Shown: piece by piece, positions 1 through 15,157 of the stretch
Layout of the letters: each line of letters begins with the position of its first letter
Numbering within the stretch: the first letter of the stretch is position 1
IMG/VR virus record: IMGVR_UViG_3300035698_020146
Location: 1-15,157 of that record
Origin: a virus
Length of the DNA stretch: 15,157 nucleotides
Strand: one strand, 5' to 3'
The notes under the pieces: generated by a model
The model's input: only the letters and a program-made list of their open reading frames with translations
The model's database searches: none
Told to the model about the DNA's origin: nothing
Program-made: the position numbers and the translations under genes

Positions 1-127
1 CTGCGGACATATCCGATATACTTTTTTCAAGAGCTTTGACTGTTTCAGTCATTTTTACGAGGGCCTTATCAGAATCAGACAACTTATCGTCTTTGTCTTT
101 TTGGGCTTTCTCGACTGCTTCTTGAAG
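1..127. repeat. Exact 127-nt copy of the window end (15031..15157); circular-closure or terminal-redundancy overlap
   Basis: Direct comparison: ctgcggacatatccgatatac...ctcgactgcttcttgaag is identical at 1..127 and 15031..15157. The unique length is therefore 15,030 bp. Confidence 0.95.
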
Positions 128-316
128 TTTTTTCAGATTAACGTCCTTATCGCTCAAAGTCTTTTGAAGATTTTTAAAATCTTCGGGTTTAATAAACAGC
201 TTGCCGTCAGATGCCTCGATCAGTTTTCCAAAATCTTCGGGACTGATTGAATCTGGCAGGGCTTTCTCATCCAGGGCTAACAGCTTTCTGAACAAGGCTA
301 GTAATTTTTTATCCAT
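1..316 (-). CDS. Scaffolding-like protein, N-terminal part; continues across the junction into 14747..15030 (199 aa when joined)
   Basis: Minus-strand ATG at 316..314 with the frame open to base 1 (MDKKLLALFRKLLALDEKALPDSISPEDFGKLIEASDGKLFIKPEDFKNLQKTLSDKDVNLKKLQEAVEKAQKDKDDKLSDSDKALVKMTE...). 316 + 284 nt = 600 nt, which is in frame with the ORF at 14747. The protein is charged and looks helical, and it sits between the portal and capsid genes. Confidence 0.6.
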   Translation of the reverse strand, partial: MDKKLLALFRKLLALDEKALPDSISPEDFGKLIEASDGKLFIKPEDFKNLQKTLSDKDVNLKKLQEAVEKAQKDKDDKLSDSDKALVKMTETVKALEKSISDMSA

Positions 317-334
317 TTGGATATATTTTAATAT

Positions 335-1720
335 TTAGACTATTTCGTCTTTTTTCTCGACTGGTTTTTCTTCGGGCTTGCTTGTTGCAAATAATTTCAT
401 TTCGGCCAAAATTTCTTGCAATTTTTCTTCGGCGTTTTCAACTCCGCGCAATTCATCAATAGCATCTTTATGACTAATCAAATTATTTTCAATCATTTTC
501 GCATACTGCTCAATCCGATCAGAATTATCTTGGATTAAGAATGGTTGATAGACTGGGTCATTATCATATTTATCAACGCCAAATTTATAAGTCAAAATAG
601 CATTATTCATTTGTCTAAAAGCCTTATCCCAATTTAAACGCATGAATCCGATTAAATCCATCATATCAGAATATTGGTAACTTAGAGAAGTGCCAGACAC
701 ATTCGTTTGGACTTGTCCGGCTGAATGAACAATACCGGTTTTATTTGATATTCGTTTTTCGATAAGATTCAACCAGTTTATAATTTCTTGCCCCTCTTTC
801 AATTCTAAATATTCCATATCATCACTGGCGCCAATTCTGGTTTTTTTCTTTTTACCTCTTTCAATTTTTGTAGTATCGGCCATATCAGATTTGATGACAA
901 TATGCGGTTCGGTGTTTTCTTCAATTCTTTTATCAAAATTTGAGGCATTACGATTATAGGCCTTATCTAATTCGGCTAGCTGTAATATTTTAGATTTGCC
1001 CTCGTGACTATGTGGGTTTGGAAAATTTGGAATCCAAGAAAATGGAATAATTTTGTCCTTATTTTCAACGGTCACTGTTTTTTCGATTGCCTCATCATAA
1101 ACTATAACAGAATGTAAATCGTAATAAGTATATTTATATTTGCCGGACCCGACATAATCTCTAAATGCAAACTGAACTAATCGACCACCACTCCAACCAA
1201 GATAGCATTTTGTGGGGTCGAGTGAAATAATTTGCGCCCTCTTTGTGATAGGGTCTTTAGGATAATATAGACAAGAGGCGCCACCGCATAAAAAATTTAT
1301 ACCTTGCTCGATTAAAATATTTGCTAATTCATAATCGTAATATATAGACAAAATTTCATCCTCATATTTTTGAGATTTTTCGTGCTCTGTTTCTCGAATT
1401 TTTACGCCAACCTCTAACACACCGGTCTGTGGATTACGTGGGAATATACGAGCCATATATCTTTCGATATATTCATTACTGAAATTAAAAACCAGTGCGA
1501 CATCATCGTCAGAATCTTTTGCGTTTAGTTCTGCGTTTGTCCACTGGTCTGAGTCGAGTGCAAAACTTGATAAAATATCAAATGCACGGCTACGTTTCTC
1601 AGTTGTTGAGGTAGCAAATTTTATAAAATTTTTAACTGTAGTTTTGGAATTTCTTGAAGAGTCTTTTAAACTGTTTTCCCGGTCTGTTTCCTGTTTTGTT
1701 TTGTAGAAGAAATTAAGCAT
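335..1720 (-). CDS. Portal protein (putative)
   Basis: 461-aa ORF downstream of TerL and directly upstream of the scaffold and capsid genes. Size and synteny are typical of portals. I recognised no diagnostic motif by eye. Confidence 0.6.
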   Translation of the reverse strand: MLNFFYKTKQETDRENSLKDSSRNSKTTVKNFIKFATSTTEKRSRAFDILSSFALDSDQWTNAELNAKDSDDDVALVFNFSNEYIERYMARIFPRNPQTGVLEVGVKIRETEHEKSQKYEDEILSIYYDYELANILIEQGINFLCGGASCLYYPKDPITKRAQIISLDPTKCYLGWSGGRLVQFAFRDYVGSGKYKYTYYDLHSVIVYDEAIEKTVTVENKDKIIPFSWIPNFPNPHSHEGKSKILQLAELDKAYNRNASNFDKRIEENTEPHIVIKSDMADTTKIERGKKKKTRIGASDDMEYLELKEGQEIINWLNLIEKRISNKTGIVHSAGQVQTNVSGTSLSYQYSDMMDLIGFMRLNWDKAFRQMNNAILTYKFGVDKYDNDPVYQPFLIQDNSDRIEQYAKMIENNLISHKDAIDELRGVENAEEKLQEILAEMKLFATSKPEEKPVEKKDEIV

Positions 1721-1914
1721 ATATCTTGTAGATTTTTTTTATCGAGATATAGTAAACTAGCTAATAGGCTAACCCATAATTTAAACGGTAATAATCGGGG
1801 GCGAGGCTTTAATAAATAGCCTACATCGCGTCTAACTCGTTTCACAAGTTTGCGAGCAACACGCTTGCGGTCTTTGGGGTGTAGTTTTGACATATTTGTG
1901 GATAAGTCACTCAT
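1666..1914 (-). CDS. Hypothetical small basic protein (doubtful; may be a regulatory spacer instead)
   Basis: 82-aa ORF in the 218-nt TerL-portal gap. It is very Arg/Lys-rich and overlaps the portal start by 55 nt. Its first 15 nt after the A of the ATG are the AGTGACTTATCCACA motif that is also found at two promoters. Confidence 0.25.
   Translation of the reverse strand: MSDLSTNMSKLHPKDRKRVARKLVKRVRRDVGYLLKPRPRLLPFKLWVSLLASLLYLDKKNLQDICLISSTKQNRKQTGKTV
1897..1911 (-). promoter_or_regulatory. 15-nt motif AGTGACTTATCCACA containing a perfect DnaA box (TTATCCACA); copy 1 of 3
   Basis: Plus strand tgtggataagtcact. Identical 15/15 to 7857..7871 and 14/15 to 5499..5513. Confidence 0.5.
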
Positions 1915-1938
1915 TCGACAATAATAGCATAATTTAGA

Positions 1939-3306
1939 TTATCCGTCTACAGTGCCATATTTCTTAGTAATTACGGGGATTTTTGAACACGCGATAGCCA
2001 AGGCCATAAGAAAATCAGTTTCTAAATTTGAATCGGCGCGTTGATATGTGGTCATTTCGTCAGCCAATTCAGGAATAAATGGCGATGTTATCAAGCCGGA
2101 ATCGATAACGGCCTGCAAATGGTCAAGAATATAATCTTTTCTGCCACCGCGAAAATCGACCGGACTAGCAATATCCATACACATTTCCCAAAGCGTATCG
2201 CCGACGCCGGTACTGTCCATAAATACTTCTGAGTCACTTTCATAATGGGCTTGTCTAATTTCACTCTCGATTGAACTCCGGGCTTTTTTAGTTGGATTTG
2301 CTTTATTAAAATTTTCCCGACCCTTTTCTGTCCAGGGTAATTGAAACGCCCATTTTTTTGTAATTTGAAAAGGTACTTGCGATTTTTTGATTCTCAAGCC
2401 AACTGTCTGGTCTGAAATACTTCCACGCCGGCCCCGAGCAAGGTCCCAACCCTCGATATATTTTTGACCGGTTTCGATGCCGGCCTCGAGTTCCAAATTA
2501 TTATCAAATAATTTTTCGACACGCGAGGCGAACATCATTTCGGCCGTATCAATAAATTTACCTTTCACGACTTGATTGATTTTGCTGTCGCTCCAAGTTG
2601 AACATAAATAATCAAATAATTTATGATCAACAAAAGGATTTTCATAAGCAGAACCGCCCCGGACATATCCGCCCTTGCGCTTTATATCATTCTTGACACG
2701 ATAATAGGCATTTAATCCTTTTGGGGTAGCGTAAAAATCGAGTTGACTATCGCGCCATTTGCGAGTACGAGGCAATAGAATTTTTTCACGGATGAATTCG
2801 AGGTGACGCTCTAGCGCAATTTCGTCAGCGGAAATATAGCCGTATTCTTTTCCCTCGATGCTTTCACCTTTTCGCTTTGTAGTTTTATATTCAGTGACAG
2901 CGCCGTTAGTAAATCGCATCTGGGTAAATGGGTGCCGGACTATAGATTTTTCCAAATCGCAAAACCAAGGACCTAAAAGCGGACTGTCTTTTATCATGCC
3001 GGCCATTCGTTCTAGAACTAGCTCAGACAATTCCTGGGTAATCGCTACATTTAAGGTTTTGTATTTGGGGCCGTCTAAAAAATGTTGGAGTAAAAACCGC
3101 AGATGTTTTTTGGCAATAATATCAGTCTTGCCCCAACCGTTGCCAGGATGTAATAAATTTTCCCTTTTAACAGATTTTTCGAGCCATTCCTTTTGGCCTG
3201 GATGTGACTTGTAATCTAGAACTAAATCATCAAAAGCAGACCAGTCATTTTTTTCCTGGATGTTTTTAAGTGAAAAAGCGATTATGCGGAAAATCGAGTT
3301 TTGCAT
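1939..3306 (-). CDS. terL: Terminase large subunit
   Basis: 455 aa. Walker-A-like HPGNGWGKTD, Walker-B-like GYISADEIA, and a C-terminal nuclease-type acidic motif FMDSTGVGD. It lies upstream of the portal gene. Confidence 0.85.
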   Translation of the reverse strand: MQNSIFRIIAFSLKNIQEKNDWSAFDDLVLDYKSHPGQKEWLEKSVKRENLLHPGNGWGKTDIIAKKHLRFLLQHFLDGPKYKTLNVAITQELSELVLERMAGMIKDSPLLGPWFCDLEKSIVRHPFTQMRFTNGAVTEYKTTKRKGESIEGKEYGYISADEIALERHLEFIREKILLPRTRKWRDSQLDFYATPKGLNAYYRVKNDIKRKGGYVRGGSAYENPFVDHKLFDYLCSTWSDSKINQVVKGKFIDTAEMMFASRVEKLFDNNLELEAGIETGQKYIEGWDLARGRRGSISDQTVGLRIKKSQVPFQITKKWAFQLPWTEKGRENFNKANPTKKARSSIESEIRQAHYESDSEVFMDSTGVGDTLWEMCMDIASPVDFRGGRKDYILDHLQAVIDSGLITSPFIPELADEMTTYQRADSNLETDFLMALAIACSKIPVITKKYGTVDG

Positions 3307-3312
3307 TAGTAG

Positions 3313-3341
3313 ATAATAGCAAAACTTTCTACTTTAATCAA
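3313..3341 (-). promoter_or_regulatory. Candidate sigma70-type promoter TTGATT-17-TATTAT ending 6 nt before the TerL ATG (possible leaderless mRNA)
   Basis: Minus strand: ttgatt aaagtagaaagttttgc tattat ctacta ATG. The context is A+T-rich, so a chance match is possible. Confidence 0.35.
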
Positions 3342-3551
3342 ACATCACTAAAGTTCGACATTAACATCAAACATCAACATTTACATTAAAACTCTGACAT
3401 TAACACCAAACATCAACATTTACATTAAAACTCTGACATTAACATCAAACATCAACATTTAAGCTTTAAAAGAAAAAAGTGAGCAAACAAGCAAAGCTTT
3501 TCTTAAAACTATTATATTAACACCAAACATCAACATTTATATTAAAACGTT
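3333..3551. repeat. Tandem array with a 39-bp period (about five periods plus a degenerate upstream copy)
   Basis: Unit: gacattaacatcaaacatcaacatttacattaaaactct. It occurs at 3357..3395 and at 3396..3434 (one T/C difference). Period 3 starts at 3435 and matches for 27 nt. Its tail and most of period 4 (3462..3500) are replaced by an aagcttt...aaagctt hairpin of exactly one unit length. A unit-end remnant lies at 3501..3512. Period 5 (3513..3551) is diverged at its edges. Inside each unit ACAT(T/C)(A/T) recurs every 6-7 nt. Confidence 0.85.
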
Positions 3552-3871
3552 GAGAGTGCTCGCTCCGCTCGCAATTAAAGATAACAGACACGAACCTCCT
3601 CAAACCTCCAATATTTCCCTTGGTGTCTGGAGCAAGAAACGGTGGAATATAACCCTTACTGCTCTAACGTGGCATCGCATTACTGGACCGGAGCTTTCTC
3701 TCGGGCTACGCCCTCGACTTCCTAGCGCGCGTCTATATTCAAGTTGCCGGTCATTATTCATTCACAAGACTTAACAGTCAAACCCCTAGGAAGACCGCGA
3801 ACTTGCTCTTAAGAGCAAGATCGCTACAACTACAAAATTTCAAATATCAAGTAAAAAAAAGAAACGAAGTC

Positions 3872-3948
3872 GAGCAATTAAAACAAGCGATTTTATAATT
3901 ATATCGCTAAACCTCAATCAATCATAAAATCGCTTGTTTGAATTGCTC
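3872..3948. repeat. Inverted repeat or hairpin: 24-bp stem with one mismatch and a 29-nt loop
   Basis: gagcaattaaaacaagcgatttta (3872..3895) pairs with taaaatcgcttgtttgaattgctc (3925..3948). The single mismatch is A/G. Confidence 0.8.
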
Positions 3949-4155
3949 TCTAATATCTTACTTTAAAATGGAAGTCGCTCCGAGATTATTATAATTATTC
4001 ACATTTTTTTTATGACCGTCTACGCTCCGCTACGACCGTCACAAAAAAAACGCATCACAATTACAATAAATCTCTACGCTCCAATTAGAAAATTTTAAAG
4101 GTTGGCGCAAGCGCCCTCGACTAATTACTTTCGCTCCGCTCATAATAAAATGAGA

Positions 4156-4232
4156 GGAAAATAGAGAAGTACTAAAAACCCTTTTCCTAGTCGTGTTCGA
4201 CTAGCCGGGTTTTTAGTACTTCTCTATTTTCC
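4156..4232. repeat. Perfect 26-bp inverted repeat with a nested 7-bp hairpin
   Basis: ggaaaatagagaagtactaaaaaccc (4156..4181) is the exact reverse complement of gggtttttagtacttctctattttcc (4207..4232). The inner element ctagtcg-tgtt-cgactag is also perfect. Confidence 0.9.
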
Positions 4233-4283
4233 ATTTATCATTCCTTGCTACACAAAATAAAATTCGTGGGACGTGGCGCCGTA

Positions 4284-4425
4284 GATTGTTATCGCATAAC
4301 GTATATTTCACGAAGTAGGCATTTAGATATTACTAAACTTAAAGTTCTCAGCATCTCAGCAATACTTAATTTCAAAATAAAAATCCTCAGCAACTTCGCG
4401 AGAATATGCGTTATGCGAAACAATC
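4284..4425. repeat. Long imperfect inverted repeat (about 31 bp) enclosing 78 nt that carry three CTCAGCA copies
   Basis: 4284..4315 pairs with 4394..4425, including a perfect 10-bp core tcgcataacg/cgttatgcga. There are two single-base bulges, one T-G pair and one A-C pair. CTCAGCA occurs at 4347, 4355 and 4386. Confidence 0.75.
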
Positions 4426-4776
4426 CCAGAATAAAAACAGAAATCAATCGCCTATCGGGACAGTCAAACTGTCACCGTTACGCTCGGAAAATGTTCGAGA
4501 ATATAGCAACTTCACAGACCGAGCGTTTCCTCCGTGCTCCGCTTAACTGTCGAGGCGGGCACGGGACTTTTTTCGGGGCTTCGCCCCTCAGGGTTTGTGC
4601 ACGCATTTGTTGTGTAATGCCGTGCACCAAGCATTCACATACCAGTGTTAAAAATTCGAGGGCAAACAATATAATCATTTCATTGAGCCATTTGTACGCT
4701 CGTTTCACTCGCTACTATCGGGCGCTCCGCGCCCCTCGCTCGCTACGCTCGCGGGGCGCTCGTCTGGCTCGCGCCC

Positions 4777-4809
4777 AAAAAAAAACGTTGACTGGCATCA
4801 ACGTTTTTT
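4777..4809. terminator. Bidirectional intrinsic terminator
   Basis: aaaaaaaaacgttga-ctggca-tcaacgtttttt: an 8-bp G/C-containing stem extended by an A-run and a T-run, so a U-tract follows the hairpin on both strands. It lies 13 nt after the stop of the 180-aa minus-strand gene. Confidence 0.75.
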
Positions 4810-4821
4810 AAAATATTTAAT

Positions 4822-5364
4822 TTATAACAAAACGCCTTGTTGAATATCGAGTCCGTACTCGTTAGTGGCTCGTTGAAAAATTGCTTTTATATTATTCTCG
4901 TCTAACTGCTCGCCATTCATAATTTGGTAGCGCATTTTAGCAAGTTTTTCCAAATCTGAAACCTCTATCTTGTAAGTGTTAGATTTAAATTTCAATAAAA
5001 GTTGATCATAAGCGAGGTCCAATAATTCAACGGTTCTTTTCATATGCACGGCTTGGGATGTCACTTCTTCCAGTACATCATTTTTGATAATTTGGGTGGC
5101 AAGATTTGTCTTATAAGTAATAAACCCTTTGAAATGCCGGCATAAACTAGCCTCTGAAACTGACACGCCGAATTCATCTTTTGCGCGTTCGCAAATTCTG
5201 GCATAATGGGCGCCGTTTTTTCGCCAATCGTGGATTTCTTTCAAAATTCCTGATGAGCATATAGTACAGCGTGAGGAACAGATTTTTTTGAAATTAATCA
5301 ATTCATCGGGCATTACGGTCGTTCCGCAATTTTCCTTTTTTTCTTCGACTTCTTTATTTTCCAT
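4822..5364 (-). CDS. Hypothetical protein with a Cys-rich N-terminus, an HTH-like segment and a helical C-terminus; small-terminase candidate by position only
   Basis: 180-aa ORF with CSSRCTIC and further Cys/His residues, an HTH-like stretch GVSVSEASLCRHFKG, and a helical C-terminal half. It is the last gene before TerL apart from the 1.5-kb non-coding stretch. It has its own promoter and terminator. Confidence 0.5.
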   Translation of the reverse strand: MENKEVEEKKENCGTTVMPDELINFKKICSSRCTICSSGILKEIHDWRKNGAHYARICERAKDEFGVSVSEASLCRHFKGFITYKTNLATQIIKNDVLEEVTSQAVHMKRTVELLDLAYDQLLLKFKSNTYKIEVSDLEKLAKMRYQIMNGEQLDENNIKAIFQRATNEYGLDIQQGVLL

Positions 5365-5465
5365 TGCGATTTTTAAAGTTATCCACTCGCTTGATAGTAA
5401 GTGAATGTAAGTAAGGTAAGTTATTTATAGAGTTAGAACTTCCTTAGAGAGTTATAACTAACTTA

Positions 5466-5494
5466 AGAGTAACGTTTTTGAAAATTTTTGTCAA
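5466..5494 (-). promoter_or_regulatory. Candidate promoter TTGACA-17-TACTCT for the 180-aa gene
   Basis: Minus strand: ttgaca aaaattttcaaaaacgt tactct. The -35 is preceded, 4 nt upstream, by AGTGACTTATACACA (motif copy 2). The -10 is weak: only T1, A2 and T6 match. Confidence 0.45.
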
Positions 5495-5498
5495 GTGG

Positions 5499-5536
5499 TG
5501 TGTATAAGTCACTAGTTATCCCCATACTTATGCACA
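5499..5536. promoter_or_regulatory. DnaA-box cluster
   Basis: TTATACACA on the minus strand (5499..5507), TTATCCCCA on the plus strand (5516..5524, 8/9 match), and TTATGCACA on the plus strand (5528..5536). A further TTATCCACT (8/9) lies at 5379..5387. The reference consensus is TTATNCACA. Confidence 0.5.
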
Positions 5537-5573
5537 GCATCTTTCTACGAACAAACTCCGAACAAACATATAG

Positions 5574-5621
5574 TAAAAAAAAGTCCTCCCAATATATTAT
5601 AACATATAATCCGGAGGACTT
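5574..5621 (-). terminator. Intrinsic terminator closing the early gene block
   Basis: Minus strand: aagtcctcc-(23-nt loop)-ggaggactt followed by tttttttt. It lies 27 nt after the stop at 5648. The loop is large for a terminator. Confidence 0.55.
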
Positions 5622-5647
5622 GTCAACATAATTAATTAAATTTTAGT

Positions 5648-5839
5648 TTAGTACGGCGGTTGATTTCCACCTTGTGAATTAGATGCTTTATTTTTTGTAT
5701 TCCAGGAGATAGCTTGCATTTCCTGAAAATGACATTCATAGCCGGGCCGATTATTACGGTAAAGTTTGCATACAGGTGTACACGCGACAGGCTTATCGGG
5801 TGTGCTCATGAAAGGACAGATTTTAGGATTTTCCGCCAT
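5648..5839 (-). CDS. Small Cys-rich protein (hypothetical)
   Basis: 63-aa ORF with an ATG start. Residues C8, C20, C24, C36 and H38 suggest a metal-binding knuckle. It is followed by the terminator at 5574..5621. Confidence 0.5.
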   Translation of the reverse strand: MAENPKICPFMSTPDKPVACTPVCKLYRNNRPGYECHFQEMQAISWNTKNKASNSQGGNQPPY

Positions 5840-5882
5840 TTGGTTTTTAGCTTAATAATAAAATTAGTTTTAATTGGCGTGG

Positions 5883-5907
5883 GTCCAAAAATTGGACATT
5901 TTTTTTT
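5883..5907 (+). terminator. Hairpin plus T-run oriented on the plus (non-coding) strand
   Basis: gtccaa-aaa-ttggac followed by a and then a T9 run on the plus strand. It sits in the 72-nt gap between two minus-strand genes. Confidence 0.3.
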
Positions 5908-5911
5908 GGAA

Positions 5912-6103
5912 CTAGCCCACATCAGCCCGTGGTTGAAATTTGGCAGTTTTCTTGTGAATAACCCATTCCCCCTTGAATTCGTGCCAGACATACATATTAT
6001 TGTCATTGCCCAGGCCATAAATCCAATAGTAACCAGACGCATTTGGTTGGGGGACTGTGGTTATTTCGATGATTTGCATATGTATTTTGTCGAGGGTCCG
6101 CAC
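5912..6103 (-). CDS. Hypothetical small protein (probable ATG start at 6079, giving 55 aa)
   Basis: The track ORF starts at a GTG at 6103, and the first ATG is at 6079. The sequence YYWIYGLGNDNNMYVWHEFKGEWVIH looks like a real protein. It overlaps the end of the upstream gene by 19-43 nt. Confidence 0.5.
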   Translation of the reverse strand: MRTLDKIHMQIIEITTVPQPNASGYYWIYGLGNDNNMYVWHEFKGEWVIHKKTAKFQPRADVG

Positions 6104-6324
6104 TTGTCCTTGCGCGTTAACTCAATTTCGAGGATATCAGAATAATCGTGGAGCTTGGTAATATTATAATCAACACCAGAACGCGGATGATTTTCGCGCC
6201 GGCTCACATTGATGTCACGCAGTCCAAAATTCCGAATAATTACACTCTGGCCAGTAGCAACGCCAGGCAAAATGCCTTTTTCCTTTTTGTTAAATTCGAT
6301 GTAAAGTTTATCTGGGTATCTCAT
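6061..6324 (-). CDS. Hypothetical protein
   Basis: 87-aa ORF whose ATG lies 1 nt after the stop of the upstream gene (TAA-T-ATG), consistent with operon packing. Confidence 0.55.
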   Translation of the reverse strand: MRYPDKLYIEFNKKEKGILPGVATGQSVIIRNFGLRDINVSRRENHPRSGVDYNITKLHDYSDILEIELTRKDKCGPSTKYICKSSK

Positions 6325-6325
6325 A

Positions 6326-6790
6326 TTAATGAATCTGAAGCAGGATAATTAGAATATCAATCTTTCCTGCTAAAACAGAATTGATATAACGCTCTATTTT
6401 TTCGACCTTTGCGATTTTACAATTATGACGTATAGCTATCTGTTTTAACGTCTTCCGCTCGGGACTTCTAACTGTTTGCAATGTACGATTTAATATAATC
6501 GTTCTTGCAATTCTAACCTGAATAGATTCTTTTGTCATAAGTTTTTGCTTTTTAAATTCATTAATTAATTTATTACGCTCAAAATTATTAGTGCAGTCGC
6601 AGAATGCGCTGATCATATCGCTTTCAATAAACGCCAGTCTTGACTCCTTGTCTTCCTCGTTTTTATCGGGGCAGGTGAATGTTTGACCGATAGCCCAGGC
6701 GATAAAATTGAAACAGCCGTCTGTCGATAAATGACGCTCCGGCTCATCAGATTTTAGCGCGCCAGGCTTGTAGGGTTTTGGACATTTCAT
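6326..6790 (-). CDS. Putative DNA-binding protein with a sigma-70 region-4-like HTH at the C-terminus
   Basis: 154 aa. SPERKTLKQIAIRHNCKIAKVEKIERYINSVL resembles the region 4.2 pattern (ER...tl.eIa...g.s...V.qIe.ra...L), from memory. It abuts the upstream gene with no gap. Confidence 0.5.
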   Translation of the reverse strand: MKCPKPYKPGALKSDEPERHLSTDGCFNFIAWAIGQTFTCPDKNEEDKESRLAFIESDMISAFCDCTNNFERNKLINEFKKQKLMTKESIQVRIARTIILNRTLQTVRSPERKTLKQIAIRHNCKIAKVEKIERYINSVLAGKIDILIILLQIH

Positions 6791-7099
6791 TTATTTTATA
6801 CTTTTATATTTAATGATCCCTCCGGGTGATTCTTCGTATTTTTCAATAATTTTTTTTGCTTTGCTTTTAAGCGATTTAGTTGGCCACTCATAACCACCAT
6901 AAGAGTCCCAATTAGTCGGGTTTTCAATCTGTTTGATATTATTGCTTAACAAAACATCGACTAAAATTCTTAATCTTAACAATTCATCAGTAGAAAAATC
7001 TAATGTTTGTTTTTGTTTATCCGTTATAAATAATATCGGATGAGCGTCTTCGTCAAAAAAACAGTCTTTGCCTCTGTCCGTGTCGATGTAAAGTTCCAT
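6791..7099 (-). CDS. Hypothetical protein
   Basis: 102-aa ORF with an ATG start, contiguous with the downstream gene. Confidence 0.6.
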   Translation of the reverse strand: MELYIDTDRGKDCFFDEDAHPILFITDKQKQTLDFSTDELLRLRILVDVLLSNNIKQIENPTNWDSYGGYEWPTKSLKSKAKKIIEKYEESPGGIIKYKSIK

Positions 7100-7200
7100 A
7101 AAATTATATTTATTTATAAATTCAAGTTTGTACTTTGTAGCTTTTGGCCTATAAGAGTGCGGTGGTTTGGCGTGAATTTTAGTTATTGCTTATTGCACGC

Positions 7201-7449
7201 CTAGATTTTGAGTCCAGGCTGGGTGGGGCTTTCACCTTTTTTGCATAGCTTTGCATACATATCGAATGATAGAGGTTTTACAGGTTTTAGCCCGGCTAGC
7301 TTGCATTTTCTCTTTAGCTTTGTTCGGTAGCGATTATACGCCGGCCAGAGTTGCATGCGATTTGCACTAGCGAGCGCCTGCCCTTGGAGCGAATATTTTG
7401 ACGCTTTAGTATTATACATTACATTTTTGCTATATCTTATTATTGACAT
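7201..7449 (-). CDS. Hypothetical small basic protein
   Basis: 82-aa ORF with an ATG start. It is Lys/Arg-rich, and it is the only ORF in a 400-nt interval. Confidence 0.45.
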   Translation of the reverse strand: MSIIRYSKNVMYNTKASKYSLQGQALASANRMQLWPAYNRYRTKLKRKCKLAGLKPVKPLSFDMYAKLCKKGESPTQPGLKI

Positions 7450-7463
7450 TTTTTTTCGTTACC

Positions 7464-7495
7464 TCGGGGCATCATATCGATGCCCCGATTTTATT
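7464..7495 (+). terminator. 10-bp G+C-rich hairpin with its T-run on the plus strand
   Basis: tcggggcatc-atatc-gatgccccga followed by ttttatt on the plus strand. On the minus (coding) strand no U-tract follows the hairpin. Confidence 0.4.
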
Positions 7496-7497
7496 AT

Positions 7498-7788
7498 TTA
7501 GGCGTTTAGGGGTTCGACTTGTAGTATATAGAATAGATTGACCGTTCTTCGTCTTTTCGTTACGTCCCCGTGCTTGTCTTTCATTTCGATGAGCGTATAG
7601 GACTTTAGGGCTTTTTCCCCTTTCTTGACTTTAAATCCGTCCTGAATCCACTGTTTGAACGTCTTGCAGTTTAGTTGTGGATTATAGTTTTTAGCCTCAG
7701 CCTCTCCATAGCGCTCTACTATTTGGGCGCCGACGCACTCTGCTGTGGACTTACTTCCGCGGTACATTGTAGTGGTTAATTTTGGCAT
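7498..7788 (-). CDS. ArdC-N-like (DUF1738-like) ssDNA-binding domain protein
   Basis: 96 aa. CKTFKQWIQDGFKVKKGEKALKSY matches the remembered ArdC N-domain core (W-l-T-f-k-Q...G-g-q-V-r-K-G-E-K-g). The protein is shorter than a full ArdC N-domain. Confidence 0.55.
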   Translation of the reverse strand: MPKLTTTMYRGSKSTAECVGAQIVERYGEAEAKNYNPQLNCKTFKQWIQDGFKVKKGEKALKSYTLIEMKDKHGDVTKRRRTVNLFYILQVEPLNA

Positions 7789-7828
7789 AGTGTTTTCTTT
7801 AGTGGAGGTTATCCCCTCCTCTATATAT

Positions 7829-7871
7829 AGTATAGCATAGCGGTGACCGATGTCAATGTGGATAAGTCACT
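7829..7871 (-). promoter_or_regulatory. Promoter TTGACA-16-TATACT abutted upstream by AGTGACTTATCCACA (motif copy 3, perfect DnaA box)
   Basis: Minus strand: agtgacttatccaca ttgaca tcggtcaccgctatgc tatact. It lies about 35 nt upstream of the ATG at 7788. The leader contains a ggagg-ggataa-cctcc hairpin. Confidence 0.6.
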
Positions 7872-7887
7872 GATAGATTTTACCATA

Positions 7888-8103
7888 TTAATAAGGAATA
7901 TATCCTTCCATAGCCTCAGCGCATTGAGGAGAGTCCGAACAATACCAAACCTCGTGACCAAACCGTGTTTTAACAATTTGTTTTTGACCATAACAGATTC
8001 TAATGTACCGTATCATAAAATCATCATAGCGAACACGTCCACAAACGGCACAACGATGCCGTACATTTCTTTTACTTCTCGCTTTTTGCTCTTTTGAAAA
8101 CAT
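7888..8103 (-). CDS. Small zinc-ribbon protein (first early gene)
   Basis: 71 aa with the Cys pairs CAVCG and YCSDSPQC. It is the first ORF downstream of the consensus promoter. Confidence 0.6.
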   Translation of the reverse strand: MFSKEQKARSKRNVRHRCAVCGRVRYDDFMIRYIRICYGQKQIVKTRFGHEVWYCSDSPQCAEAMEGYIPY

Positions 8104-8113
8104 CCTTTTTTAA

Positions 8114-8141
8114 ATTGTTGACTATCCGGATAGTCAACAAT
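8114..8141. promoter_or_regulatory. 28-bp perfect palindrome (operator or leader hairpin)
   Basis: attgttgactatcc|ggatagtcaacaat. It lies between the promoter at 8162..8190 and the ATG at 8103. It shares the GACTAT core with the direct repeats at 8170..8182 and 8204..8216. Confidence 0.7.
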
Positions 8142-8161
8142 CGATTAATAGTTATAATCTA

Positions 8162-8190
8162 ATTATACAGTAGACTATGGCCATTGTCAA
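8162..8190 (-). promoter_or_regulatory. Perfect-consensus sigma70 promoter TTGACA-17-TATAAT (early promoter)
   Basis: Minus strand: ttgaca atggccatagtctactg tataat. The -35 is at 8190..8185 and the -10 at 8167..8162. It lies directly after the late-operon terminator and before the early genes. Confidence 0.75.
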
Positions 8191-8224
8191 CATTGTTTAA
8201 TATGTAGACTATTGCCAGGCAAAA

Positions 8225-8261
8225 CAAAAAACCCGGGCCGTATGACAAACCCGAGTTTTTT
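8225..8261 (-). terminator. Intrinsic terminator closing the late/lysis operon
   Basis: Minus-strand RNA: cucggg-(12-nt loop)-cccggg with one G-U pair, which would be a C-A mismatch on the plus strand. It is followed by uuuuuuguuuug and has an A-run upstream. Confidence 0.65.
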
Positions 8262-8306
8262 GCGGAGCACAGACAAAGAAGAAAACACCCTTTTTACCAA
8301 TCAATG

Positions 8307-8486
8307 CTAAATATCAGTTTTTAGTTTTTGGTACACATTGAGTCCAGTGTACAAACCAATAACCGCGTAAGCGATTTTAATATAATCCGATGCGGACAGC
8401 CTATTTATAAGAATCAGTAAAAAGGTTAAGAGAAGTAATAGCGCGGATAGCAAAAATTTGCGACCGCCGAATGTGTTAATAGTCAT
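8307..8486 (-). CDS. 59-aa two-TM membrane protein (holin- or spanin-like), below the ORF-track size cutoff
   Basis: Hand translation: MTINTFGGRKFLLSALLLLLTFLLILINRLSASDYIKIAYAVIGLYTGLNVYQKLKTDI. Its ATG overlaps the endolysin stop as ATGA. Confidence 0.6.
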   Translation of the reverse strand: MTINTFGGRKFLLSALLLLLTFLLILINRLSASDYIKIAYAVIGLYTGLNVYQKLKTDI

Positions 8487-9139
8487 ATACCTTTATTTTT
8501 TAATGCCGGGATACGAAGAACGTCCCCGGGGTGAATTAGATTAGGATTTTTTAAAACATCCTCATTGACTAAAAATATTTCCATATAGTGACCGCCGTTA
8601 CCGTAATATTTTTCGCTAATGGACCAAAGTGTGTCACCGTGCTTAACGATATATTGACCTAAGAATGTTTTTAAAGCATCATCCTCATAATTGAATAAAC
8701 TGATTTCTTGCTCGCTATTCATTTTCATAAATTCGAGGGGGTCGATATAATAACCATTGACCTTGATCCCGAAATGTAAATGATAACCATTGACACCACG
8801 CCAGAATCCAGAACGGCCACTAAATCCAACAATATTGCCCCGTTTTACTTTCATCCCTAATTCAACATCAATACTGCTTAAATGGGCCAGGAGAGCGATT
8901 ACAGTGCCTTTTTGGTCGTCTGTGGCCTCAATGTAGATAGCTTTACCATAGCCATAATTGCGCTCAGGCGTGATTCTAATGATTTTACCGTCAAAAGGGG
9001 CCTTTAGAGGCGTTAATTTTGGCATTGCGTAGTCTACACCCTTATGTGTGGCTAATTTGCCTTGATACATAAATTTTACACCAAATTTTTGTGTAAGCGG
9101 GTATTTGCTAGGCTCGAGGAATGGTAGCGCTATTTTCAT
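8483..9139 (-). CDS. Endolysin: M23 metallopeptidase domain plus C-terminal LysM domain
   Basis: 218 aa. HKGVDYA (HxxxD) and GYHLHFGI (HxH) are the M23 zinc motifs. YIVKHGDTLWSISEKYYGNGGHYMEIFLVNEDVLKNPNLIHPGDVLRIP is a typical LysM domain. Confidence 0.9.
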   Translation of the reverse strand: MKIALPFLEPSKYPLTQKFGVKFMYQGKLATHKGVDYAMPKLTPLKAPFDGKIIRITPERNYGYGKAIYIEATDDQKGTVIALLAHLSSIDVELGMKVKRGNIVGFSGRSGFWRGVNGYHLHFGIKVNGYYIDPLEFMKMNSEQEISLFNYEDDALKTFLGQYIVKHGDTLWSISEKYYGNGGHYMEIFLVNEDVLKNPNLIHPGDVLRIPALKNKGI

Positions 9140-9314
9140 AATGTTTATAGATTAAAAAATTATCAGCTAATAAAAACGCGAATGCAAGACACAGGCTAGA
9201 AGTGAACCAAGACTGGCAGGTGAATGAAAAACCGATAGAGAATCCAGAAATAAATAAAATAGCATATTTTTTAAATTCAGTCTTCAGAATATTATTATGA
9301 ATATTTTTGCGCAT
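9108..9314 (-). CDS. 68-aa two-TM membrane protein (holin candidate)
   Basis: Hydrophobic stretches YAILFISGFSIGFSF and SSLCLAFAFLLADNFLI. It overlaps the endolysin start by 32 nt. Confidence 0.6.
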   Translation of the reverse strand: MRKNIHNNILKTEFKKYAILFISGFSIGFSFTCQSWFTSSLCLAFAFLLADNFLIYKHYENSATIPRA

Positions 9315-9412
9315 TATAAATTTTTTAAATTATTGATAATAACAAAAATTAAATATATAGTAAGACTCGAATAGATCATAATAAAATATAATATTATCGT
9401 TTCTCTAGTCAT
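9314..9412 (-). CDS. 32-aa single-TM micro-ORF (tentative)
   Basis: Hand translation: MTRETIILYFIMIYSSLTIYLIFVIINNLKNL. Its stop overlaps the next ATG as TAATG, and its ATG overlaps the previous stop as ATGA. The A+T-rich context makes chance ORFs possible. Confidence 0.35.
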   Translation of the reverse strand: MTRETIILYFIMIYSSLTIYLIFVIINNLKNL

Positions 9413-9498
9413 AAATTTAAAAAACAAATTAATAATACTATAAAAATTAAAAAACTTATTATGCATACTTTTAAAATTTTCAAAATGTCACTAATCAT
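9409..9498 (-). CDS. 29-aa single-TM micro-ORF (tentative)
   Basis: Hand translation: MISDILKILKVCIISFLIFIVLLICFLNL. Its ATG lies 15 nt after the stop of the 72-aa gene, and its stop overlaps the next ATG (ATGA). Confidence 0.35.
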   Translation of the reverse strand: MISDILKILKVCIISFLIFIVLLICFLNL

Positions 9499-9513
9499 TC
9501 TTTAATGAAATTA

Positions 9514-9732
9514 CTAAGTTTTTTTTTGTAGAGCCTCCTTAATCCAAGAAATATCCGTTTGAGTAGTTTCGACAATAGTATAAACCTTATTAATTGGACA
9601 ATCCTTTTGTGCAATTTCAAGCATATTAATTCTTGCAGTTTGATTTTTATAGATATAGACAACAAGACTTATACAAGAGGCAGAAAGGAATCCGACGAGG
9701 AGTAAAAGTTGTGCGAAGCTAATTTCAAACAT
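9514..9732 (-). CDS. 72-aa protein with an N-terminal TM helix (holin-, antiholin- or spanin-like)
   Basis: The N-terminal segment FAQLLLLVGFLSASCISLVVYIY is hydrophobic. The gene abuts the tail-fibre-like gene and heads the lysis cluster. Confidence 0.6.
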   Translation of the reverse strand: MFEISFAQLLLLVGFLSASCISLVVYIYKNQTARINMLEIAQKDCPINKVYTIVETTQTDISWIKEALQKKT

Positions 9733-9733
9733 A

Positions 9734-10240
9734 TTAAGATATACACATAATAGTTAATTTTTCCGCTGTAACTATAGAACCAGAATTATCGCAAGTGCAA
9801 TATAATTCAAAATAGTCACCTGGTTGCATAGTGACCAGAGCAATCCCACTCACGTTTGCAACATAACCGGAAACGCCTAGCGTATGTGTTGATGAACCGA
9901 GAGGATCAACTGTGCCATTTATTGCGCCGGCCATAGTCACAAGTATATTGCTAGTATCAGATGAAAAAGAAACATTTCCGGTTATTGTAACAAGTGCCGG
10001 CCGGGTCCCAGTATATGTTAGCTTGTTATCTTCGTGAGTAAAATTTTCAAGTGACTTGTAGGCTGTAGTACCGGCCACTTTATAATAGGTGCCAGCAGTT
10101 GTGACAGTAGTGCCAGCACTAGAACTTATATAATAATAAAAATTACTAATCGCGCTAGTAATACGAACAGTCAGGATCGCCTTAGCGATTAAATTTAGTG
10201 CGTTTACAATATTATTCATAAAATTATATAGAATTTTCAA
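9734..10240 (-). CDS. Putative tail fibre or receptor-binding protein
   Basis: 168 aa, rich in Thr/Ser/Gly and likely beta-strand. It is the last structural gene before the lysis genes. The ending VTMQPGDYFELYC recalls C1q/TNF-like jelly-roll domains, but only impressionistically. Confidence 0.5.
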   Translation of the reverse strand: MKILYNFMNNIVNALNLIAKAILTVRITSAISNFYYYISSSAGTTVTTAGTYYKVAGTTAYKSLENFTHEDNKLTYTGTRPALVTITGNVSFSSDTSNILVTMAGAINGTVDPLGSSTHTLGVSGYVANVSGIALVTMQPGDYFELYCTCDNSGSIVTAEKLTIMCIS

Positions 10241-11624
10241 TTCCTAAAAGTTCGTATAAATAAATTAACTCGATGTCTTCGACCTCACCGTCATTGCTTG
10301 AATCTGCGACAGTAACCTCAAATTCAATCGAGCTACATTTGTTTAATAAATCTTTGAGTGCGACAACAGTCCGGACCGAAGAATTTACTGTATTAGTCAT
10401 TAATGTTGTAGCGAAAGTGGAGGCTTGATCTATCTTAGATTTTATTATCACCGACCCATTATCACCTATAGGCTTATGTTTTAATATTAAATACGCCGGA
10501 GTATGTCGCTTTAGTATTGCCGGTGTAGTAAAAACACCACTAGTTATTCGAGGAGCAGAGGAATATTCATAACCGGTGTACACGTAAAATTTGTCTTCAT
10601 TATCGTCATAAGTATAGACTGTTATATTTCCGCCAAAATTATCTATATTGCAAATATTTTCAGAAAAAAGCTTGACTGTATAAAGACCATTTTTTCGATT
10701 AATTCTCAATAGATTAGTGTAGTCTACAACAATATATATATAGAATTCGTCAGAGTGTAAAATATTAAGTTGAGCGACGCCAGATTGAGAATAAGAAGTA
10801 ATATATTTCAAATCAGATTTGTCCCATTCATAAAATAAAATAGTATTACCTTTTTTATTTACAATAATAATTTTATTGTCAAATATATCAAAATCCGACA
10901 AAGTAGCTTTTTTAAATTGACGAATTACTTTAGGCTCATCATCATTACCAAATTTTAAGAATTGATCATTATGAGTATAATTTGTTAAAGTAAAATAAAT
11001 TTCGCCGTCTAACTGTCTTACTTTTTTAATATCGTACTCAGTAGGTGACTCATAGACTAGCGTAAAAGTTGTACCGTCGGATGTCTTAACAATTTCGTCA
11101 GCAGTATAAATATAAAGTATGCTGTCATCGGTCAAAAAATAACCAAGAGGAATAGAGTAAACCCAGTCAGTATTTTCCACAAAAGCAGTATATGGAGCGG
11201 TTTCGTCAGCATATAATTTCAGCCCTGAATCGTCAAGCCAACACATTAAAATGCCCTCATACAAAACCACCATATATGGAGAGGTAGAACCGTCGGCAAA
11301 ATTAAATTGTTCGTGTAGAGTATCGATTGGCGTTTGTAGAAATTTCAATTCAACCCGGCTATTAGTATCACTACGCAATAAAATATAACAGCGTTCTAGC
11401 GTACTGAATTGATATGTAGAAGATATAGGCTTTAAAGCTGTAGACTTAAGGTTCTCGTGAGTTGTTTTAAATAAATTTTCAGCAAGTTTTAATTTTTGAT
11501 TATCTTGATCTGGCTCGAGTCCAATACAAGTTTTTAATTTGTTAGGCTTAGACGCATCATAATAATCTTGACCTATACCACCGTCAAGCTTGCTAAATTT
11601 AATTTGTTTATATTTTTTACTCAT
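10224..11624 (-). CDS. Putative tail structural protein (tubular tail or nozzle class by position)
   Basis: 466-aa ORF that overlaps both neighbours (8 nt and 17 nt). It lies in the structural operon, and I recognised no motif. Confidence 0.55.
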   Translation of the reverse strand: MSKKYKQIKFSKLDGGIGQDYYDASKPNKLKTCIGLEPDQDNQKLKLAENLFKTTHENLKSTALKPISSTYQFSTLERCYILLRSDTNSRVELKFLQTPIDTLHEQFNFADGSTSPYMVVLYEGILMCWLDDSGLKLYADETAPYTAFVENTDWVYSIPLGYFLTDDSILYIYTADEIVKTSDGTTFTLVYESPTEYDIKKVRQLDGEIYFTLTNYTHNDQFLKFGNDDEPKVIRQFKKATLSDFDIFDNKIIIVNKKGNTILFYEWDKSDLKYITSYSQSGVAQLNILHSDEFYIYIVVDYTNLLRINRKNGLYTVKLFSENICNIDNFGGNITVYTYDDNEDKFYVYTGYEYSSAPRITSGVFTTPAILKRHTPAYLILKHKPIGDNGSVIIKSKIDQASTFATTLMTNTVNSSVRTVVALKDLLNKCSSIEFEVTVADSSNDGEVEDIELIYLYELLGIENSI

Positions 11625-12225
11625 TCAATTTTATAATTTTAAGTAGGCCAAGATAATGCTTATTTAAATCATCACGAATCAACCGTAAATCTTTAGCAGA
11701 AACATCCGGCACATCATCCTTGCTAGTTGCAGTAAGCGTAATTAATTTATTGAAATATCTATATTGAGCGCCAATATAAACAAGCTCCATTAGCTTTGCC
11801 GGCACATCTGTGTCAGTTCCGGCCACAATAGGAGGCCCGTCGTCTGTGAGAGTAGGCTCTATAAATCCTTTTTTGAAATATATTGCTACTGTATCGACAG
11901 CCGTAAACTTTTGCGTAAATTGAATGACTTCATTAAAAATATACCACCTTTGCTCAGAAACAGCGTTGACATTATCTAAATCGTCCAAATTTTTAAGTTC
12001 CCGAACCTCGTCATCATCAATACGGATAGCATCGACTTCAAGATTGTTAGTAGGAAGTGACAGCGTCTTGTCACCAATTACAGTTGACTGAGTTGAATCG
12101 ATTGTATCGACAGAAAATAAATTAGACAAAAAATTAATTGAGTCAAGAATCGGCTGTGTAACTGTAGCCGATGTGTCGCCTAAATATTCTCGAACGATAG
12201 CTGTAATTTCAGTCAAATTTTTCAT
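11617..12225 (-). CDS. Putative head-tail adaptor or connector protein
   Basis: 202-aa acidic ORF between the head and tail genes. The assignment is by position only. Confidence 0.45.
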   Translation of the reverse strand: MKNLTEITAIVREYLGDTSATVTQPILDSINFLSNLFSVDTIDSTQSTVIGDKTLSLPTNNLEVDAIRIDDDEVRELKNLDDLDNVNAVSEQRWYIFNEVIQFTQKFTAVDTVAIYFKKGFIEPTLTDDGPPIVAGTDTDVPAKLMELVYIGAQYRYFNKLITLTATSKDDVPDVSAKDLRLIRDDLNKHYLGLLKIIKLNE

Positions 12226-12282
12226 AGTATTTTAGAGATTACTTTGTTAATTGCTCCGGCAATGCCGGAGTGTATCAATAAA

Positions 12283-12645
12283 CTAATCTTTTTGTTTTTC
12301 TCTTGGATGCGGAGCTTTACCGTCAAAAACAATTAGCGCCGGGTCTTCACTCATAACAGCAATGACAGCTTTGTCTTTTGTAAAATGGTGATTACGCCCC
12401 TCGATATAAATCTTTTTTCTTCCAACACATACCGAATGGATTCCGTGACGTAAATCTTTACGAATAAAATCAACACCTTTGGCATCAGCTTTTGCCTTAG
12501 CTTGTGCCTCAGCATCTGCTTTAGCCTCAGCATCAGCCTCAGCCTTGACTCTTGCCTCTTCTTTGGCTAGTGCCTCAGCATCTGCTTTAGCTTTTTTAGC
12601 CTCGGCATCAGCTAACGCTTTGGCTTGTGGATTTTGTTGTGACAT
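12283..12645 (-). CDS. Hypothetical protein with an N-terminal Ala/Lys/Glu/Asp low-complexity repeat
   Basis: 120 aa. Residues 8-56 read AKALADAEAKKAKADAEALAKEEARVKAEADAEAKADAEAQAKAKADAK, followed by a globular-looking C-terminal half. A 7-bp hairpin (12254..12270) follows the gene. Confidence 0.6.
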   Translation of the reverse strand: MSQQNPQAKALADAEAKKAKADAEALAKEEARVKAEADAEAKADAEAQAKAKADAKGVDFIRKDLRHGIHSVCVGRKKIYIEGRNHHFTKDKAVIAVMSEDPALIVFDGKAPHPREKQKD

Positions 12646-12662
12646 AAAATATATTTATTAAT

Positions 12663-13382
12663 TTATAATTTAGGCGAAAAACCCATTATCCTCCGCCTAG
12701 TTAATTGAAAAACTTTGTTAATGTTATCAGCCGTCATTGCCTCTTTGTAAATTCTTATCATTGCAATTTGGAGTTCGTTCCCACCTGATTGACCGGCTAA
12801 ATTTCCGATTGTTATTCCCTCAGCCGGGTCGCAATATTCACCATATAATTCTGATTCGTCATCAGTATCGATTAATACACCGTCTTGATATAAACAATGC
12901 GCGCCGGCTACAATGTCACAAGTCACAGCCACAAAATGCCAGGCGCTACGAGTCATAGACGCTGAGCCACCGGACATTGATATTTTATTTTCGTCATCAT
13001 CGTAGAATCCGACAATAACTCTTTTTTGTCCGTCATTAATATAAAATTCATTAGATCCTCCAAAATTAATTATAATGCCGTCAGTAGTGGGAAGAGCAGG
13101 CATCGCCACCCAGACCAAATATGTAATTTGAGTTTTTTCTAAATATAGAGATTTGTCGGCGCTATCAATTTTTATTAAGGCACTGTCGTCATCCTTACAA
13201 AGTGACGGAGTTCTTGAACCATATAATTTTTCCCGAGTTATATTCCCGGTTGTAATTAAATGATTTGCATTACCAGACAAATCCGGGACCAAAGTAGTCC
13301 GAGCCGGCTGTCCTGGGTATAATTCTGCTTGCAAATTATCACGATAATCTGGCAGAGAAAGAAAAGGCGCATTGTAGTCCAT
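12663..13382 (-). CDS. LamG / concanavalin-A-like lectin fold protein (capsid decoration or adhesin candidate)
   Basis: 239 aa. VPDLSGNANHLITTG, WHFVAVTCD..GAHCLYQDGVLI and ITIGN...GNELQIAMIRIYKEAMTADNINKVF match the Laminin_G_3-type pattern, from memory. It lies immediately downstream of the capsid gene. Confidence 0.7.
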   Translation of the reverse strand: MDYNAPFLSLPDYRDNLQAELYPGQPARTTLVPDLSGNANHLITTGNITREKLYGSRTPSLCKDDDSALIKIDSADKSLYLEKTQITYLVWVAMPALPTTDGIIINFGGSNEFYINDGQKRVIVGFYDDDENKISMSGGSASMTRSAWHFVAVTCDIVAGAHCLYQDGVLIDTDDESELYGEYCDPAEGITIGNLAGQSGGNELQIAMIRIYKEAMTADNINKVFQLTRRRIMGFSPKL

Positions 13383-13406
13383 AGATTTATTTAATTTATA
13401 GGGGGC

Positions 13407-13435
13407 TAACCCCTTGTTTCTAGTACAAGGGGTTA
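13407..13435 (-). terminator. 11-bp hairpin after the capsid gene (possible attenuator or terminator without a U-tract)
   Basis: taaccccttgt-ttctagt-acaaggggtta in the 114-nt gap between the capsid and LamG genes. No T-run follows it on either strand. Confidence 0.35.
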
Positions 13436-13496
13436 AAAACCCTTTAAACTAAGATTGTCCCCATGTTAGATTAAAACCCTAAGTATATATTAATAA

Positions 13497-14741
13497 TTAG
13501 GAAATTCCATACATTCGAGTACCACCGCCGTTGCTGACTCGCATAGTGTACTCGCCCAGAACCTGCTTGGCATTTTGCTTACCGTTGACTTTATCCCAAA
13601 TTGGATATACAGCAAATTTACCGCTCTTGTCGCCCTCGAGTGGGCCATAGCCAACGCGATTATAGTCAAGGATTAATGCCTCAGTTGAACGAACATGCAT
13701 ATCTACATGCAACTCGATTTCGTAACCGAACATCGCAACAACATTTATGCTAGTTCCACCTTTCTTATCTTCGACCTTAGTTCTTACAGCGCCCTGATAT
13801 AATTGCTCGATGTCACCAATAACTTCAGGTGAACCGTGAATCGCAGACGGAAACAGACCGGCTTTGACATGAGCAGTTACAGCAGTATACAACTTAGCTA
13901 CTGAAATAGCCGCGGCGACATTTGACGTATTTGTGATTAATTCACGAAGTCCGCCCATAGTGCCGATGTGATTGTCAGTGTCAAGATTCCGGATTCCCTC
14001 AAGCATTGTATAATTCAAAGTGCGTAATAGCTCTTTCAATTTTTTTACAATTTGGTAATCTAATTCTTTACCATTTGCCATTTTAGACCGGGAAATAGTT
14101 CCAGAAACTTGGGCTACATCCTCAAATATTTGACAGTAATTATAACCGTCGGTTTGAGCTGTAAAATTGGCGTCAATCGGGTCACCGTTTTCTATCTGAG
14201 CATTACCGATTATGTTGACAGTATGTGAACTAGCATGATCCAATACCGCGGCGGTAGTGGAACCGTGGCCACGAGCATAGACGTCAATTGCTTCGGTATC
14301 AACAGATGAAACAATCATAACTTCGTCAGCATCAGTCAATAAAACATCACCAACCCTCAGCTTAGCCTCATCCGTTGTAGTAACAGGCAACGCAGTTTTG
14401 TCGGTAGTTGTGTCCCAATCCGCGGAGTCGCCAGATGCGGTGACGGTAATTGATTCACTCCGGGCTGTGTCGTCAATCCATTCGTGCTTTTGCGCAGTAA
14501 CTTTTTTACCAAATGCTTTGGATATTGACGGCAAAAAATTTACTAACGACAAATACTTCATGTCATCGTCTTTCAATTTTAAAATATCAATAACTGGGCT
14601 TAAGTCTTCGCGCTCGTGTCGGTCAGTCGTTAGTATATCACCCATTAAAAATGGCATTGCGCCAACGGCTGATTCAAAATCAAATGCCTTAGCTACAAAA
14701 AATAATATAACAACGATAATTAATTTAAAGAAACTTTTCAT
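13497..14741 (-). CDS. Major capsid protein (putative, HK97-fold class by position and size)
   Basis: 414-aa ORF directly after the scaffold-like gene. It is the largest head-region ORF. An alternative in-frame ATG lies at 14657. Confidence 0.7.
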   Translation of the reverse strand: MKSFFKLIIVVILFFVAKAFDFESAVGAMPFLMGDILTTDRHEREDLSPVIDILKLKDDDMKYLSLVNFLPSISKAFGKKVTAQKHEWIDDTARSESITVTASGDSADWDTTTDKTALPVTTTDEAKLRVGDVLLTDADEVMIVSSVDTEAIDVYARGHGSTTAAVLDHASSHTVNIIGNAQIENGDPIDANFTAQTDGYNYCQIFEDVAQVSGTISRSKMANGKELDYQIVKKLKELLRTLNYTMLEGIRNLDTDNHIGTMGGLRELITNTSNVAAAISVAKLYTAVTAHVKAGLFPSAIHGSPEVIGDIEQLYQGAVRTKVEDKKGGTSINVVAMFGYEIELHVDMHVRSTEALILDYNRVGYGPLEGDKSGKFAVYPIWDKVNGKQNAKQVLGEYTMRVSNGGGTRMYGIS

Positions 14742-14746
14742 TTTTT

Positions 14747-15157
14747 TTAGTCTTTAGAAAGACTTTGTTTTTGTCGCCCAAGACCCAGGACGTCGACAGC
14801 GGATTCTTCACCGCCTTTTTCGCCGTCACCTTTGACTTCCTCGATTGCCTCGTCTATATCTGCCTCGCTAGAATAATCTGGTGGGGCAAATTGTTGACTA
14901 TCACCGTAAAGTTTTTTATTAACTTCGCGCTGTCTGTCAACTATTCCCTGAACTTCTTCCGGTTTTTTACCTATTAATAATTCCGGCAAAATATCAGGAA
15001 ATTTTTCGGCAAGCGTTTTGGTTTCTTGAACTGCGGACATATCCGATATACTTTTTTCAAGAGCTTTGACTGTTTCAGTCATTTTTACGAGGGCCTTATC
15101 AGAATCAGACAACTTATCGTCTTTGTCTTTTTGGGCTTTCTCGACTGCTTCTTGAAG
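14747..15157 (-). CDS. Scaffolding-like protein, C-terminal part (frame open to the window edge; the same gene as 1..316)
   Basis: The frame stays open from 15112 to 15157 (45 nt, 15 codons). The track start at 15112 is an internal TTG. The stop at 14747 lies 5 nt before the capsid ATG. Confidence 0.6.
   Translation of the reverse strand, partial: LQEAVEKAQKDKDDKLSDSDKALVKMTETVKALEKSISDMSAVQETKTLAEKFPDILPELLIGKKPEEVQGIVDRQREVNKKLYGDSQQFAPPDYSSEADIDEAIEEVKGDGEKGGEESAVDVLGLGRQKQSLSKD
15031..15157. repeat. Second copy of the 127-nt terminal overlap (same sequence as 1..127)
   Basis: Identical to 1..127. Confidence 0.95.

Follow-up and report, generated by a model that had tools for sequence, protein, structure and literature searches.

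The gap between UP180 and TerL

The window described here, the whole stretch of 15,157 nucleotides of an IMG/VR virus record, represents a circular-type assembly, in which positions 1–127 are identical to positions 15031–15157. This 127-nt end overlap is consistent with one arising from the assembly of a genome that is circular or circularly permuted, and the unique length is 15,030 bases. The genome encodes TerL, a portal and an HK97-type capsid module, which implies packaging of dsDNA. All credible genes of the window are carried by the minus strand, called the sense strand in the following, and the nucleotide composition is skewed toward G over C and T over A.

The large terminase TerL (1939..3306, minus strand) is recognized by a weak match to Pfam Terminase_6N. 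It is preceded by a gap (3307–4821), and directly upstream of this gap the gene UP180 is located (4822..5364, minus strand). UP180 consists of 180 amino acids and is of zinc-finger/helical type: its Cys29/Cys33/Cys36/His45 motif is invariant, and a helix-turn-helix-like segment and a helix of ~57 residues are also present. Searches against Pfam, PHROGs, PDB sequences and Foldseek revealed nothing significant, including any terminase family. Weak hints were obtained from Foldseek, where the TerS of P74-26/G20c appears at a probability of 0.12, and from Pfam, where Phage_Mu_Gp27 is matched at E 0.03 by 2 of 27 homologues. UP180 might function as the small terminase or as a late regulator.

With 1,515 bases the gap makes up 10.1% of the genome, and the claim of the sequence-only reading that 1.5 kb, about a tenth of the genome, is free of ORFs has been borne out, as no conserved ORF is present. 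Gene callers report a plus-strand ORF of 181 aa (4245–4811), and they do so in all eight contigs from other samples that are 100% identical to the window over 2.2 kb and therefore uninformative with respect to microdiversity. Samples with this exact phage include JGI 3300023257, 3300022858 and 3300005918 and ENA ERZ27315667. However, none of the gap ORFs, this one included, has a relative in the homologous phages using tblastx (E ≤ 1e-4), and tblastn (E ≤ 1) revealed nothing past short chance-level or stem-DNA matches, although the flanking genes of relatives are 55–82% identical. Furthermore, the ORF is rich in Arg, Leu, Ile and Ser, starts at TTG and crosses covarying helices. A protein-coding gap, be it by this ORF of 181–188 aa or by other small ORFs, is so improbable that it was rejected for lack of conservation. 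A tRNA/tmRNA scan of the window found none, and the gap has zero blastn matches in GenBank phages. In relatives blastn detects short patches only, which is expected since synonymous sites are saturated.

The order UP180-gap-TerL was found in ~57 non-redundant loci, and in every relative UP180 keeps its linkage with the gap and TerL. Inversion of the portal-MCP block, where it occurs, leaves this unit undisturbed. The length of the gap ranges from 428 to ~1,690 nt (0.43–1.7 kb), and in two relatives (L017 and L018) a real gene of 142–146 aa is inserted in the gap region. Several relatives fall in MAG bins of Patescibacteria (Moranbacteria/Parcubacteria), and one sits on a 65.9-kb Moraniibacteriota contig. 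This family consists of ~15-kb podovirus-like phages, probably with Patescibacteria as hosts. To our knowledge, phages of the Patescibacteria (Candidate Phyla Radiation) are almost unstudied, and no description of this family or of the elements A and H introduced below was found in the literature.

In this family 3–11% of a 13–15-kb genome is given to a non-coding module that is fixed in place, and the sequence of this module turns over faster than synonymous sites saturate. Between the window and the relatives L015 and L069 the 4-fold synonymous sites of TerL are saturated (identity 0.32–0.37), and the arms of element A are still conserved. For closer pairs of loci, the identity of the gap lies above that of the 4-fold sites (0.84 vs. 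0.59 and 0.79 vs. 0.63). Since the position is kept despite this turnover, something important must depend on the folds.

Promoters, terminators and tandem repeats

On the TerL side of the gap a promoter is predicted on the minus strand (3313..3341), consisting of TTGATT, a spacing of 17 nt and a TG-extended TATTAT. A late promoter had been suspected at this side, and a −10-like hexamer is indeed present within ~6–9 nt of the TerL ATG in most relatives. As the promoter ends 6 nt from the ATG (3306), the TerL mRNA appears to be leaderless or nearly so. Adjoining this conserved promoter lies a tandem array (3357..3548, no strand assigned) with a 39-nt unit and an AATGTT-type core, which comprises 2.7 near-perfect or 4.9 looser copies; the array reported earlier is therefore real. 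Relatives carry arrays of 30–39-nt period at the same place. Their sequence differs, completely so between close relatives, and these arrays are fast-evolving.

On the UP180 side a terminator-like hairpin with a 12-bp stem, a 6-nt loop and A/T runs on both strands is present (4777..4809, no strand assigned), which may end the early operon. It had been described as a bidirectional terminator. The hairpin and its A/T runs stood up to inspection, but a scan for consensus terminators did not flag the site, so that its terminator status rests on reading the sequence. Elsewhere in the window a consensus early promoter TTGACA-17-TATAAT (8190–8162) and a canonical terminator closing the late operon (~8256–8226) are found. 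A promoter scan of the sense strand upstream of element A revealed none that was convincing.

DnaA-box-like 9-mers occur at 3.4 per kb, with recurring offsets, in the intergenic region upstream of UP180, compared with 0.47 per kb in the gap, which equals background. A DnaA-dependent origin is likely to reside upstream of UP180, and this renders an origin in the gap, one of the earlier suggestions, less likely. Nevertheless, a replication element might take the form of an iteron origin or of single-strand priming hairpins on the lagging-strand template. The A+T-rich tandem array resembles iterons, no replication protein was recognized in the genome, and the sense strand would serve as lagging-strand template if a fork arrived from the DnaA-box region. 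By analogy, the strand-specific hairpins resemble ssi/sso signals, of which the CS-6 element of ssoA reads TAGCGT. Yet the gap holds no DnaA-box cluster as expected for an iteron/DnaA-type origin, and arrays that differ completely between close relatives fit poorly to an origin served only by host factors. We consider a replication element distinctly unlikely. A related precedent is the intergenic region of the Ff phages (M13/f1), which is free of ORFs over ~0.5 kb (~8% of the genome) and contains several long strand-specific hairpins. These hairpins, with which the single-strand initiation signals of plasmids can be grouped, serve packaging and priming. They act in a ssDNA genome, in contrast to the dsDNA packaging implied for the present phage.

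A string of local hairpins

The gap is dense in hairpins, and every one listed in the sequence-only reading was retrieved, including the perfect 26-bp stem (4156–4232) and the stem of ~31 bp (4284–4425). A sliding-window scan yielded mean fold z values of −2.3 (plus strand) and −2.6 (minus strand) for the gap in comparison to −0.3 and −0.5 for the rest of the genome. In the set of 57 non-redundant relatives, the gap contains 1.0 hairpins of ≥16 bp per kb, compared with 0.03 per kb for the remainder of the loci, an enrichment of ~30-fold. In moderately diverged locus pairs, 25 of the 26 double changes in stems preserve the pairing. Since matching mutations in dozens of related phages preserve the hairpins, the gap is a real, so far undescribed structured element whose folds are under selection for pairing.

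From UP180 toward TerL, the gap starts with nested G+C-rich hairpins (4700..4776, minus strand), which contain a sense-strand cluster of (N)AGCG pentamers with AGCG(N)AGCG or GCGGAGC copies starting at 4749, 4744 and 4730. Five short G+C-rich hairpins follow on the minus strand (4597–4627, 4575–4587, 4532–4564, 4480–4526 and 4459–4473). Relatives have comparable G+C-rich nested hairpins upstream of element A, which are unalignable with 4459..4627. Beyond elements A and H, the motif AGCGGAGCGAA is present as a single sense-strand copy directly after H (4130..4140, minus strand). Next comes a hairpin closed by U8/A8 (4004..4050, minus strand), the loop of which presents GUAGCGGAGCGUAG. The long hairpin at 3872..3948 (minus strand) has 29-nt arms that are 93% complementary and a fold z of −9.4, and it is a member of the variable hairpin array after H. 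A small hairpin, cttgctc-ttaa-gagcaag (3802..3819, no strand assigned), precedes a G+C-richer segment (3550..3775, minus strand). The centre of this segment (~3600–3750) is without excess structure, weak to moderate negative values (z to ~−3, on one strand) come from the windows overlapping its ends, and the motif GAGCGGAGCGAG lies at its end (~3559–3571, minus strand).

The architecture is that of a string of independent local hairpins, and relatives differ in how many there are, in their order and in total length. The stems are long, nearly perfect Watson-Crick helices and not multi-junction ornate folds, and wobble pairs are rare in the long stems (~1–4%). Such a scarcity of wobble pairs is unusual for selection on RNA only; folded DNA or a "perfecting" of palindromes by template switching would fit as well.

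This bears on the earlier suggestion of a large ornate RNA of the GOLLD/ROOL class, a single giant molecule spanning most of the gap. GOLLD and ROOL are likewise large non-coding RNAs of phages and prophages found by helix density and covariation, and the size, helix density and phage setting of the gap, together with two covarying helices, are suggestive. Their models are however unmatched, since the Rfam comparison that had been proposed found no family in the window at E ≤ 1. Here, a cmscan run covering all of the window and both strands (E ≤ 1) gave only sub-threshold matches to miRNA hairpins, and in 13 relatives no Rfam family reached its gathering score. The gap is modular and variable, without a conserved multi-junction core: the number and order of modules differ, the total length varies ~4-fold, and two relatives have accommodated a gene. 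A single multi-domain fold of >500 nt with junctions and long-range helices was not found, and apart from helix A no conserved long-range pairing or junction was detected in the gap. The long-range pair ccctcga/tcgaggg noted previously is at chance level, as 115 complementary 7-mer pairs compare with 86.5 ± 14.4 in shuffled sequences. A giant RNA of this kind is therefore very unlikely.

Elements A and H

Two elements stand out from the string. The covariation test suggested by the sequence-only reading was performed on homologous phage contigs and revealed strongly compensatory changes for both 4284–4425 and 4156–4232, so that each shows the covariation expected of a structured non-coding RNA in the general sense.

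Element A (4284..4425, minus strand) is a 31-bp irregular helix, identified by covariation. Its arms are conserved in sequence, with UUCGCAUAACGCAYAUU...CGAAGU pairing with ACUUCG...AAURU-CGUUAUGCGA. One C of the helix is invariantly unpaired, and the interior that the helix closes is dispensable; it measures 13–210 nt and in the closest relative, L069, is a 13-nt loop. Compensatory changes on both sides occur in 19 of the 31 pairs across 13 sequences. In total 91.3% of the cells are paired, a value reached by 0 of 500 shuffles, and slid controls are paired at 31–44%. Part of the covariation of A could be mimicked by a single protein-binding site present in two inverted copies. An exact-pattern search of IMG/VR with the 5′ arm of A gave 17 matches, 0 of them with the 3′ arm, and all were regarded as chance.

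Structurally, A invites comparison with the pRNA of phi29 (RF00044), an RNA of a small podovirus that is tied to the packaging ATPase and is conserved in structure while its sequence is not. In both cases a long helix formed from both ends encloses a central domain. In contrast to the pRNA, the interior of A is dispensable, and RF00044 is unmatched, so that A does not belong to this family. The TerS-like gene and the circular assembly point to packaging from concatemers rather than of protein-primed unit genomes as in phi29.

The arms of A could also be viewed as two inverted dif-like XerC/D sites, whose pairing, like that in the single-stranded attP of CTXphi, would allow integration without an integrase. 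The arm TTTCGCATAA-CGCACA-TTCTTCCGAAGT resembles the dif site of E. coli, GGTGCGCATAA-TGTATA-TTATGTTAAAT, and the obligatory mismatch of A falls in the "central region" of this comparison. Furthermore, no integrase gene was found in the genome, and one relative is located on the Moraniibacteriota contig mentioned above. The likeness is however confined to the less conserved XerC half (CGCATAA and the YGYAYA centre). Moreover, UP180, the gap and TerL are contiguous in this 65.9-kb contig as well as in a two-phage contig, so integration through the gap is not seen there, and it is not obvious at what stage a tailed dsDNA phage would be single-stranded. A folded attachment site is thus highly improbable.

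Element H (4147..4237, minus strand) consists of a perfect A/U-rich stem of 25–26 bp, an apical hairpin of 6–7 bp and a U-rich tail. An asymmetric internal loop contains 2–3 nt on the 5′ side and 5–6 purines on the 3′ side. Compensatory changes were found in 27 of 31 pairs across nine sequences, with 91.8% paired, which 0 of 500 shuffles reach. A covariance model built for H, termed R1, detects one strong sense-strand H per close relative (57–98 bits), including sequences outside the model-building set, and nearly all matches fall in the gap. The distance from A to H is fixed at 46–58 nt in 10 relatives; the spacer (4238..4283, minus strand) is conserved in length and not in sequence.

H resembles the RNase III hairpins of T7 (R0.3, R1.1 and others). 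These are intergenic, ~20–30 bp long, interrupted by an asymmetric internal loop and topped by an upper stem-loop; they mark the boundaries of transcription units and are more conserved in structure than in sequence. H differs in its perfect 25-bp A/U lower stem and its conserved apical module, and its cleavage is putative. U-rich tails are present on H and on several later hairpins. In the gaps as a whole, terminator-like hairpins followed by T runs number 30 on the sense and 26 on the antisense strand, i.e., a strand bias is absent. The ACUCCUU tails were also considered as an anti-Shine-Dalgarno mimic; this was dropped, as their pairing partner is AAGG at the base of their own hairpin.

Strand asymmetry and short oriented repeats

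The sequence-only reading had left the strand unassigned. Several independent asymmetries now favor the minus, gene-sense strand, although not decisively. The pentamer GAGCG occurs 211 times in sense and 26 times in antisense orientation in the gaps, and GAGCGA 65 times versus once. G.U pairs exceed A.C mismatches in A (13:5), in H (11:3), in pairwise comparisons (17:7) and in other hairpins (14:3). A strand-biased C-to-T mutation could partly explain this excess, and such a bias fits the skew of G over C and T over A. The 5′ arms of hairpins are purine-rich in 37 and purine-poor in 7 of 60 cases. In 9 of 10 relatives the sense-strand fold of H is the stabler one. For A, the minimum free energy favors the sense strand in 5 of 11 relatives, and in 6 of 11 the plus strand is as stable or stabler.

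The latter is one of the observations behind an antisense non-coding RNA of ~540 nt, which would run on the plus strand from 4235–4263 through A and the G+C-rich hairpins to 4777–4809. A promoter-like TTATCA-17-TAAAAT is present on the plus strand at 4235–4263 and another such site at 4648–4675, the hairpin 4777–4809 is followed by a T run on this strand too, and the span matches the ORF of the gene callers. However, the ratio of G.U to A.C favors the other strand, also in A itself, and both asymmetries, that of the motif and that of the purines, go with the sense strand. The site at 4235–4263 reaches only 9/12, its conservation was not found in the A-H spacers of relatives, and H and the hairpins downstream of it would be left unaccounted for. 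There is thus little likelihood of such a transcript.

The (N)AGCG repeats are oriented and clustered, with 5 nt as the predominant distance (66 of the close spacings), and the motif is often located in hairpin loops. Over the 200 nt nearest to TerL the AGCG motif reaches 4.4 per kb, compared with 0.7–0.9 per kb beyond 400 nt. The short repeats differ by lineage (CGCCTCG, GAGGAAGG and AACTCGTTC), and they look like sites that co-evolve with a DNA-binding protein. Short oriented repeats bound by oligomeric proteins are known from the NAG arrays of TRAP, the R sites of lambda cosB and the hexamers of P1 pac. The (N)AGCG repeats share the orientation and clustering, but their sequence varies by lineage and the cognate protein, acting on RNA or DNA, is putative. 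A CsrA sponge was considered for the GCGGAGC motif and dropped, as many copies read AGCGUAGCG or AGCGAAGCG, without GGA.

Possible function of the module

The reading preferred here, held with somewhat less than even confidence, is that sense-strand structured RNA modules at the boundary of the early and late operons are combined with protein-binding repeats acting at the DNA level. The gap would form a boundary module, at which the early operon ends with UP180 and the late/packaging operon opens with the leaderless TerL mRNA. A first layer would consist of independently folding hairpins that act single-stranded on the gene-sense strand, most likely as RNA that stems from weak internal promoters or from transcription running on beyond the UP180 stop. 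As its conserved core, this layer would have A, followed at a fixed distance by H; further variable hairpins come after H. Here, A with its sequence-conserved helix and obligatory unpaired C may serve as a protein-recognition platform, and H may act as a 3′-end-forming, terminator-like hairpin and as a candidate RNase III substrate. Together, the hairpins would stop and stabilize the early transcripts and insulate the late promoter. In a second layer, the tandem arrays and the strand-specific (N)AGCG repeats adjoining the TerL promoter would be binding sites, at the DNA level, for a regulator or the terminase, for which UP180 is the obvious candidate. Against the RNA reading speaks that the canonical-looking terminator 4777–4809 separates the early operon from A and H.

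Recognition of a packaging site is the main rival. UP180 would then be the small terminase, binding the oriented repeats and arrays as DNA, and A and H would be extruded or single-stranded DNA marking the first cut by TerL. Adjacency to the TerS-position gene and to TerL is found in all relatives, repeated motifs are present, and the UP180-gap-TerL unit survives genome rearrangement. Likewise, the lineage-variable repeats and arrays near TerL resemble, by analogy, the cosB and P1 pac sites, and the pairing of the stems is almost purely Watson-Crick. On the other hand, the G.U excess over A.C and the higher stability of H on the sense strand argue for the folding of one strand and not for a symmetric cruciform, and pac/cos sites are not known to need 0.4–1.7 kb or several 25-bp hairpins. 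The weak TerS hints for UP180 stand against its lack of a significant match to any terminase family. Overall, a pac region of this kind appears unlikely, if clearly worth considering.

Candidate structured RNAs located just upstream of TerL have been predicted from IMG/VR, with unknown function (PMC10690425). These motifs are similar to A and H in that they were obtained by comparative genomics in uncultivated phage contigs and lie just upstream of TerL; the likeness is one of setting, and A or H may be among those models. Since the TerL mRNA appears leaderless, A and H are placed upstream of the TerL promoter and not in a TerL leader, unlike those motifs.

If the preferred reading of structured RNA modules is correct, the gap would represent a new class of regulatory or processing RNA of phages, present in a lineage whose protein-coding capacity is minimal. 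Should the folds act as DNA, it would be an unusually elaborate packaging site. A more speculative and rather unlikely idea is that the A-H pair is a nucleic-acid cofactor, as RNA or as a folded strand, which is bound by UP180 and couples the late switch to the start of the terminase. This would introduce an RNA-dependent step into packaging of the terminase type and not of the phi29 type. The analysis provides two covariation-supported motifs (A and H), the R1 model, a predicted transcription map and a likely DnaA-dependent origin. With respect to the terminator-like character of H, in one relative (L002) an H-like, A/U-rich long hairpin is located at the position expected for the late-operon terminator.

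The gap between UP180 and TerL

The stretch between the gene of the 180-amino-acid protein UP180 (4822–5364, minus strand) and that of the large terminase TerL (1939–3306, minus strand; weak Terminase_6N match) is most aptly viewed as a modular element at the boundary between the early and late operons. It combines two covariation-supported hairpins, the elements A and H, with repeat arrays at the DNA level next to the promoter of an apparently leaderless TerL mRNA. This gap (3307–4821) makes up 10.1% of the genome, in line with the tenth estimated in the sequence-only reading, and every hairpin listed there as well as the 39-nt tandem array beside TerL is present. The described density of helices was also borne out by a sliding-window fold scan, with a mean z of −2.3 on the plus and −2.6 on the minus strand in the gap versus −0.3 and −0.5 in the remaining genome, a signal coming chiefly from four long hairpins. 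Gene callers report a plus-strand ORF of 188 amino acids within the gap; neither this nor any other gap ORF has a counterpart in relatives, so that the region indeed lacks a credible ORF. As for the proposed long-range pairing of 7 nt, it stays at the level of chance: 115 such pairs occur in the gap and 86.5 ± 14.4 in shuffles.

The window itself is a circular assembly of 15,030 unique bases (1–127 is repeated at 15031–15157), and its credible genes all lie on the minus strand. Besides UP180 and TerL, these include the portal (335–1720), an M23/LysM lysin, an SU10-type adaptor and the major capsid protein. None of the window genes was recognisable as a polymerase, primase, helicase, Rep protein or integrase, and the window contains no tRNAs. 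Within a 120-amino-acid gene adjoining the adaptor gene, imperfect tandem repeats of 12, 18 and 30 nt (GCCTCAGCATCA-like, 12476–12645) are found, which probably encode a low-complexity repeat protein.

Conservation among relatives

Searches with TerL and UP180 in IMG/VR, metagenomes, MAGs and read-archive assemblies yielded about 80 loci, about 57 of them non-redundant. All loci reaching far enough display the order UP180, ORF-free gap, TerL, with gaps of 428 to about 1,690 nt. This is a real, family-wide feature. The block is intact despite a portal-capsid inversion (L034, L077); the lineage comprising these two loci and L036 has its portal-capsid genes upstream of UP180 and on the other strand. 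Furthermore, the hairpin region tolerates gene insertion, as a real conserved gene of 142–146 amino acids is inserted between it and TerL in two relatives (L017, 1754–2182; L018, 3246–3686).

The gap DNA is barely alignable across relatives, which is expected because, even between the window and its closest relatives, changes at the 4-fold synonymous sites of TerL have reached saturation (identity 0.32–0.37). In closer pairs, the gap is conserved above these sites (0.84 vs 0.59 and 0.79 vs 0.63). Long hairpins (stem of 16 bp or more, no more than one mismatch) have a density of 1.0 per kb in gaps and 0.03 per kb elsewhere. The phage population of the window is remarkably clonal: over 2.2 kb, the window is 100% identical to eight contigs (L052–L059) that come from different samples and from several sources (JGI, ENA, Logan) and therefore offer no usable microdiversity.

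Transcription map and putative origin

The TerL promoter (3313–3341, minus strand; TerL ATG at 3306) consists of TTGATT followed after 17 nt by a TG-extended −10-like hexamer. Such a hexamer recurs in most relatives about 6–9 nt upstream of the TerL ATG, a distance of exactly 6 nt being the commonest (12 loci). Because of this proximity, TerL appears to have its own promoter and an mRNA that is leaderless or nearly so, in which case the gap hairpins would not be a TerL 5′ leader. All 25 phage genes lack a clear Shine-Dalgarno sequence.

On the minus strand of 8114–8260, a canonical terminator ending the late operon (about 8256–8226) is followed by a promoter matching the consensus TTGACA-17-TATAAT perfectly (8190–8162) and, just before the first early gene, by a perfect palindrome of 26–28 bp (ATTGTTGACTATCC/GGATAGTCAACAAT, 8141–8114). 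This arrangement looks like an early promoter with its operator. A further terminator-like hairpin lies directly after UP180. Judged by this placement of promoters and terminators, the gap would be the spacer from the end of the early operon to the late promoter.

An origin had been considered as an alternative for the gap. The window has an excess of DnaA-box-like 9-mers (13 vs 4.2 ± 1.9), which cluster in the 283 nt upstream of UP180 (5365–5647; boxes at 5379, 5499, 5516 and 5528). The same region of relatives carries 3.4 of them per kb, compared with 0.47 in the gap and 0.44 elsewhere, at recurring offsets of about −170, −137 and −18. By these sites, 5365–5647 is probably a replication origin or a DnaA-controlled promoter, which weakens the case for an origin in the gap. 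An 18-mer containing a perfect DnaA box, TGTGGATAAGTCACTNAT (minus strand), is present in three copies (1897–1914, 5499–5516 and 7857–7874), two of them at or near 5′ ends of small ORFs.

Elements A and H

Element A (4284–4425, minus strand) forms a helix of 31 bp in which the sequence of the arms is conserved and one unpaired C is invariant; 13 distinct relatives contain it. Here, 19 of the 31 pairs are altered on both sides and 91.3% of cells are paired, whereas slid controls reach 31–44% pairing and none of 500 shuffles matches the observed value. The interior is 210 nt at its longest and a loop of 13 nt at its shortest.

Element H (4147–4237, minus strand) is composed of an A/U-rich stem of 25 bp, an internal loop with 2–3 nt on the 5′ side versus 5–6 purines on the 3′ side, and an apical hairpin of 6–7 bp. 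Compensatory changes are present at 27 of 31 pairs (nine sequences; 0/500 shuffles match). Searched with its covariance model, R1, each close relative yields a single strong H, including relatives on which the model was not trained (L063, 90.8 bits; L067, 82.5; L060, 57), and nearly all matches lie inside the gap. H follows A at a distance of 46–58 nt (ten relatives). More distant relatives contain hairpins of H-like architecture and unrelated sequence, and the L007/L074 lineage conserves the loop, its stems differing by compensatory substitutions. In one relative (L002), an H-like A/U hairpin occupies the expected position of the late-operon terminator, which suggests that such hairpins can work as terminators in these phages.

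RNA or DNA

Read on the sense (minus) strand, G·U outnumbers A·C by 13:5 in A, 11:3 in H, 17:7 for single changes in pairs of related sequences and 14:3 in further hairpins; such a ratio is not skewed by base composition alone, given that each arm is the complement of the other. Together with the greater stability of H on the sense strand in nine of ten relatives, the purine-rich 5′ arms and a motif orientation tied to this strand, the G·U excess is evidence for sense-strand folding. A symmetric role in duplex DNA, as a cruciform or palindromic protein site, is thus disfavoured. Neutral to or against a sense-strand RNA are the free energy of A, which favours neither strand, the terminator-like sites in gaps, which show no strand bias, the rarity of wobble pairs in gap stems, and the terminator-like hairpin upstream of A and H in the window; a strand-biased mutation spectrum could also add to the G·U excess. 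Sense-strand RNA is the simplest reading of these patterns, and A and H probably act in this form; folded single-stranded DNA is still conceivable.

The gap is not of the GOLLD/ROOL type, the precedent named in the sequence-only reading, and it matches no curated RNA family; an Rfam search of the window (E ≤ 1) returned solely sub-threshold look-alikes of miRNA precursors. Among published work, the nearest precedent comes from predictions based on IMG/VR (PMC10690425), namely a group of candidate structured RNAs, all unnamed, that lie upstream of large-terminase genes. The main rival to an RNA role is a packaging-recognition region at the DNA level.

Short oriented repeats likewise persist in the gaps. 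GAGCG-type pentamers (AGCG-N-AGCG, GCGGAGC), mostly spaced by 5 nt and frequent in hairpin loops, are densest less than 200 nt from TerL. Almost all of those in gaps lie on the gene-sense strand (GAGCG, 211 vs 26 antisense; GAGCGA, 65 vs 1), and some lineages carry other short repeats in their place. The close clade has tandem arrays with a 30–39-nt period 30–170 nt upstream of TerL, their copies near-identical within an array and unrelated in sequence between relatives.

UP180 and host

In UP180, Cys29, Cys33, Cys36 and His45 are invariant; the protein also has a helix-turn-helix-like segment and one helix that spans about 57 residues. Searches gave no significant family or fold match, only weak small-terminase hints; from its position, it may be TerS or a late regulator. 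The sole other hint of a nucleic-acid-binding early protein is a 96-amino-acid protein (7498–7788) with a weak match to the ArdC N-terminal single-stranded-DNA-binding domain (Pfam E 2.3e-5).

The phage probably infects a bacterium of the Candidate Phyla Radiation. Eight of the 11 MAG-binned TerL relatives (L072–L082) are labelled Candidatus Moranbacteria/Moraniibacteriota, Parcubacteria or Patescibacteria, the first label accounting for six, from four MAGs; the others are labelled Gammaproteobacteria (one) and 'uncultured bacterium' (two). One Moraniibacteriota relative is located at the end of a 65.9-kb contig (JAAXXZ010000003.1). Two different family members (L029, L036) lie in opposite orientation on one 41.6-kb metagenome contig (WBZQ01000313.1), which could represent tandem prophages or an assembly chimera.

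Follow-up and report, generated by a model that had tools for sequence, protein, structure and literature searches.

Four DnaA-box-like sequences are clustered directly upstream of the 180-aa gene p180 in the small phage genome analysed here, and they are very probably DnaA sites. Judged from sequence, our best explanation, at about even odds, is that host DnaA acts through them on the control region of p180 and that this region belongs to a small DnaA regulon of the phage. A first-pass annotation had favoured a replication origin at this position and had offered DnaA as a transcriptional regulator, at boxes overlapping the promoter region, as a secondary reading; it is the secondary reading that best fits the anatomy described below.

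The window, by which we mean the whole stretch of 15,157 nucleotides, is a circular tailed phage genome of ~15.0 kb: bases 1-127 are an exact repeat of 15031-15157, which gives a circularly assembled genome of ~15,030 bp. All its long ORFs are on the minus strand. PHROGs and Pfam searches identified the portal (335-1720), the major head protein (13497-14741), an M23 + LysM lysin (8483-9139) and a 96-aa ArdC-N-like protein, all minus. TerL (1939-3306, minus) found no PHROGs match and is named from a strongly conserved 455-aa homologue (57-82% identity), since this homologue lies directly upstream of portal in collinear relatives. With the same two databases no polymerase, helicase, primase, Rep or integrase was detected in the window, and none of these classes appeared among 70 accessory ORFs of the relatives; the premise that the genome has no recognisable replication initiator or polymerase thus holds for the window and for the relatives' accessory genes. 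A whole-genome megablast against GenBank phages gave no match, a tRNA search of the window found none, and p154 had no homologues besides itself.

We collected ~30 related contigs of 13-16 kb: L001-L014 from IMG/VR via TerL (57-81% identity), L015-L020 from JGI metagenomes via p180 alignment, and L021-L031 from GTDB genomes. A direct search of IMG/VR with p180 returned no matches. Seven of the 11 GTDB matches are in bins labelled Patescibacteria (Moranbacteria, Parcubacteria), and one is placed at the end of a 65.8 kb Moraniibacteriota contig, JAAXXZ010000003.1. As most GTDB matches fall in Patescibacteria bins, a CPR (Patescibacteria) host is probable for the phage family. The comparative set comprised 32 oriented loci (303 kb), onto which homologues of the window proteins were mapped. 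A 188-aa ORF (4245-4811, plus strand) that is called as a gene on some contigs was rejected; it is low-complexity and Cys/Arg-rich, and the gap that holds it shows no nucleotide-level alignment between relatives.

A sequence check confirmed all four of the box-like sequences that the first-pass annotation had listed within 5379-5536. Box 1 (5528..5536, plus strand; TTATGCACA, in the gene sense, minus strand, TGTGCATAA) forms the distal half of a tandem double DnaA box; the other half, box 2 (5516..5524, plus strand; TTATCCCCA, an 8/9 match), has the same orientation and lies 3 bp from it. Box 3 (5499..5507, minus strand; TTATACACA) is inverted with respect to boxes 1 and 2 and ends 4 nt upstream of the -35 element of a predicted promoter, P2. 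Box 4 (5379..5387, plus strand; TTATCCACT, sense strand AGTGGATAA) is found 14 nt upstream of the p180 ATG. Measured against TTATNCACA / TTATCCACA, two boxes of the cluster are exact and the other two match at 8/9 positions. The window has 6 copies of exact TTATNCACA (0.78 expected), a count reached in 0/200 dinucleotide shuffles. Four box matches fell within 160 nt in 15/1000 shuffles, and two exact plus two near boxes clustered in 0/1000. Sequences with at most one mismatch to the box show no excess genome-wide (25 vs 19.6 expected). By inspection, 5 of the 6 exact boxes were assigned to positions outside long ORFs, at ORF 5' ends or between ORFs. The hexamer AGTGAC precedes box 3 as well as the boxes at 1897 and 7857.

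These further boxes also sit at or near promoters and gene junctions. At the p96 promoter (TTGACA-16-TG-TATACT) a minus-strand TTATCCACA at 7857..7865 abuts the -35 element (7856-7851); L001 shares this arrangement, and in L003 and L015 a gap of 9-10 nt separates box and -35. Operators at early promoters use other motifs, namely a 26-bp ATAGTC palindrome at 8115-8140, ATAGTCTAC repeats and GGTNACC. Another minus-strand TTATCCACA, at 1897..1905, falls after the stop codon of TerL and before the start of orf82/portal; an extended -10 (TGCTATTAT) is close upstream of it and the ATG close downstream, and this junction carries a box in L001, L005, L006, L007, L015, L019, L022 and L025 too. Finally, TTATTCACA (3995..4003, plus strand) is flanked by A8/T8 runs inside the non-coding gap between p180 and TerL; perfect boxes occur at the TerL-proximal end of the gap in L010, L012, L014 and L031. 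At the p180, p96 and TerL promoters of many relatives, 0-10 nt separate the end of the box from the TTGACA downstream of it.

All 9-mers in the 32 loci (303 kb) were also counted without bias toward any motif and compared with an order-3 Markov expectation. TTATCCACA occurred 37 times (3.9 expected) in 19 loci and GTTATCCAC 32 times (1.8 expected), and TTATCCACA ranks among the most over-represented non-coding words in the relatives; the other top 9-mers were a TerL coding word and the GC-rich motif AGCGNAGCG. Family-wide, the exact consensus TTATCCACA is over-represented ~8-9-fold and its 27 single-mismatch variants are not enriched. An exact box lies at most 340 nt upstream of the 180-aa homologue in 15 of the 25 relatives with a readable upstream region, against a chance expectation that we estimate from the Markov expectations at ~0.015 per locus. 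The exact boxes recur in four places: (A) upstream of p180, (B) at the TerL-orf82/portal junction (9 loci), (C) at the p96 early promoter and (D) just upstream of TerL. A credible box upstream of p180 is missing from some 6 of the 25 relatives, among them L009, L011, L024, L026 and L029, so that in these phages control by DnaA would be dispensable or replaced.

Upstream of p180 the window and L003, L004, L016, L017, L018 and L021 keep a four-position architecture, in a region that is only ~66% identical. On the sense strand the layout begins with TGTGNATAA, 3 nt, NGTGGATAA, 8-10 nt and TT(A/T)TNCACA; after a further 1-4 nt come TTGACA, 17 nt, TACTCT, a G-poor leader of ~100 nt and, 9-14 nt before the ATG, NGTGGATAA. 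The four boxes of the window are the four box positions of this clade layout. In the alignment of the region (A5), boxes 1, 2 and 4 stand at 81-87% column identity vs a mean of 66%. Box 1 (column identity 0.84) keeps its position in all six of these relatives. The box 2 position reads TTATCCACC, TTATCCACA or TTTTGCACA in relatives, and the box 3 position TT(A/T)TNCACA, 1-4 nt before TTGACA. Box 4 (column identity 0.87) is a perfect TGTGGATAA at the same position (-18) in L003 and L017, and near-perfect boxes occupy this position in L004 and L016.

Features lying outside the original search pattern characterize the motif further. Among the unique exact sites, A is found at -2 in 34/46 and G at -1 in 26/46, with no conservation further out. 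The boxes of E. coli oriC, read from MG1655, are AGTTATCCACA (R4), GTTATCCACA (R1) and GGTTATACACA (R2); the family flanks, A-G-TTATCCACA, match R4, a comparison in which E. coli is the reference and the phage host is only inferred. When each box was allowed at most one mismatch, 11 same-orientation pairs had a gap of 2-3 bp, and gaps of 0, 1 or 4-10 bp did not occur; ~0.35 pairs are expected per gap, and the observed count was reached in 0/100 shuffles. In vivo, E. coli DnaA binds almost only double boxes 2 or 3 bp apart (PMC11317965), and the pair spacing in the family agrees with this rule, allowing that the host's DnaA may differ from that of E. coli. Equivalent sites carry boxes in both orientations, which points to duplex DNA, not RNA, as the target. 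The identification as DnaA boxes, proposed from a few matches and near-matches, is thereby strengthened by the exact 9-mer consensus TTATCCACA, the A(-2) G(-1) flanks and the tandem spacing of 2-3 bp, and we infer that DnaA is the protein that binds them.

The boxes are embedded in what appear from sequence to be two promoters. Putative promoter P2 (5466..5494, minus) has a -35 TTGACA at 5494-5489, a 17-nt spacer and a weak -10, TACTCT, at 5471-5466. The 7 aligned relatives all have this -35 without variation, and the -10 columns reach 83% identity (A5). P2 was missed by a consensus promoter scan because its -10 matches at 3/6 positions only. From P2 to box 4 runs a leader (5388..5465, minus) whose sense strand is 8% G and which has repeats of the TTAC/TAAC type; the span 5388-5488, which contains it, is 72% A+T vs 62.5% for the genome. 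Folding of the leader RNA gave no significance (z = -1.5). Just upstream of the double box are two copies of TTTGTTCG in 11-nt phase (5548..5566, minus); this pair is also present in L004 and L018, and L021 has a related pair. The second putative promoter, P1 (5574..5626, minus), of the consensus type, consists of TTGACA at 5626-5621, a 19-nt spacer and TGT-TATAAT at 5601-5596 (TGTTATAAT). It is built into the hairpin that terminates the preceding operon (stem 5620-5613 / 5589-5582, T-run 5581-5574), an arrangement shared by L003, L004, L016 and L021. With P1 upstream and P2 downstream, the boxes lie between two promoters.

This anatomy suggests how DnaA might control p180. Read along the minus strand, the order is P1 in the terminator, the two TTTGTTCG copies, the double DnaA box, the inverted box, P2, the leader and the fourth box. 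DnaA would occupy the double box, probably in the form of cooperative dimers or oligomers, contact or occlude RNA polymerase at P2 and block read-through from P1; expression of p180 would in this way be tied to the status of host DnaA. Single boxes may act likewise at the p96, TerL and orf82/portal promoters, making up the small regulon. As to the sign of the regulation, relatives with a weak p180 -10 (TACTCT, TACACT, TACCTT) have a box 1-4 nt from the -35, which suggests activation at P2; where the -10 is TATAAT or TATGAT, the box is 10-18 nt away or missing, which we also counted toward activation. The sample is small and this direction is guesswork. That DnaA regulates promoters, including pR and pO of phage lambda, is known (PMC11317965, PMC3985674).

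The putatively controlled gene, p180 (4822..5364, minus), encodes a protein with a Cx3Cx2C...H motif, an HTH and a long helical hairpin. The Cx3Cx2C...H motif is invariant and the HTH region strongly conserved. An intrinsic terminator (4777..4805, minus; hairpin 4784-4805, then a T-run) directly follows the p180 stop, so the gene is monocistronic. No match to p180 was found in Pfam or PHROGs, and an HMM search against PDB sequences was also empty. A Foldseek search of PDB with the AF2 model (pLDDT 68) gave no significant match; there was weak full-length similarity to the small terminases of G20c and P74-26 (E about 1-5). The 101 remote homologues share just the generic Zn-ribbon and HTH region. 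We take p180 for a probable small terminase, or else another protein that binds DNA, mainly on grounds of synteny: all relatives, including those in which the block is inverted, have p180, the gap and TerL in this order. The gap between p180 and TerL is non-coding and universal, 0.5-1.6 kb long, with tandem repeats, long hairpins and a strictly strand-specific motif, GCGNAGC. Tandem 39-nt repeats lie next to TerL at 3347-3553, 1.8 kb from the box cluster, and an Rfam search gave sub-threshold miRNA-like hairpin matches only, in the gap. Just upstream of p180 is encoded p63a, a Cys-rich 63-aa protein whose AF2 model (pLDDT 52) is too low for use. In nearly all relatives p180 and p63a are core genes adjoining the box site.

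Could the motif owe nothing to DnaA? Chance matches in A+T-rich intergenic DNA would account for the genome-wide count of one-mismatch sites, which is not above expectation. They are extremely improbable as an account of the rest: the observed values were reached in 0/200 and 0/1000 shuffles, 15/25 relatives have an exact box at the same site and the 2-3 bp spacing rule is strictly kept, so that the comparative data effectively refute them. Alternatively, a conserved phage DNA-binding protein, p180 or p63a, could in principle recognise the same motif. The boxes would then be its operators or recognition sites (a cosB/pac-like array if p180 is a small terminase, operators if it is a late activator; p63a is the other candidate), and identity with the DnaA box would be coincidence or mimicry. 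Both proteins are encoded beside the site in nearly all relatives, and a strongly conserved p180 HTH could hold its target motif constant too. Two direct sites and one inverted site right before a small-terminase gene resemble lambda cosB, and there is an ascertainment bias in that the first-pass annotation had specifically sought DnaA boxes. Set against this, the unbiased 9-mer consensus is the exact universal DnaA box, with E. coli R4-like flanks and 2-3 bp double-box spacing that the original search had not looked for; the early p96 promoter, which lies far away from the packaging genes, has boxes too; the box-less relatives still have p180 and p63a; and profile and fold searches gave p180 no terminase or regulator family. 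We consider a phage binder improbable. Even less likely is that the high-affinity boxes are mainly a DnaA sink like datA, multicopy phage DNA titrating DnaA and stopping host initiation. Titration of the datA type is established in E. coli (PMC11317965), and selection for the exact high-affinity consensus, not variants, would fit it, as would several boxes per genome; the number is just 3-6 per genome, however, and a sink leaves unexplained the fixed register with the -35/-10 elements and start codon and the four-position architecture.

The origin favoured by the first-pass annotation deserves more weight, although we judge it rather unlikely. Here host DnaA, assembled on the double box and the boxes beside it, would open the A+T-rich and strand-asymmetric leader between box 3 and box 4 and load the host helicase; transcription from P1/P2 may help, by transcriptional activation of the lambda type or R-loop priming of the ColE1 type. 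An initiator-less family would thus use a miniature, oriC-like, DnaA-only origin within the P1/P2 region of its packaging operon. Several observations are in its favour. Searches of the window and the 70 accessory ORFs revealed no initiator, polymerase, helicase, primase, Rep or integrase, and 4-5 boxes lie within 160-300 bp, including a 3-bp tandem pair as in the basal unwinding system of oriC. The A+T content of the box-flanked stretch 5388-5488 exceeds that of the genome. The tandem boxes of L027 and L028 directly follow the end of an HTH_36 / DnaD_N-like gene, in relatives with an inverted block the box region is the junction of divergent transcription, and L012 has a five-box array in the gap, in place of the site upstream of p180. 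Yet an origin should be universal, and L009, L011, L024, L026 and L029 are without boxes at the site. By the DnaA-trio criterion, at least 3 contiguous trios (3'-NAN-5') lie within 0-16 bp of a box (PMC8287927); beside 48 exact boxes the trio runs were 2.46 vs 2.34 in the background, with no conserved run at the boxes of the window or their homologues. The stretch 5388-5488 falls in the 96th-98th percentile of low nearest-neighbour stability, and at least 10 sites in the genome are less stable. Moreover, the boxes are in fixed register with -35/-10 elements at four different promoters, and the universal gap, given its tandem repeats, long hairpins and strand-specific motif, is the likelier seat of essential cis functions. 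Cumulative GC skew, suggested as a way to locate the origin, is dominated by one-strand transcription: it falls monotonically because all genes are on one strand, and after detrending it has its maximum at 12314 and its minimum at 4969, the latter due to the C-rich gap. An origin of the iteron type found no counterpart either, with no iterons within 5379-5536 and no Rep family detected in the window or the relatives' accessory ORFs. Altogether, an origin at the box site is not specifically supported, given no trio enrichment, moderate AT content, box-less relatives and boxes at three other promoters. A dual role, in promoter control and as an origin, is possible.

The proposed control of p180 by DnaA has parallels in known systems. 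The dnaA gene of E. coli has boxes between its two promoters, P1 and P2, a layout similar to that of the phage region. Double-DnaA-box promoters in E. coli include dnaA P1/P2, nrdAB, mioC, purH and others (Stringer, Fitzgerald & Wade 2024, PMC11317965). The phage region is like them in having same-orientation pairs of the TTATCCACA type, 2-3 bp apart, beside or between core promoter elements. It differs in that the boxes are on a phage genome and off the chromosome, in a host that is probably CPR, and the putatively controlled gene is a phage packaging or DNA-binding gene; there is also an extra inverted box near the -35 and a fourth box before the start codon. In phage lambda, boxes near promoters in the pR/pO-ori region are bound by host DnaA, which stimulates the activation of ori-lambda by transcription (references in PMC3985674). 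Lambda is thus likewise a phage with host DnaA boxes beside promoters, where a link between transcription and replication is possible. Unlike the phage studied here, for which we recognise no equivalents, lambda has its own initiator and helicase loader (O, P) and iterons, and its boxes are downstream of the promoters, without a tandem-plus-inverted array at the -35.

With bacterial oriC and its basal unwinding system (PMC8287927) the phage site shares a tandem pair with a spacer of at most 3 bp, several boxes in ~160-300 bp and an adjoining stretch richer in A+T than the genome. Unlike oriC it has no DnaA-trio run, no strongly unstable unwinding element and no dnaA/dnaN neighbourhood, and it is not universal in the family. 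Auxiliary DnaA boxes accompany the iteron origins of plasmids and phages such as P1 oriR, pSC101, F and RK2. There too the boxes are on a mobile replicon, and the phage genome has its tandem 39-nt repeats at 3347-3553; unlike these replicons it has no Rep gene that we could find, and the repeats, being next to TerL, may equally be a packaging site. In lambda cosB, gpNu1 has the sites R3-R2-R1 upstream of the small-terminase gene, and the phage likewise has three short repeats, one inverted, immediately upstream of a probable small-terminase gene. In contrast to cosB, the phage motif is the DnaA consensus and is found at non-packaging promoters too (early p96). These minimal phages belong to a family not described before, and their box region is a variant on two known themes, promoters controlled by DnaA and replicons assisted by it.

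In lambda and P1 the DnaA boxes only assist initiators that the phages themselves encode. The present phages form a whole family, tailed and minimal, in which no replication genes are recognisable and exact boxes with the correct spacing are kept at the main promoters. The biology of phages of CPR/Patescibacteria, where most of the bin matches point, is almost unexplored, and the box element is short, easily synthesised DNA that can be tested even though the host is uncultured. Should the DnaA-only origin be true, one DnaA complex would both fire phage replication and switch on the packaging genes, in a phage replicon run wholly by the chromosomal initiator of the host. If DnaA does bind these boxes, the phages would read the replication-initiation state of the host to time their expression and possibly their own replication, which would help explain how a 15 kb caudovirus can exist without replication genes.

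The large terminase gene (TerL, 1939-3306) and p180, a 180-aa gene (4822..5364, minus strand) for a probable small terminase or other DNA-binding protein, are separated in the window by 1.5 kb of non-coding DNA (3307-4821) that makes up ~10% of the genome. The sequence of this gap does not align among relatives; a GC-rich and strictly strand-specific motif, GCGNAGC, is present in the gap of every one of them. The window gap holds eight sense and no antisense copies, while the remaining 13.5 kb holds none in sense and three in antisense orientation. Long near-perfect hairpins (3872-3948 and 4156-4232) and four copies of a 39-nt tandem repeat adjoining TerL (3347-3553) also lie within it. We regard the gap as a candidate pac/cos site and/or origin. 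One relative, L012, has no DnaA-box-like 9-mers (boxes) upstream of p180 and instead carries five same-orientation boxes (L012:9762-9851) within the gap, ~180 nt upstream of TerL and with 2-3 bp spacings (TTTTCCACA-gt-TTTTCCCCA ... TTATCCACA-tag-TTATCAACA-gt-TTATTAACA). In seven related loci (L009, L010, L011, L012, L014, L026 and L031) the whole p180-gap-TerL block is inverted against the remainder of the genome, with breakpoints that coincide with the two junctions that carry boxes, one upstream of p180 and the other downstream of TerL.

The p180 leader differs between clades: in the window's clade it is G-poor with TTAC/TAAC, whereas the more distant clade (L007, L009-L012, L014, L023, L026, L029 and L031) has a conserved polypurine tract, e.g. 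AAGAAAAGAAAAGGAAGCGAAAAGAAAAGAATCGA. Further upstream in the window, a consensus minus-strand promoter (TTGACA-19-TGTTATAAT, within 5574-5626) sits inside the stem-loop of the preceding operon's intrinsic terminator, with its -10 placed in the loop, an arrangement kept in L003, L004, L016 and L021. RNAs initiated there would lack the 5' stem arm of the terminator. An extended -10 (TGcTATTAT, TATACT or TATGAT) lies ahead of TerL and of orf82, the gene downstream of TerL; it is seen in the window at 3307-3330 and 1915-1940 and at the TerL starts of L001, L004-L006, L010, L014, L015 and L031. Since this element ends just 6-7 nt from the ATG, it suggests leaderless mRNAs for these packaging genes.

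Seven of the 11 GTDB genome matches to the phage family (L021-L031) fall in Patescibacteria/CPR bins (Moranbacteria, Parcubacteria). Two of the loci, L027 and L028, both binned as Moranbacteria, encode the sole replication-like gene seen in the family, a 174-aa HTH_36/DnaD_N-like protein (L027:99-620 and its homologous counterpart in L028), which ends directly upstream of tandem boxes, CGTGGATAA-gtc-GGTG(G/T)ATAA. L028 ends a Moraniibacteriota contig of 65.8 kb and may be a prophage; none of the family members yielded an integrase.

The early control region upstream of a 71-aa gene contains a perfect minus-strand promoter (TTGACA-17-TATAAT, 8190-8162). Two ATAGTCTAC repeats (8170-8178 and 8204-8212) flank this promoter, and a perfect palindrome of 26 bp, TTGTTGACTATCCGGATAGTCAACAA (8115-8140), comes after it, all on the minus strand. 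Repeats and palindrome are distinct from the DnaA boxes and are probably operators of a phage repressor. The gene for a 96-aa early protein (7498-7788, minus strand), which matches the ssDNA-binding domain at the N terminus of ArdC, an anti-restriction factor (PF08401, E = 2.3e-5), has a promoter with a box abutting the -35. Finally, three of the exact boxes in the window are part of a longer shared motif of 15 nt, AGTGACTTATNCACA (minus strand, within 1897-1914, 5499-5516 and 7857-7874). Its GTGAC portion resembles half of the GGTNACC palindromes clustered at the early promoters of L001-L003, a hint that phage regulator and DnaA may share a composite site here.
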